Origin: an uncultured virus (IMG/VR IMGVR_UViG_3300025767_000007)
Lineage: Duplodnaviria > Heunggongvirae > Uroviricota > Caudoviricetes
Virus record (IMG/VR): IMGVR_UViG_3300025767_000007
Strand: one strand, 5' to 3'
Length of the DNA: 64,000 bases
Shown here: one piece after another, positions 1 through 64,000 of the stretch
Position numbering within the stretch: position 1 is the stretch's first letter
How the letters are laid out: each line of letters opens with the position of its first letter
The notes under the pieces: model-generated
Told to the model about the DNA's origin: nothing
Seen by the model: the letters and a program-made list of their open reading frames with translations, nothing else
The model's database searches: none
Made by a program: the position numbers and the translations under genes

Positions 1-1462
1 AACATATACTCAAGGTAATACTGATGGTGTTGCTGAAGGTTCAACTAACCTTTACTATCTTGACAGTAGAGCAAGAGGTGCAATTAGTGTATCAGGCGAT
101 ATGACCTACAATTCTACAACAGGCGTTATTGGTTTTGCATTAGCAGATCATACAACAACTGATCTAACAGAAGGTGATAACAAGTATTACACAGATGCAA
201 GAGCAAGAGCTTCTATTTCCGTTACAGGTGATTTAGCTTATGTAGCAGGAACAGGTGTTATTTCTTACTCAACACCAGACACAGACGGAGTTACAGAAGG
301 AACAAATAACCTTTACTACACAGATGCTCGTGTTAGAGCGGCTATTAGTGGTAGTGGTGACATTGTGTATGATAGTGCAACAGGTGACTTTGCATACTCA
401 ACTCCAGATACTGACGGTGTAGACGAAGGAACAAGTAACCTTTATCATACAACTGCTAGAGCAAGAGCAACAATAAGTGCAAGTGATGACTTAACTTATG
501 ATAGTGCAACTGGTGTCATGACATTTAAGATGTCTGATCATGATACTGATGATTTATCTGAAGGTACAGCTAACTTGTACTACACAGATGCAAGAGTACA
601 TAGTGCGATTTCATTAACATCAGATGATCAGGATATTATGTCTTATGATAACGCAGGTGGATTCACATTTGCTATCGGCAACATGGATACTGATGATGTT
701 ACTGAAGGTACATCAAGTCTATACTTTACAACTGCTAGAGCAAGAGCTTCTGTAAGTGCTGGTAGTAACATTAGCTATGATAGTGCAACTGGTGTTATTT
801 CAACATTAGCCGCAGTTCAGAGTGTTAATGGTGCAACTGGTGTTGTTACAATAGGAACTGATGACGTAGATGAGGGATCAAGCAATCTTTACTATACAGA
901 TGCAAGAGCCCAAGCCTCTATTACAATGGTTACTGATGATACAACAATTCTAAGTTATGCTTCAGGTACTGGAACAATAACATATGTAACTCCGGATACA
1001 GATGCTATTAATGAAGGTTCTGTTAACGAATACTTTACCAATGCAAGAGCTGATGCTCGTATTGCCGCGGCAAGCCTTGATGACTTATCAGATGTTGATA
1101 CAGGTACTCCCGCTGACGGTGCCGCTCTTGTTTGGAGTTCATCAGGTCAGAAGTATGTAACAACCGACTTATCAACTACAACTACAGCCGCTAACTTTAC
1201 AGCTAACGGTACTGATACAGACTTTGACTTAACCAATGTTGTAGTCGACTCAATCGAAAATACCACCGTGTTTATTAACGGTATTTTCCAAGCACCAACA
1301 TATTCATACACTATTTCAAATGATGGTACTGATACTACTATTTCGTTTGATGCCGCTCCAGAAGCTAACGACATTGTTACAGTTCGTTATATTTTAGGTG
1401 GAACATTGAATACTGATGGTATACTTAACGAAAGCTCAACAATTGATGGTGGTACTTACTAA
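1..1462 (+). CDS. Repeat-rich virion fibre/structural protein, 5'-truncated by the window edge
   Basis: The frame is open from base 2. There are eight copies of a ~40-aa repeat TDxxxEGxxNLYYTxARARAxIS, and the protein ends in IDGGTY. Confidence 0.8.
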   Translation, partial: TYTQGNTDGVAEGSTNLYYLDSRARGAISVSGDMTYNSTTGVIGFALADHTTTDLTEGDNKYYTDARARASISVTGDLAYVAGTGVISYSTPDTDGVTEGTNNLYYTDARVRAAISGSGDIVYDSATGDFAYSTPDTDGVDEGTSNLYHTTARARATISASDDLTYDSATGVMTFKMSDHDTDDLSEGTANLYYTDARVHSAISLTSDDQDIMSYDNAGGFTFAIGNMDTDDVTEGTSSLYFTTARARASVSAGSNISYDSATGVISTLAAVQSVNGATGVVTIGTDDVDEGSSNLYYTDARAQASITMVTDDTTILSYASGTGTITYVTPDTDAINEGSVNEYFTNARADARIAAASLDDLSDVDTGTPADGAALVWSSSGQKYVTTDLSTTTTAANFTANGTDTDFDLTNVVVDSIENTTVFINGIFQAPTYSYTISNDGTDTTISFDAAPEANDIVTVRYILGGTLNTDGILNESSTIDGGTY

Positions 1463-1486
1463 TCATTAATTAGAGTTAGATTTACT

Positions 1487-1516
1487 GAATAAGGGGCTTT
1501 ATGCCCCTTATTCTTT
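1487..1516 (+). terminator. Rho-independent terminator
   Basis: 11-bp stem GAATAAGGGGC/GCCCCTTATTC followed by TTT, just after the stop codon. Confidence 0.75.
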
Positions 1517-1576
1517 GACACAATTATATAGAAAAGACATAAATACCTTGTATACTATTACTCAAAGGATAAATGC

Positions 1577-4075
1577 ATGCCACTTTTTAGAGGTCAACTA
1601 AAGCACATTAGGGGTTTAACAGACTATAAAGACAGCGTTCTTGTAGCCTCAACAAATAATGTTGGAGTAACATCAACTATATCTTCTGTTGATGGAGTTA
1701 CTTTATCTGAAGGAGATAGAATACTTCTAGTAGGACAAACTACTACAACAGAAAATGGCATCTATGCAAGTCAATCTAACGGAACAATAGCAAGAGCATT
1801 TGATGCAGATAGTACTGAAGAGTTTTCTTCTGGTATGACTGTTTATGTTGAACAAGGAACTAGTAATGGCAAGAGCACTTGGCTCTTGATAACAACTGGA
1901 GAGATTGTATTAGGTACTACTTCGCTTCAATTCCAAAAGCAATCACAGATATATGATTCTCTTGAAGGAACATATGGCGGAGCATCAAAATCTTTAACTT
2001 TAGGAGTACAAAAAAACGGAGTTATTACTACTGTAACTGAAAATACATTAGATTCAGATAATGTAACTGAAGGATCATCAAATCTTTATCATACAACTGC
2101 AAGAGCTAGAGCTTCTATATCAGCCTCTGGTAGCAATTTAAGTTATAATTCCTCAACTGGTTCTATGTCATTTACCTCTGCAAGTTTAACTCCAGGTACA
2201 GGTATTACTGGAGATAATTTTGACACTTCAACAAACAAAACATTTGCTATTGATACATCAGTAATACCGACATTAAGTTCTGGTGTTTCTGTCTTTACAA
2301 ATGATGCCGGATACATTACAGGTTATACTGTTACTGAAAGTGATGTTACAACTCATCAAGCGGCTTTAAGTATAACCGAAAGCCAAATTAGTGATTTATC
2401 AAGTTATATTACAGCTAGTTCAACAGACACATTAACTAATAAAACAATTGGTGCGTCAACAATCTCAGGAAACTTAATTCCAGATACAACAGAAACATAC
2501 GACCTTGGATCGTCAACTTATAGATTTAATGACCTTTATCTAGCAGGTAGTACTATTGATTTAGGTGGTGCTAAACTAACAAATGATGGTAGTGATAACC
2601 TTGATATTAAAGATAGTTCGGGTAATAGAAAAATAATTAGAGCAAGTGCTATTGAATTGGTAGATAGCTCCGGTAAAAAAATTAAAATTGAACGAGACGC
2701 CACTTCAGGTAAAATGAAATCACGTAAATTTGATTCAAGTGGTAATGCAGAAGCAGATGGAGATGACGTTAACGAAATATCAGAAGACAAAACACCACAA
2801 CTAGGTGGTACATTGGATGCTAATGGAAACTATATTGATATGGGTTCTAATAACATTACAGATACAAAAGTTGGTCAATGGGATACCTCATACGGATGGG
2901 GAAATCATGCAAGTTCAAATTATCTAACAGATTATACTGTTACGGAATCAGATGTTACTGGACACCAATCAGCACTAAGCATAACTGAATCACAAATTAG
3001 TGATCTAGACGATTACCTCCCAATAACTTTATCAACAGTGGTTGATGGGCGAGTCGACGTTGATTCAATCTCTCAAATACGTTTTATTTTAGACGAAACC
3101 ACTTCTGGTTCGCAAGGTAATGTATCAAATACATCGAGTTATAATATTGCTTTGTCTGTTTCACCTAATGTTACTATAGGATACGATACCTCAGGAATAT
3201 TTTATATAAGCGACAGCAATCGTGGAACATACGAAGACATAATTCTAAGGACAAATGGAACAGGTACCAGCGCCAACGGTTTTGCTAATCCGTCAGGTGC
3301 CACTAGTATATTTGGTTTTAGAGGTAACTCATCTACCACTGGCTATAGATCCCTTACAACTGCAAGCCTTAATACATCAAGTTATACAAAACTTGGTTTT
3401 GACATAATCCAAGGTACTGGCAGTAACGGTGGTGAAGGTACTGATAGTACTGATGATTTTAAAATCTACTATAGTACTAACGGTGGCTCAAGTTACACAC
3501 TTATGCAAACATACTACGGAAGTCCAAGAGCATATGACACCTGGACTACTGTAGCAATTAGTTTACCATCAGGTGCTATAGGAAGTAGTGTTAAATTTAA
3601 ATTTGAAAACATTCATACTAATACTGGAGACTTTGATCATTGGGCTATTAGTAAAGTTAATTTGAACACTATAGAAACTAGTGTTCCATACTTTCGATTA
3701 GATGTAGGAAGTGGAACAGTTATAGATTCTCTTGAAAATAGTACAACTTTTACAGGCAATTTAGTTGGTGATGTAACAGGTAATGTCATAGGTGCTGTTA
3801 CAGGAACTTCGGGTTCCTTTAGTAGTAATTTACAAAGTAATGGTAATTTTTATGCTAATGGATCATATACCTATCTAGCAAATAGTACTAACGATAGAGT
3901 TTATATAAGAACTCCGCTACTTTATTTCAACAATGTCTTAATTACAGCCACAGGAACTGAACTTAATTATGTAGATGGTGTTACAAGTAATGTTCAAACT
4001 CAACTAGATACCAAGGCATCGCTTACTGGTGTAGAAACCTTGGATAACAAGAGCATAGACGGTGGTTCTTTCTAA
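1577..4075 (+). CDS. Virion fibre/adhesin protein with a reelin-like (Asp-box) domain
   Basis: S/T/G-rich. N-terminal tail-fibre-type segment (GDRILLVGQTTTTENGIY), one EG..NLYHTTARARA repeat, two YTVTESDVTxHQxALSITESQISDL repeats, a YSTNGGSSY Asp-box, and C-terminal IDGGSF. Confidence 0.75.
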   Translation: MPLFRGQLKHIRGLTDYKDSVLVASTNNVGVTSTISSVDGVTLSEGDRILLVGQTTTTENGIYASQSNGTIARAFDADSTEEFSSGMTVYVEQGTSNGKSTWLLITTGEIVLGTTSLQFQKQSQIYDSLEGTYGGASKSLTLGVQKNGVITTVTENTLDSDNVTEGSSNLYHTTARARASISASGSNLSYNSSTGSMSFTSASLTPGTGITGDNFDTSTNKTFAIDTSVIPTLSSGVSVFTNDAGYITGYTVTESDVTTHQAALSITESQISDLSSYITASSTDTLTNKTIGASTISGNLIPDTTETYDLGSSTYRFNDLYLAGSTIDLGGAKLTNDGSDNLDIKDSSGNRKIIRASAIELVDSSGKKIKIERDATSGKMKSRKFDSSGNAEADGDDVNEISEDKTPQLGGTLDANGNYIDMGSNNITDTKVGQWDTSYGWGNHASSNYLTDYTVTESDVTGHQSALSITESQISDLDDYLPITLSTVVDGRVDVDSISQIRFILDETTSGSQGNVSNTSSYNIALSVSPNVTIGYDTSGIFYISDSNRGTYEDIILRTNGTGTSANGFANPSGATSIFGFRGNSSTTGYRSLTTASLNTSSYTKLGFDIIQGTGSNGGEGTDSTDDFKIYYSTNGGSSYTLMQTYYGSPRAYDTWTTVAISLPSGAIGSSVKFKFENIHTNTGDFDHWAISKVNLNTIETSVPYFRLDVGSGTVIDSLENSTTFTGNLVGDVTGNVIGAVTGTSGSFSSNLQSNGNFYANGSYTYLANSTNDRVYIRTPLLYFNNVLITATGTELNYVDGVTSNVQTQLDTKASLTGVETLDNKSIDGGSF

Positions 4076-4202
4076 TAATTTATATTATTATTAGCTCTAA
4101 TAAAACACTCAAATAAAACAATTTGTATAAATAACAACGGAACACAAAAAATGAGAGCCGATTCTCTCATTGTGCTTATTATAACCCGGGAGTATATACT
4201 CA

Positions 4203-6044
4203 ATGGCAAATACCATTATTTTAAAAAGATCCGCAACACAAAACAACATACCTACTACCTCACAACTTGAGCTTGGTGAAGTAGCAATCAACACATATGA
4301 CGGTAAAGTTTACATTAAAAAATCTGTCTCTGGTTCAGCCAGTATTGTTGAAGTTGGTCCTGTTGTAAGTGTCAACGGTTCTACAGGAGCAGTAACAATT
4401 GGAACAGATGAAACTGCAGAAGGTTCAACTAACCTTTATTACACAGATGCGAGAGTAAGAGCGGCAATTTCCGCAGGAACTGGCATCACATACAATTCAA
4501 CATCAGGTGAGATTCAAACAGCTCAAGATATAACAACTGCAGGATCACCATCATTTGCTGGTTTAACATTAACTGGCAATGCAGAAACACTAAGTCTTAT
4601 CCCAGCCTCAGACAACGTATACAGTCTAGGTTCGGCTTCTAAAGCATATGCTGACATTTATGTTGGTCCAGGATCGCTTTACATTAACGGTAAGAAAACA
4701 ATCGAAGACAATTCAAATACAATGACGTTTTCTACAGATTCAGACCAAGATATGAGAGTATCTACATCAGGTTCTGGTTCTGTTGAATTACTTGCAAGTG
4801 GAACAGGTAACATTCAGGTTATGGGAACACTTTCAATACAAACATCAAAGAGAATTGTTGACTCAGCAGGAGTTAATGTTGAATTTGGAGATCCAATTCA
4901 CATGAATTCTAATAAACTTACTAACTTAGCAGAACCTACAGCTAGTACAGATGGTGCAACTAAGAATTATGTTGATACAGCAATTACTAACTTAGTAGAT
5001 GCTTCACCAGCTACACTTGATACATTGAACGAGTTAGCCGCGGCACTTGGTGACGATGCAAACTTTTCAACAACAATTACTACTTCAATTGCAACTAAGT
5101 TAAACTCAGCAGACTATACTGCCTCTGATGTTTTAACTAAAATTAAAACAGTTGATGGAGCCGCATCTGGTTTAGATGCTGACATCTTAGATGGTCAACA
5201 AGGTTCTTATTACCTAGATGCTAACAACTTTACTAACATGCCAGATTATAGTGGTGATTTTTCAAGTAAACTAGACGCATCATCTTATACTGCCTCTGAT
5301 GTTTTAACTAAAATTAAAACAGTTGATGGCGCAGGTTCTGGACTAGACGCTGACTTATTAGACGGTCAATCAAGTGCCTATTATGCAACTGCAAGTTCAG
5401 TAGCTACTAATACTTCAAAATTAGCTACTATTGAGTCTAATGCAACAGCAGACCAAACAGCATCAGAAATCTTAACACTTATCAAAACAGTTGATGGCGC
5501 AGGTTCTGGACTAGATGCTGACTTATTAGACGGTCAATCAAGTGCCTACTACTTAGATGGTAATAACTTTATCAATATGCCGGCAACTGGTGTTACATCT
5601 GTTGCAACTTCAAACGGGTTAACTGGTGGTACTATTACTGGAACAGGAACTTTATCCATGTCTGGTTCTTACACAGGAACATTTAATGTTACTGGTGAAA
5701 TTAAGGCAACTGGCGAAGTAACAGCTTACTTCTCGGATGAAAGACTTAAGAAAGATATTGTACCTGTAACTGGAGCACTTCAAGGTGTTATGGCAATGGG
5801 CGGATATACTTATAAAGCTAATGATCTTGCCGCAGAGCTTGGTGTTGAAAGAACTGACAATCAAATTGGACTTCTAGCACAAGAAGTTGAAGCACAATTT
5901 CCTGAGTTAGTTACAGAGTCAGCACTAGCAGGCTATAAGACAATTAGATACGATAAGATGGTTACAGTTTTAGTTGAAGCAATGAAAGAGCAACAAGCAA
6001 TGATTGAGCAACTACAAGCTGATGTAAAGAAGACTTTACATTGA
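4203..6044 (+). CDS. Tail fibre protein with Mtd-N-like N-terminus and C-terminal peptidase S74 intramolecular chaperone
   Basis: N-terminal IILKRS...LELGEVAINTYDGKVYIK; three VDGAxSGLDADxLDGQ repeats; SDERLKKDI...GLLAQEVE..FPELV..Y followed by a coiled coil. Confidence 0.85.
   Translation: MANTIILKRSATQNNIPTTSQLELGEVAINTYDGKVYIKKSVSGSASIVEVGPVVSVNGSTGAVTIGTDETAEGSTNLYYTDARVRAAISAGTGITYNSTSGEIQTAQDITTAGSPSFAGLTLTGNAETLSLIPASDNVYSLGSASKAYADIYVGPGSLYINGKKTIEDNSNTMTFSTDSDQDMRVSTSGSGSVELLASGTGNIQVMGTLSIQTSKRIVDSAGVNVEFGDPIHMNSNKLTNLAEPTASTDGATKNYVDTAITNLVDASPATLDTLNELAAALGDDANFSTTITTSIATKLNSADYTASDVLTKIKTVDGAASGLDADILDGQQGSYYLDANNFTNMPDYSGDFSSKLDASSYTASDVLTKIKTVDGAGSGLDADLLDGQSSAYYATASSVATNTSKLATIESNATADQTASEILTLIKTVDGAGSGLDADLLDGQSSAYYLDGNNFINMPATGVTSVATSNGLTGGTITGTGTLSMSGSYTGTFNVTGEIKATGEVTAYFSDERLKKDIVPVTGALQGVMAMGGYTYKANDLAAELGVERTDNQIGLLAQEVEAQFPELVTESALAGYKTIRYDKMVTVLVEAMKEQQAMIEQLQADVKKTLH
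5115..5548 (+). repeat. Three intragenic direct repeats in the tail fibre gene
   Basis: 5115-5158 is identical to 5286-5329 (44 nt). 5316-5380 matches 5484-5548 with one mismatch. Confidence 0.9.
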
Positions 6045-6070
6045 TTTTTAAACTAATAGGAGTATAAGAT

Positions 6071-6283
6071 ATGCCAAACGCATTTCCGGCTACTGGGTCT
6101 ACAAAATCAATGGGTCGTATCAGAAGAGGTTTTGTTGCTTCTGGTAGTCATTACGCAACTGGAGGATTCGGATTAAGAGGAACACTAGCAAACTATATCG
6201 GTATTACTAGTGGAACAGTATCAATTAGTTCAACATTTGGTGGTTACTATGCCACAAATAGTACAGACGACACTGATAATTAA
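6071..6283 (+). CDS. Small G/S/T-rich fibre-associated protein
   Basis: AGGAG Shine-Dalgarno; directly follows the fibre gene and is followed by a terminator. Confidence 0.7.
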   Translation: MPNAFPATGSTKSMGRIRRGFVASGSHYATGGFGLRGTLANYIGITSGTVSISSTFGGYYATNSTDDTDN

Positions 6284-6311
6284 TCTTAATTAAAGACCTT
6301 AAGAGTATAAT

Positions 6312-6340
6312 AAGAAAGGAGCTAATAGCTCCTTTCTTTA
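6312..6340 (+). terminator. Rho-independent terminator
   Basis: 12-bp stem AAGAAAGGAGCT/AGCTCCTTTCTT. Confidence 0.75.
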
Positions 6341-6397
6341 TGGGTAAAACACCATACCAAATATAAGATATATAATAAGGAGTCAAAAGGAGATACC

Positions 6398-6922
6398 ATG
6401 ACAAAATCTGCAGAATCAATTATTAACGAAGTGCGTAATGTACAATCTGGTGTTCCGTTTAGAACAAGTTTTGAAAGAGAAAACTTTGTTTATAATGAAG
6501 CGGAAGGTCCTAGGTTAGTATTAATTTTATGCCAAGATCTTACACAACTGTTTAATCACCACGAAACAGCATGTCAATCAGAGTGGGAAAAAGAAGCAGT
6601 ACTTAAAGAAATGAATATTGTACAAGATAAGTTAAACGAAGTAATGGAAGAACTTGGTGTAACTAATCCAGAAGAGTTTGTTAATGCATTAGAAGAAGCT
6701 GAACCAGAATATTGGTCAGAAACATTATCAAGGCGTGCGGCTGTTGAAGCATTATCAAACAAACAAAGTACTGCTAATATGAGTGATATGTTAAACTTAC
6801 CACTTGAAGTATATGAACAAACAATTATGAAAACGCAAACGTACCTTAATGTAGTTAATAAAACAACTAGGGTAGCAGAACGTACAGCAAATAGAAGAGC
6901 ACAGGACGAAGACGAAGAATAG
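6398..6922 (+). CDS. Hypothetical alpha-helical acidic protein
   Basis: AGGAG SD, 174-aa ORF, coupled to the downstream glycosyltransferase. Confidence 0.7.
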   Translation: MTKSAESIINEVRNVQSGVPFRTSFERENFVYNEAEGPRLVLILCQDLTQLFNHHETACQSEWEKEAVLKEMNIVQDKLNEVMEELGVTNPEEFVNALEEAEPEYWSETLSRRAAVEALSNKQSTANMSDMLNLPLEVYEQTIMKTQTYLNVVNKTTRVAERTANRRAQDEDEE

Positions 6923-6923
6923 A

Positions 6924-7571
6924 ATGTTCGGTAAGAATCTAAAAGCCGTGCCTGTAACCAGTAGAGGAAGTCATATTGCTATATGTATTCCAACTAATGG
7001 ACTTTTACATTCTGAATTCGCATTTTTTCTAATTGACGCAATACGTTATACAGAAAGACAAGGATACATAGTTGACATACTTATGGATCTTGGAACAGTA
7101 TTAAGTAGTCAGAGGCAATTCCTAGCTAGAAGGGCTATCAATGATCATAATGCAGATTATATTATGTGGTTTGATAGTGATATGACATTTCCAGAAGATA
7201 CGATTGTTAATTTATTAGAAAGAAATAAAGATGTAGTTTGTGCAACATATTCTAAAAGAGTAGAGCCCTTTCATGCAACTGCCTTTGAAGAAATTAATCC
7301 TGTTGTCCCAGTTGAAATGAGCGGTAGTTTAAAAAAAGTAAAGTATGCTGGAATGGGTTGTATGCTAGTAAAAGCAGATGTATATGCTTCAATACCTGCT
7401 CCGTGGTTTCCTTTAACATGGCATGAACAAACAGATAGCTGGCATGGAGAAGATATGGGATTTTGTACAAAAGCTATTGAAGCCGGTTATGATATCTGGT
7501 GTGATATTGATCTTAGTGTTAACATTGGTCATTTAGGTCAACAAGAATTTTTGTTGAGTCGGGAAGACTAG
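6924..7571 (+). CDS. GT-A fold (GT2-like) glycosyltransferase
   Basis: IAICIP start, DYIMWFDSDM DxD motif, GMGCMLVK, GEDMGFC, and a C-terminal GH. Confidence 0.8.
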   Translation: MFGKNLKAVPVTSRGSHIAICIPTNGLLHSEFAFFLIDAIRYTERQGYIVDILMDLGTVLSSQRQFLARRAINDHNADYIMWFDSDMTFPEDTIVNLLERNKDVVCATYSKRVEPFHATAFEEINPVVPVEMSGSLKKVKYAGMGCMLVKADVYASIPAPWFPLTWHEQTDSWHGEDMGFCTKAIEAGYDIWCDIDLSVNIGHLGQQEFLLSRED

Positions 7572-7944
7572 AAAAGAATCCACACCATCTATGCAACTTT
7601 TTTAAGTTAATCCCAGCACTAATATGAAATTCTGGTAGAGAAACATTATTAACAACATTCCTCATTAATACACCATCAATGACTGTACTTTTTACAAGTT
7701 TAGCCTTTAGGTTAGTATCTTCGCATATAATTTGTATAATTGGATGATTCCAGTTTTCGTCAAATATAATCTTTCTGGCTTCTAAGTACCAACGTTCTGT
7801 GTAGCAAATATTATCTTTATATAACTTGTTTAACAGAGGATTATTCAATCTTTCTTCGTTACACAATGTAAATTGCATCTGTTTATGGGGACCACTGTAA
7901 AACTCAGCTGGAATTTTATCTTTAACTAATTTTAAACTCATCAC
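7519..7944 (-). CDS. Hypothetical protein
   Basis: 141-aa ORF, last gene of the minus-strand operon; overlaps the glycosyltransferase 3' end convergently. Confidence 0.6.
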   Translation of the reverse strand: MMSLKLVKDKIPAEFYSGPHKQMQFTLCNEERLNNPLLNKLYKDNICYTERWYLEARKIIFDENWNHPIIQIICEDTNLKAKLVKSTVIDGVLMRNVVNNVSLPEFHISAGINLKKLHRWCGFFSSLPDSTKILVDLNDQC

Positions 7945-8359
7945 TTAGTATACTCTTTAACGTTTCTTTAAATGCTCTGCTCTTGAACATTTTTCCTGTA
8001 TTATAATGGAGTGGTGACGGCCATGAATTTAGTTTAACCCAACAGTATCCAGCACTCTCGTTGTTTAATATAGGATTAAATTCTTCCTCGCATAAAACAG
8101 CATAACTTACATGCCTAAAATGTCGATTTCTTGTTGTGAATGTATAGATATGACTGATACCAATAGTATCAGGAACTCCTGGATGTCCGAGTTCTTCGAC
8201 TAGCTCTCTTTTAAGTCCTTCTAAGTCGCCTTCGTTGCCTATGAGTTTTCCTCCCCATAACCCCCAACACATACTATGACGCTCTTCTTCACTTCTTAAT
8301 TGCATCATCGCTCTTTGTGTTTTCTGACATATAATTAATGCTCCTACTGCTCTTAACAT
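7922..8359 (-). CDS. NUDIX hydrolase
   Basis: Nudix box WGGKLIGNEGDLEGLKRELVEELG, plus LNNESAGYCWV. Confidence 0.85.
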   Translation of the reverse strand: MLRAVGALIICQKTQRAMMQLRSEEERHSMCWGLWGGKLIGNEGDLEGLKRELVEELGHPGVPDTIGISHIYTFTTRNRHFRHVSYAVLCEEEFNPILNNESAGYCWVKLNSWPSPLHYNTGKMFKSRAFKETLKSILSDEFKIS

Positions 8360-8366
8360 GATAAAA

Positions 8367-9740
8367 CTAGTTAACTATCCTCCAATAACCTTGTTCAAAT
8401 ATTCCTTCTATTGCTATTACCCAAGTTTCTCCATCGTAGTACAACTTCTCACCTGAATTAGCATTGGTAGTATACCCTATTGTGTTTACCGCCGTTGAGT
8501 CGAAGCTCACTACCCAATCTGTGCCATTATATTCAATAATATCGTCTTCTCCTGCTTGTAATAATCCCCACGGACCTCCGTCAAATGGAACAACATTACT
8601 AACTAGCAGATATCGCTGACCGGTTGCTTCTGCTGGTAAATTTCCAACTCCGGGTTGTGATTTCTGTGGATTAATAATACCATTGATAGAAGTAATTGTA
8701 TCATTTGGCAATGTATCTTGATTCAATGTAAAAGCAATCAGATTTTCGTTGGTGTTTACAATAGTATCACATATTAATATAACCTCGTCGGCTTCGTCTG
8801 CAAAAGCTGAACTTGGACCTATTCTTAATCTAATTTCTGTAATACCCGGTTTGAATCCACCATGCAAATTAAAATGGGTTGTCCAATTTAATAAATCTGA
8901 TCCTTGTGTTTTATCAATATTAGTATTATCATTATTTAATAATTCAATATTATCTGAATTTACTTTAATATGTCTATTTTCAAAAGTAAGCCATTGTCTT
9001 TGTGTATTTCCGTTAAAATTAATATTTAAACTTTCAATACTTACATTATCAATATCTTCATATGAAGATTGTAAGATGCTATGTATAAGAACTTGTCTCT
9101 TAATTTTTGCAGGTGGTGTTAAGTAGATTGGTAATTGATATATCAAGCTCGAAACATCAATAATATCATCTTGTCCATTTGGAATCTGTCTTGCTGTCCA
9201 TGTGGTATTGATTAATTCAACAACTCCTAAACTTGTCCAATCAAATGGATTATCACTACTTTGTAAGTTAACACTTGGATTAAAAAGTAATAGTATTTGC
9301 TCTAGTAATTGTAATTTTTGTTCTGTATTACTAGTCCATATATCAACATTAAGAGTTAAATCATAAGGAATAGGAGATATTCTTTCTAGTGTATAAGACT
9401 CGCCAAGTTCATCTAAAAACTCATTATTATTAGAATCAAACTTCTTTTCTAATACTTGAGCTCTGTCAATATGAGTTGGATTTAATCTTCTTTCTGGACT
9501 AGGAAGTAATTCTGAAATATAAACAGATATAAATGGAACAGTATTAATTTTATTTTCTGAATTTTCCTTAATAATATGAGATGCCATTCTGCTAGTATCG
9601 CCATATCTAACCGGTACTAAATGAAAGTTATCTGCTCCATTGTCGTCTTTACCCATCTTGACAGAAAATCCGCCAAATACTCTCATAAATTGTACTAGCC
9701 ATCTTCTTATTTGTTGATCATAAAAATATGTTTGTGCCAT
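8367..9740 (-). CDS. Tail completion/sheath stabiliser (T4 gp15-like) with C-terminal extension
   Basis: YFYDQQIRR...VPVRYG...PIPYDLTLNVDIWT..EQKLQLLEQILLLFNPS pattern; lies next to the neck genes. Confidence 0.75.
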   Translation of the reverse strand: MAQTYFYDQQIRRWLVQFMRVFGGFSVKMGKDDNGADNFHLVPVRYGDTSRMASHIIKENSENKINTVPFISVYISELLPSPERRLNPTHIDRAQVLEKKFDSNNNEFLDELGESYTLERISPIPYDLTLNVDIWTSNTEQKLQLLEQILLLFNPSVNLQSSDNPFDWTSLGVVELINTTWTARQIPNGQDDIIDVSSLIYQLPIYLTPPAKIKRQVLIHSILQSSYEDIDNVSIESLNINFNGNTQRQWLTFENRHIKVNSDNIELLNNDNTNIDKTQGSDLLNWTTHFNLHGGFKPGITEIRLRIGPSSAFADEADEVILICDTIVNTNENLIAFTLNQDTLPNDTITSINGIINPQKSQPGVGNLPAEATGQRYLLVSNVVPFDGGPWGLLQAGEDDIIEYNGTDWVVSFDSTAVNTIGYTTNANSGEKLYYDGETWVIAIEGIFEQGYWRIVN

Positions 9741-9985
9741 TATTTTTTATCCTGTTTCAATATTTGTTTTTGCATTTCCTCAAGAGTTTCATTGTTTACA
9801 CATTGTATATTTAACTCTGTTATGTTTGGAAAAGCCGATCTTAAACCTTTATCTAAACCGTCTGCATATATTGTTTGGTATCCCTTGCAATCGTTAGCAT
9901 TTTTAAATTTTAAAGACGTGTTTATTTTTAACTCAACCTCTTCAGATCCTGCAAACATTACTAAAGCCACTAGAAACCATGTCAT
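9740..9985 (-). CDS. Small exported/membrane protein
   Basis: Hydrophobic N-terminus MTWFLVALVMFAG and two Cys; fits exactly between the flanking genes. Confidence 0.6.
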   Translation of the reverse strand: MTWFLVALVMFAGSEEVELKINTSLKFKNANDCKGYQTIYADGLDKGLRSAFPNITELNIQCVNNETLEEMQKQILKQDKK

Positions 9986-11086
9986 CTAATCATCCGTCCT
10001 AGGTTTTTTAAATACTTTAGATAAATTTTGCTTTTCGCTAGTAATACCTTTTTCGTCTGCTGGATTACTAGATCTAGTTTTGTTCTCATTATTAATAAAT
10101 GCATTAGTTGGTGTTCTAGGTCGTAAGTCGCCTCCAAATCCTGCTTGTTCAACACTATCAAATATTCTAAGCCATTTTTTACCTATATACTGGAATAATC
10201 TATTAGGAACAAAATCACTTCTAATAAAATATTCTTGCTGGTCAGGATTGTTAGGAAAACTTAAACCAGATGAAACTAAATTCGTATCTGGTAATCCGCC
10301 TACTTTAATATCTTTTACAGGTCCGCTATCCGGATCTGCTGTTGGCTCTTTTCCTTCTTTATCTCCAAAGAAAGATGAATCATCCCATAAGCCTGAGTTT
10401 GGTACAAGCACTTCTGAGGAGGCAATAACTGCTTCAGAAATTTCAACTTCTTTTTGGTAGGTACTTAATGCATTCTTTAAACTATCTTCATCTTCTGGGT
10501 CACCAAGTATTCCTCGATATTCCTGTGCATCCATCATTGGAGATGCTTTTATTCTCCATAAATGAGGCCACCATGTAGGACCAAAACCTTCTGCGGCCCT
10601 AGATGCATCATTAATAACATAAAATTTATTAATGCTCTTTGCACTAGCATCTAATAGTAAGTCATCATTTAAGTGAGGTAACTCTATAACATCACCAGCC
10701 ATAAGTTTTCTACCTAATATAGAAGCCATATCGTTTGTATGGAAAGTAATAAAAATAGTATCAGCACTAAGGAATAAACCAAACTGGCTTAAATCAAAGT
10801 CAGTATCTGCAACATTATATGTTCCTCTTAATTCGTAAATTGTAGTATCATAGACACGATCTCTATTTTCTAGAAATAGTAAATCTTGTATATCCAACTC
10901 AGATACATCACCTTTTGCTTGTAAATTTGGTTGTGCAGGATCACCTGTTTCTCCTTGTGAAGCAGGGCCTAAGTACTTGTGGATATAGATAGAGGTACCA
11001 CCTGCATTAACAGCTTCTCGTATAATGCGGTCTTGGTAGTGATAATCCTTACCTTTGTCGTTATTCCAGAGTTGAATTCTTGGCAT
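9986..11086 (-). CDS. Neck/head-closure protein (T4 gp14-like)
   Basis: DLLFLENRDRVY...FDLSQFGLFL..DTIFITFH...GDVIELPH pattern; SD and minus-strand late promoter upstream. Confidence 0.7.
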   Translation of the reverse strand: MPRIQLWNNDKGKDYHYQDRIIREAVNAGGTSIYIHKYLGPASQGETGDPAQPNLQAKGDVSELDIQDLLFLENRDRVYDTTIYELRGTYNVADTDFDLSQFGLFLSADTIFITFHTNDMASILGRKLMAGDVIELPHLNDDLLLDASAKSINKFYVINDASRAAEGFGPTWWPHLWRIKASPMMDAQEYRGILGDPEDEDSLKNALSTYQKEVEISEAVIASSEVLVPNSGLWDDSSFFGDKEGKEPTADPDSGPVKDIKVGGLPDTNLVSSGLSFPNNPDQQEYFIRSDFVPNRLFQYIGKKWLRIFDSVEQAGFGGDLRPRTPTNAFINNENKTRSSNPADEKGITSEKQNLSKVFKKPRTDD

Positions 11087-11111
11087 AAATGCTCCTTAAT
11101 TACATATATTG

Positions 11112-11163
11112 TATTTACCGTTCTTAGATTTAGGTTGACACCAAGGTAAGAATACTATATACT
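11112..11163. promoter_or_regulatory. Divergent promoters: late TAAATA (minus strand, 11112-11117) and sigma70-type (plus strand)
   Basis: TATTTA at 11112; TTGACA(11135)-17 nt-TATACT(11158). Confidence 0.75.
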
Positions 11164-11196
11164 TACTAGTAGTTAGTTAGAAATAGGAGAATATCT

Positions 11197-12411
11197 ATGG
11201 CTTTGCCAAAAGTAACAAAACGTAAAAAACCTCGTGCCGCTAGGCGTGTTAGCACAGGAGAGCCTAAGTTCGAAGGAATTGAATCTCTAAACGGACAAGA
11301 GTATTGTAAAACATACAGGCAGATGTCCGAGTATTATCGTTTAGACTGTAAGAGCTCTGACTATAAAGGTTGGGTTGTTGCATATTGCAAAGAACATGAA
11401 GAATTTAAAAGTAAATCAACTATAGTTAATAAAGTTCCAGATAGCAGATTTGGTCCTAGTCTGGGTTGTAGTGCTAGGTTGTTATCAAGAGGATGGCCAG
11501 ACTATCATCCTGCATATGCAGAATATTGGGAAAATCTAGCAGGTACAATGGGAGAGGTTGCTCCTTTAAGTACATGGCTTGATAAAAACATAAAAGAGAT
11601 AATTGAAGTTGGCGAGACAATCGTTGAGGAAAAGAAAGCGATTGAGGCAAAGAGTGCAGTTCCTAAACAAACAATACAAGATAGATTGAAAGAACAACTT
11701 GATGATCTGCTAGGTGAAATTGAAGGTGCAGTAGATGACTTTACTGAGCAAGGTAAAGCATTTGATGCATATAAATTTTTACAGTCAAATAACTTAGCGG
11801 CAAACTCTGCTCCTCAAATTGCTGAATTTTACAAGCCATTAATTGCTGAAATTGAAGAATACTTAAAAGGTGATTGCGAACAGTTAAACGAAGCATATGC
11901 TCACTTAGGAAAACGTGATGCTAAGAATTTTATTAAATTTTTGCAGTCTATTGTTGACGGAGCGAATGCATATAAGGCAATGAAAATTTCTACTAGGGCA
12001 AAACCTAAGAGAAAACCAATTCCAGCAGAACGTATTGTTAGGAAACTAAAATATCTAAAAACATATACACTAGGAGGACTTGAATTCAAGAGTGTTGATC
12101 CAAGAGATATATTGCAATGCTCTGAACTCTGGACTTATAATACCAAGACAAGAAAACTTGGTAGATTTGTTGCCGCAAAGCACGGTGATGTTGTAGTATC
12201 TCATCTAACAGTTAAGAGTACCAGTATTACAGGACACGATACTGAGAACAGTATTAGCAAAACACTTCGTAGGCCAGAAGAACAACTTACAGAATGGAAA
12301 AATGCTAGTCGACCTGAGTTACGGAAATTTTTAGGTAAAATTAAAGGAACAGAAGTTAAACTTCGTCCTAGGATATCAGAAGAGACGTTATTGCTAAAAA
12401 TTATAAAGTAG
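11197..12411 (+). CDS. Phage hypothetical protein (404 aa)
   Basis: Long ORF with AGGAG SD under a sigma70-type promoter; no recognisable catalytic motif. Confidence 0.75.
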   Translation: MALPKVTKRKKPRAARRVSTGEPKFEGIESLNGQEYCKTYRQMSEYYRLDCKSSDYKGWVVAYCKEHEEFKSKSTIVNKVPDSRFGPSLGCSARLLSRGWPDYHPAYAEYWENLAGTMGEVAPLSTWLDKNIKEIIEVGETIVEEKKAIEAKSAVPKQTIQDRLKEQLDDLLGEIEGAVDDFTEQGKAFDAYKFLQSNNLAANSAPQIAEFYKPLIAEIEEYLKGDCEQLNEAYAHLGKRDAKNFIKFLQSIVDGANAYKAMKISTRAKPKRKPIPAERIVRKLKYLKTYTLGGLEFKSVDPRDILQCSELWTYNTKTRKLGRFVAAKHGDVVVSHLTVKSTSITGHDTENSISKTLRRPEEQLTEWKNASRPELRKFLGKIKGTEVKLRPRISEETLLLKIIK

Positions 12412-12462
12412 CAACCCATATGTTCTAATATAATTGCCATAAATAATACGGAGACAAAATTT

Positions 12463-13209
12463 ATGGCAATTACTACAGAACGCAACAAAGTTATCAAATA
12501 TATCGAACTATCTCTTGGTGAAGGAATGGTTGATGTAGAATTAGACAAAGAACACTATGATATGGCTATTGATAAAGCGGTTGCCAAATACAGGCAACGT
12601 AGTACTCGTGCCGTTGAAGAAAGTTTTATGGTCTTAAAACTTAGCCCAGAAGAGAGCACCTATATATTACCAAGCGAGGTAATGGAAGTTAAGCAAGTAT
12701 ACAGAAGAAATGCCGGTGGTATCTCTGCTAGTGCAACTGACTTTGAACCTTTTGAAGCAGGTTACTTGAATATGTATATGCTAAACGCAGGACGAGGTGG
12801 CGGACTTGCTACATTTGAATTATATATGGGTTATAGAGAGCAAATGGGCAAAATGTTTGGAGCTCATCTAATATTTAATTGGAATGAAGTAACAAAGAAA
12901 ATCCATCTACATAGAAAAATTAGAAGTGATGAGGAATGTATTCTTCATATCTATAACCATAGACCAGACGAAATGTTACTAAGTGATTCACATTCCAATC
13001 CATGGTTAAAAGACTATGCTTTAGCAGTAGCAAAAATGTCTTTAGGACAAGCTCGTAGCAAATTTGGAGCCTTAGCTGGACCACAAGGTGGAGTACAGTT
13101 AAACGGTAACGACCTTATTGCACAATCTCAAGCTGAAATTGAAAAACTAGAAGCCGAACTTATTAATTACGTTGACGGCGGAACTCCTATTAGCTTTATA
13201 TTTGGTTAA
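12463..13209 (+). CDS. Neck protein (T4 gp13-like)
   Basis: LGEGMVDVEL...WLKDYALAVAKMSLGQARSKF...PQGGVQLNG; TAAATA at 12440. Confidence 0.85.
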   Translation: MAITTERNKVIKYIELSLGEGMVDVELDKEHYDMAIDKAVAKYRQRSTRAVEESFMVLKLSPEESTYILPSEVMEVKQVYRRNAGGISASATDFEPFEAGYLNMYMLNAGRGGGLATFELYMGYREQMGKMFGAHLIFNWNEVTKKIHLHRKIRSDEECILHIYNHRPDEMLLSDSHSNPWLKDYALAVAKMSLGQARSKFGALAGPQGGVQLNGNDLIAQSQAEIEKLEAELINYVDGGTPISFIFG

Positions 13210-13217
13210 ACAATGTT

Positions 13218-13246
13218 TTGACAATACAGTCAAATAATGCTATAAT
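13218..13246 (+). promoter_or_regulatory. sigma70-type promoter
   Basis: TTGACA-17 nt-TATAAT with an extended TG. Confidence 0.8.
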
Positions 13247-13273
13247 AAATTATTATAGTTAGGATTTACCAAT

Positions 13274-13786
13274 ATGCAATTACCCAAATTACTAGTAGTA
13301 GGACACGGAAGACACGGCAAGGATACTGTATGTGAATTGCTGGCAAAATATGGTTATACTTTTCAATCAAGTTCAAAGTTTTGCTCAGAACTGTTTATAT
13401 TCAACGATACTAAAAACAAGTATGGATATAAGGACGAGGAAGAATGTTATGCTGACAGACATAACCATAGAACTGAATGGTACGAAATGATACATGATTA
13501 TTGTAAGGATGACTTGGCTAAACTTGGAAGAAATTTATTTGCAAAGCATGACATATACTGCGGTCTGAGAAACAAACGTGAATATTTTGCTATGCAAAAC
13601 GAAATAATTTTTGATTATGCAATATGGGTAGATAGAGCAGATCACTTAGAATTAGAAGATCCAAGTAGTATGAGTATTGAACAATGGATGTGTGATTTTA
13701 CTATTGATAATAATGGATCATTAGATAGATTAGTAAAAAATGTTGATATACTTGCACAACGACGCTTAAACTTAACGTTGTCCTAG
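13274..13786 (+). CDS. P-loop deoxynucleoside monophosphate kinase-like protein
   Basis: GHGRHGKDT P-loop, GLRNKRE, and DFTIDNNGSL. Confidence 0.7.
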   Translation: MQLPKLLVVGHGRHGKDTVCELLAKYGYTFQSSSKFCSELFIFNDTKNKYGYKDEEECYADRHNHRTEWYEMIHDYCKDDLAKLGRNLFAKHDIYCGLRNKREYFAMQNEIIFDYAIWVDRADHLELEDPSSMSIEQWMCDFTIDNNGSLDRLVKNVDILAQRRLNLTLS

Positions 13787-13894
13787 AAATCTATAAATTA
13801 ACTACCCTAATAAATAGCCGGTTTTACTGGTCCTTTAGCTAAATACATCTGAGAAGGGCAGACGCCCTGTAAACTAAACTCGGAGAAAAAAATT

Positions 13895-16261
13895 ATGGCA
13901 ACTTTAGTTTCCCCAGGTGTATCGGTTTCCGTCATTGACGAATCCGCTTATGCATCAGCCGGTAATGGAACAGTTCCTGCGATTTTCATTGTAACGCGAT
14001 CTAATAAATTAGCACCAGATGGAACTATTGCAGAATATACAAAATCCAAATATGCTGGTTTACCTCTAACTATCACTAGTCAGAGAGAATTAGTTCAGCT
14101 ATATGGAGAACCAGAATTTACAATCGTAGATGGTACCCCAGTACACGGACATGAATTAAACGAATACGGTCTTCTAGCCGCATACTATTATTTAGGTGTT
14201 GCAAACAGAGCAATCGTAACTCGTGCAGATTTAAACGTAGAAGAAATGGAACCGTTAGATGTAGCACCAACAGGAGATCCAGTAAATGGAACTTATTGGT
14301 TTGATACAGCAAGTACTTCCTTTGGAATTTTTGAAGGTAACGGTACAGCATGGATTGCAAAAAGTGTAACACTTTTTGATGGAACACCAACAGGTGGTTC
14401 AGATGGTGATTATGCTCTTGACATTTCAGCAGATTTAAAAGAATTTTATAAAAACGAGTCAGGAGTATGGAACAAACTTACAACCGCAGATATTGCAGGT
14501 ACAGTTAACATTGCTCCTCACTATAACTTTCCAACACCAACATCAGGAGATGTATGGTTTAAAACAACTTCACCAAATAGCGGATTTAGTCCAGTTATCA
14601 AAAAGTATAGCAGTTCAACTGGCTCATTTGCACAACAAATTATTGGTCCAAATTTACCAGATCAACTTGTTGCTTATGTTGATGATACTGCCGCCGCAAC
14701 GGCATTTGGTACATCATTAGATGGAAACGATCTTTATATTAAGATTGCTGATCCTAGTGAAGCAAACTTTGAGGTTCGTAGATATGACGGATCTTCTTTT
14801 GCCGCTAATGTACAAGAAGTTAAAGCAACTGCTCCAGTAGGTGCTATTGTTGACGGAACACTATGGTATGACGCAGGAACCACAGCTGACGTTTACAGAA
14901 AAGCATCATCAGGATGGGAGCCAGTAGGTGCTGGTAACATTACAGTTGATACTATTGAGCCATCAGGTCCAACAACTGGAGATGTTTGGATTGATACTAA
15001 TGACCTTGTAAATTATCCTTTGCTTAAAGTATATGATGGCGCAGAATTTGTTGCTTTTGATAATGCAGATCAAACTACTCCAACCGGTGTATTGTTTGCT
15101 GACTTAACTGCTACCTTTCAGGATTCTACCGGTTCAGGTGGAACAGCTACAGCAATGGACAGCGAAGCACCAGATCCAGCTTTTTACCCTGAAGGAATGC
15201 TTCTTTTCAATACAGCAGTAAGTTCAGGTAACGTTAAAAAATGGAACGATACTGCAGGACATTTCCAAAGTGAATCAGGCAATAGAGACTCCGGTCCTAA
15301 AGCAGGATCCATGTATGCATTTGATAAAGCTCAACGTAGAGTTGTTGCTAAAAGATTGCAGGCAGTACTAACAGGCGGAGAAGAATTAAGAGAAGAAACA
15401 CTTAACTTTAACTTAATTGCAACTCCAGGATATCCTGAGTGTATTGATGAAATGTTAACACTAAACATTGATCGTAAGGAAACAGCATTTATTATTGCTG
15501 ATACTCCAATGAAACTTGGAACTAATACAGCAGAAGTTAATGCTTGGGCACTTGGAACCAATGCTGGTACTAACGGAGAAGACGGATTGACAACAAGAAA
15601 TGCGTCAATTGGACTTTATTATCCATCAGCACTATCAACTGATTTATCAGGTAATGATGTTGCAGTTCCAGGAAGTCATGCAGTACTAAGAGCTTATGCT
15701 TATAATGACGAAGTAGCTTATCCATGGTTTGCTCCAGCTGGTTTAACCAGAGGACAGGCAAGTGGTGTTAGTAACTTTGGTGTTGTTACAGCAGAAAATG
15801 AGTTCAAGAACGTTGCATTAAACAATGGTCAACGTGATGCACTTTATACGAAGAATATTAATCCACTAGTAAACTTTCCAGGAACTGGACTTTACCTTTG
15901 GGGACAAAAGACACTTCATCCATTTGCATCAGCACTTGATCGTGTAAACGTTGCACGTCTATTAGCGTTCTTACGTGAAAGATTTGACGTTGTTGCTCGT
16001 CCGTTCATTTTTGAGCCAAACGACAAGATTACAAGAGATCGTGTATTATTAGTATTCAATGCTTTCATGGAAGACATGGTTGCTAAGAGAGCTGTTTATG
16101 ATTTCTTAGTAGTATGTGACGAAACTAATAACACTAATGCAAGAATCGATCGAAACGAATTGTACATTGATATAGCAATTGAGCCAGTTAAAGCGGCTGA
16201 ATTTATCTATATTCCAATTCGTGTAGTTAACACTGGCGCGATAGCCGGTGCAAATGCATAA
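13895..16261 (+). CDS. Tail sheath protein (T4 gp18-like)
   Basis: LVSPGVSVSVIDES N-terminus; PWFAPAGLTRG, LWGQKT, LDRVNVARL, FIFEPND and EFIYIP C-terminal motifs. Confidence 0.95.
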   Translation: MATLVSPGVSVSVIDESAYASAGNGTVPAIFIVTRSNKLAPDGTIAEYTKSKYAGLPLTITSQRELVQLYGEPEFTIVDGTPVHGHELNEYGLLAAYYYLGVANRAIVTRADLNVEEMEPLDVAPTGDPVNGTYWFDTASTSFGIFEGNGTAWIAKSVTLFDGTPTGGSDGDYALDISADLKEFYKNESGVWNKLTTADIAGTVNIAPHYNFPTPTSGDVWFKTTSPNSGFSPVIKKYSSSTGSFAQQIIGPNLPDQLVAYVDDTAAATAFGTSLDGNDLYIKIADPSEANFEVRRYDGSSFAANVQEVKATAPVGAIVDGTLWYDAGTTADVYRKASSGWEPVGAGNITVDTIEPSGPTTGDVWIDTNDLVNYPLLKVYDGAEFVAFDNADQTTPTGVLFADLTATFQDSTGSGGTATAMDSEAPDPAFYPEGMLLFNTAVSSGNVKKWNDTAGHFQSESGNRDSGPKAGSMYAFDKAQRRVVAKRLQAVLTGGEELREETLNFNLIATPGYPECIDEMLTLNIDRKETAFIIADTPMKLGTNTAEVNAWALGTNAGTNGEDGLTTRNASIGLYYPSALSTDLSGNDVAVPGSHAVLRAYAYNDEVAYPWFAPAGLTRGQASGVSNFGVVTAENEFKNVALNNGQRDALYTKNINPLVNFPGTGLYLWGQKTLHPFASALDRVNVARLLAFLRERFDVVARPFIFEPNDKITRDRVLLVFNAFMEDMVAKRAVYDFLVVCDETNNTNARIDRNELYIDIAIEPVKAAEFIYIPIRVVNTGAIAGANA

Positions 16262-16283
16262 ATAAACGTAAGGAGATAAGAAA

Positions 16284-16880
16284 ATGGCAGTTTCAGTAAG
16301 TAAATTTAATGTACCTGGTACAACAGATGCCGCACTTGTTAGCCCTAAGTTATCTTACAGATTTAGAGTTACTTTCACACAATTAGGTGAAGGAGACACA
16401 GTAAGTTTAACTAGTCAGGTTGTAAGTGTTAGTCGTCCTTCCGTTACACACGACGACATAACAATCGACGTTTATAACTCCAGGATTTATATGGCTGGTA
16501 AGCATACTTGGGATCCAATTACATTAACAGTTCGTGACGATGTCACAGGTGCTGTTGGTAATTCGTTAGCCCAACAGCTTCAAAAGCAAATGGATCACGG
16601 AGGACAAACTGGACAAACAGCAGGCGGCCAATACAAGTTCACTACAGTTATTGAGAACTTAGATGGTAGCGAAGGCGCTGAAGTACTTGATGCTTGGGAG
16701 TTAGCAGGTTGCTATATCCAAAACATTAACTACGGTGAAAACAATTATGCTACAAGTGATCCATTACAAATTACTGTAATGATCAAGTTTGATAATGCTA
16801 ACCATACGGTTGCTGGAACGGAAGTTCTAACTGGAGCGGTTTCGGGTAATTCAACTGATAACGCAACGGCATCTAATTAA
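16284..16880 (+). CDS. Tail tube protein (T4 gp19-like)
   Basis: Follows the sheath gene; YRFRVTF, VSRPSV, AGKHTWDPITLTVRDD motifs. Confidence 0.85.
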   Translation: MAVSVSKFNVPGTTDAALVSPKLSYRFRVTFTQLGEGDTVSLTSQVVSVSRPSVTHDDITIDVYNSRIYMAGKHTWDPITLTVRDDVTGAVGNSLAQQLQKQMDHGGQTGQTAGGQYKFTTVIENLDGSEGAEVLDAWELAGCYIQNINYGENNYATSDPLQITVMIKFDNANHTVAGTEVLTGAVSGNSTDNATASN

Positions 16881-16945
16881 ACTAGTGGTTAATTAAAACG
16901 ATAAATATAAGTGAGACGGAAACGTATTGCTTATATAAGAATAGA

Positions 16946-16972
16946 GCAAAAGGGCCGTTAGGCCCTTTTGTT
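16946..16972 (+). terminator. Rho-independent terminator
   Basis: Stem GCAAAAGGGCC/GGCCCTTTTGT. Confidence 0.7.
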
Positions 16973-16992
16973 GCGACAACGGAGAATAATAC

Positions 16993-18189
16993 ATGCCTTT
17001 TAATTCATATGCTTTTAAGCAAATAGGAAATCTTGGTAACTCAGGTGCCTTTGTTGCTGACAGATCTCCTTACCTTAAGTATCAATTTATTGCTGAGTTT
17101 TCTTTAGATGATGCTAATAGAGATGCACCTCCAGGCGAAGATACGTTTCAAGGTAATGATAGCTCTAGAGAAGATACATCACAACAATTTACTTTAAAAA
17201 CATTTGAACTACCACGTTGGACAATAGATAGCCAGGTTATTAATCAGTACAATCATAAATCAGTTATCCAAACTAAAATGAATTTTGAACCTATTACCAT
17301 ATCATTTTATGATCAACAAAATGATGCAGTAGAAACATTTATCAGTGATGTTGTAAAAGGACAGTTTGATGCAACTGACGGTTCTAAAAATTTATCTCAT
17401 AGGCCAATGACAATAAAAGTTCATATGCAACAAACATCAGATGGAGCTCTAAGAAGCGACTTAGACGAAACTGAATTTACAGGAAAAACATATGAATTAT
17501 ATAATGCTTATATTGTTGATGCACAACACGATACATTAGACTATTCGGCAAGTGATGCGGTATTGTGGACACTTTCCATTAGATACGAATTTATGTCCTG
17601 GCACGAAGATGCAGGAAAGAACTTTAGTAATGTTGATATAGACAAAGACGGAAATTATATTAGACAATTTCCAGCAAATAAAGCACCTGAAGCTATTCCA
17701 GATACAAAGAAAAAAGCAGATACTCCTCCAAAGACAGTAGTAAAGTCAGTGGTAAAAGAAAGAGAAGTAGTGTTTAACAAGAAGTCACTAACTGGTAGCG
17801 AATCTCAAGAAATAATAGATGCTAGGAAAGATAAAATTAAGACCAGTCAAGCAGTTAATCAAAGAGACTTAAAACCTAATGCTCCTGTTGAAGAAGTATT
17901 TCTAAAACGTCTTGATAACTCAAATGGAAAACAAATTCTTCAAGCAGTTAATAGAAAAACTAGAAGATCTCTTTCACCATCGGAAGCCGCTGATGTTGCT
18001 AGAATTGTAAGACAGCAAGATGATAAATTAGGAGCAGGAGTACTTGAAGCTCAAAGAAATAAACTAAGCCCTGATGCTAGAAAAGCATTACAGCAAATTA
18101 ACTCGTCACAAAATACTAAGGTAAGAGAAGATATCCAACGTAAGGATAACATACTTAGAACACAACGAGATGCATCTAGGAGAGGTTAA
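16993..18189 (+). CDS. Tail-tube-fold baseplate/tube initiator-like protein with charged C-terminal extension
   Basis: Tube-family motifs LKTFELPRWT..NQYN..FEPITISFYD and LDYS...IRYE. Confidence 0.65.
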   Translation: MPFNSYAFKQIGNLGNSGAFVADRSPYLKYQFIAEFSLDDANRDAPPGEDTFQGNDSSREDTSQQFTLKTFELPRWTIDSQVINQYNHKSVIQTKMNFEPITISFYDQQNDAVETFISDVVKGQFDATDGSKNLSHRPMTIKVHMQQTSDGALRSDLDETEFTGKTYELYNAYIVDAQHDTLDYSASDAVLWTLSIRYEFMSWHEDAGKNFSNVDIDKDGNYIRQFPANKAPEAIPDTKKKADTPPKTVVKSVVKEREVVFNKKSLTGSESQEIIDARKDKIKTSQAVNQRDLKPNAPVEEVFLKRLDNSNGKQILQAVNRKTRRSLSPSEAADVARIVRQQDDKLGAGVLEAQRNKLSPDARKALQQINSSQNTKVREDIQRKDNILRTQRDASRRG

Positions 18190-18572
18190 TGAGTAATATT
18201 ATACCACAAGTAAAATTTGATCAAGCAGTACAGAAAGTCTTAAACTTGGGCTTAGGAAGAACACCAGCAGAAAATGTTGTTCAGAATCTATGGAAAGCAA
18301 GTATTGACTTAGGACTTGAGTTTAATAACTTAATTACTCAAGCAACTAAGACTGGAAAGTTAGTGGTTACTCAAGATGTTTTAAATAATATTAATACCAA
18401 TAATAATCCAAACGGTATCTCGTATAATGTAAAACAGCCTCTTAACATTCCACCGGTTGTATTAAGAGAGTTTCGTGTTAATAATTATGATTATGCTTAT
18501 ACAACACAACTTGGAGAATTAATTACTACACAAGATCCAAACGAGGCGTTATTAACTGAAGCCGGTACATAA
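18189..18572 (+). CDS. Hypothetical (probable virion) protein
   Basis: TAATG coupling within the structural operon. Confidence 0.6.
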   Translation: MSNIIPQVKFDQAVQKVLNLGLGRTPAENVVQNLWKASIDLGLEFNNLITQATKTGKLVVTQDVLNNINTNNNPNGISYNVKQPLNIPPVVLREFRVNNYDYAYTTQLGELITTQDPNEALLTEAGT

Positions 18573-18574
18573 AA

Positions 18575-19027
18575 ATGGCCAACAATTTTAAAAAAGGAAC
18601 CTATTCGGTTCTCAACCCAAACAAGTACACAGGTAAAGGAGCTCCAACATATAGAAGTGGTTGGGAGTTAACCTTTATGAGATTCTGTGATAATAATCCT
18701 AATATTATATCTTGGGCAAGTGAAGCAGTTAGAATACCTTACAGAAATCCATTTACTGGAAAACAAACAACTTATGTCCCAGACTTTTTAATAACTTATA
18801 TGGGAAAAAATAATCAACGTAGAGCAGAACTAATCGAAGTTAAACCTAGAGCTCAAGTTACTTTAGAAGTAGCTCGTAGCCAGAAAGAAAAAGCGTCAGT
18901 AATACTTAATATGGCAAAGTGGGAAGCCGCTAGAGCCTGGTGCAAAGGAATGGGTTGTCAATTCCGTATTATAACAGAGGAAGATCTTTTTAATAAGGCT
19001 AGTCCTAACAGAACACGTCGTAAATAA
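18575..19027 (+). CDS. Head completion nuclease (T4 gp4-like, TnsA-type PD-(D/E)xK)
   Basis: NPNKYTG..YRSGWE..FCD.NP..WASE..IPY..YVPDF..IEVKP..N.AKWEAA..F.IITE. Confidence 0.9.
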   Translation: MANNFKKGTYSVLNPNKYTGKGAPTYRSGWELTFMRFCDNNPNIISWASEAVRIPYRNPFTGKQTTYVPDFLITYMGKNNQRRAELIEVKPRAQVTLEVARSQKEKASVILNMAKWEAARAWCKGMGCQFRIITEEDLFNKASPNRTRRK

Positions 19028-19083
19028 CCTAATTTTTGGTTCAAAGTGAACACCCGTATGGTATTAAGATCATAAGTATATAC

Positions 19084-19605
19084 ATGACTAAGAAATTAGA
19101 AGAGGTATTTGGATTTTCTCCCGAAAGTGATGATGAAAACGATAGTACCGACCTAAACAACACAATTGACGCAGAAGTCAATATCGAGCCAGTAGTAGTG
19201 GATGAAATAAGATCTGCTCAGGCAGTAATAGATATGGCGAGTCGTATAGATACGGCTTTACCAACTGTTACAGATATGGCTAGTGCTGAAAGAGAATTAG
19301 ATAACCTTGCACAAAAGGCAGAAAGTCAAAGCGATAGATTAATGGATTTAGGCTTTAATGTTGATGACAGAAATGCCGGTAAAGTATTTGAAGTAGGAGC
19401 CACATTACTTAAAGTAGCAGTAGACGCCAAAGTATCTAAGTTAGAAAAGAAACTTAAAATGGTAGAATTACAGCTAAGAAAAGCAAAACTTAACCAGTCA
19501 GACGATAAGGATGATACAAATGTCATAGACGCAGATTCAACTACCTTGGCTAGTAGGAATGACTTAGTGCAAGCAATACTAAATCGTGTGGGTCAGAATA
19601 AATAA
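19084..19605 (+). CDS. Probable terminase small subunit-like coiled-coil protein
   Basis: ATG at 19084 preferred over the upstream TTG. Helical, ends with SRNDLVQAI, and lies upstream of terL. Confidence 0.5.
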   Translation: MTKKLEEVFGFSPESDDENDSTDLNNTIDAEVNIEPVVVDEIRSAQAVIDMASRIDTALPTVTDMASAERELDNLAQKAESQSDRLMDLGFNVDDRNAGKVFEVGATLLKVAVDAKVSKLEKKLKMVELQLRKAKLNQSDDKDDTNVIDADSTTLASRNDLVQAILNRVGQNK

Positions 19606-19625
19606 GAGTATGAGGAGATATAATT

Positions 19626-20222
19626 ATGCCCACTTTATTAGAATATATTAACCAATTACAACGGGAACACAAATACCGTGTAAAAATGGTTTTTTCGCCT
19701 AGCGAAAAACAGCTCGAGACTTTAGAAAGACATATGAAAAAATATGATGCTCTTGAAGTCGGAAGACCTGAAAAACTTATGCTACAAGCAATCCCTGCAG
19801 ACTTTCCTAACTATGGAGGTCACGAGGTTGTGGTAATGGACGTTACTACAAGATTGCCAATTCAGCCTGTTATGTTAGAGACAGAACTTAGAGAACTTTG
19901 TAGAGTACCAGAAGGAACTTTAAAAGTATTTGGTGCTGACGAGCCATTGGAAAAGCAAACTCAAAAATCAATGGAAGAAACAGATGAAGAATACGAAGCA
20001 ATTACAGGAACAGAATACCAAGACAAAGAAGCAAATGAAGTTTCTGCTAAAGATGTAGCAGGCGACGAATATGTTTCTAAACTTGTAGACTCTGCATCAG
20101 AAGATGACAGCAGAAAAGTAGTATTATCTAAAGAATCAGATGCTACTACATCTGGACCAATCCTAAACGACAAGACAGTTTCTGATAGTCCACTAACAAA
20201 AGCAAACAAAGGAGCAAACTAA
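19626..20222 (+). CDS. Hypothetical (probable head) protein
   Basis: AGGAG SD and TAAATA at 19599. Confidence 0.7.
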   Translation: MPTLLEYINQLQREHKYRVKMVFSPSEKQLETLERHMKKYDALEVGRPEKLMLQAIPADFPNYGGHEVVVMDVTTRLPIQPVMLETELRELCRVPEGTLKVFGADEPLEKQTQKSMEETDEEYEAITGTEYQDKEANEVSAKDVAGDEYVSKLVDSASEDDSRKVVLSKESDATTSGPILNDKTVSDSPLTKANKGAN

Positions 20223-20223
20223 A

Positions 20224-22428
20224 ATGGCAAATAATAATGATGACATTAAAAATGTATTATTAGCACTTAATCAATTTACTCCTGCTGATGCAGTATTAAC
20301 TGTCGATAGTGAAACTAAGAATACTGATATTGTGCAGGAAGGAATTAGAGTTACCAAAGAAGGTATTGAAGAAGCATGGGACACGTTAGAGGCTCCTAAG
20401 GCTAAAGAAGCTACTGCTGAAGCAGATACAGAGGTTACAGAGCATAACAGCGGTGAAGATGTTACTTTAACAGTTAACACTCCAACTGAAATCAAAGTAC
20501 CAGCAGAGCAAGCAGATATGATTGCTAATATGCTTAAATTAGCAGGAGTTGAAGTTGGCGACAAACCAGCTATGGACCAACCAGATATGGATATGGACAG
20601 CGGCGACGGAGAAGACTTACCTATGGTAATTCCAACTGATGACGAAGAAGCACCATTAATGGGTGCCTGTGCATCAGAAGGAAATGAATTCTCAGGTAAA
20701 CGCCAAGATGCTATTGATGCTGGAGAAGACGAGTTTGAAGTTGACGGTAAAACTCATAAAGTTAAAGGCGACAACGGCAAAACTGAATCAGAAGAAGTTC
20801 AAGAAGCCAAAGATAAGATGGTTTGTAAGCATTGTGGAGATGAAATTTATAAACCTAAATCAGATTGTGAATGTGATTGCAATGATCCAAAAGGTGATAA
20901 TTGGGTCAAAGAAACATATGAAATGGCTGAAGTTGAAGAATCAATTGAAAAGGCATGGAACGAAAATGTTACATCTGAAGCAATTGGACAGTATGCAGAT
21001 CCACTATACGATTTAATTGAAGAATTAGGAAGTCATCAGGTAGTAATGGATGAACTTATTCGTTATTTAGATGCTGATCAAATTAAAGAGTTTGTTTCAG
21101 ACTTCCGCAGACATCATGAAATGCCAGCAGATGGTCCTATTGATGATGACGATCCAAGATACATGGATGATGAAAATCTTCCAAAAGAAGGAGTTGAAAT
21201 GAAAAAAGAATCAGACACAGCTTTGTCTACAGGAAATGCAATAATGTATAAAGGCAAAGAAATTGATTTGCGTAAACTAGATTATGACATGCAAGACATA
21301 AGCGACGGTATGTGGGAAATAAATGCTCCTGTGTATTACACAGACGGTACAGAAGTAGCAGATGGTGATTATGATGGTTTATATGATCTGCCAGAATTAA
21401 ATGATTGGATATATCAAGATTATACGTCCGAGTCAATTGAAGAGTCAGACATTGATCAAATTGCAGACGTTGGAAAAGTCTATTCTAAGATTAACAAAAT
21501 GAAAATGGATTTGGTTGACAACGGCATGGAGCCAGAAGATGCACAGGACAAAGCATGTGAAAAATATGACTGTGATCCAGCAATGTACGACAAATATGTT
21601 GAAATGAAGAGAGATGAAAGAGAACAACCAATGCAAGAAGCTTTTGACAAAGTGGATAGAATTACCGATATGGAAGAACTCAATCTTTACGATCCTGCAG
21701 AAATAGAAGCCGCTAAGTCAATGAGTGCAGAACAACTTAAAGACGAGCTAATGGGCGACATCTATCATGTAATGGATAAAGCATCAGATGATTTTACTGA
21801 CAATGATTATATTGTGGATGAAATGGGTGATAACTTTGCCTCTATGCATTTAAACGCAGATGATGCAACATTGTCTTGTTATAGTGCAATGAGAGATTTA
21901 GTTGATGAAGATCCAGCAGACGTTTTACAAACAGGTCAAATGTGCCTTAAAATATTAGGTGCTCAACCATATGAAGCTAATGAGTCTAAAGATAATTTAG
22001 ATCCTCAAGTAAATCGTATTGCTGAGTTATCAGGTATAACAAACCCAGTAGCACAAGCAAACCCAGTAGCAGAAGCAGTTTCAACAACAGACCTTATTAC
22101 AAAGTATCAAGGTTCAGAAGTTGATGTTAACGATATGAACAGATTGTTAAAACTATCTGGAATGGGTGAACTAGACGAGTCTAAACTAGCAAATGCACCA
22201 GCAGGAACTAGTATGGATGAGCCAACTGAATTTGACAAATTACCAAGTGAAGTAGGTAAAGGTGCTGGTAACTCAGATTACATTAACCGTGCAGATGGCC
22301 AAGGAGAAAATCCAATGGGTATGCATAGTAGTGATGTTGAAGAGTCATTTAATACAGCTTTAGGTGAATACCGCAAGTTTGTAGCAGAAGGCATTATGGG
22401 AAAAAAGACTAAAAAAGCTAAGAAGTAG
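20224..22428 (+). CDS. Large acidic low-complexity protein, probably a head-internal/scaffold protein
   Basis: Very D/E/M-rich, with repeated (L/I)x(K/E)L(A/S)G and (V/I)EES motifs. Confidence 0.7.
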   Translation: MANNNDDIKNVLLALNQFTPADAVLTVDSETKNTDIVQEGIRVTKEGIEEAWDTLEAPKAKEATAEADTEVTEHNSGEDVTLTVNTPTEIKVPAEQADMIANMLKLAGVEVGDKPAMDQPDMDMDSGDGEDLPMVIPTDDEEAPLMGACASEGNEFSGKRQDAIDAGEDEFEVDGKTHKVKGDNGKTESEEVQEAKDKMVCKHCGDEIYKPKSDCECDCNDPKGDNWVKETYEMAEVEESIEKAWNENVTSEAIGQYADPLYDLIEELGSHQVVMDELIRYLDADQIKEFVSDFRRHHEMPADGPIDDDDPRYMDDENLPKEGVEMKKESDTALSTGNAIMYKGKEIDLRKLDYDMQDISDGMWEINAPVYYTDGTEVADGDYDGLYDLPELNDWIYQDYTSESIEESDIDQIADVGKVYSKINKMKMDLVDNGMEPEDAQDKACEKYDCDPAMYDKYVEMKRDEREQPMQEAFDKVDRITDMEELNLYDPAEIEAAKSMSAEQLKDELMGDIYHVMDKASDDFTDNDYIVDEMGDNFASMHLNADDATLSCYSAMRDLVDEDPADVLQTGQMCLKILGAQPYEANESKDNLDPQVNRIAELSGITNPVAQANPVAEAVSTTDLITKYQGSEVDVNDMNRLLKLSGMGELDESKLANAPAGTSMDEPTEFDKLPSEVGKGAGNSDYINRADGQGENPMGMHSSDVEESFNTALGEYRKFVAEGIMGKKTKKAKK

Positions 22429-22437
22429 GAGTAGCTA

Positions 22438-23997
22438 ATGGCAAACAGACCTAATTTTAGTTTTGTTAAATCGCCTTATCAATTAGAGAGATTCACGGAC
22501 GAACAAATCCGTGAACTCTCCATTTGTGCGAACGATCCAATTTATTTTATCGATACTCATTGTTGGGTACAACATGCAGTTCGAGGTAAAATACCTTTCA
22601 AACTTTATCGTTATCAACGTGATTTATTAAAATGCTATCATGAAAACAGATATAGTATTAATATGCTCGGAAGACAGATGGGCAAAACTGCCTGTGCGGC
22701 CGCATACCTAGTGTGGAGAGCATTATTTGTTGCTGATAGTACAATACTTATTGCGGCACATAAATTTGCTGGTGCTCAAGAAATTATGCAAAGGGTCCGT
22801 TATACATATGAAACACTTCCAGACTTTCTAAAAGCAGGCGCAACTAGTTATAATAAAGGTAGTATAGATTTTGACAACGGAAGTCGTATCATGTCAGCAA
22901 CAACCACAGACAATACCGGACGTGGTATGTCTATATCTTTATTATATGCTGATGAGTTTGCCTTTGTTAAGCCTAGAATTGCAACTGAATTTTGGACATC
23001 AATTTCACCTACACTAGCAACAGGTGGTAAATGTATTATTACAAGTACTCCAAACCAAGATGACGACCAATTTGCTCGTATATGGAAAGAAGCAGAAAAG
23101 AAGATTGATGACTTTGGAAATCCTAATACTAATCCTACACTAGGACAAAACGGATTTGCAAATATACAATTTAAATGGAACAGACATCCAGAAAGAAATG
23201 AAGATTGGGCAATGGAAGAACGTTCTAAAATTGGAGAAGAAAGATTTAGAAGAGAACACGAATGTGAATTTATTATTGCAGATGAAACATTAATTAATCC
23301 TTTAAAATTGGTAAACATGAAAAGCCAAGATGCAAAATTTAATTTAGGACAAGTCCGTGTTTACGAACAACCTAATGCTACAGCATTTGTAATAGGATGG
23401 GATCCTTCATTAGGAACAGGCGGAGACATGGCCGCAATCGAAATATATCGTTTACCAGATGTTGTACAAGTAGCAGAATGGCAACATAATAAAACAGATA
23501 TACAAGGCCAGTTAAGACAACTTGTTAGTATGTTACGTTGGCTACAAACCGAATGCCCTGACGCAGAACTATATTGGTCAGTAGAGAATAATAGTATTGG
23601 TGAAGCATCGTTAGTTTCAATTAAAGAATTTGGAGAAGAAAACATTCCTGGTAACTTTGTACAAGAAGTAAGAAAGCCCGGACAAACAAAAGGAAGAAGA
23701 GGATTTAATACAACGCATAAAAGTAAAATTACTTCTTGTATGCGTTTGAAGAGCTATATTGAAGGCGACAAAATGACAGTAAGAAGTCATAACTTGTTAA
23801 GAGAAATGAAAAATTTTATTGCTAAAGGTTCTAGTTTTTCTGCTAAAGAAGGGGAAACTGATGATTTAGTAATGTCTACAATATTAGCATTAAGAATTAT
23901 TGAGGTAGTAATGGCATGGGATATGCCAACATATGAATATCTCATAAATAGTGATACAGAAGAAGCAATTAAGCCTATGCCTATTGGCTTCTTATAA
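22438..23997 (+). CDS. terL: Terminase large subunit (T4 gp17-like)
   Basis: Walker A GRQMGKT, Walker B LLYADEFAF, ITSTP, nuclease WDPSLGTGGD and DDLVM. Confidence 0.95.
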   Translation: MANRPNFSFVKSPYQLERFTDEQIRELSICANDPIYFIDTHCWVQHAVRGKIPFKLYRYQRDLLKCYHENRYSINMLGRQMGKTACAAAYLVWRALFVADSTILIAAHKFAGAQEIMQRVRYTYETLPDFLKAGATSYNKGSIDFDNGSRIMSATTTDNTGRGMSISLLYADEFAFVKPRIATEFWTSISPTLATGGKCIITSTPNQDDDQFARIWKEAEKKIDDFGNPNTNPTLGQNGFANIQFKWNRHPERNEDWAMEERSKIGEERFRREHECEFIIADETLINPLKLVNMKSQDAKFNLGQVRVYEQPNATAFVIGWDPSLGTGGDMAAIEIYRLPDVVQVAEWQHNKTDIQGQLRQLVSMLRWLQTECPDAELYWSVENNSIGEASLVSIKEFGEENIPGNFVQEVRKPGQTKGRRGFNTTHKSKITSCMRLKSYIEGDKMTVRSHNLLREMKNFIAKGSSFSAKEGETDDLVMSTILALRIIEVVMAWDMPTYEYLINSDTEEAIKPMPIGFL

Positions 23998-24010
23998 GGT
24001 AAATAACAGT

Positions 24011-24922
24011 ATGGCAAATAAAGAAAATATATCATCTGACTTAGTTGGAACTTTAACAGGGCTTAGTCATAGTGTAGCACTTCGAGATGACGAAGGTAGA
24101 GCAACTGTTAATGCAGATGCTTCTATATACCTATACATTAAAGATAAAGGTATTCTTGTATTAGTTAAGAATGATGTCAAAGAAGTTGAAATTTGGTACG
24201 ATCCTGCTTCAGCAGATATGGAATTTGTTAAAAACGAAATTAAACCACGGGTAACTACTACAGCTAGAAGATATCTTTATAGCACAACAACTAGAAGTTA
24301 TGACGGAGAAATTAGACCTAAAGATTTTGTACACAGAACACAAACAAATGAAAGTAGGAATACAAGTAAATCCAGTTATCATCCGTTGGGCGAAACAAGA
24401 ATTATTATTCGACACAATAAAAAAGTAGACGAAGAAAAACGTGGAGCTCGTAGCCGTAATATACAAGATGTTTTTATTGAACATAAAGGCGAAAGATTTA
24501 GATATCCTCATAAACATTTACTAGGTGCTAGAGTCATGGCATTACATGTTGATCAAGGTGGAAAGCCTTGGGATCAACTAGGCGAAAAAATTAACGAAAT
24601 TAGCAGACGTAGAAAAGACATTATGGAATTATTACGTTGGAGTAACAAAATTGAACCGTCATCGCAACTTGAAGAAATTAGAAGTCGTGCAAAAAGTGAG
24701 GTATTATTGCTTCGTAGAATAATGGATAGTGCCGCTAGAACTGGTAAATTAGATCGTATTGTTGAACATAAGCTAATAATTAGACAGCCAGTATCAGAAT
24801 CAAATTTAAATATTATACGAAATACAAATGTTAAACTTAAATTAATCCCTGGGTTAGAAATTATTAGGCCAGAGGGGTTAGTTACTGAAGAACTTAATAT
24901 ACTAACTAATAAATTATTATGA
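24011..24922 (+). CDS. Hypothetical virion-associated protein
   Basis: ATG at 24011 lies 5 nt after TAAATA; ARSRNIQDVFIE..GERFRYP motif. Confidence 0.7.
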   Translation: MANKENISSDLVGTLTGLSHSVALRDDEGRATVNADASIYLYIKDKGILVLVKNDVKEVEIWYDPASADMEFVKNEIKPRVTTTARRYLYSTTTRSYDGEIRPKDFVHRTQTNESRNTSKSSYHPLGETRIIIRHNKKVDEEKRGARSRNIQDVFIEHKGERFRYPHKHLLGARVMALHVDQGGKPWDQLGEKINEISRRRKDIMELLRWSNKIEPSSQLEEIRSRAKSEVLLLRRIMDSAARTGKLDRIVEHKLIIRQPVSESNLNIIRNTNVKLKLIPGLEIIRPEGLVTEELNILTNKLL

Positions 24923-25653
24923 TCAATTGGCAGAATGCCTATAATATACCTGGATGGATGCTTTGGAGAGATTTAATACTTTTAGGTATTATTGCTAAAC
25001 ATACATCAGAAAATTCAAATTTTATAGAAATTGGTAGTTTTGTTGGACGTAGCACTATGGCTATTAAAGACAATTTACCAGAAAGCACTTGTTTGACAAG
25101 TATCGATCCGTTATCAACGCAAATTTGGTCTGCGTATAAAATGGGTCCAGGTTGTTTAGGAGATCAAAAGGATAAAGAAGATTCTAAGATATACAGCAAC
25201 TGGAAAGAAATGGTAAAAATAGCACAAGAGCATGACAGCTGGATTCCTAGTTTTAAACATTGTACAAATTTTGTTGAAAGTGATAAATGGAAGCTAATAA
25301 CAAAAAGAAGTGATGAATACGAAATCCCACATGATATGAATATTGATGCAGTTTTTATAGATGGTGACCATTCCACCGAACAAGTTGAACGTGATATCTG
25401 TAAGTTTATAGATGCAGATCCAAATGATGAGATGTTAATGCTAGGGCATGACTTAAACCTAGATCACCATGATGACATATATCCAGCATTAGTTAGAACA
25501 CAACGACACCCACGTTATAGACATAGAAGGCGCATATTAGTACAGATGCAATTATCTGAAATATGGTTTCTTTGGCCTACAAAAGGCAAATGGGCAACCC
25601 TTTTACCACAAATTATAAACGAAGTCAACCACGAAAGTGAATATTTCTCCTAA
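24919..25653 (+). CDS. Class I SAM-dependent methyltransferase (Methyltransf_24-like)
   Basis: FIEIGSFVGRST motif I, FIDGDH and GHD. Confidence 0.8.
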   Translation: MINWQNAYNIPGWMLWRDLILLGIIAKHTSENSNFIEIGSFVGRSTMAIKDNLPESTCLTSIDPLSTQIWSAYKMGPGCLGDQKDKEDSKIYSNWKEMVKIAQEHDSWIPSFKHCTNFVESDKWKLITKRSDEYEIPHDMNIDAVFIDGDHSTEQVERDICKFIDADPNDEMLMLGHDLNLDHHDDIYPALVRTQRHPRYRHRRRILVQMQLSEIWFLWPTKGKWATLLPQIINEVNHESEYFS

Positions 25654-25681
25654 ATACCGTCTAAAACGGATAAATGGACAC

Positions 25682-25710
25682 TTGACTTTAACTAAGAAGA
25701 TAAGTATAAT
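25682..25710 (+). promoter_or_regulatory. sigma70-type promoter
   Basis: TTGACT-17 nt-TATAAT. Confidence 0.75.
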
Positions 25711-25792
25711 TACAATGTAGGCCGGGAAGGTTTACGTTGTTTGGCTCATAAGATATGAACAAATTAAGGCTCATAATAAGGAGAAAATAATT

Positions 25793-26821
25793 ATGGCAAC
25801 TTTAGCAGAAATACGAGCTCGTCTAACCGAGCAAGCCGCAAAATCGGGCGGTTCAACTCAATCCGGTGATAACGGGCTTTTCGCCCATTGGAACATTCCA
25901 GAAGGAACATCCGCAGTAATTCGCTTTCTACCAGACGGCGACGAATCCAATACATTCTTTTGGAGAGAACGTTTAATGATGCGTTTTGAATTTCCAGGCA
26001 TTAAAGGCCAGGATGAAAATCGCAAATGCATTGTTCAAGTACCTTGTGTAGATATGTGGGGAGAGTCATGTCCAATTCATGCTCAATTACGTCCTTGGTT
26101 TAATGATCCAAGCATGGAGCAATTGGCTAGGAAATATTGGAAGAAACGTAGTTACGTTTTTCAAGGACTTATCGTATCTAGTCCAATGGATGAAGAAAAT
26201 GTTCCAGATAATCCAGTTCGTAGAATGATTATTAGCCCTCAGATTTTTACAATCATTAAGAGTGCATTAATGGACGTTGAGATGGAAGAGATCCCAACTG
26301 ATTACGAACGTGGTACAGACTTCCGTATCAATAAAACCCAAAAAGGTGGTTATGCTGATTATAGTACCTCATCTTGGGCTCGAAAGGAACGTAGTTTAAA
26401 CGAGGAAGAACTAGAAGCAGTTTCTAAGCATGGACTGTTTAACTTAGATCAGTTTATGCCTAAACGTCCTGGTAAGGAAGAAGTTGATATTCAACTAGAA
26501 ATGTTTGAAGCGTCAGTAGACGGGAAATTGTATGATCCAGAACGTTGGGGCAATTACTATCGCCCTAATGGAGCAACCTTTGCTACTTCTGCTTCAGCAA
26601 CTAATCCAGCTCCGGCTACTCCAGTAGCAACTGCACCCGCAACTCCAGTAGCAGAAGCGGCACCAGTAGCAACTCCGGCAGTAGCACCTGCACCAAGCAC
26701 TCCAGCAGAAGCACCAGATGGAAATCCATCTCCTGTTGATGCTCCTGCTACAGGTGAAAAGAAACCTAGTGTGGATGATATTTTAAGTATGATTCGCAAC
26801 AGGGAAACTACAGGTCAATAG
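25793..26821 (+). CDS. Single-stranded DNA-binding protein (T4 gp32-like)
   Basis: AVIRFLP, PCVDMWGESCP, G.DFRI.K..KGGYADY..S motifs; Pro/Ala-rich linker and short C-terminal helix. Confidence 0.9.
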   Translation: MATLAEIRARLTEQAAKSGGSTQSGDNGLFAHWNIPEGTSAVIRFLPDGDESNTFFWRERLMMRFEFPGIKGQDENRKCIVQVPCVDMWGESCPIHAQLRPWFNDPSMEQLARKYWKKRSYVFQGLIVSSPMDEENVPDNPVRRMIISPQIFTIIKSALMDVEMEEIPTDYERGTDFRINKTQKGGYADYSTSSWARKERSLNEEELEAVSKHGLFNLDQFMPKRPGKEEVDIQLEMFEASVDGKLYDPERWGNYYRPNGATFATSASATNPAPATPVATAPATPVAEAAPVATPAVAPAPSTPAEAPDGNPSPVDAPATGEKKPSVDDILSMIRNRETTGQ

Positions 26822-26828
26822 TAATATA

Positions 26829-26853
26829 AGGGTGGCAAGCGATTGTCACCCTG
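26829..26853 (+). terminator. Stem-loop after gp32 (terminator or processing site)
   Basis: AGGGTGGCAA-GCGA-TTGTCACCCT; no clear U tract. Confidence 0.5.
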
Positions 26854-26874
26854 ATTACACATTAAGGAGTAAAT

Positions 26875-27993
26875 ATGACAAATAGAGCATTTGACGTTTC
26901 CAAGTTTCGTAAAAACTTAACAAAAGCCGTGCCTGGTATGAGTACCGGTTTTAATGATCCAAGAGATTGGATTAGTACAGGCAACTACTGTTTAAACTAT
27001 CTTATGTCGGGTGATTTTACAAGGGCAGTACCCCTTGGTAAAGTAACAATGTTTGCAGGAGAGTCAGGAGCAGGTAAATCTTTTATTGCTTCCGGTAATC
27101 TTGTAAAGAATGCCCAAGCACAAGATATTTTACCAGTTATCTTAGATACTGAGAACGCATTAGACGAGGAGTGGCTAAAAGCATTAGGCATTGATACAGA
27201 CCCAGAGAAGTTAATGAGGTTTGGAGTTTCAATGGTTGATGAGGTTGCTAAATTTATCTCTGAGTTTATGAAAGCATATAAAGACGAGTATGGAGATCTT
27301 CCATATGAGGAACAGAAGAAGATCATGTTTGTAGTTGATAGTGTTGGTATGCTATTAACACCTACTGATATTAATCAGTTCGATGGAGGAGATCTAAAAG
27401 GCGACATGGGTCGTAAAGCAAAAGCACTTACGGCATTGATTAAAAATACTGTAAACCGTATTGCTCCGCACCCTGTGGGTTTGGTAGTTACTAATCATAC
27501 CTATGCAAGTCAAGATATGTTTGATCCGGACGATAAAATTACTGGTGGTGCAGGATTTGTCTATGCAAGTTCTATGGTTGTAGCAATGAAGAAGCTAAAA
27601 CTTAAGGTAGATGCAGATGGCAACAAAACATCACAAGTACATGGTATCAGAGCCGCATGTAAAATTATGAAAACAAGATATTCTAAACCTTTTGAAAGTG
27701 TACAAGTAGAAATACCGTACACAACTGGTATGAATCCATATAGTGGACTTGTTGAATTATTTGAAGCACGTGGTTTTCTTAAGAAGGAAGGTAACAAATT
27801 AGCATACACTATGTTAAATGGTGATATTATTAAGGAGTTCCGTAAGCAATATACCGGAGAAGTACTAGATAAGATAATGCAAGACGTTATCTCTCGTGGA
27901 CAAGAACTAGCATATAGTGGTACCGAGGAAGATATTATTGATCCTGACACAGGTGAGGTACTAGAAGAAGCCAAAGCAGTAGCAGTAGAGTAG
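26875..27993 (+). CDS. uvsX: RecA/UvsX recombinase
   Basis: WISTG, Walker A AGESGAGKS, DTENA, VVDSVG, TNHTY and GG motifs. Confidence 0.93.
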   Translation: MTNRAFDVSKFRKNLTKAVPGMSTGFNDPRDWISTGNYCLNYLMSGDFTRAVPLGKVTMFAGESGAGKSFIASGNLVKNAQAQDILPVILDTENALDEEWLKALGIDTDPEKLMRFGVSMVDEVAKFISEFMKAYKDEYGDLPYEEQKKIMFVVDSVGMLLTPTDINQFDGGDLKGDMGRKAKALTALIKNTVNRIAPHPVGLVVTNHTYASQDMFDPDDKITGGAGFVYASSMVVAMKKLKLKVDADGNKTSQVHGIRAACKIMKTRYSKPFESVQVEIPYTTGMNPYSGLVELFEARGFLKKEGNKLAYTMLNGDIIKEFRKQYTGEVLDKIMQDVISRGQELAYSGTEEDIIDPDTGEVLEEAKAVAVE

Positions 27994-27996
27994 AAA

Positions 27997-28425
27997 ATGA
28001 AGGATTTGATGAAAAGAATAGGTCGTTATAGACTTATTTTAGATAGAAATAGTAACGAACCTTACCTAGAAAGATACTATCTATTCTTAAAGGATCGTGT
28101 AAACTTTCCTTTTAACATCTTCCTTCATAAGTTTCTTAGAAGTGACCCGGATGATTTACACGATCATCCGTGGTCATACTTCACTCTTATTCTTAGAGGC
28201 GGATATTGGGAGCATACGTTAGACGGAAAGTACTGGCGAGGACCAGGACACTTTAGAGTATGCAAGGCAAATAGCTATCATAGAATTGAAATAGATCCTA
28301 ATGTTGATGTATGGACATTGTTTATGCCATTTAAGCAAAAACGAGAATGGGGATTTTTAGAAAAAGGTAAGAACTGGGTGCATCACAAGACATACTTGGA
28401 TAAACTTGCTAAAAAAATTAACTAA
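27997..28425 (+). CDS. Cupin-fold protein
   Basis: LHDHPW..LILRGGYWE..YHRI metal-binding cupin pattern. Confidence 0.7.
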   Translation: MKDLMKRIGRYRLILDRNSNEPYLERYYLFLKDRVNFPFNIFLHKFLRSDPDDLHDHPWSYFTLILRGGYWEHTLDGKYWRGPGHFRVCKANSYHRIEIDPNVDVWTLFMPFKQKREWGFLEKGKNWVHHKTYLDKLAKKIN

Positions 28426-28466
28426 GTATAGCGACTTGGTACCAAGTTTATTATGGAGAAAAAAAT

Positions 28467-28697
28467 ATGAGTGATAATTCAGGAGAAATGTTAGCAGAAA
28501 TATGGGTAGCATTAAAACCTTACCTTGATAAAAAAGATAGACCAGATGCCGCACAGGCATTTGTACGAGTTTCAGAAGAGTATATTAACCTAGAAATTCA
28601 TAGAGAAGAACTAAACGAAGCAGGAACAGAAATTAATCATGCATTAAATGAATTACTAGGCGAAGATGATGAGGATTTTGAAGAAGAGGACTACTAA
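28467..28697 (+). CDS. Small acidic hypothetical protein
   Basis: GGAG SD; abuts uvsY. Confidence 0.7.
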   Translation: MSDNSGEMLAEIWVALKPYLDKKDRPDAAQAFVRVSEEYINLEIHREELNEAGTEINHALNELLGEDDEDFEEEDY

Positions 28698-29159
28698 ATG
28701 AGTACATGGTATAGAAAAGTTCAGTCAGATATCACACATTTACCAAATTGCATAGGGCATTTTGAGAATGAGATAGCTGAAGCCCGTAAAGAGCTAAAAA
28801 TGAACGGAAGTCTCGAAAAAGCAAGTAGGGAAATGCCAGGACAGGTAGAATGGAGGTTTAATCAGCTACAAGAAATTGAAGCAATTCTCGAACATTTGAA
28901 TATTGAGCTTAGAAAAGTACGATCTGCTAAATTTAGGCAGTTTACAGAGCATTACAACCGTACATTAAGCAGTCGAGACGCAGAAAAGTACACAGATGGG
29001 GAGCCAGAAGTAGCACAGATGGAGAATCTCATCAATGAATTTGCATTGTTGAGGAATAAGTTCATAGGACTTACAAAAGCCTTAGATGCAAAGTCGTTTC
29101 AGATCAATAATATTACTAAATTACGGGTTGCTGGACTAGAAGACGTAGAATTACGTTAA
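28698..29159 (+). CDS. uvsY: Recombination mediator UvsY
   Basis: Helical protein ending KSFQINNITKLRVAGLED, close to uvsX. Confidence 0.8.
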   Translation: MSTWYRKVQSDITHLPNCIGHFENEIAEARKELKMNGSLEKASREMPGQVEWRFNQLQEIEAILEHLNIELRKVRSAKFRQFTEHYNRTLSSRDAEKYTDGEPEVAQMENLINEFALLRNKFIGLTKALDAKSFQINNITKLRVAGLEDVELR

Positions 29160-29215
29160 GTCGTTGATTTATAACAGAAATCTTTTTTTCAAAATCGTTT
29201 AAAATCAACAACTTA
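29157..29215. promoter_or_regulatory. Inverted pair of IHF-consensus sites
   Basis: TAAGTCGTTGATTT (29157-70) and AAATCAACAACTTA (29202-15); each arm fits WATCAANNNNTTR. Confidence 0.55.
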
Positions 29216-29231
29216 GCGGACCAGAAAAAGG

Positions 29232-29260
29232 TTGCTCTTTAGACGTTTATATCTTATACT
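29232..29260 (+). promoter_or_regulatory. sigma70-type promoter
   Basis: TTGCTC-17 nt-TATACT. Confidence 0.6.
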
Positions 29261-29267
29261 GTATATA

Positions 29268-29426
29268 ATGAGGAAACAGCAACAAAAGGTCATGCAAATG
29301 GAAGAAGCAATGAAAGCTAATATCGCACATTATAAAAGTTTAGGCGATAAGGTTGCTGAGCAGAATTGCCGTAATTTTTTGAAATTATATCAAAAAAACT
29401 TACAAAAAAAGCAAAATAATGGTTGA
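29268..29426 (+). CDS. Small hypothetical early protein
   Basis: Lies between two sigma70-type promoters; start at 29268 or 29292. Confidence 0.45.
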   Translation: MRKQQQKVMQMEEAMKANIAHYKSLGDKVAEQNCRNFLKLYQKNLQKKQNNG

Positions 29427-29451
29427 CTTATGGTCCAACTGGTGCTATACT
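29423..29451 (+). promoter_or_regulatory. sigma70-type promoter
   Basis: TTGACT-17 nt-TATACT with an extended TG. Confidence 0.75.
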
Positions 29452-29495
29452 GTAAGTACAATAAGAGTTCAACCACGCGAAACGAAGGAAAATTA

Positions 29496-30527
29496 ATGTC
29501 AGCTTTTATAAAAATTACAAATGGTAAGTATCGCACTTTTACAGTACATAACAAGGTACTGCAATTGGTAGCAGATTACAACGAAAAAGGCGGTTATGTA
29601 ACTGTCGTTGCAGATGACTCCTTTGGTGAGTTTGCAGATAAACAAATCCGTGTTAAAGTTAAAAGCATGGAAGATATTACTCCTGCTAATGCTGGTGAAG
29701 CATTTAACAAGGATGATACTCCTATTAAAGAAGTACATGATGCAGAATATGATGCAAAACGTTTAGAAGAAATTGCAGAACGTTTTGAGATTCTAGAAGA
29801 TATGACTGATGCCGCTATTGAAGGTACAGTTCGTGCAATGATTGTTGTAGGACCTCCAGGTGTTGGTAAGTCTTTTGGTGTTGAACGTACTCTTGAAAAA
29901 GCGGCTATGTTTGATAAAATTGCAAATATGGCTCCTCGTTTTGAGGTTGTTAAAGGTGCAATGAGTCCGATTGGTTTGTATTGTAAATTGTATCAATATT
30001 CAAATGCTGGTAATGTGCTAGTATTTGATGACTGTGATAGTGTTTTGATGGATGACTTATCCTTGAACATTCTTAAAGCGGCTTTGGATAGTTCTAAAAA
30101 ACGTATTATTTGTTGGAATACAGATTCTTCAATGTTACGTCGTGAAGGTGTTCCGGATCGTTTTGAATTTAAAGGTAGTGCTATCTTTATTACTAACATT
30201 AAATTTGATAATGTACGAAGTGCAAAACTTAAAGATCACCTTAGTGCTCTTGAGTCACGTTGTCACTATTTGGATCTTACACTTGATTCAGCATATGACA
30301 AGATGCTTCGTATCAAGCAAATAATGAGAGATGGTATGCTTAACTCATACAACTTCTCAGAAGAAGAAAACAAAATCATTTATGATTATGTTGAATCTAA
30401 CCAGGACAGGCTCCGTGAGCTTTCACTTCGTACAGTGATTAAGGTTGCAGACCTTTGCAAGATGACTGGTATAGATGGTAAATGGAAAAGGCTTGCAGAA
30501 ACCACAGTAATGAAACGAAGCTTCTAA
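29496..30527 (+). CDS. AAA+-type P-loop ATPase
   Basis: Walker A GPPGVGKS, Walker B VLVFDDCD, IFITN and an SRC Arg-finger; SD before ATG 29496. Confidence 0.85.
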   Translation: MSAFIKITNGKYRTFTVHNKVLQLVADYNEKGGYVTVVADDSFGEFADKQIRVKVKSMEDITPANAGEAFNKDDTPIKEVHDAEYDAKRLEEIAERFEILEDMTDAAIEGTVRAMIVVGPPGVGKSFGVERTLEKAAMFDKIANMAPRFEVVKGAMSPIGLYCKLYQYSNAGNVLVFDDCDSVLMDDLSLNILKAALDSSKKRIICWNTDSSMLRREGVPDRFEFKGSAIFITNIKFDNVRSAKLKDHLSALESRCHYLDLTLDSAYDKMLRIKQIMRDGMLNSYNFSEEENKIIYDYVESNQDRLRELSLRTVIKVADLCKMTGIDGKWKRLAETTVMKRSF

Positions 30528-30538
30528 AGGAGGTATAA

Positions 30539-30976
30539 ATGTTTAAGAAATCACTTTTAACTATTGCAACTCTAGCCCTTGTAAGTACAGGCGCTAGTGC
30601 GGCAGAGAATATGGAGGTAAAGTACAAGGATAAGGTTTGGAAAACTGTAGTCTCTACTGATTCGATGTCCGATTCTTCTTATTGTAAAGTTACCTCGGTT
30701 AAGCGAAAACATATTACTGCAAATCCTAGTATGGTTTATGTTAACACAAAAACTAATGGAATTGTAAGTTATCAGATACGTTTAGATAGTAATCCAGCAC
30801 TACCAAAGCAGACTTCTACGGTGCTAGAACGTGATACTGGATTTATTATGATCCCGTCTACCACTTATATTGGTAAGAGTAGAATGAGGATTGTAGGTAC
30901 TTCGGTTAAAGGTAAGTCTATATTCGAAGATGTAGATTTGCAGTCATTGAATATGGCAACAAAGGCTTGCCTATAA
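30539..30976 (+). CDS. Secreted/periplasmic hypothetical protein
   Basis: Sec signal peptide MFKKSLLTIATLALVSTGASA; AGGAGG SD. Confidence 0.75.
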   Translation: MFKKSLLTIATLALVSTGASAAENMEVKYKDKVWKTVVSTDSMSDSSYCKVTSVKRKHITANPSMVYVNTKTNGIVSYQIRLDSNPALPKQTSTVLERDTGFIMIPSTTYIGKSRMRIVGTSVKGKSIFEDVDLQSLNMATKACL

Positions 30977-31015
30977 AGAATATAGGTGTTGACATTCGCG
31001 TGGTGGCACCTATTA

Positions 31016-31043
31016 GTACCCTCCTTCGGGAGGGTACCTTTTT
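31016..31043 (+). terminator. Rho-independent terminator with C(UUCG)G tetraloop
   Basis: GTACCCTCC-TTCG-GGAGGGTAC followed by a T tract. Confidence 0.9.
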
Positions 31044-31062
31044 AATTCGGTAAACAAGAACA

Positions 31063-31091
31063 TTGACTTTTAAGTCGTTTGAAAGTATACT
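31063..31091 (+). promoter_or_regulatory. sigma70-type promoter (leaderless uvsW mRNA)
   Basis: TTGACT-17 nt-TATACT, with the ATG 6 nt downstream. Confidence 0.75.
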
Positions 31092-31097
31092 ATTAAT

Positions 31098-32552
31098 ATG
31101 TCAGGAATATGTACATTAGAAATAAGAGATGAGGTAAACGTTCGTTTTCACGAGCTATCGCCGAGTACTCGACGATCGTGTGAAGCAAAATTAAAATATA
31201 TGTTGCCTTATGCATATCATGTACCAGCCTACAGGCTAGGAAGATGGGATGGTAAGATTGGATTTTTTACAGCCGCTGGATCAACGTATTTGAATTTGCT
31301 TGATCGAGTTTTACCTATATTAGATAACGAAGGCTGGAGTGTTGAGCTTGTTGATAACAGAATTAAACATAGTTTCGAGTTTGAGCAAGTTACCGAAGAC
31401 ACTTTTTCTGGCATTACTTGGCCTAAAGGACATGTTGCAGAAGGACAATCTATTAAACTTAGAGATTACCAGATAGAATGTATTAATAGGTTCCTTGCTA
31501 ACCCGCATGGTGTACAAGAAATAGCAACAGGTGCAGGTAAGACATTAATGACAGCCGCATTGAGCTTAATGTGCGAGCCTTACGGTAGAACGTTGGTAAT
31601 TGTACCTAACAAAGATTTAGTTAAGCAGACTCAAGAAGATTATATTAATTTAGGTTTAGATGTTGGTGTATTTTTTGGTGATGAAAAGGATGCAAATCAT
31701 AAACATGTTATTGCTACATGGCAAAGCATAAATTCTTTAATTAAAAGATATAAAGATGGTAAGAGTAATGTTAGTATTGATATCTTAACAGATGATTTAA
31801 TTTGTGTTATGGTAGACGAAGTACACATGGCAAAAGCAGATGTACTTCGTACAATGCTAACAGGTCCTTTTGCAAATATTCCTATTAGGTGGGGTTTAAC
31901 AGGTACAATACCTAAAGAAGAACACGAATATATTAGTTTAATTTGTAGCCTAGGTGGAGTATTACATAGGCTACAGGCAAGCGAACTACAAGATAAAGGT
32001 GTTCTGTCAAATTGCAATGTTAAGATATTGCAATATCAAGATAGTGTTGAATATAATAACTATCAAGAAGAACTGTCGTTTCTTACTACTAACAAGGAAC
32101 GTATGACAGAGATAGCAAAGAAGATGGATACGATTAGTGATACAGGAAATACGTTGATATTAGTAGATCGGATTAAAACAGGTCAGATGCTAGAAGAAAT
32201 GCTACCTGATTGTGTATTTGTATCTGGATCAATGAAAAGTAAAGATCGTAAAGCAGAATATAATGAAGTGCAGACACTAGACAATAAGATTATTGTTGCA
32301 ACATACGGAGTTGCAAGTGTAGGCATTAATATACCTCGTATTTTTAACCTAGTATTAGTAGAACCGGGTAAGAGCTTTGTAAGAACTATTCAAAGTATAG
32401 GTAGAGGTATAAGAAAAGCAGAAGACAAGGACTTTGTACAGATATGGGATATTACTAGCAATGCAAAGTTCTCAAAAAGGCATCTAGGAAAACGAAAGAA
32501 GTTTTACGACGAAGCAAATTACCCACACGAAACACAGAAGGTAAAATATTAA
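31098..32552 (+). CDS. uvsW: SF2 DNA helicase UvsW
   Basis: WDGKI, LRDYQ, ATGAGKT, DEVH, GLTGT and QSIGRGIRK. Confidence 0.92.
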   Translation: MSGICTLEIRDEVNVRFHELSPSTRRSCEAKLKYMLPYAYHVPAYRLGRWDGKIGFFTAAGSTYLNLLDRVLPILDNEGWSVELVDNRIKHSFEFEQVTEDTFSGITWPKGHVAEGQSIKLRDYQIECINRFLANPHGVQEIATGAGKTLMTAALSLMCEPYGRTLVIVPNKDLVKQTQEDYINLGLDVGVFFGDEKDANHKHVIATWQSINSLIKRYKDGKSNVSIDILTDDLICVMVDEVHMAKADVLRTMLTGPFANIPIRWGLTGTIPKEEHEYISLICSLGGVLHRLQASELQDKGVLSNCNVKILQYQDSVEYNNYQEELSFLTTNKERMTEIAKKMDTISDTGNTLILVDRIKTGQMLEEMLPDCVFVSGSMKSKDRKAEYNEVQTLDNKIIVATYGVASVGINIPRIFNLVLVEPGKSFVRTIQSIGRGIRKAEDKDFVQIWDITSNAKFSKRHLGKRKKFYDEANYPHETQKVKY

Positions 32553-33058
32553 TGAACATTTTAACAGTAGACAATGAAACATATGATTTAGATAGACTTC
32601 CAACTGAAGTAGACGGAGATTTAAGGTATAGTGTATTAGATTATAGCAATGCCCAGGATGTAGACTATCTCTTTATACCTTTGGTATTCTTAGAAAGTTT
32701 TTCTTGCCCAGCCGCCGTGCTAAGGATTGGAGAAGCTGAAATTAAAATGCCATTAGACTGGAGTCTAATTATAGGAGAACCAGATCACGGAGAACCTGAG
32801 ATTGTAAATATAATGAGTTTGAATGACAGAGGCTTTAATGCATTTGAGTTTAATCCAGTAACTGGGTATAAGGCAAATTGGGTTCCGGTAGAAATTGTAA
32901 ATGTATACCAAGAAGTAAAATGGTATGTTCCTAAATTAAAGTTTGGTCATATTTTGACTGTACCATTGAACTCTGGTAAAGGATCTCCTTGTACATTTTT
33001 TCTCAAAGAGTCAACAAAGGTTCCTGAAGTACTTGACCTTAACAAGATTTGGTTTTAA
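32552..33058 (+). CDS. Hypothetical beta-rich protein (possible degenerate HINT fold)
   Basis: TAATG-coupled to uvsW; fold suggested only by pattern. Confidence 0.65.
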   Translation: MNILTVDNETYDLDRLPTEVDGDLRYSVLDYSNAQDVDYLFIPLVFLESFSCPAAVLRIGEAEIKMPLDWSLIIGEPDHGEPEIVNIMSLNDRGFNAFEFNPVTGYKANWVPVEIVNVYQEVKWYVPKLKFGHILTVPLNSGKGSPCTFFLKESTKVPEVLDLNKIWF

Positions 33059-33066
33059 ATAGTATT

Positions 33067-33552
33067 ATGCCAGCAAAGAAAAAAGCATCAGCAGTACATA
33101 AAGTTAATATACATGAGATAATGAATGCAATTGATTATCGTAATGGCAATTATTATACTGACTTAGATGATGAAAGTAAGAAGTCTGTTAGTACATATAT
33201 GGCACAACGTTGGGCGAGCCAGGTACAAGGATCGCAAGAAATACAGGAACATTACTTGCTAATGGTTAACGATTTAAGCAATATTGATTATATTGCAACT
33301 ACTAGCGGACATGAAGAATTACGTTATAGAGTTTTAGCATTAATTGGATTAGGACAAAAACTAAGGCATGAATTTGTTCCGCCTAAAGGAGCAAAAAAAG
33401 ATAAACTCAGAGAATGGCTTTTAGAGTTATTGCCTCATTGTAATGATGACGAGGTAGAATTGTTTAGAGAAATTAACGACTCATCGGTTCTACAGGATAT
33501 TGCAACGGCTAAAAACACGTCAGATAAAAAGTTAAAGGATTTGTTTAAATAA
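33067..33552 (+). CDS. Hypothetical protein, possibly clamp-loader small subunit-like
   Basis: IMNAID..YY..STYMAQRWAS pattern; replication-gene context. Confidence 0.5.
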   Translation: MPAKKKASAVHKVNIHEIMNAIDYRNGNYYTDLDDESKKSVSTYMAQRWASQVQGSQEIQEHYLLMVNDLSNIDYIATTSGHEELRYRVLALIGLGQKLRHEFVPPKGAKKDKLREWLLELLPHCNDDEVELFREINDSSVLQDIATAKNTSDKKLKDLFK

Positions 33553-33554
33553 GC

Positions 33555-34226
33555 ATGGGAAACGAATATCAGTGTAAATACTGTATGAAGAAGTTTGCTA
33601 GGGAACGTACTCTATCAAGCCATATGTGTGAAAAGAAAAGAAGGTGGATGTCAATAGATGAACCTTCATCTAGAATTGCTTTTCAAGTTTGGTACGACTT
33701 CATGAAGTATGTTGCTCCACAAACAAAGAAAGAAAGAAGCACAGACGATTTTATTCGTAGCCCAGATTATATAGGTTTTGTAAAGTTTGCTAATTACATT
33801 ATAGAACTTAGACCCAATGAAACAAATAAATTTATTAAATGGTTGTTTAAGCATAGTGTTAAACTTAGCAACTGGAATAAGAGAGAAACGTATTCTCTTT
33901 ATATACAAGAAAGTAGTAAGACAGAAACGGTTGAACGAGCAGTAGAACGCATGGTGTTGTTAATGAAGTCATGGAGCGAAGAAACCGGAAATTCTTGGGA
34001 ACAATACTTCCAGGAGGTACCAACAGCAACAGCCGTGAACTCGATAGTCATGGGAAGAATTAGTCCTTGGATCATATATTCGTCTAAGTCTGCACAAGAT
34101 TTATTAGATAGAATGGAACCAGGACAATTAGAGACGATAACAGGGAGCATAGACACAGAATGGTGGACAAGAAAAATCCAAAAGAGCCAGACGGAAGTGA
34201 CTTGGTGCAACAAAATTCTAAATTAA
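33555..34226 (+). CDS. Zinc-finger-containing hypothetical protein
   Basis: YQCKYCMKKFARERTLSSHMC at the N-terminus; GRISPW motif. Confidence 0.7.
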   Translation: MGNEYQCKYCMKKFARERTLSSHMCEKKRRWMSIDEPSSRIAFQVWYDFMKYVAPQTKKERSTDDFIRSPDYIGFVKFANYIIELRPNETNKFIKWLFKHSVKLSNWNKRETYSLYIQESSKTETVERAVERMVLLMKSWSEETGNSWEQYFQEVPTATAVNSIVMGRISPWIIYSSKSAQDLLDRMEPGQLETITGSIDTEWWTRKIQKSQTEVTWCNKILN

Positions 34227-34369
34227 AACAACATGTTGATAATTTAGAAAAATTAGAAAATAGAATTATGCTTTTTGACGAAAAACTTACTATGTTGACA
34301 CAAGAAATGATTGATATGAAGAACAGGCAAGAAGAACTAATACAGATTATTAAGCAGGGACTAAGATGA
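34160..34369 (+). CDS. Small coiled-coil hypothetical protein
   Basis: 69-aa heptad-rich ORF, ATGA-coupled to the next gene. Confidence 0.5.
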   Translation: MVDKKNPKEPDGSDLVQQNSKLKQHVDNLEKLENRIMLFDEKLTMLTQEMIDMKNRQEELIQIIKQGLR

Positions 34370-34950
34370 GTAGGCCAGACGTAGATATTGACTTTGGTAA
34401 TCGAGAGGAATTATTGCATATACTAAATGGAGTTCCTGCAATGATTTCTACTAACCAAGGTGCAACTAAACATAAGACTGGAGTATACTTTCATCCAGTT
34501 TCAGTTGATCCATTCACTGGTTGGTGTAACCTAGATCATAAAAAAGCAGAAGATGTAGGGTTCTTTAAGCTAGACTTACTTAATGTAAGTTTTTATTCTA
34601 AAGTAAAAGATAAAGAACAGTTAGATAAATTAATTGCTAAGGAGCCTATTTGGGAGTTATTAACACATGATGATTTTTCTAGTCAGCTCTTGCATGTCAA
34701 CGGACACGGAGATATACTTCGTGCAACAACTCCAACTTCTATTGAACAATTAGCCGCAGTATTAGCAATGATACGTCCTGCAAAACGTTATCTTATAAAC
34801 AAGAATTGGGATACTATAATGAAAGAGGTTTGGGTAAAACCTAAAACTAATGAATATTTCTTTAAGAAATCTCATGCAACAGCCTATGCTATTATGATTG
34901 TAGCACAGATGAATCTACTATGCGAAGAACTAACTAATCCATCTTCTTAA
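34366..34950 (+). CDS. Miniature DNA polymerase III alpha (DnaE) palm-like protein
   Basis: PDVDIDF, HKTGVY, GFFKLDLLNV, LAMIRP and FKKSHATAYA are family-C polymerase motifs, all within 194 aa. Confidence 0.8.
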   Translation: MSRPDVDIDFGNREELLHILNGVPAMISTNQGATKHKTGVYFHPVSVDPFTGWCNLDHKKAEDVGFFKLDLLNVSFYSKVKDKEQLDKLIAKEPIWELLTHDDFSSQLLHVNGHGDILRATTPTSIEQLAAVLAMIRPAKRYLINKNWDTIMKEVWVKPKTNEYFFKKSHATAYAIMIVAQMNLLCEELTNPSS

Positions 34951-35308
34951 CAAGACTAATTTGACGTCTTTTAGTTCTTTTTACAATTACATTTTCTAAA
35001 CTAGTTAAATGTCCAGCCAACATTTCAAAATCTTTGGTGGCATATGTTTGTAAGCAATATGAAAAGTTTTTCATTGTAGTTCTAAGAACAATATTAATTG
35101 GTAGTAACCGATTACTTCCCCACCACCATTCTTCACCTGCTTCAATAAATGCTAATTTCTCTTCTGATGTTTTTAAAAGGTCATACCGGTATACTGTAAC
35201 AACAGTATTATCGCTATTTTGTATGATTCCGACAATTTCCTTATCTGCATAGCGAACTAAACTCATAAAAGGAAATTCTTCTAAAAATTGCTGTATTTTT
35301 GTATCCAT
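34934..35308 (-). CDS. Hypothetical protein
   Basis: Start MDTKIQQ at 35308 follows a minus-strand TAAATA (35320-25); WWWGSNRLLPIN motif. Confidence 0.7.
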   Translation of the reverse strand: MDTKIQQFLEEFPFMSLVRYADKEIVGIIQNSDNTVVTVYRYDLLKTSEEKLAFIEAGEEWWWGSNRLLPINIVLRTTMKNFSYCLQTYATKDFEMLAGHLTSLENVIVKRTKRRQISLVKKMD

Positions 35309-35370
35309 ATTACTACTTCTATTTAGTAGGAGGACCAGCCGGTTGTTTGTCGTAACTGATAAATAAACAT

Positions 35371-36177
35371 ATGGGAACATTAAACTCAACAGTCGCGAAA
35401 GCAAACTTAAACTATGCAGGTGCCGGAACTGGTGCTTCGTTAACAAGACATCATGCTTCTTATACAGATAGAACTATTAGGTGGTTTCAAGGAGTTGATA
35501 ATCTATTAGATTTAACAATTTCTGGTAGTGATAGACGACCATTAAGTCTGCTACACAAAGAAGTCATGCTTATCCTATGGGATAACTACACCAGCACAAC
35601 TATATTTAAAAGACGTGCAATTCCAACAGTAGCAGAAAACGGAGAAGCAAGATTAACCATTTATGCAAGAGATTTAATGACCTCACCACCAGGACGTTAT
35701 ATGTTAAGTGCTACAATAGTAGACGGTAGAGGTCTTGAAACAGCATTAACATGGGATCGTTCACAACGGGCTCATTGGGACGTTGAAATTATGGAGGCAG
35801 TAGTGCCAATAGGTAGATCTACCTTTGAAATTACAGAATGGCCTCAAGCAGTAACAGGAACAGATTCGTTTGCAAGTTCATCTACAAACGGTCCATCATA
35901 TTATAGAAAAGATACCAGTCTATTTTCATCAGCAATATATGCAAGTAACTTTACTGGAACAGTTATACTTCAAGGTACTTTAGATGATGTAATCACTGAA
36001 GATACTTTATGGGCAGATTTGGTCCCTCAGGATTCAAACACTCCGATAATTACATATACAGGATTCACAGGAATTGATCCATTCAATTATTATGCAGGCG
36101 TAAGATGGCTTCGTACAATAATCACAACAGATGTCACTAATGCTGGTACATTAGATAAAATCCTAATTAGAGTATAA
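35371..36177 (+). CDS. Probable virion structural protein (beta-rich)
   Basis: TAAATA 5 nt upstream of the ATG; FTGTVILQGTL and GTLDKILIR motifs. Confidence 0.65.
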   Translation: MGTLNSTVAKANLNYAGAGTGASLTRHHASYTDRTIRWFQGVDNLLDLTISGSDRRPLSLLHKEVMLILWDNYTSTTIFKRRAIPTVAENGEARLTIYARDLMTSPPGRYMLSATIVDGRGLETALTWDRSQRAHWDVEIMEAVVPIGRSTFEITEWPQAVTGTDSFASSSTNGPSYYRKDTSLFSSAIYASNFTGTVILQGTLDDVITEDTLWADLVPQDSNTPIITYTGFTGIDPFNYYAGVRWLRTIITTDVTNAGTLDKILIRV

Positions 36178-36178
36178 A

Positions 36179-36367
36179 ATGAAATTTAAAAAACGTGAAT
36201 TAACAGACCTCGAGAACCGTCTGGTGGCTTTAGCTACGATACCTACATCTTTAGGAATATATTATCTATTTCTTTTGTATATAATACCTTGGTTGTATGA
36301 ACAATGGCCTATATTACAACATTACTTTTCAATGAAAATAGATCAAAACGGAATACATTTCTCTTGA
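36179..36367 (+). CDS. Small membrane protein
   Basis: Single hydrophobic segment. Confidence 0.5.
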   Translation: MKFKKRELTDLENRLVALATIPTSLGIYYLFLLYIIPWLYEQWPILQHYFSMKIDQNGIHFS

Positions 36368-36392
36368 CATTCACCCAATAATATACTATAAT
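36364..36392 (+). promoter_or_regulatory. sigma70-type promoter (leaderless primase mRNA)
   Basis: TTGACA-17 nt-TATAAT, with the ATG 6 nt downstream. Confidence 0.8.
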
Positions 36393-36398
36393 AGTATT

Positions 36399-37358
36399 AT
36401 GAATGTTGTAGAGTCTACACTCCGAGGTAATCTTCCTCCTTTAAAAACAAATAGTAGCGGTTGGCTGACTATGAATTGTCCTATGTGCATTCACAACGGA
36501 GAAAGCCGTCCTGATTCAAAAGGAAGAGGCGGTTGGCGTTTTGATAATGACAAAACAGCATACCATTGTTTTAACTGTGGGTATACAACTGGTTGGCGAC
36601 CTGGAAGTAAGTTAGGTTTCAAGTTAATTAAGTTGATGCGAATATTAGGCATTGACGAAGCTGAAATACAACGACTTAAAATTTTGTTATGGGATCAAGT
36701 TATTGAGGAAGTAGCAGAAGAAGAACAAGAAGTGTTTAATAAGGAATGGCCAGAAATTCCATATCCTTTTGAACTAACAGATTTAAGAGACGAGGCTGTT
36801 GAGTACCTAACAGGTAGAGGTATATTTGAATTAGCAAAGTGGGAGCAAACAGATCAAATAGGAATGAAACAACGTATTATTTTACCTTATACAGATAATT
36901 CAAAAGTAGTTGGTTATATGGCACGTTGGATAGGCGATCCTCCTAAAGGAACTGCTAAGATGTTAAGAAAGTCTCCAGATGAATTTGTTTTTAACTTAGA
37001 TAAGCAACCAAAGAAACGTAAATATACAATAGTATGCGAAGGTGAATATGATGCCTTAGCAATAGGCGGTGTTGCTATACTATCTAATAAAATTAGCAAA
37101 TATCAAGCACAACTAATTGAGGATTTAGATACAGAACCGGTAATGTTAGCAGACAAAGATCCAGGTGGTAAGTCGTTAGTTGAAGATGCAATTAACTTAG
37201 GATGGAATGTTAGTTTCCCAGACTGGCCAGCAGGAATAAAAGATGCAAATGAGGCAATATTGCATTTTGGAAGAGTAGCAACCTTGCAAAGTATATTAAT
37301 GGCGATTGAACACTCGCCTTTGAAGGTTAAATTATTAATGAGGAGATGGTGTGTATAG
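36399..37358 (+). CDS. DNA primase (T4 gp61/DnaG-type)
   Basis: Zn finger CPMC...HCFNC, YLTGRGI, TOPRIM CEGEYDAL and DKD, KDANE. Confidence 0.9.
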   Translation: MNVVESTLRGNLPPLKTNSSGWLTMNCPMCIHNGESRPDSKGRGGWRFDNDKTAYHCFNCGYTTGWRPGSKLGFKLIKLMRILGIDEAEIQRLKILLWDQVIEEVAEEEQEVFNKEWPEIPYPFELTDLRDEAVEYLTGRGIFELAKWEQTDQIGMKQRIILPYTDNSKVVGYMARWIGDPPKGTAKMLRKSPDEFVFNLDKQPKKRKYTIVCEGEYDALAIGGVAILSNKISKYQAQLIEDLDTEPVMLADKDPGGKSLVEDAINLGWNVSFPDWPAGIKDANEAILHFGRVATLQSILMAIEHSPLKVKLLMRRWCV

Positions 37359-37584
37359 TTTAACGTTGATCTGGAAAGAAGGACAAAATGATAATGCCTT
37401 TTGGGAAGAGGTAATCTTATGGATGACTACAGAATTTGGGTTACCCTCATATAAAGTAAGTAATTGGAAGGCTACCCCAACGTTACGTTGGGCATATCAA
37501 TCATCGCTGGACGAGATGAGATTTAAATTCCGTAATAAAGAAGACCAAATGTTAGCAAAACTTAGATGGGGCAATGATGGCTGA
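37351..37584 (+). CDS. Hypothetical protein
   Basis: GTG start with AGGAG SD; bridges the primase and helicase genes. Confidence 0.6.
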   Translation: MYSLTLIWKEGQNDNAFWEEVILWMTTEFGLPSYKVSNWKATPTLRWAYQSSLDEMRFKFRNKEDQMLAKLRWGNDG

Positions 37585-38971
37585 AAATGAAATTAAAGAA
37601 TATAGTTACGAATTACAGAAACTTTTTTTAGAGTTTCTTATTTCTAGCAGGGACTTGGCGGCTAGGTGTAATAATGTATTAGATCCAGAATACTTTGATC
37701 GTAGATTGCGACCAGCGGCAACATTTATTAAAGAATACATTACAGAACATAGTAACGTACCTGATGCAAAACAACTTTCAGCAGTTACTACTATAGAAAT
37801 ACAGGAAATTGGCGATAAAGCAGAAGAACATAAAAATTGGTTCTTAGATGAGTTTGAAGGATTTTCTAGACATAAAGCATTAGAAGGTGCAATTCTAACT
37901 AGTGCTGACTTGTTAGAAAAAAGCAATTACGGAGAAGTTGAAAACTTAATTAAAGCCGCAGTACAGGTTGGCCTTCCAAAAACATTTGGCACAAATTACT
38001 TTGAAAATCCTAAGTCCAGATTAGAAGGGCTTAAAGATGCAAATGGACAGTTAACAACCGGTTGGGCAACTGTTGATAATAAGCTATATGGTGGATTTAA
38101 TAGAGGAGAACTAAACATTTTTGCAGGTGCATCTGGTGCTGGTAAAAGTTTGTTCTTACAAAACTTAGGACTAAACTGGGCAAAAGCAGGACTGAATACT
38201 GTTTACTTTAGTTTAGAGCTTAGTGAGGGCTTATGTTCTATGAGAATGGACGCAATGTTAACTGGAACATCTACTAGAGATGTTTACAAGAAAATTGATG
38301 ACATTGATTTAAAAGTTCGTATGATTGGTAAAAAAGCAGGGTGTCTACAAATTGTACAGTTACCAAATAGTGTTACTGCAAACGATTTATTAGCATGGAT
38401 TAGAGAATTTCAAACACAACGTAAGATACATGTTGATGCAATACTTGTAGATTACTTAGACTTAATGATGCCAGCAGGACAAAAAATTAGTGTTGCTGAT
38501 TTGTACATTAAAGATAAGATTGTTAGTGAGGAATTAAGAAACTTAGCAGTTACTGAAAATCTATTATTTGCAACTGCATCTCAGTTAAACAGAAGTGCGG
38601 TAGAAAGTGTTGAATTTGACCATAGTATGATTGCTGGTGGTTTAAGTAAGATACAAACGGCAGACAATGTGTTTGGTATCTATAGTACTCCAAGTATGCG
38701 AGAAAGAAATAGAGTACAACTACAGTTTATGAAGACAAGAAGCAGTAGTGCAGTAGGACAAAAACTTGAATTAGACTTTGATCCAACAACATTGCTAATT
38801 TCTGATTTAGCAGATGATGCTGAACCGATTGCAAATTCGGCAACTACGGTGTTTAATAAATTGCATAAAACATCTAGTACAATAATTTCGTCAGCAGAGC
38901 AACCACAAGCAACATCTTCTTCTGTTAATAGGGATAAACTTAGAGGATTAGGATTAACGAGAGATGTCTAA
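37574..38971 (+). CDS. dnaB: Replicative DNA helicase (DnaB/T4 gp41-like)
   Basis: GASGAGKS, SLELSE, VDYLDLM, TASQLNR and KTR motifs. Confidence 0.93.
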   Translation: MMAENEIKEYSYELQKLFLEFLISSRDLAARCNNVLDPEYFDRRLRPAATFIKEYITEHSNVPDAKQLSAVTTIEIQEIGDKAEEHKNWFLDEFEGFSRHKALEGAILTSADLLEKSNYGEVENLIKAAVQVGLPKTFGTNYFENPKSRLEGLKDANGQLTTGWATVDNKLYGGFNRGELNIFAGASGAGKSLFLQNLGLNWAKAGLNTVYFSLELSEGLCSMRMDAMLTGTSTRDVYKKIDDIDLKVRMIGKKAGCLQIVQLPNSVTANDLLAWIREFQTQRKIHVDAILVDYLDLMMPAGQKISVADLYIKDKIVSEELRNLAVTENLLFATASQLNRSAVESVEFDHSMIAGGLSKIQTADNVFGIYSTPSMRERNRVQLQFMKTRSSSAVGQKLELDFDPTTLLISDLADDAEPIANSATTVFNKLHKTSSTIISSAEQPQATSSSVNRDKLRGLGLTRDV

Positions 38972-39454
38972 ATTTTCTTTTTCATCTCTTGGTGGAACAA
39001 TATCTGGAGTTTCTTCAGCAGTCTCACCGTCATCAAATTCTACGTTTTTATCATCTTTAGCATCTGATGTTGCGGATAGGTTATAATTCTGAATGGTATT
39101 CCTTAATCTAATAGTTAATGCGGCATCATCAGCAATAATATCAGCCATTGCTATAAAAGCAACTGTAATTAATTTCATTTCGCTTGTTCCCATAGGAGCA
39201 CCACTTCGCATTTTGTTTAATGCTTGTACAAACCTAGATTGTAATTCATCACTAACTAAAGGTCTTAATGTAATTTTTAAGCGATTTAATTCAGTAGTAG
39301 TAATGTCATGGGATACATTGCCTGTTGTTTTTGATACTTTTTCCTTAGGAGGATTGTTACCAACTGATCCGTCAGCACCTGATGTTGATGAAAAATCTTC
39401 GTTAATAACAGATAAACGATTAATAAATTCACGTATTTCTTGGGCAGATGTCAT
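38954..39454 (-). CDS. Hypothetical (probable head-internal) protein
   Basis: Minus-strand AGGAGA SD and TAAATA (39479-84). Confidence 0.65.
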   Translation of the reverse strand: MTSAQEIREFINRLSVINEDFSSTSGADGSVGNNPPKEKVSKTTGNVSHDITTTELNRLKITLRPLVSDELQSRFVQALNKMRSGAPMGTSEMKLITVAFIAMADIIADDAALTIRLRNTIQNYNLSATSDAKDDKNVEFDDGETAEETPDIVPPRDEKENLDISR

Positions 39455-39501
39455 GTTTTCAAATGTCTCCTATGAATGTATTTACCATAAATAGAGTTAC
39501 T

Positions 39502-39756
39502 ATGCAAATAAAAACGAAATCAATTCTAGAAGAAATTACAACGATTGTTCCTAAAAAGGACAAGCATTTAATGGTAGAAGGTCTTGCAGTACAAGCTCTT
39601 GCTAGAATATCAAACTTGATGAGGGTCATTGAAACTTCATATCCGCCGGATCAAGCACAAGATTTAACCAGACGTTTGCAACTAGCTATTAAAAATGGAG
39701 ATCCTAAGAAGTTCACTCGAGGTGTTAGGATAATTAAAGAAAACGAAAATAAATAA
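39502..39756 (+). CDS. Hypothetical protein
   Basis: Start at 39502 after TAAATA (39488). Confidence 0.65.
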   Translation: MQIKTKSILEEITTIVPKKDKHLMVEGLAVQALARISNLMRVIETSYPPDQAQDLTRRLQLAIKNGDPKKFTRGVRIIKENENK

Positions 39757-39761
39757 ACAAA

Positions 39762-41042
39762 ATGAAGATTAAAGACTTAAATGAAAATGATAACTTTCAG
39801 ATTGACGAAGGCGTATTTGGCGATTTAGCAAAACGAGTAGTTAACAAAACAAAAGATGTTGCTAACGGTGTTGGACTTGCTGTTCGCGGACAAGGAGCCA
39901 ACGAGTTTGCTAAACTTACTAACCTAATTGATCAAAAAGCAGTACAGATGTTTAATACTGCTAGACCAGGCGAAAAAGATGCAACTGGTAAAGACTTACC
40001 TTTAGGTGATATCGTAAAGATGGTTGGTAAAGCAATTATGCAGGCAACTAACAATGCAGTTGGTACAAAACAGTTATTAGTTTATATCAAAGAAAATAAA
40101 AGAGAAATTATTAAGAACGTTAATGTAGCAGATAGAGGCGCCGCTGGAGCAGATCAAATGATTCAGTTAATGTTACAAGGTGGTAGTGCTACAGCACCTG
40201 AAGGCTTTGGTGTTGAAGAATGTGTTAGATCAATTTCATTGATTTTTTCTGTTACATTTTTACATATGCAAATCGAAATGGGACAACCTGGACAAGATCA
40301 ACAGGCAGGCGGACCTACACAAACACCAAGTGAAGCTGAAAAGGCAATGGATGATAACCCAGAGTACCAAACAGAATTAAAAACATTCGAACAATTAACT
40401 ACTAAACTTGCCGGAGAGTTATATACACCTGGTAATGCATTCTTAGCAAACATACAAGCAAATAATGAATTTCCTGCAAAGCAAGAAGCATTTATTGTTG
40501 GATATGCAACAGCCGTTAAAGCAAAATACTTTAATGCAGATTTAAAAGCATTGGAAACTGCCGCAAACTCAACTACACCAGAATCAGTTATTGACGACAA
40601 CCAATGGAGAGCATCTTTCTTTGGACATATTTCTCCGCAAGTAGCTCAGCAAGTACAACAAAATGCAGACGTTACATCAGCAATACAAACTTTTAAAAAT
40701 GATTTAGATTCTATTACTACTTCTTTTGCTAAATTAGCATTTATTGAAAAGACAGTAAACGAAGTAGCAAATGTTGACGCAACAATGAAAAAATTAATTG
40801 ACTGGGTTGAAAAAGCAATTTCGCTTATTAAGACATTACAATTAGGTAAAGCAGGCGGAGGAGCAACAAGTGCCACAACACCACAAGCTGGTAAACCTGA
40901 TGACGAAGAAGTTTCTAGTACTACTCAAGGTGGTCCAATAGACGATCCAAATCTACCTAACTGGGAAAAGGTTAAAATGGGATATGATGCATTAGATGCA
41001 CAAGGGCAAGAAGCATTAGTAAAGGCATTGTTTAACAAATGA
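39762..41042 (+). CDS. Probable head-internal protein
   Basis: MKIKDLNE...IDEG N-terminus; Ala/Gln-rich and helical. Confidence 0.65.
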   Translation: MKIKDLNENDNFQIDEGVFGDLAKRVVNKTKDVANGVGLAVRGQGANEFAKLTNLIDQKAVQMFNTARPGEKDATGKDLPLGDIVKMVGKAIMQATNNAVGTKQLLVYIKENKREIIKNVNVADRGAAGADQMIQLMLQGGSATAPEGFGVEECVRSISLIFSVTFLHMQIEMGQPGQDQQAGGPTQTPSEAEKAMDDNPEYQTELKTFEQLTTKLAGELYTPGNAFLANIQANNEFPAKQEAFIVGYATAVKAKYFNADLKALETAANSTTPESVIDDNQWRASFFGHISPQVAQQVQQNADVTSAIQTFKNDLDSITTSFAKLAFIEKTVNEVANVDATMKKLIDWVEKAISLIKTLQLGKAGGGATSATTPQAGKPDDEEVSSTTQGGPIDDPNLPNWEKVKMGYDALDAQGQEALVKALFNK

Positions 41043-42658
41043 AAATAAAAAATATAAACAAAAGAACAGCATTACTTGAAAGTGTATGTTATGATTTAGA
41101 TAAAGAGCAACGATATATTGTTGAAGGAGTAGTATCAGCCTGGGACGATTTACTTGAGGTTGAGTTAAGACAAGATCAAATCAATAACTTATTTCCTTTA
41201 GTACAAAAGTTATCAGACGAAACAGGTAAAAATAGAACGGCAGTAGGATTAACAAAAGATAAAATTGTAGATACAACAAAAGCCGCTAATGAATATTTAA
41301 ATAAAGTTGGAAAATTATTACAAGATACAAAACCAGTAGAAAATTTTGATAATAAATTTGAAAAATTAAAAACAGATATTAAAACTAAACTAGGTGCAGA
41401 TAGCAAAATTACCACTGGGATAGAAAATTTAGGCAAATATGCTAAAATGAACCCTGGTAAAACAGCATTCGCTATTGGTGTTATGACTGCCTTAGTTGGT
41501 ATTTCAACTGGTGGAAGTGCAATAGCTATTGGTGTTGCCGCTACACTCTTAAAAGGTTCTGTTGAAGTACTCAAAGGAGAGAAATTATCTACCGCTGTTG
41601 GAAAAGGATTAAAGACAGGTGTTATTTCTGGACTTGCCGCAGGTGCATTTAATGCAGTTGGCGATTGGTTGTCAGGTTTACAGGCAGAGGTTGTACCATT
41701 TGAAGGATTAGATCAAATTACTTTTGATGTATCAGGTACAGATGTAATGCCAGGATTTGAATGGAAAGGCTCTATGAGTTTTGAGAATCTAACCGTTCTT
41801 CCTTCTGATGCAGATTTAGCTGGACAGTTAGTAGCAGAGTTTGCTAAAGGAGATGCATCAGCATTTGATGCCTTAGCAGAATTGGCAAAGAAGTCGTTTA
41901 CACCAGAGTATACAGAGCAAATGGCACAATTTGTATCAAATGCAAAAGACATTGCTTTACAAAATGATGCAACTTATCAAGCCATTGTACAAATTCAACA
42001 AGGAATAGCATCAGCCGCCGGCGGTGCAGTAGCAGGTAAGAGTGTAAGTGATGATAGAGGAGAAGATCAACAAGAGTTATTTCAATCGTATACTAATAAT
42101 GGAATTTTATTAACAGAAAGAAGAATTGAAAGATTGTTTGATACTGTAGGGTATTACAATACAAATCCAAATATTGAATTTTTAGGCGAAGGACCAGTTT
42201 GGGATACCATTAAGAAAGATGCTATTGCAAAAGCAAAAGAACTTGCTAAGCCAACTGTAGATAAAGCTAAAACAGTTAGCGGAAATACAATGAATGTTGT
42301 TACAGCAGATAAACTTAAAAAAGCATGGAAGACAGCAGGAAGTCCAACTGACAGTGAAGTGCTTGCAAGGTTCTTAGAAAAAAATAAAGTATCTCCTGAC
42401 GTTATTGCAAGTGCCTATAAAGATTTAAAACTTCCAGATCCAAATGACGATTCGTCACCAGAAGAAAAAGAAGAGAAGGAGTTAGCACTCCGTAAAACTC
42501 CACAGATGAAAGACGGACAATATGAGTTAGATCTTGCTTCATTGCCACCAGCAGTAAGGCAAGCAACAAGCAATTTATGGGACGAGTTTAATAAACTTAC
42601 TCCACAGGAACAAGAAAAGTTTAAAGCAGATCTAAAGAAATCGGAAAACATAACATGA
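41039..42658 (+). CDS. Probable head-internal/ejection protein with hydrophobic hairpin
   Basis: MKIKNI..LLES N-terminus; AFAIGVMTALVGISTGGSAIAIGVAATLL segment. Confidence 0.65.
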   Translation: MKIKNINKRTALLESVCYDLDKEQRYIVEGVVSAWDDLLEVELRQDQINNLFPLVQKLSDETGKNRTAVGLTKDKIVDTTKAANEYLNKVGKLLQDTKPVENFDNKFEKLKTDIKTKLGADSKITTGIENLGKYAKMNPGKTAFAIGVMTALVGISTGGSAIAIGVAATLLKGSVEVLKGEKLSTAVGKGLKTGVISGLAAGAFNAVGDWLSGLQAEVVPFEGLDQITFDVSGTDVMPGFEWKGSMSFENLTVLPSDADLAGQLVAEFAKGDASAFDALAELAKKSFTPEYTEQMAQFVSNAKDIALQNDATYQAIVQIQQGIASAAGGAVAGKSVSDDRGEDQQELFQSYTNNGILLTERRIERLFDTVGYYNTNPNIEFLGEGPVWDTIKKDAIAKAKELAKPTVDKAKTVSGNTMNVVTADKLKKAWKTAGSPTDSEVLARFLEKNKVSPDVIASAYKDLKLPDPNDDSSPEEKEEKELALRKTPQMKDGQYELDLASLPPAVRQATSNLWDEFNKLTPQEQEKFKADLKKSENIT

Positions 42659-43827
42659 AGATAAATGAAGTTATAATACAACATAAAAAAGTAATAACAG
42701 AAGCAAAAGCAAGAATTGATCATCCTGAAGATATTATCTTTGATGACAACGGAACACAAGGTGCAATGAGAGCTCTTGATGCGATGGTACATGCTTCGCA
42801 AAATCACGGAGAGACAACTTCAATCAAATGGGACGGAAGCCCAGCAGTAATTTTTGGATGGATGGATAAAAATTCTTTTATTGTAACAGATAAAGCAGGC
42901 ATGGGTGCAAAGAAATATGACGGAAAGCCTACTAGTGCCGCAGATGTACAGTCTATGATTTTTAACAGAAGGCCAGACGAAGAAGGTAGGCAGTATTATG
43001 CAAATAAGTTTGCAAGCATATATGAACTGTTAAAGAAGGCAACTCCAAAGAGTCTAGTTGGCCAAATGATACAAGGTGATTTACTTTATATGAGTGCTGA
43101 TGATATTGTTCATACAGACGAAGATGTTACATTTGGTCCAGTTAAAGTTAGATATACAATTGACAAAGATAATCCAGTAGGTGCTAGGATTGCCAAAAGC
43201 CAATGTGGTATAGCAGTACATAGTGTTTATGATTCTGTTGAATCTGCTAGTGCCGCAGACGGAGAACCATCACCGGTAACCCCTAAATCTTTAGGATTGA
43301 AGGATAGTCCAAAATTAGTAATATTTGGTCCAGAAACACAGATACCAACAGATACTGAAATTTCATTACCGATGGCAGAAGTAGAATCCTTAAGAAACTT
43401 AATTAAAAGCGGTCCAGCACAACTAATTGATGATATGTTAGATCCGTTTACTATGGGTAGTCTTAAAATAGCAAACTTACCAGAGTTATTTAAAAAGTTT
43501 GTAAACTTTAAAGCCAGAGGCGGAGAAGATATTGGCTCTGCACCTGAATTAGCAAATGAATTTATCAAATGGGTCGAAGGTCCAGCAGGATTAACAGACA
43601 ATAAGAAGAAAAATGTGTTATCGCACCTAGAACAATATAAAGCACCTTTTGAAATGGCTTGGCGTATTGTTTCTGCACTAAGTAATATAAAGCATACAAT
43701 TAAGGATCAGTTAGATACTCATGTAACTGGAATTAGAACAAACAAAGGCCACGAAGGTTTTGTATCTGCTACACCGCATGGTAAGATTAAATTTGTTAAT
43801 CGACCAAACTTTATGAAGAAGGATTAA
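42655..43827 (+). CDS. RNA-ligase-like (covalent nucleotidyltransferase fold) protein
   Basis: KWDG (motif I), IQGDLLY (III-like), HEGFV (IV) and KFVNR (V). Confidence 0.6.
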   Translation: MKINEVIIQHKKVITEAKARIDHPEDIIFDDNGTQGAMRALDAMVHASQNHGETTSIKWDGSPAVIFGWMDKNSFIVTDKAGMGAKKYDGKPTSAADVQSMIFNRRPDEEGRQYYANKFASIYELLKKATPKSLVGQMIQGDLLYMSADDIVHTDEDVTFGPVKVRYTIDKDNPVGARIAKSQCGIAVHSVYDSVESASAADGEPSPVTPKSLGLKDSPKLVIFGPETQIPTDTEISLPMAEVESLRNLIKSGPAQLIDDMLDPFTMGSLKIANLPELFKKFVNFKARGGEDIGSAPELANEFIKWVEGPAGLTDNKKKNVLSHLEQYKAPFEMAWRIVSALSNIKHTIKDQLDTHVTGIRTNKGHEGFVSATPHGKIKFVNRPNFMKKD

Positions 43828-43831
43828 AGAC

Positions 43832-44665
43832 ATGGCTGAAAAGTATACAGCAACTGAATGGGCAACAATGGAAGGTGGGCATACCGTAGAACCTCTTACA
43901 GAAGATTCGTTTTCTTTTATCAAAGAAAATTGTAATGAAAGTAAAATGTTTCGAAACACACATCTTAATTCTTTAACATTAAGAGATGCAGTTGATGCCG
44001 CTTTTTTAAATATGACAACATTGTATATGTTATCATGTGAATTTGAAACTGCTCCGTTTGCTCAAGACTATGCTAGAAAAACCATGATATTTGGAAACTT
44101 TAGTCAAAGTCGTGTTAGTTCAACTGATTTATATCAAGCATTACATATGTCAATTTATAAAGATACTACACAAGGTAACAAACTTAAAGCACCTGAGCAA
44201 AATGCCGCTTTAAGAGTTAGACTTCATATCAACGAAAAGATGATTAAAGACTTTTTAAGAGGTATTGCCTCTGGACGTTTAGATAAAACAACTGCAAAAA
44301 GACTTATGTATAGGCTTGAAAGCCAAATGAATATTACTATTAGTAACTATAAAAGTTTACGCAGGTTAATTACAGATTGGGAGCATCTTACTACCTTTCA
44401 AAAGCAAACCTGTGTAACTAGACTACTACAATATTATAGAACAAGGGGAAGACGTAGTGATATATTTGGAACTCTTTCAACCTTTGCTAATCATAAGTCC
44501 TGGGAATTAAAAGCAAAAGATAATGCAGAAGTTAAAGCAGTAGGACCGGCAAACGCAGTACACGGTACTAGTTCTTCTACAAACTTTATATCAAGTATTG
44601 CAAAGGTAGGCGGTGCTGGAGTAGCAGGTTATGCCGCGGCGAGATTACTTGGCCGACTAAGGTAG
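43832..44665 (+). CDS. Hypothetical protein with Gly/Ala-rich hydrophobic C-terminus
   Basis: 277-aa ORF in the operon, ending KVGGAGVAGYAAARLLGRLR. Confidence 0.7.
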   Translation: MAEKYTATEWATMEGGHTVEPLTEDSFSFIKENCNESKMFRNTHLNSLTLRDAVDAAFLNMTTLYMLSCEFETAPFAQDYARKTMIFGNFSQSRVSSTDLYQALHMSIYKDTTQGNKLKAPEQNAALRVRLHINEKMIKDFLRGIASGRLDKTTAKRLMYRLESQMNITISNYKSLRRLITDWEHLTTFQKQTCVTRLLQYYRTRGRRSDIFGTLSTFANHKSWELKAKDNAEVKAVGPANAVHGTSSSTNFISSIAKVGGAGVAGYAAARLLGRLR

Positions 44666-44669
44666 TAAA

Positions 44670-45095
44670 ATGACAGCAGTTAGTAAAAGATCTTGGAGTA
44701 TTCCTGGCTCTCATTTTGGTGGAGATCCAGAATTCTATTCTTGTTGGACGTTATATGATATAAGCAATGACGAAGGAAAATCATCAGAAAATTTAGAAAA
44801 ACTTATGGGTATTGCAACAGCAAGATCTCAGCCTATTCTTGCTGGAGTAGAAATGATTATTGACCAAGATGTCACAAACGGGCTATTTGGCAGTAAGTTT
44901 ACAGGAAAACATAATGTATGGACTTACAAATGGATTGTCGACAAAGTAGGTATCATGACAGAAGACACACTTAACAAAGAAGCACATGGACTTACTATGC
45001 ATGTAGGGTTACAAGAAACTGCTAAGTTAACTAAGCAGATATATACCAGGGGTGTTAATACAAACATGTTCTTTGTCCGGCATGATTCCTTATAA
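44670..45095 (+). CDS. Hypothetical protein
   Basis: 141-aa ORF in the operon. Confidence 0.65.
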   Translation: MTAVSKRSWSIPGSHFGGDPEFYSCWTLYDISNDEGKSSENLEKLMGIATARSQPILAGVEMIIDQDVTNGLFGSKFTGKHNVWTYKWIVDKVGIMTEDTLNKEAHGLTMHVGLQETAKLTKQIYTRGVNTNMFFVRHDSL

Positions 45096-45230
45096 AGTCA
45101 TAAATACCTAGTAAACAAAAACATAGAATCAAACAACTCATACTGGCTCACATTGGCACTTTACGGACACTAAGCAGACTAACCTGCAAGAGCAACCCAG
45201 TCTATATTGCACTCAGTAAAGATAACAATA

Positions 45231-45527
45231 ATGAATAAAAAAATTAAAGTAGTATCCGGTGAGGCCGAAAATTTACAACTTCATGTTGAGCTATGTGCTG
45301 AACGTTATAATCGTATGGAAGAGAAATTCACTGGTTTAGAAAACAGATTAGATTATCTCCAAAACGACTTCACAGAATTAAAAGAAAAAGCCGATTCAAA
45401 TTTTAATGACCTAAAAGACTTAATCCACCAAACTGCTAATAAGAGATTTAACACCATGGTTACAACTACTGGTACTGTAATTGTTGCCTTAATAGGTATG
45501 CTAGGTTATATAATTATTAATAACTAG
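45231..45527 (+). CDS. Coiled-coil protein with C-terminal TM helix (XhlA/holin-like architecture)
   Basis: HVELCAERY coiled coil followed by TGTVIVALIGMLGYIII. Confidence 0.6.
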   Translation: MNKKIKVVSGEAENLQLHVELCAERYNRMEEKFTGLENRLDYLQNDFTELKEKADSNFNDLKDLIHQTANKRFNTMVTTTGTVIVALIGMLGYIIINN

Positions 45528-45541
45528 TATTGGAGGCTTTA

Positions 45542-45862
45542 ATGGAGATTTTAGTAGAATCAAGAATAGTATGGGCAAGATCCGGTAACAAGGTAAAACG
45601 TAAAATACGTTGTACTACCGGTAAACGTCGTGGCCGTATTGTCAGCACAGTCGGAGCCTGTAATAGAAGAATAGATATTAAAAAGAGGTATATCTTTAAA
45701 CGTGCAAAGCAACGTTTTAAGTCTAGAATGTCTATTAAGCGTCAAAGAACAAAACGTTATAATCCAATTTCGAGAAGAGTCAGACGATTAAACAGGCAAA
45801 AAGGGCATCGTAACCCTATTAGGCCAGGAATTGGACGTAAAACAACGATAAAAAGAAAATAG
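45542..45862 (+). CDS. Highly basic (R/K-rich) probable prohead core/DNA-binding protein
   Basis: GGAGG SD; MEILVES followed by a very basic body. Confidence 0.65.
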   Translation: MEILVESRIVWARSGNKVKRKIRCTTGKRRGRIVSTVGACNRRIDIKKRYIFKRAKQRFKSRMSIKRQRTKRYNPISRRVRRLNRQKGHRNPIRPGIGRKTTIKRK

Positions 45863-45917
45863 TTATATAGTCTTATTTGGCTAAATAAAACAATAAACAG
45901 ATACCAGGAGGTTTAAT

Positions 45918-46568
45918 ATGAAGTTTAACGATATTTCCAATAGTACAAGTCCAGCCCAAGCCGCTCGTGACGCATTATTGAAGCAAAGCATTGAGATTGA
46001 TGAATCAGTTCAAGGATCTCAGCTAAGAGATCACTTAGGGGATCTACAAAAAGAACTTGATACATTATCAAGCAAAGGTGGAGAAGAATACACTCGTGCA
46101 GTTTTACATAAAGCAGTCTATGAAGATTTAGCAAATGTAGATGCGGAGCCTATTTTTGAAGCAGAGCTTGGTGACGAAGATATTGAGCAAGCAGAAATTA
46201 TTATTGCCGCTAACGGTCTTAGTAAAGAGTTCCAAGGCATGATTGAAGATTGTGCTGATATGCTCGGAAGTGACCTTATTACATTAGTTGATCAGATCAA
46301 ATCTAAGTTTGGCGATGGAGCCGGAGAACAATTTGGCACCTCAATTAGAGATTCATTGCAATCCGCAATGGACGTTCTTACTACAACTAAAGACGGCGTT
46401 GACTCTGCTATTAATGGACTTAAAGATCCAATGTCTATACCAGCAACTGATGATGCAGGAATGGATGATATGGCAGATACAGGAATGGATGATGAGGCAG
46501 TTATGCCCGCTATGTCCGGACCAGAAGAAGAGCCAACCGGTAGGGAACTAAAGAGTGAACTTGAGTGA
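45918..46568 (+). CDS. Acidic helical head-associated protein
   Basis: TAAATA at 45882, AGGAGG SD, MKFNDI start. Confidence 0.7.
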   Translation: MKFNDISNSTSPAQAARDALLKQSIEIDESVQGSQLRDHLGDLQKELDTLSSKGGEEYTRAVLHKAVYEDLANVDAEPIFEAELGDEDIEQAEIIIAANGLSKEFQGMIEDCADMLGSDLITLVDQIKSKFGDGAGEQFGTSIRDSLQSAMDVLTTTKDGVDSAINGLKDPMSIPATDDAGMDDMADTGMDDEAVMPAMSGPEEEPTGRELKSELE

Positions 46569-46890
46569 GATAACATCAATTGATGGTGATTTTGCTAGTG
46601 CAATAAAAATGTTCTTGATAAGAGCATCATTAGATGGCAAAGATACCTTACCAATGGAAGAACTTGTCGGAATGTTAACAAAACTTGGGTTTCAAGCCAA
46701 TGGACAAGAAACTGGAATTAGGAATTACATTACTACATTAAAAGGCAAGAATCCTGATTTAGTTTCTGACGTTAATGATACAGATGTAATTTTAACAACA
46801 ATGCCAAGCGATCCTGGTGACGCTGAAGACAATGAAGAAAAAGTTGATGACATGGCATTACAGAACGCAAAGGCAGACTTAGGAATATGA
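46555..46890 (+). CDS. Hypothetical protein
   Basis: GTG start, overlapping the previous gene in the operon. Confidence 0.6.
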   Translation: MNLSEITSIDGDFASAIKMFLIRASLDGKDTLPMEELVGMLTKLGFQANGQETGIRNYITTLKGKNPDLVSDVNDTDVILTTMPSDPGDAEDNEEKVDDMALQNAKADLGI

Positions 46891-47234
46891 GTAGAATATT
46901 TTATACAGCAACAGAAGCAAGATCTCAGGCACTTCAAGACCTGGTAATCTTAAACGAAGTAAGAGATCTAGAAATTGCAGTAATAACAGCAACTGGAACA
47001 GGTGCTGTTGAAACCGAAGTGGTCACCTCAACCACCATGGCCGCTCTTTCCACCGATGCAAATTTTGTTACAGCATCAGAGTATTATGATACTTTACAAG
47101 GTACAAGAGATGATAGACAAAAATCTTTACAAATAACTAAAGTTATAAAGTACTTTGAAGACTTAGGATATACCATAGATCCAATAACTAACCAATCCAC
47201 TAATACTACCTTTAAATGGAAGATTTCCTGGTAA
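46887..47234 (+). CDS. Hypothetical protein
   Basis: ATGA-coupled; YFEDLGYTI...FKWKISW. Confidence 0.7.
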   Translation: MSRIFYTATEARSQALQDLVILNEVRDLEIAVITATGTGAVETEVVTSTTMAALSTDANFVTASEYYDTLQGTRDDRQKSLQITKVIKYFEDLGYTIDPITNQSTNTTFKWKISW

Positions 47235-47242
47235 TTTTCTTC

Positions 47243-47271
47243 TTGACAATGTAGTAAAAATCTGTTATACT
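47243..47271 (+). promoter_or_regulatory. sigma70-type promoter (leaderless exonuclease mRNA)
   Basis: TTGACA-17 nt-TATACT with an extended TG; ATG 6 nt downstream. Confidence 0.8.
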
Positions 47272-47277
47272 TAACAG

Positions 47278-47946
47278 ATGATAAAACATAATCTAATATA
47301 CGACTATAAAAAATTAAATAGAATAGACGGTAAGCAACGTTTATACGAGACACCTGCTGGTGATAAAGTACCAAGTGTTACAACTATCTTATCAAAAACA
47401 GGCGATAATAGTGGTCTTATTGCTTGGCGTAAACGTGTAGGAAATGAAGAAGCAAATAGGATTTCAAAGGAATCAACTGGTTTAGGAACACTAGTACATA
47501 CTCATGTTGAAAACTATCTACTAGGAAAAGATCGCCCGGGTGGTAAAAATCTTGTACATGAGATGGCTACTAAAATGGCAGATAAAATTATTAACGAAGG
47601 CTTACCAAGTGTAACAGAAGTATGGGGTATGGAAGTGCAATTATACTTTCCAGGCTTGTATGCTGGTACAACAGACTTAGTTGGTATGTACGAAGGCGTT
47701 CCTGCAATTATGGATCACAAGACATCTAAAGCATTAAAGAAGCCTGAGTGGATGGAAGACTATTTTATTCAGACCTGTGCATATGCTTTAGCACATAACG
47801 AATTATATGATACAGATATTAAAAAAGGCGTGTTGTTTATGACTACACGGGACGACAAGTACAAGACTTATATAATTGAAGGAAACGACTTTAAGCTCTA
47901 CACAGATAAGTGGCTGGATAGAGTGGAAACTTTTTATAATAGATAA
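47278..47946 (+). CDS. PD-(D/E)xK exonuclease
   Basis: PSVTTIL, GTLVH, E..AGTTD..IMDHKTS and Q.CAYA motifs. Confidence 0.85.
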   Translation: MIKHNLIYDYKKLNRIDGKQRLYETPAGDKVPSVTTILSKTGDNSGLIAWRKRVGNEEANRISKESTGLGTLVHTHVENYLLGKDRPGGKNLVHEMATKMADKIINEGLPSVTEVWGMEVQLYFPGLYAGTTDLVGMYEGVPAIMDHKTSKALKKPEWMEDYFIQTCAYALAHNELYDTDIKKGVLFMTTRDDKYKTYIIEGNDFKLYTDKWLDRVETFYNR

Positions 47947-47970
47947 ATATATCTAATAGGCTGGCTAAAG

Positions 47971-48411
47971 ATGTACGATCAAACTTTTTGGGAGACAGAT
48001 AAACATACTAGAATGTTGCTCTGGAGGGATTGGAGGAGTTCTATAGCAGAACTTCCAACTGATGCTTTATATGATAAAATTGCTTATTGGTGGAAAATGG
48101 TGCCAATGTCAGATAATACTATTGACATATGGGATGATAAATCCTGGCCTACACCATGGGAATTAATTACATTTTCTAGTTTTTGTTATCCTAGTCGAGG
48201 GTTAGGAATATATTATACGTTGTCTCTAATAGGCAGAGAATCAGAGTTAATTCTTGCCCAAAAAGACGGTGAAACAACTCTTCTGGTGAAATTAGAAGAT
48301 AAAAAACTGTTAAATTACTATGAAGGAGAAGTTCTTGACACTTCTCAATATTCATATGAAGAATTAAGAATTTTCAGCTCTGCAGACATGCATAGACTGG
48401 TTAAAGTATAA
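47971..48411 (+). CDS. Hypothetical protein
   Basis: TAAATA at 47944; WPTPWELI motif. Confidence 0.65.
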   Translation: MYDQTFWETDKHTRMLLWRDWRSSIAELPTDALYDKIAYWWKMVPMSDNTIDIWDDKSWPTPWELITFSSFCYPSRGLGIYYTLSLIGRESELILAQKDGETTLLVKLEDKKLLNYYEGEVLDTSQYSYEELRIFSSADMHRLVKV

Positions 48412-48482
48412 CTGTATTGCATACTCGCAGATTAATAAGTATGCAACAAGAAAGAATAGAAATAGTTAAAGGAAATATAAAA

Positions 48483-50792
48483 ATGAATGATGTGGTAAAC
48501 GTAGTAAAACGTAGTGGGGCAGTAGAGCCCTTAGATATTAATAAAATACATGTAATGGTAGAAGAAGCGTGTGAAGGATTAGCAGGGGTTAGTGTTTCCC
48601 AAGTAGAAATGAATGCAGATTTACAATTTACAGATAAGATTGCTACATCAGACATACAAGAGATTTTAGTTAGAAGTGCAAGTGATTTAATTAGTTTAGA
48701 TCATCCAAACTATCAATATGTTGCGGCACGTTTATTGTTATATGGACTTCGCAAAGATGTATTTGGTAAGTTTGATTATGCTCCTCTTTATGACCTAGTA
48801 GTAGAAAATGTTAAACAAGGAGTATATGATGCTGAGTTATTAGAAATTTACTCAGAAGATGATTGGAGACAACTAGACGTATATATTAATCATGCTAGAG
48901 ATTTAGATTTTACATTCGCCGGTATGAGGCAAGTAGCAGACAAGTATCTTGTACAAGATAGAAGCTCAGGACATATTTACGAAACTCCTCAATATATGTA
49001 TATGTTGATTGCCGCTACTATATTTTCGAGTTATCCTTCTAATACAAGGTTATCATATATTCGCCGTTACTACGATGCAATTTCTACTTTTAAAATTAAT
49101 ATTCCGACACCCATTATGTCAGGTGTTCGCACTCCAATTAGGCAGTTTGCTTCCTGCGTTCTAGTAGACGTCGATGATACGTTACCGTCAATTTTTAATA
49201 GTTCATCAGCAGTTGGATATTATATAGCTCAACGTGCAGGCATTGGACTTAACTTAGGTCGTGTTCGTAGTATCGGATCTAAAATTAGAGGTGGCGAAGT
49301 AGCACATACAGGAGTTATTCCTTTCTTAAAAGTTTTTGAATCTGTAGTTCGTTCATGTACACAAAATGGTGTTCGTGGTGGAAGTGCTACAGTACACTTT
49401 CCTATATGGCATAAAGAAATTGAAGATATTATTGTACTAAAAAATAACAAAGGTACAGAAGATAACAGAGTGAGAAAGCTCGATTACTCAATACAGATCA
49501 GTAAGATCTTTTATGAAAGACTAATTCAAAGTAAACAGATTAGTCTTTTTTCACCTCACGATGCTCCAGGGTTATATGAAGCATTTGGTGACAATGAAAA
49601 GTTTGATGAGTTATATGTAAATTATGAGAATGATAAAAACGTACCTAGGACTGAAGTTTCAGCACATGAACTGTTTTCAGGTATTCTAAAAGAACGTGCA
49701 GAAACAGGTCGAATTTATATTATGAATATTGACCATTGTAACTCTCATAGTAGCTTTGATGTTCCAGTTAAGATGAGTAACTTGTGTCAAGAAATTACAT
49801 TGCCTACTACTCCTATTCAAGGACTAGAAGATGCATCGGGAGAAATTGCTTTATGTATTCTGAGTGCTATCAATGTTGGTACATTAAGAAACCATGATGA
49901 TTTGGAGAACTTATGTGATCTTGCCGTTCGTGCATTAGATGAAATAATTGACTATCAAAATTATCCTGTTAAAGCGGCAGAGATATCAACTAAGTCTAGA
50001 CGTAGTTTAGGAATTGGATATATTGGATTAGCACATTATCTAGCAAAACGTGAGTTACATTATAGCGATGATAAAGCGGCAAAAGAAGTCGGCCGTCTAA
50101 CAGAAGCATTTCAGTATTATTTAATTTCAGCAAGTGCTCAATTAGCAAAAGAAAAAGGTACCTGTTCTGCATATAACGAAACAAAGTACAGTAAAGGCAT
50201 TTTACCTATTGATACATACAAAGATGATATTGATAAGTTTTTAGGAAAGCAATTATTATTAGATTGGAAGACACTAAGAGAAACAGTTAAAGAACATGGA
50301 TTACGACATAGTACTTTATCTGCACAAATGCCATCTGAGAGTTCGTCTGTTGTTAGCAATGAAACTAATGGCATTGAACCACCAAGAGCATACATGAATA
50401 CTAAGAAAAGCAAGAAAGGTCCTTTGAAACAAATTGTTCCTCAGTATAATAAACTTAAGAATCATTATAGTTTCTTATGGGACGAAGGAGTTAATGAAGG
50501 TTATATTAAAATTGTTGCCGCTATGCAAAAGTACTTTGATCAAGCAATTAGTGGTAATTGGAGTTATAACCCTAAGTTATATGAAAACAATGAAGTACCA
50601 ATGAGTGTTATGTTTAACGATCTACTAACAACTTACAAATATGGTTGGAAGACAAGTTATTATCAAAACACATACGATTCTAAAGGTGAAGACGAAGAAT
50701 TATTAGGTGAGGTTCCTGAGGAGTTTACCCAACTTGCGGAGAACCCAAGTATTGTAATAGAAGAGGAAGAGTGTGAGGCATGCAACATTTAA
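48483..50792 (+). CDS. nrdA: Ribonucleoside-diphosphate reductase class Ia alpha subunit with ATP cone
   Basis: VVKRSG ATP cone, PTP, FASC, SNLCQEI, PSESSS, YY and C-terminal CEAC. Confidence 0.96.
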   Translation: MNDVVNVVKRSGAVEPLDINKIHVMVEEACEGLAGVSVSQVEMNADLQFTDKIATSDIQEILVRSASDLISLDHPNYQYVAARLLLYGLRKDVFGKFDYAPLYDLVVENVKQGVYDAELLEIYSEDDWRQLDVYINHARDLDFTFAGMRQVADKYLVQDRSSGHIYETPQYMYMLIAATIFSSYPSNTRLSYIRRYYDAISTFKINIPTPIMSGVRTPIRQFASCVLVDVDDTLPSIFNSSSAVGYYIAQRAGIGLNLGRVRSIGSKIRGGEVAHTGVIPFLKVFESVVRSCTQNGVRGGSATVHFPIWHKEIEDIIVLKNNKGTEDNRVRKLDYSIQISKIFYERLIQSKQISLFSPHDAPGLYEAFGDNEKFDELYVNYENDKNVPRTEVSAHELFSGILKERAETGRIYIMNIDHCNSHSSFDVPVKMSNLCQEITLPTTPIQGLEDASGEIALCILSAINVGTLRNHDDLENLCDLAVRALDEIIDYQNYPVKAAEISTKSRRSLGIGYIGLAHYLAKRELHYSDDKAAKEVGRLTEAFQYYLISASAQLAKEKGTCSAYNETKYSKGILPIDTYKDDIDKFLGKQLLLDWKTLRETVKEHGLRHSTLSAQMPSESSSVVSNETNGIEPPRAYMNTKKSKKGPLKQIVPQYNKLKNHYSFLWDEGVNEGYIKIVAAMQKYFDQAISGNWSYNPKLYENNEVPMSVMFNDLLTTYKYGWKTSYYQNTYDSKGEDEELLGEVPEEFTQLAENPSIVIEEEECEACNI

Positions 50793-51889
50793 AGAAAACC
50801 GTCTTTAATAAGAATAAAGTAGATTATACAAAACAGCCAATGTTTTTTGGCGAGGAATTAAACTCTCAGAGATTTGACGAGTTTCGTTATCCTGTCTTTG
50901 ACAAGTTAACACAAACACAACTTGGATTCTTTTGGAGACCTGAGGAAGTAAGTTTACAAAAAGATAGAAGTGATTATCTAAACTTTACTGATTCTCAGAA
51001 GTTTATTTTTACAAGTAACTTAAAGTATCAAACGTTACTCGATAGTGTTCAAGGTAGAGGTCCGGCGATTGCATTTGTACCTTATTGTTCGTTACCCGAG
51101 CTAGAAGCATGTATGATTACTTGGGATTTCTTTGAAACTATTCATAGCCGCAGTTATACTCATATTATTAAAAACATATATCCTGATCCTAGCGAGGTTT
51201 TTGATACTATTCTTGACGATGAAAAAATTGTTGCTAGAGCAGAAAGTGTAACAAAAGCATATGATGATTATATCAATGATGCACAATATTACTCAGCCAC
51301 AGGTAAAGGTGATTTACGAGAAATTAAGAAAAAATTATATCTAGCAATGGTTAATGTTAACGCATTAGAAGGTTTGCGTTTTTATGTATCTTTTGCATGT
51401 ACCTTTGCATTTGGTGAATTAAAAACAATGGAAGGTTCTGCTAAGATTGTTAGTTTAATTGCTAGAGACGAAAGTCAGCATTTAGCAGTTAGTACACATA
51501 TTATTAAGAATTGGATGAAAGGTGATGATCCAGAAATGGTTTCTATTGCTAAAGAATGTCAAGATGAAATTGGACTCATTTATGATAAAGTAGTAGAGGA
51601 AGAAAAGGAATGGGCAGATTATTTGTTTACAAATGGTTCTATTGTTGGACTAAACGAAAAACTATTACATATGTTCATTGAGCATACTGCAAACAAAAGA
51701 CTTAAGAGTTTAGGATTACCAATTCGTTATAACCAGAGTCCAAACGATAATCCGTTACCTTGGACACAACATTGGCTTTCAAACAAAGGAGTACAAAATG
51801 CTCCGCAAGAAACAGAAATTGAAAGTTATGTTATTGGTGGAATTAAACAAGACGTAGACAAAGACACATTTACAGGATTTAAATTATAA
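50780..51889 (+). CDS. nrdB: Ribonucleoside-diphosphate reductase class Ia beta subunit
   Basis: FWRPEE, LDSVQGR, ETIHSRSY, LEGLRFY, RDESQH and APQETE..SY. Confidence 0.96.
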   Translation: MQHLKKTVFNKNKVDYTKQPMFFGEELNSQRFDEFRYPVFDKLTQTQLGFFWRPEEVSLQKDRSDYLNFTDSQKFIFTSNLKYQTLLDSVQGRGPAIAFVPYCSLPELEACMITWDFFETIHSRSYTHIIKNIYPDPSEVFDTILDDEKIVARAESVTKAYDDYINDAQYYSATGKGDLREIKKKLYLAMVNVNALEGLRFYVSFACTFAFGELKTMEGSAKIVSLIARDESQHLAVSTHIIKNWMKGDDPEMVSIAKECQDEIGLIYDKVVEEEKEWADYLFTNGSIVGLNEKLLHMFIEHTANKRLKSLGLPIRYNQSPNDNPLPWTQHWLSNKGVQNAPQETEIESYVIGGIKQDVDKDTFTGFKL

Positions 51890-52215
51890 TGTTAGTATCA
51901 ACTAAAACAAGAAAAAAAGGAGATGTGATCTCCATAAAATTAACAAATGGAGAAGAACTTATTTCTTCATTTGTAGAAGAAAAAGACCAACATCTAATCA
52001 TTGATAGACCAGTATCGTTATCAACTGGTCCTCAAGGTGCACCGGCGTTGATGCCATTCTTTATGACAGCATCACCAGATGCTACAAGAAATATAAAGTT
52101 AGAAAAGCGTCATGTTGTTATGACTGCTGATACAGATGCACCGTTAGCCAAACAATATTCAACTGCAATGTCAGGAATTTTACCAGCAGGGGCGATTCCA
52201 GGCTTACAAGTTTAA
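51889..52215 (+). CDS. Small Sm-like-fold hypothetical protein
   Basis: GDVISIKLTNGEELIS beta pattern. Confidence 0.55.
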   Translation: MLVSTKTRKKGDVISIKLTNGEELISSFVEEKDQHLIIDRPVSLSTGPQGAPALMPFFMTASPDATRNIKLEKRHVVMTADTDAPLAKQYSTAMSGILPAGAIPGLQV

Positions 52216-52226
52216 TAAATACTTGT

Positions 52227-52511
52227 ATGACTGAAGTTCACAGAGATACAGATTCTAGAATATGCGGAGCAAGTACCGTTGTTGCTGGTAACTCAACTGT
52301 CTTTGCAAATAATTTATTGGTAAGTGTTGATGCAGATCCCAATTCACATGGCGCCGGAAGTATTATTGCAAGTACAAAAAATGTTTATGCTCATAACAAA
52401 CTAATTGTTGAGAACGGTGATGCCGCTAACCCGGATTCATTATGCCCAATACCACCTCATTGTGGCCCAGACACTAGTTCAGGGTCTCCTAATGTATTTG
52501 TAGGAAGTTAG
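52227..52511 (+). CDS. PAAR-like spike tip protein (T4 gp5.4-like)
   Basis: HRDTD..CG, H, PPHC and SGSPNVFVG. Confidence 0.8.
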   Translation: MTEVHRDTDSRICGASTVVAGNSTVFANNLLVSVDADPNSHGAGSIIASTKNVYAHNKLIVENGDAANPDSLCPIPPHCGPDTSSGSPNVFVGS

Positions 52512-52512
52512 C

Positions 52513-54375
52513 ATGGTTAATATTCCAGTAATCCCAGGAGTCAATGTTCAAACACAAGGAATACTCAATAAGTCTATTAAAGACATAATTTGTGCGATAC
52601 TCTTTGGCGGTATTGGAAACCTTTTAAAAGGAAATATCATATGTATTGAAGCAAATATAAACGAGATGCTTGAAGATGCCGGATATGCTAACTTATATGA
52701 TATAAAAGACGAATTAAGATTACTACAAGATGAAGTTAAAGCATTTAACGACCACTTAGGTATAAATGATATAACGCAAAGGATTAATGATGCGTTAGCA
52801 GAAGTAAGATATCTACTAAGTCTAGGAGGATTATGTCCTGTTCCAATTAAGATACCAAATATTAACGGAGATATATTAGATCAAGTCACTGATAATGTTT
52901 TTAATAACTTACAAGGTGTATTAAGTGCATTTGGTCCATTGCTAAAACCTAAAATTTGTATTGATGCACAAGGAAGAATAAACACAGGATCTTTTGATCC
53001 AGGTAGTATACTTGATAATATCAGGAAAGCATCACAAAATGCGTTAAATGCTGGAAGTGTAATACCATCAAGTATTACATCAGGCTTTAATAACCAAATA
53101 AGCGGTGTTACAAGCAGTATTAAACAGGCAAGGGCAATAGAACTATTTCCAGACTTTAGACACAAGCATAACTTATTAACAGGAGCACCTGTTGTTGCTG
53201 GACAACCAGCGATAACTATTGCCGCTAGACCATCAGATGCTGATATTGCCGCAGTAGCTGGACTTTCGACTACAAGTGGCCCAGCATTTGAGGCCGCAGG
53301 AGCCTCTTATCCTCCTCAAGGAAATCCTAATTTAACAGATGCAACTAAGCAAGCACAACAGTTGGTTGCCAATATTGCAAATAGTGCAAACTATCCTATT
53401 AATGCTGATAAAAATCTATGGGCAAGAGCATTGGGACCTGAAGTATATGCATTAGCATTAGATGCTTTAAACGGAGATGACCCATTTGTAGGTCAATCTC
53501 AAGATGTCTATGATTATTGTGGAAGAGTAGTTTCGCAAGAAACACAAACTATTACTGGAGATCCATTAGGTGCAGGATTGTCAGATACTACAGATGCAAA
53601 TCTAACACCAACACCAATAAACTATAGTTTACTATGGATTGATGCACCAGCACAAAGTAGGGTTGGTTGGGCAGTTAGTGGAATTACAGAAGAAGCATTA
53701 GTACCAGATGACTATGGTTGCGAAGTACTAACACCAGCACTAGCATTAAACCCTGAAATTGAGTTATTTCAAGGCAAATCTCATATACTAAGTCTGCCAC
53801 CAAGTAACCCAAATGTTAATTCTTTGGAAATAAGCAATTTTGGCTATAAAGATAACGGTTTAAGTGCCGTACGGACCCAAATTTCCTACGAAATGCCAGT
53901 TGGACAGGAATTTTACATATACGAAGCCAAATTAGACGGTTCAGGTAATAGAGTACCCGATATAACGAAGAGATGGACAAATGGACTGGTTCGTTTTGAA
54001 TTTTCTGAATACTTAGATGAAGCAAATGGCAGAAACGAAGATCAAATTACTTGGGCTCAATCATTTATTCCGGATTTAATTCCAGATCCAAATGATACCA
54101 ATAAGCAATTTGATTCTCAAGGACGATTGTTAAAGAGTACTTTGATACAAGCACCTTTACCAACCGAACCTGGTGAAGTTTGGACTGATAATGGATCAGT
54201 AGTATACGATAGTCCTACAGGTGGCTCTCCTATATTAGTAAAAACATGGAAACGTGCTATTGCTAATTTAGCAGTTGGAGAAAATATGCTTATTGAAGTT
54301 GATAATACCTTTCCAGATTACTTAACTTATAGTAATGAGGACGGAACAGTATACGGCTTACTAAAAATTACATAG
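52513..54375 (+). CDS. Hypothetical virion protein (620 aa)
   Basis: Long ORF directly after the PAAR gene. Confidence 0.7.
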   Translation: MVNIPVIPGVNVQTQGILNKSIKDIICAILFGGIGNLLKGNIICIEANINEMLEDAGYANLYDIKDELRLLQDEVKAFNDHLGINDITQRINDALAEVRYLLSLGGLCPVPIKIPNINGDILDQVTDNVFNNLQGVLSAFGPLLKPKICIDAQGRINTGSFDPGSILDNIRKASQNALNAGSVIPSSITSGFNNQISGVTSSIKQARAIELFPDFRHKHNLLTGAPVVAGQPAITIAARPSDADIAAVAGLSTTSGPAFEAAGASYPPQGNPNLTDATKQAQQLVANIANSANYPINADKNLWARALGPEVYALALDALNGDDPFVGQSQDVYDYCGRVVSQETQTITGDPLGAGLSDTTDANLTPTPINYSLLWIDAPAQSRVGWAVSGITEEALVPDDYGCEVLTPALALNPEIELFQGKSHILSLPPSNPNVNSLEISNFGYKDNGLSAVRTQISYEMPVGQEFYIYEAKLDGSGNRVPDITKRWTNGLVRFEFSEYLDEANGRNEDQITWAQSFIPDLIPDPNDTNKQFDSQGRLLKSTLIQAPLPTEPGEVWTDNGSVVYDSPTGGSPILVKTWKRAIANLAVGENMLIEVDNTFPDYLTYSNEDGTVYGLLKIT

Positions 54376-54393
54376 GTTTTTCACAATAAAAGG

Positions 54394-54429
54394 TTGACAT
54401 TCTATATCTTTAGTGCTATATTATAAATA
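54394..54429 (+). promoter_or_regulatory. Overlapping sigma70-type and late promoters
   Basis: TTGACA-17 nt-TATATT, followed by TATAAATA (54422-29). Confidence 0.65.
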
Positions 54430-54441
54430 ATACTGTAATAT

Positions 54442-54840
54442 ATGAAAGGATTCTTTGATATGCATGTTAGTAAACTGGCTATTGTTGCCGCTTTTTCACT
54501 TTCAATGATGTTAATAACATTTAACATAGCAACAGCTCACGAATATTCATACAAGCATTATCATAATTCTCATGATAGTTGGGACGTTGACAGGTATGAT
54601 GATTATAGTTACTATCACAGTGATTATTATAAACGTTATAAAAGAAATGATCGCGAAAGAGAACATTGGGATTGGTATTATGACGATAAGAGTGGCCCAG
54701 AAAGAGAGGACACATATTACATGCCAACACCTTCTCCAATAATCGTGCAACCTGTTCCTCCTATAGGTTATGAAAGAGTTATTGCATATGATAACTTATG
54801 TCATTGCAATATATACGTTCTTGTACCTATTAGACAATAA
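54442..54840 (+). CDS. Exported Tyr/His/Asp-rich low-complexity protein
   Basis: Signal peptide ending IATA, then a Y/H/D/R-rich tract and a Pro-rich segment; the start may be 54460. Confidence 0.65.
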   Translation: MKGFFDMHVSKLAIVAAFSLSMMLITFNIATAHEYSYKHYHNSHDSWDVDRYDDYSYYHSDYYKRYKRNDREREHWDWYYDDKSGPEREDTYYMPTPSPIIVQPVPPIGYERVIAYDNLCHCNIYVLVPIRQ

Positions 54841-54929
54841 TCTTAAAACCCTATCTAGTTTATTCTTTTGATAAATAAAGTTAACATGTGTATAGCACAT
54901 GTTATTAATTAAAAAGGTACAAATAAAAT

Positions 54930-55148
54930 ATGGCAATAGAACTAACAGGCAAAGTAAAATGGTTTCAAGACGCAAAAGGATGGGGTTTTATTAAACCTGA
55001 CGATGGTTCCGATGATGTTTTTGCACACTATTCAGCAATTAATTCGGATGGATTTAAATCATTAAAAGAAGGTCAAGCAGTAACATTTGAAGTAATTCAA
55101 GGTGCTAAAGGACGTCAAGCCGCCAATATCAATTTAATTGAATCTTAA
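54930..55148 (+). CDS. cspA: Cold-shock protein
   Basis: GKVKWF, KGWGFI (RNP1), DVFAHYSAI (RNP2), LKEGQAV and QAAN. Confidence 0.95.
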
Positions 55149-55281
55149 GACTAACTCTCCATAAATTATAACAATAGTAATCTTAAAGACTAAATAGATT
55201 ATGGTAGTACATGTATAGGAACATAGAGTAACTATGCATATAACATCTGTTTACAGAAAATAGATAAGGCATTAGAGATTT

Positions 55282-55779
55282 ATGAGTTTAACTGACTTTA
55301 TCGACAGCAGTATAAGTCGATTCGCAAAATATTATTCTTGGTTTGCATTACTAATGGTATTGTTCGTTGTGATCAATGTCTTGGGAAGATATTTCTTTGA
55401 CATTCGTAATGATTATGCAGTTGATTCAACATGGCAATTATACGGTATGCTTATTATGTTTGGTTGCAGTTATTCATTAGGAAAAGAAGCACATATTAGA
55501 ACAGATCTGTTCTGGAACAATTATAAAGATCGTACAAAAGCAATTATTGACTTTGTAAGTTATCTCTTACTATTCTTTCCTTCATTTGCACTTATCACAT
55601 ACATCAGTTTCAATGATACATCAGCCGCTATTGAGATGAACGAACGTAGTTCTGAAACAATGGCTCAGCTTGTCATCTGGCCTATGAAGATTGGTATTAC
55701 ACTTGGCTTGGTACTTTTGATGGTACAAGCATTGAGTCAAATGATTAAATGTTATAGAAGGATTTTTATCAATGAGTAA
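55282..55779 (+). CDS. dctQ: TRAP transporter small permease
   Basis: Four TM segments, RYFF, HIRTD and WPMK. Confidence 0.9.
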   Translation: MSLTDFIDSSISRFAKYYSWFALLMVLFVVINVLGRYFFDIRNDYAVDSTWQLYGMLIMFGCSYSLGKEAHIRTDLFWNNYKDRTKAIIDFVSYLLLFFPSFALITYISFNDTSAAIEMNERSSETMAQLVIWPMKIGITLGLVLLMVQALSQMIKCYRRIFINE

Positions 55780-57166
55780 TGAATGGCTAGCAATGACAAT
55801 GTTATTTACAATGATTGCCGGCATATTTGTTGGAGTTCCAGTTAGTTTTACACTAACATTCTTAGCATTAATTTTTGGATTAATTGGATTAGGACTAAGT
55901 GTTTTTGATCTTACATATCTTAACCTATTAGGAGGTCTTTCAGACGAAGTACTAATGAGTATTCCTATGTTTATTCTGATGGGTTACATTGCTGAACGAG
56001 CTGGATTGGTAGAAAATTTATTTGAAAGTTTAAAAAAGGTATTTTCAGGCGTTCCTGGTAACCTATACATTGTTGTTATCTGTATTGCAGTATTAATTAG
56101 TTTAGCAACAGGAGTAGTTGGAGCGTCAGTAACATTACTAGGCATTATGGCCGCTCCAAGCATGATTAAACAAGGATATGATGCTAAACTATCAGCAGGA
56201 GTAATAGCAGGAGGCGGGTCTCTTATTATGATTCCTCCATCTATTCCCCTTATTGTAATGGCGCCTACTATGAATCTTAATATCATTGACGTATATGCGG
56301 CCGCAATGGGACCAGGACTAGCGATTGCATTTATGTATCTAGTATACGTTATATACCTTATAAAAACAAAGCCAGAGGTAGCACCTATGATGCCTGTGGA
56401 AGAAAGAGTAGAAATAGATTACAAGTTAATTCTGTTAACATTATGGCATATTGTGCCATTAGCGTCATTAATTCTTATTACACTAGGATCAATGTTATTT
56501 GGACTAGCAACTAGTACAGAAGCTGGTGCATTTGGTGCATTTGGTGCTTTATGTTTAGCCGCTATTAACAGAAAATTAACTTTAACAAATATTCAAGAAG
56601 CATTACTAAAAACTACTAACACGTCAGCAGTAGTAATGTTATTAGCAATTACGTCAACTATATTTGGTGCCGTATTTGCTTCCTTGGGTGGTGACAAAGT
56701 CATTGTATCGGTACTAACTTCGATGCCTATACCCGGATGGGCAATAGTTGGAGCGATATTAGTGTTATGTCATATTTTAGGCTGGCCCTTTGAGTGGCCA
56801 GTGGTAGTGCTAGTGTTCTTACCAATTTTCTTACCAGTATTAATTGATACTGGTGTTGACTTAATTTGGTTTGCGGCCGCTTTGGGTGTTATTTTACAAA
56901 CAGCATATTTAACACCTCCTGTAGCCTTAACCGGATACTACCTAAAACAGGTGGTGCCTTCGTGGGATCTTAAATTAATATTCAAAGCAATGATGCCCTT
57001 TATGTATATTCAGGTTATTTGTGTTGTAATATTGTTTATTACACCTGGCCTTGCAACATGGTTACCTAATTACCTAGCAGAGCAAAGAAAAAATATAGTA
57101 CAAGAAGTACTAGATGATGATGTCAAAGGACAGGAAGTCGACTTCCTAGGTGTCCTTGGACAATAA
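55772..57166 (+). CDS. dctM: TRAP transporter large permease
   Basis: GVPVSF, SIPMFILMG, IPPSI, TSTEAG and LTPPV; many TM helices. Confidence 0.93.
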   Translation: MSNEWLAMTMLFTMIAGIFVGVPVSFTLTFLALIFGLIGLGLSVFDLTYLNLLGGLSDEVLMSIPMFILMGYIAERAGLVENLFESLKKVFSGVPGNLYIVVICIAVLISLATGVVGASVTLLGIMAAPSMIKQGYDAKLSAGVIAGGGSLIMIPPSIPLIVMAPTMNLNIIDVYAAAMGPGLAIAFMYLVYVIYLIKTKPEVAPMMPVEERVEIDYKLILLTLWHIVPLASLILITLGSMLFGLATSTEAGAFGAFGALCLAAINRKLTLTNIQEALLKTTNTSAVVMLLAITSTIFGAVFASLGGDKVIVSVLTSMPIPGWAIVGAILVLCHILGWPFEWPVVVLVFLPIFLPVLIDTGVDLIWFAAALGVILQTAYLTPPVALTGYYLKQVVPSWDLKLIFKAMMPFMYIQVICVVILFITPGLATWLPNYLAEQRKNIVQEVLDDDVKGQEVDFLGVLGQ

Positions 57167-57185
57167 TATTTTGGAGAATAAAAAT

Positions 57186-58280
57186 ATGAAACGTTTCATC
57201 GGAGCGGTATTAGCTACCGCAATGTCATTTGGCGTAGTGGCTTCAGTAGCAACTGCAAATGCCAAAGAACTACAGATTGCATCTAGTTTTGGAGCAATCT
57301 CAACTTTTAACGAGCAAGCAAACTTTCTTGCCGAAAGAGTTAAAGTATTAACTGACGGAAAAATTGATATGAAAATCAGACCTTCCGGCGCATTAGTTCC
57401 TTCTTTTAAGGTTCTAGATGCTACGGCGTCAGGTGCAGTAGATGGTGCATGGACTCAGTCTTATTACTGGGTAGGAAAGTCAAAGACTCTTGCATTGTTT
57501 AATAGTCCGTTAGGAGGACCTTACGGTATGGACGGGATTGATTTCCTAGGTTGGATGTTCCACGGTGGTGGACTTGAATTGTATAACGATTTTTATCAGA
57601 ATGAGTTAAAAATGGATGTACAGGCACTTCCAGCAATGCCTACTCAGAATCAGCCATTGGGTTGGTTCCATCGCCCAATTAAAGATCTAGCAGATCTCAA
57701 AAACTTTAAATGTCGTCAAACTGGCGCCAACGTAGAACTTTATGCTCGTATGGGTATGCAGACTATTGGTATGCCAGGTGGTGAGATTATGGCCGCGGCC
57801 CAAAAGGGTGTTATTAATTGTGCTGAATTCGTTGGTGGTTTAGAAGACGAACGTCTTGGATTTCCTACAGTATGGAAATACTACTACTTGAATTCATTGC
57901 ATGAGCATTCAAATACTGGTGATCTATTGATTAACGGTAAAGTGTGGCGTTCAATGACTAAGCAACAGCAGACCGCTGTTCGTTCTGCCGCTTATGAGTC
58001 ATATCTATGGTGGTTAACTGATATTCAAGCAAAGAATGGTGAGGCACTTGCTAGAATGATCAAAGAGCATGGCGTTAGAGTTATGAAGACTCCAGCAGAT
58101 ATTTTGGTTGCTGAGTTAGAAACTATTGACGAAATGTTAGCAGAAAATGCCGCAAAGGATCCTTATTTTGCAAAAGTACTTGCTTCTCAGAAAGCATGGG
58201 CAAAGAAAGTAGTTCCATTTAAGAACGTAGCATTTACGCCTTATAACTATGCCGCAGATTACTACTGGAAGAAAAAGTAG
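57186..58280 (+). CDS. dctP: TRAP substrate-binding protein (TakP-like) with signal peptide
   Basis: GGAG SD before ATG 57186; signal peptide ending ANA; YYWVGK, GWF, KCR, MPGGE and AEFVG..D. Confidence 0.9.
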   Translation: MKRFIGAVLATAMSFGVVASVATANAKELQIASSFGAISTFNEQANFLAERVKVLTDGKIDMKIRPSGALVPSFKVLDATASGAVDGAWTQSYYWVGKSKTLALFNSPLGGPYGMDGIDFLGWMFHGGGLELYNDFYQNELKMDVQALPAMPTQNQPLGWFHRPIKDLADLKNFKCRQTGANVELYARMGMQTIGMPGGEIMAAAQKGVINCAEFVGGLEDERLGFPTVWKYYYLNSLHEHSNTGDLLINGKVWRSMTKQQQTAVRSAAYESYLWWLTDIQAKNGEALARMIKEHGVRVMKTPADILVAELETIDEMLAENAAKDPYFAKVLASQKAWAKKVVPFKNVAFTPYNYAADYYWKKK

Positions 58281-58300
58281 TTTTAAAAGCATATAACGTT

Positions 58301-58332
58301 AAAAATAGGGTGCTTATGCATCCTATTTTTTT
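58301..58332 (+). terminator. Rho-independent terminator
   Basis: AAAAATAGGGTGC/GCATCCTATTTTT followed by a T tract. Confidence 0.8.
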
Positions 58333-58471
58333 GGCTATAACTTCTATATTTGTTATAAATGTATAAATACACTTGGATAGATACGGTTTAATACCTTATC
58401 GGAAAAAGCCAGTTTTCTATCTCAATGTTACTTGAAGTAATATTGTTTTCTTAAGAAAAAAGGAGTCAATT

Positions 58472-59410
58472 ATGACACAGAAAATTAGATGGGTTCTAGC
58501 ACATGAGCCAATTGAATTATTTCTAAGAGCGGCAAAAGTTTTCGCATCAGAAGTTAATGCAAAAGCAGAAGGCGCACTAGATATTGAAGTTATGACAATG
58601 AGTGAGTATTCTGCAAAGTATAATAACGGTGTTGTTGTTACTAAGCACGAACTTGTTGATATGATTAACAGAGGCGACATTGAAATGTCCCAAACATACA
58701 CAGTAGACATTGGCGAATATGATCACGAATTCCGTGCATTAGATATGCCATTCCTATTTGAGTCACACGACCACGCAACTAAGGTGTTCGAAGGCCCAAT
58801 CGGTCAGTCACTACTAGACGGATTAACAGAATCAGCTGGTGTTAAAGGTTTAGCCTTTACATACTCCGGTGGATATAGAATTATTCCTGGACAAGAAGGA
58901 ATTGATACTATTGAAGATATTAGAGGTCTAAAACTTCGTACTTCATTCTCACCTGTTGCTATTGAGACTTTCAAAGCAGTTGGTGCAGACGTAGTTCCTA
59001 TGGAACTTGAAGAAATGACAGACGCAATCCAAGACAAAGATATTCAAGTAGGTGAGTCTACTTACCCACGTATCTATGCATTAGGACAAGACAGAGTTTC
59101 TAAGGTTATTAACCACACAGAACACTCATTGTTCTTAACAAGCATCCTAATCAACCAAGACTTCTTTGCAACTCTTGGTGAAGAACTACAAGGTATTGTT
59201 GTAGACGCCGCTAAAACAGCCGCTAATTACGAACGTGTAATCAGCATTGAAGACGTTGCACTTACACAAGCTAAAGCTGAAAGCGATGGCATTGAAGTTC
59301 GTAGAATGTCAACAGAAGAAAAAGCTCGTTTCAAAGCCGCTACTGCTCATGTTTATGACATGTTCCCAGAGTTAGCTGGAACAGTTAAGAAGATCCAAGA
59401 TACAAAATAA
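58472..59410 (+). CDS. dctP: DctP-family solute-binding protein lacking a signal peptide
   Basis: LDMPFLF..DHA..V, GGYR, GLKLRT, F.AVGA..VPM and TEH; no hydrophobic leader. Confidence 0.85.
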   Translation: MTQKIRWVLAHEPIELFLRAAKVFASEVNAKAEGALDIEVMTMSEYSAKYNNGVVVTKHELVDMINRGDIEMSQTYTVDIGEYDHEFRALDMPFLFESHDHATKVFEGPIGQSLLDGLTESAGVKGLAFTYSGGYRIIPGQEGIDTIEDIRGLKLRTSFSPVAIETFKAVGADVVPMELEEMTDAIQDKDIQVGESTYPRIYALGQDRVSKVINHTEHSLFLTSILINQDFFATLGEELQGIVVDAAKTAANYERVISIEDVALTQAKAESDGIEVRRMSTEEKARFKAATAHVYDMFPELAGTVKKIQDTK

Positions 59411-59430
59411 AATATCTTAGAACTACTATG

Positions 59431-59460
59431 GAAAAGGCGCTATTTGGCGCCTTTTCTTTT
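59431..59460 (+). terminator. Rho-independent terminator
   Basis: GAAAAGGCGC/GCGCCTTTTC followed by TTTT. Confidence 0.85.
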
Positions 59461-59556
59461 GACTAAATTTTACTAGCCCTTTTTTATGAATAAACAACTA
59501 ATGGTATAAACTCTTTAACACGTTAACTAAATATTAGTAATGGATAGGAGAACATT

Positions 59557-60642
59557 ATGCCGGCAAGAAATCATAGAAATTGGTTAAAGAAACCATTAGT
59601 AGAATATGTTAGTAGCGAAATATATTCAAGTCAAGAAATATTTGAAGAAGAAATCGAAAGTATTTTCTCAAAGGTGTGGGTACCAGTATGTCACATCAGT
59701 GAAATGTATAATAAATTAGATTATCGAACATCTCAGATAGCAGGCATTAATATTTTAGTTTACAATACCGGAGATGGCGTTAAAGCATATCGTAATTATG
59801 GCAGTTGGGCACCTACTGGAACATTGCAAGCACCTATTGTAACAGTTGAACCACAACTACACAGCGAAGTAAAGCACGGAGGTATGGTATGGGTAACACT
59901 TGATCCTAATCCTACACAGAGTGTTGAAGAGTGGACAGCAGGTGCATTTGATTGCATTGCTGATGCTATTGACACAGAAGAACTAGAAATTTTTCATTAT
60001 CATAAAGCAATTATTCCTACCAACTACAAACTATGGCATGATACTAACAGTGAATTCTATCATGACTTCATGCATTACTTTAATCGTGTAACTGGTTTCA
60101 ACGATGAGTATTTTGCTAGAAAGAATATTCCCTTTGATAACGGGCATGTGAACGTTAGTAGTTTTACTGTAAATTATACAGAGTTTGATAAAGAAGGCGA
60201 TAGAGGTGAACTAAGTTTTCCTAACTTACCTCCAAACCAATGGTATATGGTAGACTTGTTTCCTGGCTTTAACTTTAATTTACGTGGTAGTGCATATCGT
60301 TCAGATAGTGTTACGCCACTTGGACCAAATAGTGTACTAATAGAGTTTAGAGGATACGGTTTAAAGAAAGATACTCCAGAAGAAAGACAAACTCGTATTA
60401 AACATCATAATACTATCTGGGGACCGTTTGGCAGAAACTTACATGAAGATCTTTTAGGTGTAACCGGGCAAGGAGCATCAATGTCTCCAGGCACAGAGAA
60501 AAGAAATATTTTACATGGAAGACATGAAAATAGTACTATACATGATGAAGTTGGTATGCGTCACTACTATGCAGAATGGGGAAAATATATGGAGTTAGAT
60601 CCTAGTAATCCAATAAAAGAGGTTGACAAAAAGGCCGCATAG
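59557..60642 (+). CDS. Aromatic ring-hydroxylating oxygenase alpha-subunit-like protein lacking Rieske ligands
   Basis: IY..EIF..E...IF.KVWVPVCH.SE N-terminus, NYKLWHDTNSEFYHDFMH iron motif, LFPG, PLGP, ED and E.GMRHYY..W; no CxH/CxxH. Confidence 0.85.
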   Translation: MPARNHRNWLKKPLVEYVSSEIYSSQEIFEEEIESIFSKVWVPVCHISEMYNKLDYRTSQIAGINILVYNTGDGVKAYRNYGSWAPTGTLQAPIVTVEPQLHSEVKHGGMVWVTLDPNPTQSVEEWTAGAFDCIADAIDTEELEIFHYHKAIIPTNYKLWHDTNSEFYHDFMHYFNRVTGFNDEYFARKNIPFDNGHVNVSSFTVNYTEFDKEGDRGELSFPNLPPNQWYMVDLFPGFNFNLRGSAYRSDSVTPLGPNSVLIEFRGYGLKKDTPEERQTRIKHHNTIWGPFGRNLHEDLLGVTGQGASMSPGTEKRNILHGRHENSTIHDEVGMRHYYAEWGKYMELDPSNPIKEVDKKAA

Positions 60643-60653
60643 TGTTATAAATA
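60623..60653 (+). promoter_or_regulatory. Composite sigma70/late promoter of the tmRNA gene
   Basis: TTGACA-17 nt-TATAAA with an extended TG; the same bases form TATAAATA. Confidence 0.7.
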
Positions 60654-60657
60654 TAAT

Positions 60658-61090
60658 ACAATGGTGAAGCATAACAAACGTTGTACAGGACTCGGGGGCA
60701 GTACCCGACGCCTCCACCATAAACACACGAACGAGGAATGGAACTATAAACAGTTTTAAAGATAAGTGTAGAATATTTTATATCGTTAAAGGTCATCTTA
60801 ACGTATCTACACAAACAATAGAAGATTGTTACGATTATTATTTTAGAAGAATGTGGAATAATAACGAGTGTTACATATACGAAGAAGGTTTTGAAGAATC
60901 GTATCGTGTTTTTATGATGGGGGCGAAATAGGATCGACTGGCAAGTAGTAGGAATGTGGAGTTGTCCGGATGTAAGCTCGGTTAACGCGAACAAAACGAT
61001 AATTGCAAACGATAATTTTGCATCTGAGGATTTTGCCCTAGCGGCTTAGTTACTCTGGGCGGGTACTGCCTGGAAACAGAAGTGCCACTT
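60658..61090 (+). ncRNA. ssrA: Circularly permuted two-piece tmRNA (alphaproteobacterial type); acceptor piece ~60658-60719, coding piece 60919-~61090
   Basis: T-arm TCGGG-GGCAGTA-CCCGA and 3' end CGCCTCC-ACCA come before the 5' end GGGGGCGAAATAGGATCGAC. The acceptor stem has G3.U70. The tag frame 61005-61049 reads ANDNFASEDFALAA*. Confidence 0.93.
60746..60931 (+). CDS. Putative ORF inside the tmRNA intervening segment (non-canonical ATA start or frameshifted)
   Basis: Frame INSFKDKCRIFYIVKGHLNVSTQTIEDCYDYYFRRMWNNNECYIYEEGFEESYRVFMMGAK*; GAGGA 8 nt upstream of the ATA; not in the supplied ORF track. Confidence 0.45.
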   Translation: MNSFKDKCRIFYIVKGHLNVSTQTIEDCYDYYFRRMWNNNECYIYEEGFEESYRVFMMGAK

Positions 61091-61103
61091 AAAGTGAATA
61101 ACA

Positions 61104-61829
61104 ATGATTGAAAATTTCCATACAAGTGACTTTTTAAGGATTCGGTATATGTCTTCTCCGCAAGAACGATCCTCAAATAGAGTACTAATATGGTTTTCTG
61201 GAATAGCTGGAGCACTTGGCTCAAAAGCAAGACCAAGTGGATTTTTTGAAAGTTTAAACATTGATTCAATTATTTGGGTAGATGAGAAAGCACCTTTCTC
61301 TTGGGGCAATAGTATAGATATTGAAGAACTTTGTAAAACACTTCTGCCTCTAACAAAAAATAAAGAATTACTATTTTTTGGAAATTCAATGGGAGGTTTT
61401 CTAGCAATATTACTTTCTAAGTATCTTAAACCTATAAAGGTTATTACAATGAATCCTCAATATAGTGTTCATCCTGATATAATATTAGAAAAGAGATGGC
61501 GTGATTTTATCAATGTAATTACACAGTTTAAACACAAAGATCTGACTAACAGTTTTATTCCTGATACTGATTATGCAATAATGTTTGGCGTTGATGATCA
61601 GGACGAAATGCATTTTAAGTTATTCAATACCCACCGTAATCTTCCAAATGTACAGATTATTAAATTTTTAGATTACAAAACTAACTTAGATAATGCCGCA
61701 CATCAGGCAGGGGTATATCTTAATAGACTTGGCATCTTCCGTGATGTTATTGCAAACTTTTATAATAGTAAATCACTGAAAGAAATTTTTATAAAAAACT
61801 CCGTTAGATATACAGGGCTGAAACATTAA
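61104..61829 (+). CDS. Alpha/beta hydrolase
   Basis: WFSG oxyanion segment, GNSMGG nucleophile elbow, a candidate Asp (DDQD) and a late His (AAHQ). Confidence 0.75.
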   Translation: MIENFHTSDFLRIRYMSSPQERSSNRVLIWFSGIAGALGSKARPSGFFESLNIDSIIWVDEKAPFSWGNSIDIEELCKTLLPLTKNKELLFFGNSMGGFLAILLSKYLKPIKVITMNPQYSVHPDIILEKRWRDFINVITQFKHKDLTNSFIPDTDYAIMFGVDDQDEMHFKLFNTHRNLPNVQIIKFLDYKTNLDNAAHQAGVYLNRLGIFRDVIANFYNSKSLKEIFIKNSVRYTGLKH

Positions 61830-61939
61830 TACTAAAGGAATGCCTGTTAGGGTGGCATTTAGGGTAAACTTGAATGATGATAATGAATAATTAGAAAGTA
61901 ACATTAGTTACATACACACACAGAAAAGGAGACATAACA

Positions 61940-62221
61940 ATGTCTGATACAATCAAAAACTATAATGATGCTATGAGTGCATCATTCCCTAAGGTAACAT
62001 TCAATAAGAATGGATACGAAATCCGCACACAAGTTCTTGAAATGGCAAAAGAACAAGAATGGAATGACTTTCATGCTAAACTTCAAGCATGGGAGCAAAC
62101 AGTGGTGCGTGATCCAGACACATCAGAGGTAATATCAACAACTTTATTACCTTCGGTTCCAGGCGTATCCGCAATTCTTGAGACCGCCGAAGAGTTTTAT
62201 AACTTTATTAATAAGAAATAA
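61940..62221 (+). CDS. Hypothetical protein
   Basis: AGGAG SD; NKNGYEIRTQVLEMAK...AEEFYNFI. Confidence 0.75.
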   Translation: MSDTIKNYNDAMSASFPKVTFNKNGYEIRTQVLEMAKEQEWNDFHAKLQAWEQTVVRDPDTSEVISTTLLPSVPGVSAILETAEEFYNFINKK

Positions 62222-62338
62222 AACTTTTAAAACAACTCTGCCATCTTTAGTAGATTAGCAGTAGAAACTGACGGTAGCTAGAAATCCGATTACAAAAAAA
62301 GTAGCACTATAAAAGGGGTGGTTACCAAATAAACCCGA

Positions 62339-62368
62339 GGAGCCCAACGGTTAGGCTCCACTTTTCTT
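62339..62368 (+). terminator. Rho-independent terminator
   Basis: GGAGCC...GGCTCC stem followed by ACTTTTCTT. Confidence 0.6.
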
Positions 62369-62385
62369 AACAGCTATATATTAAC

Positions 62386-63024
62386 ATGCTATCAACATAT
62401 GCAAATAAACAAAATACTCATCTTGTAATAGATACAACAACTAATGGAATATTAATTGCAGTACATAGCAACGTTGTTGCGAATGCAATATGTTTTAAAA
62501 TATTGAATACAGAATCAATGTCTATTAGGCTAGTAGATTTCAATGAGCAAATAAATTCATTGCTTAACCCACAGTTTAATGAGTCTAGTAATTTTATATT
62601 AACTAAAGTTGGACATAACTTAACACCTCAATCAACAGCAAATGTTGGACAACTTGTAAAAAGTACAGATGGCCATGGTCGTTTTGGTGTAGCTAAAATG
62701 TCTGAAGTAACAGATGAGTGGATAGCATTAAGAAAGAAAGCACATAATATCAAAGAAGTTATAGCAAGTAGCGATCTTCGAGTTCTTAGATCAGCAACAC
62801 CGAGCAAACAGTTCTTTGGAGACACTATTACCTTTCCTTTTATTAAAAAAGAACTTGATAAATGTAATCCACAGGAAGATCAATACACAGATGCTATTCG
62901 AGAATGGGCAAGTATAGTAAATGTTCCTGTAAAAAAAGGATTTGAAATGCTATCAGCAGAAAGCAATAATATTACTCATTTGGTTAATAATTCAAGAATA
63001 TTTTGGAGTAAAAAATGTCTTTAA
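62386..63024 (+). CDS. Hypothetical protein
   Basis: 212-aa ORF overlapping the start of the next gene. Confidence 0.65.
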   Translation: MLSTYANKQNTHLVIDTTTNGILIAVHSNVVANAICFKILNTESMSIRLVDFNEQINSLLNPQFNESSNFILTKVGHNLTPQSTANVGQLVKSTDGHGRFGVAKMSEVTDEWIALRKKAHNIKEVIASSDLRVLRSATPSKQFFGDTITFPFIKKELDKCNPQEDQYTDAIREWASIVNVPVKKGFEMLSAESNNITHLVNNSRIFWSKKCL

Positions 63025-64000
63025 ATTATGCTTTTAGTACTAAATTAAAACATGGCAGTGAATATACTAAGAAAGACATTGCTGTTTTTCGTTCTCTCTA
63101 TCGTATTGATCCAGATCCATTTTTAGTTGATAGAACTGGCTCTGTAGTCTTTCCTTTCTCAGAAAACAATTATTTTCCAATGATACAACCGTTATCTAAT
63201 GTTATGAGTTGGGAAGAATGTACAAAAGAGAGAGTTGAAGAACTAATATCCTTTGACAAAGAACTTTATGTTATGTGGAGCGGAGGAATAGATAGTACAT
63301 TAATGCTTTTATCTTTTATGAAATATAGTAATATGAATAATGTTACAATAGTTTTAAACATGGACTCAATTAAAGAATATCCTTATTTTTATAAAAGGTT
63401 TATAGCTCAATGTAATTATAAATTACTGTCAACTGAACAATTAATGAATAATGCATTGCTAAATGACATCAATGGATTAATAGTATCAGCCGAACATGCT
63501 GATCAGTTAGTTGGATCTCCTTTGGCTCAGTTACTTGCAACAACATCAGGTAGAACAATGCTTGGTCTTCCATTTGATGAAGACAATTTCAGCAAATTTT
63601 TAACAAACTTAAATGTTCCAGTACATCATATTGATACAATAATGGAACTCTATAACATTAGTATTAAAAACAGTCCTCGTCCAATTAAGAATATGTGGGA
63701 TCTCTGTTGGTGGCATGGATTTAACTTTAAATGGCAAACCATCTACATGAAACTGGCTATTAGAATAAAAAATCCTTTGAATCTTTTAACTTTCTACTCT
63801 TCGGTAAACTTTCAAAATACCAGTATACACCAAGAAGGTAATACACTTGATCTAAAGAAAGTTTTTAAAGATATAATCGTTAATTATACCGAAGATACTG
63901 AATACCTAAGAAAAGAAAAATTTGCATCTTCAACATTATATTATGGACTAACCTCTTCGACAGGATTAGACAAAAATTGGAATAAAATTAATGTTGATAT
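63015..64000 (+). CDS. PP-loop adenine nucleotide alpha hydrolase (asparagine-synthetase-like), 3'-truncated by the window edge
   Basis: GGAG SD and ATG at 63015; frame open to the window end; MWSGGIDS PP-loop (63273) and SAEHADQLVGS; missing from the ORF track. Confidence 0.8.
   Translation, partial: MSLNYAFSTKLKHGSEYTKKDIAVFRSLYRIDPDPFLVDRTGSVVFPFSENNYFPMIQPLSNVMSWEECTKERVEELISFDKELYVMWSGGIDSTLMLLSFMKYSNMNNVTIVLNMDSIKEYPYFYKRFIAQCNYKLLSTEQLMNNALLNDINGLIVSAEHADQLVGSPLAQLLATTSGRTMLGLPFDEDNFSKFLTNLNVPVHHIDTIMELYNISIKNSPRPIKNMWDLCWWHGFNFKWQTIYMKLAIRIKNPLNLLTFYSSVNFQNTSIHQEGNTLDLKKVFKDIIVNYTEDTEYLRKEKFASSTLYYGLTSSTGLDKNWNKINVD

Follow-up and report, generated by a model that had tools for sequence, protein, structure and literature searches.

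To our knowledge, the binding proteins of TRAP, ABC and TTT systems are treated as extracytoplasmic by definition. One member of a transporter binding-protein family is familiar from viruses: PstS of cyanophages, a phage-borne phosphate-binding protein, is exported and feeds the membrane transporter of the host. Phages also make sponges, Tad1, Tad2 and Acb2, which are small oligomeric folds that bind nucleotide-derived immune signals. Among binding proteins of the TTT family, orphans are described, namely the Bordetella Bug proteins and AdpC of Rhodopseudomonas palustris; they are carboxylate binders encoded without a membrane partner, some of them very abundant (PMC5812351). In full-text searches of the literature we came across no account of a DctP that lacks a leader or is borne by a phage; the matches of one of these searches mostly concerned the nucleotide dCTP.

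Here we analyse such a protein, 312 residues long, encoded in a 64,000-nt stretch of DNA from an uncultured virus (the window). The virus is a large T4-like myophage, the window containing genes for tail sheath, tail tube, terminase, UvsX, UvsY, a gp32-like SSB and ribonucleotide reductase; the nearest record is an IMG/VR contig of 244 kb. The gene, its start region and the operon before it are laid out as follows.

55282..58280, + strand: phage TRAP operon of overlapping genes (context), dctQ 55282-55779, dctM 55772-57166 and dctP1 57150-58280
58433..58435, + strand: in-frame stop TGA, 13 codons upstream of ATG 58472
58460..58465, + strand: Shine-Dalgarno sequence AAGGAG, 6 nt ahead of ATG 58472
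58472..59410, + strand: leaderless DctP-fold protein, 312 aa (ORF, Pfam, AF2 model, Foldseek, NCBIfam)

Fold, start and pocket of the 312-residue protein

Profile matches and the predicted model confirm that the ORF encodes an intact DctP-fold protein. It matches the Pfam DctP family (PF03480) at 2.2e-51, with 175.4 bits against a cut-off of 23.4, and NF037995 of NCBIfam with 126.9 bits against a cut-off of 50. Its score with TIGR00787 (dctP), which serves as a mark of TRAP receptors, is 138.6 bits and lies under the cut-off of 175.05. The AF2 model (145 sequences in the alignment; mean pLDDT 97, pTM 0.93) displays two alpha/beta lobes, a hinge and a long C-terminal helix across both lobes. 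The best Foldseek match is IseP (8t9t; E 1e-27, TM 0.89), followed by 4p47, DctPAm and SiaP. At least 500 PDB entries match at E ≤ 0.001, and all of the 50 listed are TRAP solute-binding proteins, with 18-27% identity to our protein.

The initial annotation had placed the start of the protein directly at the first β-strand, behind a strong Shine-Dalgarno sequence, and the model agrees: strand 1 spans residues 3-9. An upstream in-frame start supplying a leader had been named as the observation that would overturn this view. We looked for one and found that none of the 12 codons between the TGA and ATG 58472 is ATG, GTG or TTG, so no upstream leader is possible. Within the first 30 residues the maximal 10-residue hydropathy is 1.44, as compared with 2.15 in DctP1, the product of the neighbouring operon, which has a classical Sec-type leader of its own (MKRFIGAVLATAMSFGVVASVATANA). 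Our assignment of the protein as leaderless rests on the upstream stop, the position of strand 1 and the hydropathy. The N-terminal signal or lipoprotein peptide characteristic of periplasmic TRAP receptors is thus missing, and these features support the view that the protein, as encoded, cannot be a substrate of Sec or Tat; the Sec route to the periplasm appears closed, as had been proposed. The same phages do give classical leaders to binding proteins meant for export, DctP1 in the window and TctC-like neighbours in other phages being examples.

The carboxylate-binding arginine noted earlier in GLKLRT is indeed retained. This residue, R156, lines up with that in the 'glkiRt' and 'glkiRv' segments of 4p47 and 4n8y and with the arginine found in all nine transporter-linked (canonical) DctPs, and so occupies the position of the family's carboxylate clamp, whose equivalent in SiaP we take to be R147. 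The protein and its subfamily have a signature that distinguishes them from canonical DctPs: W7, H11, H101, T130-Y-S-G-G134, E195-S-T-Y-P-R200 and E254. R200 is present in 209 of 237 subfamily rows and in none of the nine canonical ones, and R136 in 188 of 237. R156 itself is found in 137 of the 237 rows, including 24/24 in the viral clade; since it is gone from the other 100, part of the subfamily may bind a different ligand or none. All three arginines occur together in the window protein and in 114/237 subfamily rows. In the leaderless clade H11, T130, S132, H218, E254 and R255 are each present in at least 102 of 104 rows. Judging by sequence position and by SiaP numbering, the signature residues, R200 and the histidines should sit at or near the cleft. 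Comparison with three relatives gave dN/dS values of 0.12-0.19, indicating purifying selection.

Other periplasmic-binding-protein folds have turned into enzymes, and the conserved polar residues that canonical DctPs lack (H11, H101, T130-Y-S-G-G134, R200 and E254) raise the same question here. H11, H101, H218, E254 and R200 might together make up a site, catalytic or metal-binding, at which an organic acid is acted upon, and the family is always found among enzymes, not transporters. We nevertheless consider an enzyme evolved from a binding protein unlikely. The full two-lobe fold is preserved, with a TM-score of 0.89 to an apo binding protein, the canonical clamp arginine is kept, no enzyme appears among the 50 listed Foldseek matches, and the very strong codon bias of the gene, described below, fits a stoichiometric binder better than a catalyst.

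Transcription unit and codon usage

Three further features flank the gene.

58301..58330, + strand: terminator hairpin at the end of the preceding dctQ-dctM-dctP1 operon; stem of 13 bp with the 3' arm running into a T tract, -18 kcal/mol, z -5.97
58362..58369, + strand: TATAAATA box, 102 nt before ATG 58472
59430..59457, + strand: terminator hairpin 3' of the 312-aa gene; 12-bp stem, -18.6 kcal/mol, z -5.66

Of the promoter and terminator that the initial annotation had assigned to the gene, the terminator stands, with hairpins on both sides, and the promoter comes down to a consensus match. The first hairpin lies in the 190-nt gap that separates the gene from the dctQMP operon, and none of 200 shuffles folds as well; neither hairpin was picked up by a simple terminator scan. 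The box TATAAATA matches the late-promoter consensus of T4. The word is not enriched in the window (four copies against about 11 expected by chance), although all four copies lie on the + strand and are intergenic against the ORF table, one of them standing ahead of the tail-fibre gene at 4203. Among distinct loci with a homologue, 8 of 31, several of them related, have the box no more than 220 nt upstream of the gene, where under one would be expected at the chance rate. A sigma-70 scan of the intergenic region between dctP1 and ATG 58472 found no site.

In each of four marine metatranscriptome libraries, coming from four studies and compared over positions 55000-61500, the gene has a separate contig of about 1 kb (58384-59399, 58395-59408, 58500-59434 and 58373-59410). 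Three of these contigs start near the box, at 58373, 58384 and 58395, and none of those listed connects the gene to dctP1 or to the downstream gene. Contigs from RNA libraries alone prove neither transcription nor transcript ends, and we take their extents within the 6.5-kb stretch as a weak hint of a separate unit and promoter; a promoter at TATAAATA is likewise hinted at weakly, by the consensus match and by these contigs. Taken together, the evidence supports the gene being its own transcription unit, which is probably expressed late.

Frequent C-ending codons had been read as fitting high expression, and the window-wide comparison agrees with that reading. The fraction of C in two-fold NNY codons is 0.60 in the 312-aa gene, against a window mean of 0.28 (sd 0.088), which ranks it first of 67 ORFs; the next in C-ending bias are a virion protein, the tail tube and a tail fibre. 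The same tendency is seen in 20 other viral loci with GC contents of 0.345-0.478: the homologue ranks first in 12 of them, first or second in 16, and 4th, 6th, 9th and 15th in the remaining four. We considered recent transfer from a GC-richer donor as the source of the bias and rejected it, because C3 alone is raised (the highest of the 67 ORFs), G3 is low, and the pattern recurs across the GC range just given. Codon usage thus argues for selection for high expression and not for a compositional relic of transfer, and suggests, indirectly, that the protein is probably made in large amounts.

A virion-associated or late structural or accessory protein, such as a decoration protein or a binder of the host surface, would account for both the late-type promoter and the top codon bias. 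The TATAAATA box is there, tail genes do not surpass the gene in codon bias, and in two Pfam-scanned loci (L020 and L026) the homologue lies a few genes behind the tail sheath, with the same ORF size pattern in three more (L024, L028 and L041). In L020 and L026, however, a gene for a TnsA-like endonuclease lies between the homologue and the tail genes, suggesting an insertion hot spot. Moreover, genome position is not conserved and most loci place the gene among metabolic genes, bacterial members belong to metabolic operons, and no isolate in the phage collection has a close relative. A virion role, raised in the initial annotation, is thus very unlikely: we found nothing pointing to the virion in a family that keeps company with carboxylate-activating enzymes and oxygenases.

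Relatives, transporter linkage and gene neighbourhoods

A word-index search returned 1495 relatives of the protein. By inspection, all of the nearest 120 are leaderless, with 311-330 residues and a start a few residues before the motif WVLAHEP; the longer ones have short non-hydrophobic extensions resembling upstream start calls. Among cluster representatives, an exhaustive search gave 8196 proteins at E ≤ 0.001, of which 175 reached E ≤ 1e-30. The closest representatives share 35-47% identity and the WVLAHEP motif, and some of them have a leader while others have none. Relatives were found in 43 IMG/VR loci, seven belonging to the window lineage and 36 to different phages, whose flanks include genes for tail sheath, RNR, ThyX and CHAP. 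A scan of one genome per species with an alignment-based query yielded 79 loci, although a single protein used as the query had found none in genome contigs. Genome relatives of at least about 34% identity come mostly from MAGs of Bdellovibrionota, Elusimicrobia and Polyangia, a few being in contigs assigned to bins of other phyla; the ordinary DctPs found in Bacillota have about 30% identity to the protein. A tblastn search of 50,697 phage records found no close relative, the 10 records matched being all at 21.5-26.6% identity and several of them evidently bacterial DNA. BFVD holds just two half-length DctP entries, both from uncultured phages, and the nearest ESM Atlas clusters are 81-100% viral among the few members with a record. 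A search for longer proteins at E ≤ 1e-20 revealed no fused forms, which is weak evidence.

For phylogenetic analysis, trees were rooted with nine transporter-linked DctPs. Representatives had to be 290-375 residues long, and the fragment P0228 was dropped. A BLASTP match to the query of at least 250 residues was required of viral ORFs and one of at least 240 of genome ORFs, and viral rows that had the same core were merged. With FastTree on 246 rows, the window protein falls into an all-viral clade of 24 rows (support 100), and all 32 viral rows lie inside a clade of 104 rows (support 92), of which 99 are leaderless; two of the five exceptions (L051 and L052) are upstream-ORF artefacts by inspection. 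IQ-TREE, run in its 'quick' mode on a subsample of 87 rows, places the window protein in an all-leaderless clade of 24 rows (support 99), comprising 10 viral rows, 11 MAG rows and three representatives, with a pair of exported Bdellovibrionota proteins as its sister (support 92). The IQ-TREE tree does not resolve this clade against a second leaderless one (12 rows, support 97). All leaderless rows form a single clade with FastTree but not with IQ-TREE. At least 14 changes of leader state are required by the full tree, and at least nine by the subsample.

The proposed check, whether phage homologues form a signal-less clade, comes out positive. By motif and tree position, the protein is a member of a transporter-independent 'orphan' DctP subfamily (motif WVLAHEP), within a clade that lost its export signal. 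From the trees, leader loss is both derived and old, and it may have taken place more than once. The repurposing initially suggested was not the work of this particular phage, given that the leaderless state is common to the nearest 120 relatives and to bacterial genes residing in ordinary cellular operons.

We then asked whether the subfamily is linked to a transporter. A survey of all ORFs flanking each locus, done by phmmer with seed proteins, detected DctM at all seven window-lineage loci and at all nine canonical DctP loci. By contrast, it was found in the flanks of none of the 36 other viral loci, 29 leaderless MAG loci and 37 leader-bearing MAG loci (0/102 in total), nor in four further MAG loci outside these classes (three fragments and one mixed). 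It is also absent from the whole of a 345-kb phage record, 94% complete, that encodes a leaderless protein, and from three less complete phage records of this kind. In the window, the gene is adjacent to dctQ and dctM, but behind a terminator and beside a second, exported DctP. The two DctPs are as divergent as had been noted, with no significant BLASTP match (best E 6.9). The DctQM link is a peculiarity of this phage lineage; since DctM linkage is confined to it, a role in engaging DctQM, one of the possibilities put forward initially, is unlikely.

The same observations bear on whether the protein could be a conventional TRAP receptor, exported by an unrecognised route or released at lysis, that serves the DctQM of the phage or the host. 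Such a function would suit its place 190 nt behind a complete phage dctQMP operon and the retained fold and arginine. Against it, the leader is absent from the nearest 120 of the 1495 relatives, the gene is a separate transcription unit, the operon is already supplied with exported DctP1, DctM is missing from the loci of other lineages and from the near-complete genome, and the TIGR00787 score is below its cut-off. We regard this explanation as highly improbable.

The neighbourhoods point to metabolism instead: the family travels with carboxylate-activating enzymes and oxygenases. In the window, two stretches downstream of the gene are of interest.

59557..60642, + strand: oxygenase alpha-subunit-like gene, 'MsmA-like' (downstream context; PF00848, 1.7e-6)
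62386..63998, + strand: orf212 and a PP-loop (SGGIDS) protein running off the window end (ORF table; co-occurrence in other phages)

The first has 72.7% nucleotide identity to a gene annotated as methanesulfonate monooxygenase in Puniceispirillum phage HMO-2011. The PP-loop gene starts at 63015, 3.6 kb from the 312-aa gene and with other genes between. In other phages a PP-loop gene with an invariant SGGxDS is the commonest neighbour of leaderless DctP and often the very next gene. Of the 36 other viral loci, 18 have it in their flanks and 18 lack it there; it is also present at six of the seven window-lineage loci and at seven of the 29 leaderless MAG loci.

This PP-loop family has 236 relatives and no Pfam domain, and it was placed only by a fold search with the relative from locus L033. 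The model of that relative (pLDDT 95) best matches carbapenam synthetase, beta-lactam synthetase, asparagine synthetase and TsnB9; with E-values of 4e-5 to 1e-3 and TM-scores of 0.31-0.44 the matches are moderate and concern the synthetase domain alone. When the PP-loop protein from the window lineage served as the query in sequence searches, the matches were marginal only (LarE, E 0.0037; a PAPS-reductase PHROG, 2.6e-5). Sortilin, its PDB match with the best E-value (0.15), was taken as chance. Prediction of a complex between leaderless DctP and the adjoining PP-loop protein of L033 scored 0.00, which gives no verdict and carries weight neither way.

Other neighbours in the 36 other viral loci are a small DUF2061 membrane protein (17 loci), TctC-like proteins (7; both inspected have leaders), desaturase-like membrane oxygenases (7), ATP-grasp ligases (5), BKACE (3), SDR (3) and AMP-binding enzymes (2). 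In 8 of the 29 leaderless MAG loci, the leaderless DctP closes an operon in which an oxalate/formate-type MFS carrier (TIGR04259, 344 bits against a cut-off of 335) is followed by a soluble 200-aa HxD...H protein. The contigs with this operon are bona fide bacterial, having flagellin and HflX genes nearby. Leader-bearing MAG loci have an AMP-binding enzyme (10/37), MBOAT (8/37) and methylmalonyl-CoA mutase (5/37) as neighbours.

Another initial suggestion was a ligand sponge or sensor in the cytoplasm, its target being a signal of the host such as a defence second messenger. A leaderless, probably abundant protein with a high-affinity binding fold, widespread in phages, is what one would expect of a sponge. 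Yet bacterial members of the same clade reside in operons of an ordinary kind, beside a carboxylate carrier and an oxygenase-like protein, the family's carboxylate clamp is retained in the pocket, and the neighbours are metabolic enzymes, with no defence or counter-defence gene found in Pfam scans of the flanks. Nothing that we found points to a defence signal, and we consider the suggestion decidedly unlikely.

Proposed role and comparison with known systems

The explanation that we favour, with middling confidence, is that the protein is abundant in the cytoplasm and binds an anionic small acid there, serving phage conversion enzymes and not uptake; its location, ligand class, abundance and hand-over to enzymes are what we infer from the evidence above. 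In outline, a soluble Venus-flytrap-type protein, whose putative ligand is a small anionic organic acid, would sit in the cytoplasm of the infected cell, expressed from its own, probably late, unit in large stoichiometric amounts. It would close on the acid, the carboxylate being clamped by R156, R136 and the subfamily-specific R200. Binding would capture, buffer or shield the acid and put it at the disposal of carboxylate-activating or carboxylate-oxidising enzymes of the phage. In the window, candidate receiving enzymes are the downstream oxygenase-like protein, a hydrolase and PP-loop ligases, and in this lineage the acid may be one that the phage's own TRAP system imports.

A broader reading is possible but doubtful. 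The leaderless DctP clade might represent a new functional class, an intracellular 'receiving' protein on the cytoplasmic side of secondary carboxylate carriers of three unrelated kinds, which would trap the acid for dedicated ligases and oxygenases; in phages, at very high copy and late in infection, it would channel an acid of host or environmental origin into an amide-linked product. The carriers concerned would be TRAP in the window phage, TctC-type systems with export in other phages and, in Bdellovibrionota, an MFS carrier of the oxalate/formate type. If this reading were true, imported acid would be trapped and uptake would become effectively one-way.

A large clade (1495 relatives by word index) gave up both export and transporter, yet remains under strong purifying selection. 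It is spread over dozens of uncultured T4-like and jumbo phage loci as well as bacterial operons, and the codon usage of its phage members is that expected under very high expression. Were the protein a cytoplasmic metabolite trap, it would represent an unrecognised way for aquatic phages and Bdellovibrio-like bacteria to manage a small acid in the cell, and the ligand co-purifying with it should name the substrate of the orphan PP-loop ligase islands.

With Tad1, Tad2 and Acb2 the protein may share the role of an abundant phage protein sequestering a small molecule in the cytoplasm, but the folds are unrelated and nothing in our data ties it to defence. Like cyanophage PstS, it is a phage-carried member of a transporter binding-protein family; unlike PstS, it has neither a leader nor transporter linkage. 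It resembles the TTT orphans (Bug proteins and AdpC) in being a carboxylate-binding protein, putatively in our case, without a membrane partner, whereas these orphans are of the TctC fold class, exported to the periplasm and not viral (PMC5812351). With TRAP binding proteins of the DctP family (PF03480, NF037995; IseP 8t9t, Oant_4429 4p47, SiaP 2cey and 3b50) it shares the two-lobe fold (TM 0.83-0.89), the clamp arginine in the strand GLK-x-R-T and scores that pass these family HMMs. It differs from them in having no signal peptide, no functional DctQM linkage outside the window lineage, and the signature W7, H11, T130-Y-S-G-G134, E-S-T-Y-P-R200 and E254 in place of the canonical residues. Closest of all are the exported WVLAHEP orphans of Bdellovibrionota, Elusimicrobia and Polyangia, uncharacterised proteins that form the nearest outgroup of the leaderless clade. 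They are 35-50% identical to our protein, have the same signature and likewise no DctQM nearby (0/37 loci), but they bear hydrophobic leaders and keep other neighbours.

TRAP transporter operon and a third DctP gene

The window carries a complete, phage-borne TRAP transporter operon composed of overlapping genes, with a small ORF nearby:

Window 55282-58280: TRAP transporter operon dctQ-dctM-dctP1
Window 54442-54840: small ORF, 132 aa

DctP1 has a classical Sec-type leader with ANA at the leader end, and the 3′ part of the operon lies under contigs of four RNA libraries (within 56606-58292; in library X6, only 56749-58040). The product of the small ORF, for which no family match was found, has a hydrophobic N-terminus followed by a stretch very rich in His, Tyr, Asp and Arg; a TATAAATA box is located 12 nt upstream of its ATG.

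Close relatives of the window phage possess a third DctP gene, encoding a leaderless protein of about 360 aa and situated between orf132 and a cold-shock gene:

G001 (related phage record) C1:108918-109751: third DctP gene
Homologue loci L006/L007:3257-4336: third DctP gene
Homologue loci L008/L016:3219-4325: third DctP gene

This third DctP was placed in the second leaderless clade. The gene is absent from the window, where the corresponding gap is at 54840-54930. The only DctP entries in BFVD, A0A6J7WI33 and A0A6J7WKL0, are half-length (159 and 162 aa) and come from uncultured phages.

Gene neighborhoods in phages and bacteria

Directly upstream of the leaderless DctP gene, 17 of the 36 other viral loci encode a small two-helix DUF2061 membrane protein. 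We also observed gene pairs in which one gene encodes a protein of about 212 aa that matches no known family, and the other encodes a PP-loop protein with SGGIDS. In MAGs of Bdellovibrionota and Gammaproteobacteria, a leaderless DctP belongs to an operon with an MFS carrier, found at L095 and also at L055, L057 and L061.

L011:7705-7965; L013:7505-7729; L033:7474-7737: DUF2061 membrane protein
Window 62386-63998: single ~212-aa/PP-loop pair, cut by the window end
L008:10631-14100: two ~212-aa/PP-loop pairs in tandem, in relatives
L095:4371-7942: bacterial operon of Crp-like regulator, oxalate/formate-type MFS carrier, soluble 200-aa HxD...H protein and leaderless DctP

Oxygenase-like gene and possible organosulfur metabolism

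Two further genes of the window resemble oxygenases:

Window 59557-60642: oxygenase alpha-subunit-like (MsmA-like) gene
Window 27997-28425: PHROG match 'cysteine dioxygenase' (2e-36), between uvsX and uvsY

In the N-terminal Rieske region of the MsmA-like protein, inspected by eye, the first Cys-His is retained (VCHISE), the second Cys-x-x-His was not seen, and Pfam reported no Rieske domain for this protein; judging from its sequence, it may lack a 2Fe-2S cluster. Its gene shares 72.7% nucleotide identity with a Puniceispirillum phage HMO-2011 gene annotated as methanesulfonate monooxygenase, and, together with the 'cysteine dioxygenase' match, may hint at organosulfur metabolism.

Follow-up and report, generated by a model that had tools for sequence, protein, structure and literature searches.

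The methanesulfonate monooxygenase MsmABCD is known from Methylosulfonomonas methylovora M2. In Rieske oxygenases, the electron goes from the Rieske cluster of one alpha subunit to the iron of the adjacent alpha subunit.

In their passages on MsmA, Henriques and De Marco (2015; PMC4433239) gave a 26-residue Rieske spacer for all proven methanesulfonate utilisers, and reported that, in GOS and virome data, the four Cys/His residues were lacking from many predicted MsmA proteins, that of phage HMO-2011 among them. The same passages list two MsmA annotations for IMCC1322, the SAR116 host strain of HMO-2011, one of them with the Rieske motif. Viral msmA was listed as a marine AMG with dN/dS below 1 in the preprint of Kieft et al., in the main text of which the word "Rieske" has no occurrence, and passages of marine virome surveys count viral msmA as a gene "capable of degrading methanesulfonate". 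A related case is NdmCDE, in which, according to the passages on it in PMC4408171, NdmC has no Rieske cluster and the reductase NdmD carries the cluster.

The absence of Rieske ligands from phage and ocean MsmA was already published in 2015; the observation is correct and is not new. The first-pass annotation of the present locus had recognised neither the protein as an MsmA derivative nor the ligand loss as published. No description of a split cellular arrangement, consisting of a Rieske-less alpha and a fusion protein, was found in the literature searched (subscription journals and supplements not covered).

Gene, signals and genomic neighbourhood

The window, i.e., the whole 64,000-nt stretch of DNA that was analyzed (IMG/VR record IMGVR_UViG_3300025767_000007), was part of a large myovirus. 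It encoded tail sheath, tail tube, baseplate and fibre proteins and the large terminase, and also a gp32-like SSB, UvsX, helicases, primase and NrdAB. The nearest record (G001) was a viral contig of 244,432 bp, estimated to be 74% complete, which carried the same gene at 99% identity. The large terminase (TerL) was at most 50% identical to that of any cultured phage, and the nearest phages were PA5oct-, Atu_ph07- and Phosso-like jumbo phages. The oxygenase gene had a TRAP transporter cluster on one side and a two-piece tmRNA gene on the other. The features of the gene and its upstream region were as follows:

59431..59460, plus strand: 10-bp inverted repeat (59431-59440 / 59447-59456) followed by TTTT, likely DctP terminator, read from the sequence
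59528..59533, plus strand: promoter-like hexamer TAAATA, 24 nt 5' of the ATG
59546..59550, plus strand: ribosome-binding site AGGAG, 6 nt 5' of the ATG, read from the sequence
59557..60642, plus strand: predicted Rieske-less MsmA-type oxygenase alpha (catalytic half only), 361 aa, ATG start
59782..59871, plus strand: stump, codons 76-105 (30 aa), where canonical MsmA has 77 aa with CxH-x26-CxxH
60052..60075, plus strand: EFYHDFMH, codons 166-173, with E166 (bridging-carboxylate position) and the putative iron ligands H169 and H173
60448..60450, plus strand: codon D298, likely carboxylate ligand of the mononuclear iron, from profile alignment

A TAAATA promoter of its own had been assigned to the gene. 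The hexamer was depleted across the window (53 copies vs 119 expected), and 16 of the 37 plus-strand copies were located at most 60 nt upstream of ORF starts, vs 5.7% of positions qualifying; therefore, the copy at 59528-59533 appears to behave as a real promoter element, and the assignment is credible.

The inverted repeat with its T-run sits between the leaderless upstream DctP gene and the oxygenase gene. It is the likely terminator of the DctP gene and would separate the two genes. A consensus terminator scan of positions 59300-61200 flagged no terminator, though the inverted repeat and T-run can be read directly. In four runs, RNA-library contigs over DctP stopped at 59339-59417, just upstream of the inverted repeat.

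DctP1 resembled binders of keto acids and lactate (7ug8, 6e-43), and DctP2 was a generic DctP. Of the 86 viral-like loci, 2 had TRAP genes next to the oxygenase, and these two were from this same phage. TRAP uptake was rejected as substrate evidence because the association is specific to this phage lineage, and the connection with DctP ligands that had been drawn from the neighbourhood proved weak, the more so as the T-run hairpin separates the units.

Loss of the Rieske site and retention of the iron site

The only Pfam match of the ORF was PF00848 (Ring_hydroxyl_A; 28.5 bits, cut-off 24.9), covering residues 142-346, and PF00355 (Rieske) was absent from the ORF at 59557-60642. Between K76 and V105, the protein had 30 aa vs 77 aa in the Filomicrobium MsmA. 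The 47 residues missing include CPHRG and CMFHAW, i.e., all four Rieske ligands (both Cys-His pairs), which confirms the deletion described in the first-pass annotation. Residues 18-80 still aligned to the start of the Rieske domain in CntA and other alpha subunits (E about 1e-7). The only two Cys of the protein, C45 and C133, are conserved also in canonical MsmA, at positions outside the cluster loops; therefore, the protein is without alternative cluster ligands. Such ligands had been named as a finding that would speak against the deletion; comparison of the Cys inventory with that of canonical MsmA revealed none.

The iron region NYKLWHDTNSEFYHDFMH was present, as first described. Its H-x3-H spacing is real but is not peculiar to this protein, since EFYHDFMH was found in 161 of the 161 relatives examined, including 57 that keep the Rieske motif; judged from these alignments, the MsmA family as a whole has this spacing. 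The family profile aligned H169 and H173 to the two His ligands of terephthalate dioxygenase. The distal ED that had been pointed out corresponds to E297-D298, which aligned with the ED of the Asp-ligand segment of the same enzyme (gpfgrnlhED vs gpaGfismED). H169, H173 and D298 were nearly invariant in family alignment A2. They align with the ligand positions of the reference enzymes terephthalate dioxygenase and CntA. The predicted 2-His-1-carboxylate ligands H169, H173 and D298 are present, and iron binding itself is putative. E166 is located three residues N-terminal to H169, with the same spacing as the Glu in the CntA string mECYH. That Glu is the bridging carboxylate of CntA, and E166 occupies its position; in other Rieske oxygenases, the carboxylate at this position bridges to the Rieske His of the neighbouring subunit.

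The AlphaFold2 model, built from a 66-sequence alignment, had a pLDDT of 89.9 and a pTM of 0.89, with the whole catalytic domain kept. Strands were also kept at residues 42-114, and in the model these are read as the beta-sandwich base of the Rieske domain, left after loop loss. Foldseek comparison of the model with solved Rieske-oxygenase alpha chains gave TM 0.70-0.75 over the whole chain, and the A2 family profile matched terephthalate dioxygenase alpha at E 1.6e-67. By its PF00848 match and its predicted fold, the protein has the catalytic domain of an alpha subunit; it is devoid of the Rieske site. The alignment and structure prediction that had been suggested as a check were thus carried out, and they indicate an MsmA derivative with the alpha fold and with the loops missing.

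Family, phylogeny, selection and transcription

Sequence comparison places the ORF in the viral "msmA" auxiliary gene family. A word-index search gave 1203 relatives at E≤0.001; among the 120 listed, 119 were 350-367 aa long and none had PF00355. A viral-contig scan found at least 598 encoding stretches. No PHROGs family matched the query at E≤1e-5. The genome-contig scan gave 159 relatives, of which 80 were kept, namely 22 Rieske-less proteins (72-88% identity) and 58 canonical MsmA (53-58%).

A quick tree with 116 rows grouped the Rieske-less proteins in one clade (SH-aLRT 100). Nested in this clade was another of 85 rows (97 SH-aLRT), made up of 80 viral rows, 4 stand-alone MAG contigs and the window, to the exclusion of the 17 operon copies; its viral rows were the top 80 matches to the query, so that the sample leans to relatives of the query. 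HMO-2011 and one MAG contig fell outside the 85-row clade, on long branches. In a three-group quick ML tree, the Rieske-less and the fusion clades (each 100 SH-aLRT) nested in the canonical MsmA radiation, the nesting of the Rieske-less clade having an SH-aLRT of 97. The alpha and alpha-prime clades did not resolve as sisters in this tree, so a simple duplication followed by complementary decay would be without tree support. The 53-58% identity of the query to the 58 canonical MsmA loci over the full length, together with the nesting in the tree, argues for descent from the MsmA lineage; the CxH-x26-CxxH hallmark of MsmA and the msmB, msmC and reductase neighbours are both absent from the query.

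Measured against viral relatives with non-saturated synonymous divergence, dN/dS was 0.04-0.10 over the whole gene, with 0.02-0.04 at residues 140-345 and 0.12-0.30 in the stump. The phage copies are under purifying selection, which is strong at the iron ligands; within the gene, constraint is tightest in the catalytic domain and loosest in stump codons 76-105.

In three of four metatranscriptome runs from different studies, parts of the gene were covered by RNA-library contigs that matched exactly or differed by one letter; the coverage was patchy and of low depth, and RNA libraries can hold DNA. Run X17 had zero contigs on the gene body and several bins were uncovered in the other runs, which is not evidence of silence.

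Partner genes and host of the phage

No reductase, ferredoxin, beta subunit or any other electron-transfer protein was found among the 72 ORFs of the window, and the 244-kb record G001 had no match to PF00355, PF00866 or PF07992 (Rieske, beta subunit and Pyr_redox_2), in agreement with the first description of the neighbourhood. Likewise, none of the 86 viral-like loci (819 kb) contained MsmB, MsmC, the 274-aa ORF described below or a separate Rieske partner. The phage carries the catalytic half alone and, therefore, it probably depends on a Rieske donor of the host, to which binding is predicted.

No tRNA was found in the window. The alpha-type two-piece tmRNA gives a weak hint of an alphaproteobacterial host. 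DctM was at most 42% identical to genes in 96 genomes of the SAR116 family. In a host lacking the fusion protein, the mechanism proposed below would fail for this phage.

Cellular SAR116 loci and the fusion protein

Seventeen of the 22 Rieske-less loci were SAR116-type chromosomal contigs sharing one conserved layout. It started with divergent SsuA-family ABC uptake genes, a fusion gene of 796-857 aa, MsmB, a Rieske ferredoxin and a 274-aa ORF, and continued with the Rieske-less alpha, LysR (on the other strand), TauE, a PanB-like gene, FTHFS and FolD. The Rieske ferredoxin gene present in every complete SAR116 operon was HcaC-like (MsmC). The 274-aa ORF had no Pfam or NCBIfam family, and its one lead, from the Atlas only, was DUF5996-like. 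At two loci, dmsABC was inserted within the operon. The canonical MsmA loci, that of Filomicrobium for example, continued downstream with genes for MsmB, a Rieske ferredoxin, an FNR-type reductase and TauE.

The fusion consisted of an N-terminal MsmA-type Rieske domain, a diverged alpha catalytic domain and a C-terminal ferredoxin-NAD reductase of the HcaD/AndAa type (1e-85). It was in the locus at 13 of the 17 SAR116-type loci and about 12 kb away at two; at the remaining two, the contig ended first. Among 96 Puniceispirillaceae genomes, 15 had the Rieske-less alpha, and all 15 had the fusion as well (11 by genome search, G002 and G003, and G029 and G048 via loci L023 and L012). No canonical MsmA-type match was found in the 96 genomes. 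G006, which belongs to the Puniceispirillales outside the Puniceispirillaceae, had only a canonical frame of 424 aa.

The SsuA-type binding protein, the TauE sulfite exporters, PanB-like, FTHFS and FolD of the SAR116 operons fit a C1-sulfonate, and from this operon context we infer methanesulfonate as the putative substrate.

Complementary loss in the two alpha proteins

In 13 of 13 fusions examined, CPHRG...CMFHAW was kept. Both His of the iron motif were absent from all 13, the motif reading, for example, QFANTIFH or KFHQDFMK, and 10-16 residues including the Asp-bearing HED segment were missing from every one of them. Over 10 genomes, the mean pairwise identity of the fusion was 88% in the Rieske domain, 42% in the pseudo-catalytic domain and 76% in the reductase; for the Rieske-less alpha of the same genomes, it was 94% in the catalytic domain and 81% in the Rieske remnant. 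The loss and the constraint are complementary: the fusion keeps the Rieske site and the Rieske-less alpha keeps the iron site. The pseudo-catalytic domain of the fusion was still alpha-folded (Atlas model, TM 0.69-0.70 to viral alpha clusters). The fusion (alpha-prime) appears to be a catalytically dead sister protein.

Proposed mechanism and alternative explanations

We favour, with moderate confidence, the reading that the ORF is a phage copy of the catalytic alpha of a split methanesulfonate-type monooxygenase native to SAR116, and that it depends on the electron-delivery half of the host. The ancestor of the clade would have lost the two cluster-binding loops and kept the beta-sandwich base, H169/H173/D298 and E166. 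In cells, the cluster would be supplied in trans by alpha-prime, an MsmA-type Rieske protein which has lost its own iron ligands and has a ferredoxin-NAD reductase fused to it. Because the electron crosses between adjacent alpha subunits, a cluster-only alpha-prime and an iron-only alpha could rebuild one path. A mixed alpha/alpha-prime assembly with MsmB and MsmC would restore one complete electron path, from NADH to the reductase domain, to MsmC, to the Rieske cluster on alpha-prime and to the iron on alpha. The phage alpha, behind its late-type promoter, would plug into the electron-delivery half that its host presumably owns, and infection would raise the cleavage of the sulfonate to sulfite and formaldehyde. 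More tentatively, and with somewhat less than even confidence, it may be generalized that the SAR116 enzyme is an obligate hetero-alpha made of two complementary half-dead paralogues, that several marine phage types captured the catalytic half, and that the viral AMG acts only as an inserted subunit. Among the four roles suggested in the first-pass annotation, a subunit that mixes into host oxygenase trimers is the only one near the evidence, and a catalytic partner is likelier than the modulator that was envisaged.

The main rival leaves the fusion uninvolved: a homo-oligomer of the phage alpha, with or without host MsmB, would be reduced directly by a soluble Rieske ferredoxin (MsmC or another) docking at the deleted loops. 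An HcaC-like ferredoxin gene is at hand in every complete SAR116 operon, the deletion takes exactly the cluster-binding loops and spares the rest of the domain, and in NdmCDE, as the passages on it in PMC4408171 describe, the Rieske cluster comes from a separate protein rather than from an alpha in the same assembly. However, direct reduction leaves unexplained why the fusion has an MsmA-type Rieske domain with a mean pairwise identity of 88% and a folded pseudo-catalytic domain, and why all 15 genomes with the Rieske-less alpha have the fusion too; we regard direct reduction as unlikely. The protein might instead be no working oxygenase, and serve as a decoy or modulator that displaces the host catalytic alpha, or as a binder of a small sulfonate or acid. 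A phage without any electron-transfer partner and a phage clade distinct from the cellular clade (97 SH-aLRT) would agree with such a role, but a decoy needs no intact ligands, whereas the iron motif was present in 161 of 161 relatives and the dN/dS of the catalytic domain was 0.02-0.04, which makes this role improbable.

A shade less probable again is a different iron-dependent reaction without external electrons, which would make the Rieske cluster dispensable. A large and conserved family is indeed without the cluster (1203 relatives at E≤0.001; PF00355 in 0 of the 120 listed); however, the operons of the cellular orthologues also encode a reductase, a ferredoxin and a paralogue that bears the Rieske site, and the active-site motif is unchanged from that of canonical MsmA, E166 being retained. 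The same reductase, Rieske ferredoxin and paralogue beside the orthologues, and the strong purifying selection on the iron ligands, leave the earlier suggestions of electron-free chemistry, iron saving and ligand binding without support. Deletion of the defining cofactor site would also be expected of a decaying, non-functional allele, but the frame was intact, the same architecture recurred in at least 598 viral stretches and 22 genome-contig loci, dN/dS was 0.04-0.10 and the fold was confidently predicted. The gene is not the unique decaying allele that had been considered, and decay is very improbable.

The split-enzyme reading, if correct, has several consequences. The SAR116 cellular context suggests where the phage enzyme gets its electrons. 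If the protein cannot take electrons alone, what it does to the sulfur cycle is determined entirely by which hosts have the Rieske-bearing partner. In SAR116, an msmA survey based on the 26-residue spacer would pick up the dead fusion and overlook the actual catalytic subunit. The pattern of complementary loss is clean on both sides, and the case is directly testable by co-expression.

Comparison with known systems

The protein gp61 of HMO-2011 (YP_008320323.1, "methanesulfonate monooxygenase") was, like the query, Rieske-less with PF00848 only, and the two were 68% identical across 98% of the query. HMO-2011, with its 55 kb, infects a cultured SAR116 strain, whereas the phage studied here is a myovirus of at least 244 kb. 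The Rieske-less MsmA paralogue of SAR116 (e.g., L015:8001-9092) was 72-75% identical to the query, with which it shared the 47-aa deletion and the iron motif; it sits with its presumed partners (the fusion, MsmB, MsmC and the 274-aa ORF), whereas the phage copy stands alone. The canonical MsmA of MsmABCD, compared at the loci of Filomicrobium, Methylocella and Hansschlegelia, shared with the query an identical NYKLWHDTNSEFYHDFMHY and the HED segment. It has the CxH-x26-CxxH site, and msmB, msmC and an FNR-type msmD come after it; the query lacks both this site and such neighbours.

The solved alpha subunits of terephthalate dioxygenase (7vju, 7q04), the salicylate 5-hydroxylase NagG (7c8z) and the carnitine monooxygenase CntA (6y9c) have the same fold as the query. 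They carry the Rieske cluster and H-x4-H, whereas the MsmA family has H-x3-H.

The N7-demethylase NdmC/NdmD/NdmE of Pseudomonas putida CBB5 is a parallel in the way it works; its origin is independent, and no family membership is claimed, as the profile matches show a relation at the general superfamily level only. In the PDB profile search, NdmA and NdmB matched weakly (2e-12 and 8e-08), and no NdmC chain was listed. Both halves of an NdmC-type split are present at the cellular SAR116 loci, and the phage has the first half only. Unlike NdmD, the SAR116 reductase belongs to the HcaD/AndAa type and has a whole degenerate alpha fused to it, and the operon adds a beta subunit and a separate Rieske ferredoxin. 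The GST-like NdmE had no counterpart among the SAR116 operon ORFs, where the 274-aa ORF occupies that place. If the split-enzyme reading is true, the SAR116 enzyme would be the second, independent Rieske oxygenase after NdmCDE with its two metal sites on different polypeptides.

Other genes of the window

The following features of the window were annotated in addition to the oxygenase gene:

18575-19027, +, protein with a TnsA-like endonuclease N-terminal domain (PF08722, 5e-23)
54442-54840, +, ORF of 132 aa whose N-terminus resembles a signal peptide; no family in Pfam
54930-55148, +, cold-shock-domain (CSD) protein (PF00313, 8e-30)
55282-58280, +, complete, phage-borne set of TRAP transporter genes (DctQ, DctM, and DctP)
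57150-58280, +, first DctP, with a hydrophobic leader
58472-59410, +, second binding protein of the DctP family (312 aa; PF03480, 2e-51)
60657-61049 (extended 60619-61089), +, permuted two-piece tmRNA gene (RF04321, 105.9 bits)

Among the 86 viral-like loci with a Rieske-less msmA, the TRAP transporter was limited to this phage lineage; its binding protein was nearest to keto-acid and lactate binders (7ug8, 6e-43; 2zzv, 7e-30). The second DctP, with the N-terminus MTQKIRWVLAHEP, lacked a hydrophobic leader, unlike the first, and was covered by RNA-library contigs in all four metatranscriptome runs (4/4). A CSD gene lay near the Rieske-less msmA in 21 of the 86 loci in all, and in 19 viral loci other than the window (within L086-L124) a CSD gene 37-42% identical to that of the window was found about 1 kb upstream of msmA. 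The body of the 132-aa ORF was strikingly rich in His, Tyr, Asp, and Trp (HEYSYKHYHNSHDSWDVDRYDDYSYYHSDYY...), and its product could be a secreted metal-binding peptide. The TnsA-like protein gene was situated amid tail and structural genes and may encode a homing-type endonuclease.

The tmRNA gene and the TAAATA hexamer

The stop codon of the oxygenase gene was followed, after 15 nt, by the start of the tmRNA gene. The two tmRNA pieces were separated by a long spacer of about 190 nt, and translation of the tag frame gave ANDNFASEDFALAA. ARAGORN did not report a tmRNA gene at this position; the alpha_tmRNA model RF01849 also matched it (101.3 bits), and this alpha-type match weakly hints at an alphaproteobacterial host.

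The hexamer TAAATA was strongly depleted window-wide, with 53 copies against 119 expected (100 of 100 shuffles were higher), and its copies clustered directly upstream of plus-strand ORF starts, which is the pattern expected for a T4-type late promoter core.

Additional genes in the SAR116 msm operon

Two further features were found in the SAR116-type cellular loci:

L015:6921-7742 and counterparts (15 SAR116 loci), conserved ORF of 270-293 aa (referred to as the 274-aa ORF)
L013:2343-6910 and L021:2233-6818 (two Puniceispirillum loci), dmsABC-like molybdopterin oxidoreductase set

The conserved ORF was always immediately upstream of the Rieske-less alpha subunit gene, and was preceded by the Rieske ferredoxin gene msmC either directly or with dmsABC in between (L013 and L021). 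Pfam and NCBIfam held no family for it; a DUF5996-like lead came from the Atlas, with a TM of 0.78 against a DUF5996 cluster. The ORF product may help to assemble the split enzyme proposed for SAR116 or act as an accessory factor to it.

In L013 and L021, the dmsABC-like set was inserted within the msm operon, with the ferredoxin gene on one side and the 274-aa ORF on the other. Proximity of msmA and dmsABC has been reported for SAR116 (PMC8547437), and this insertion agrees with it.
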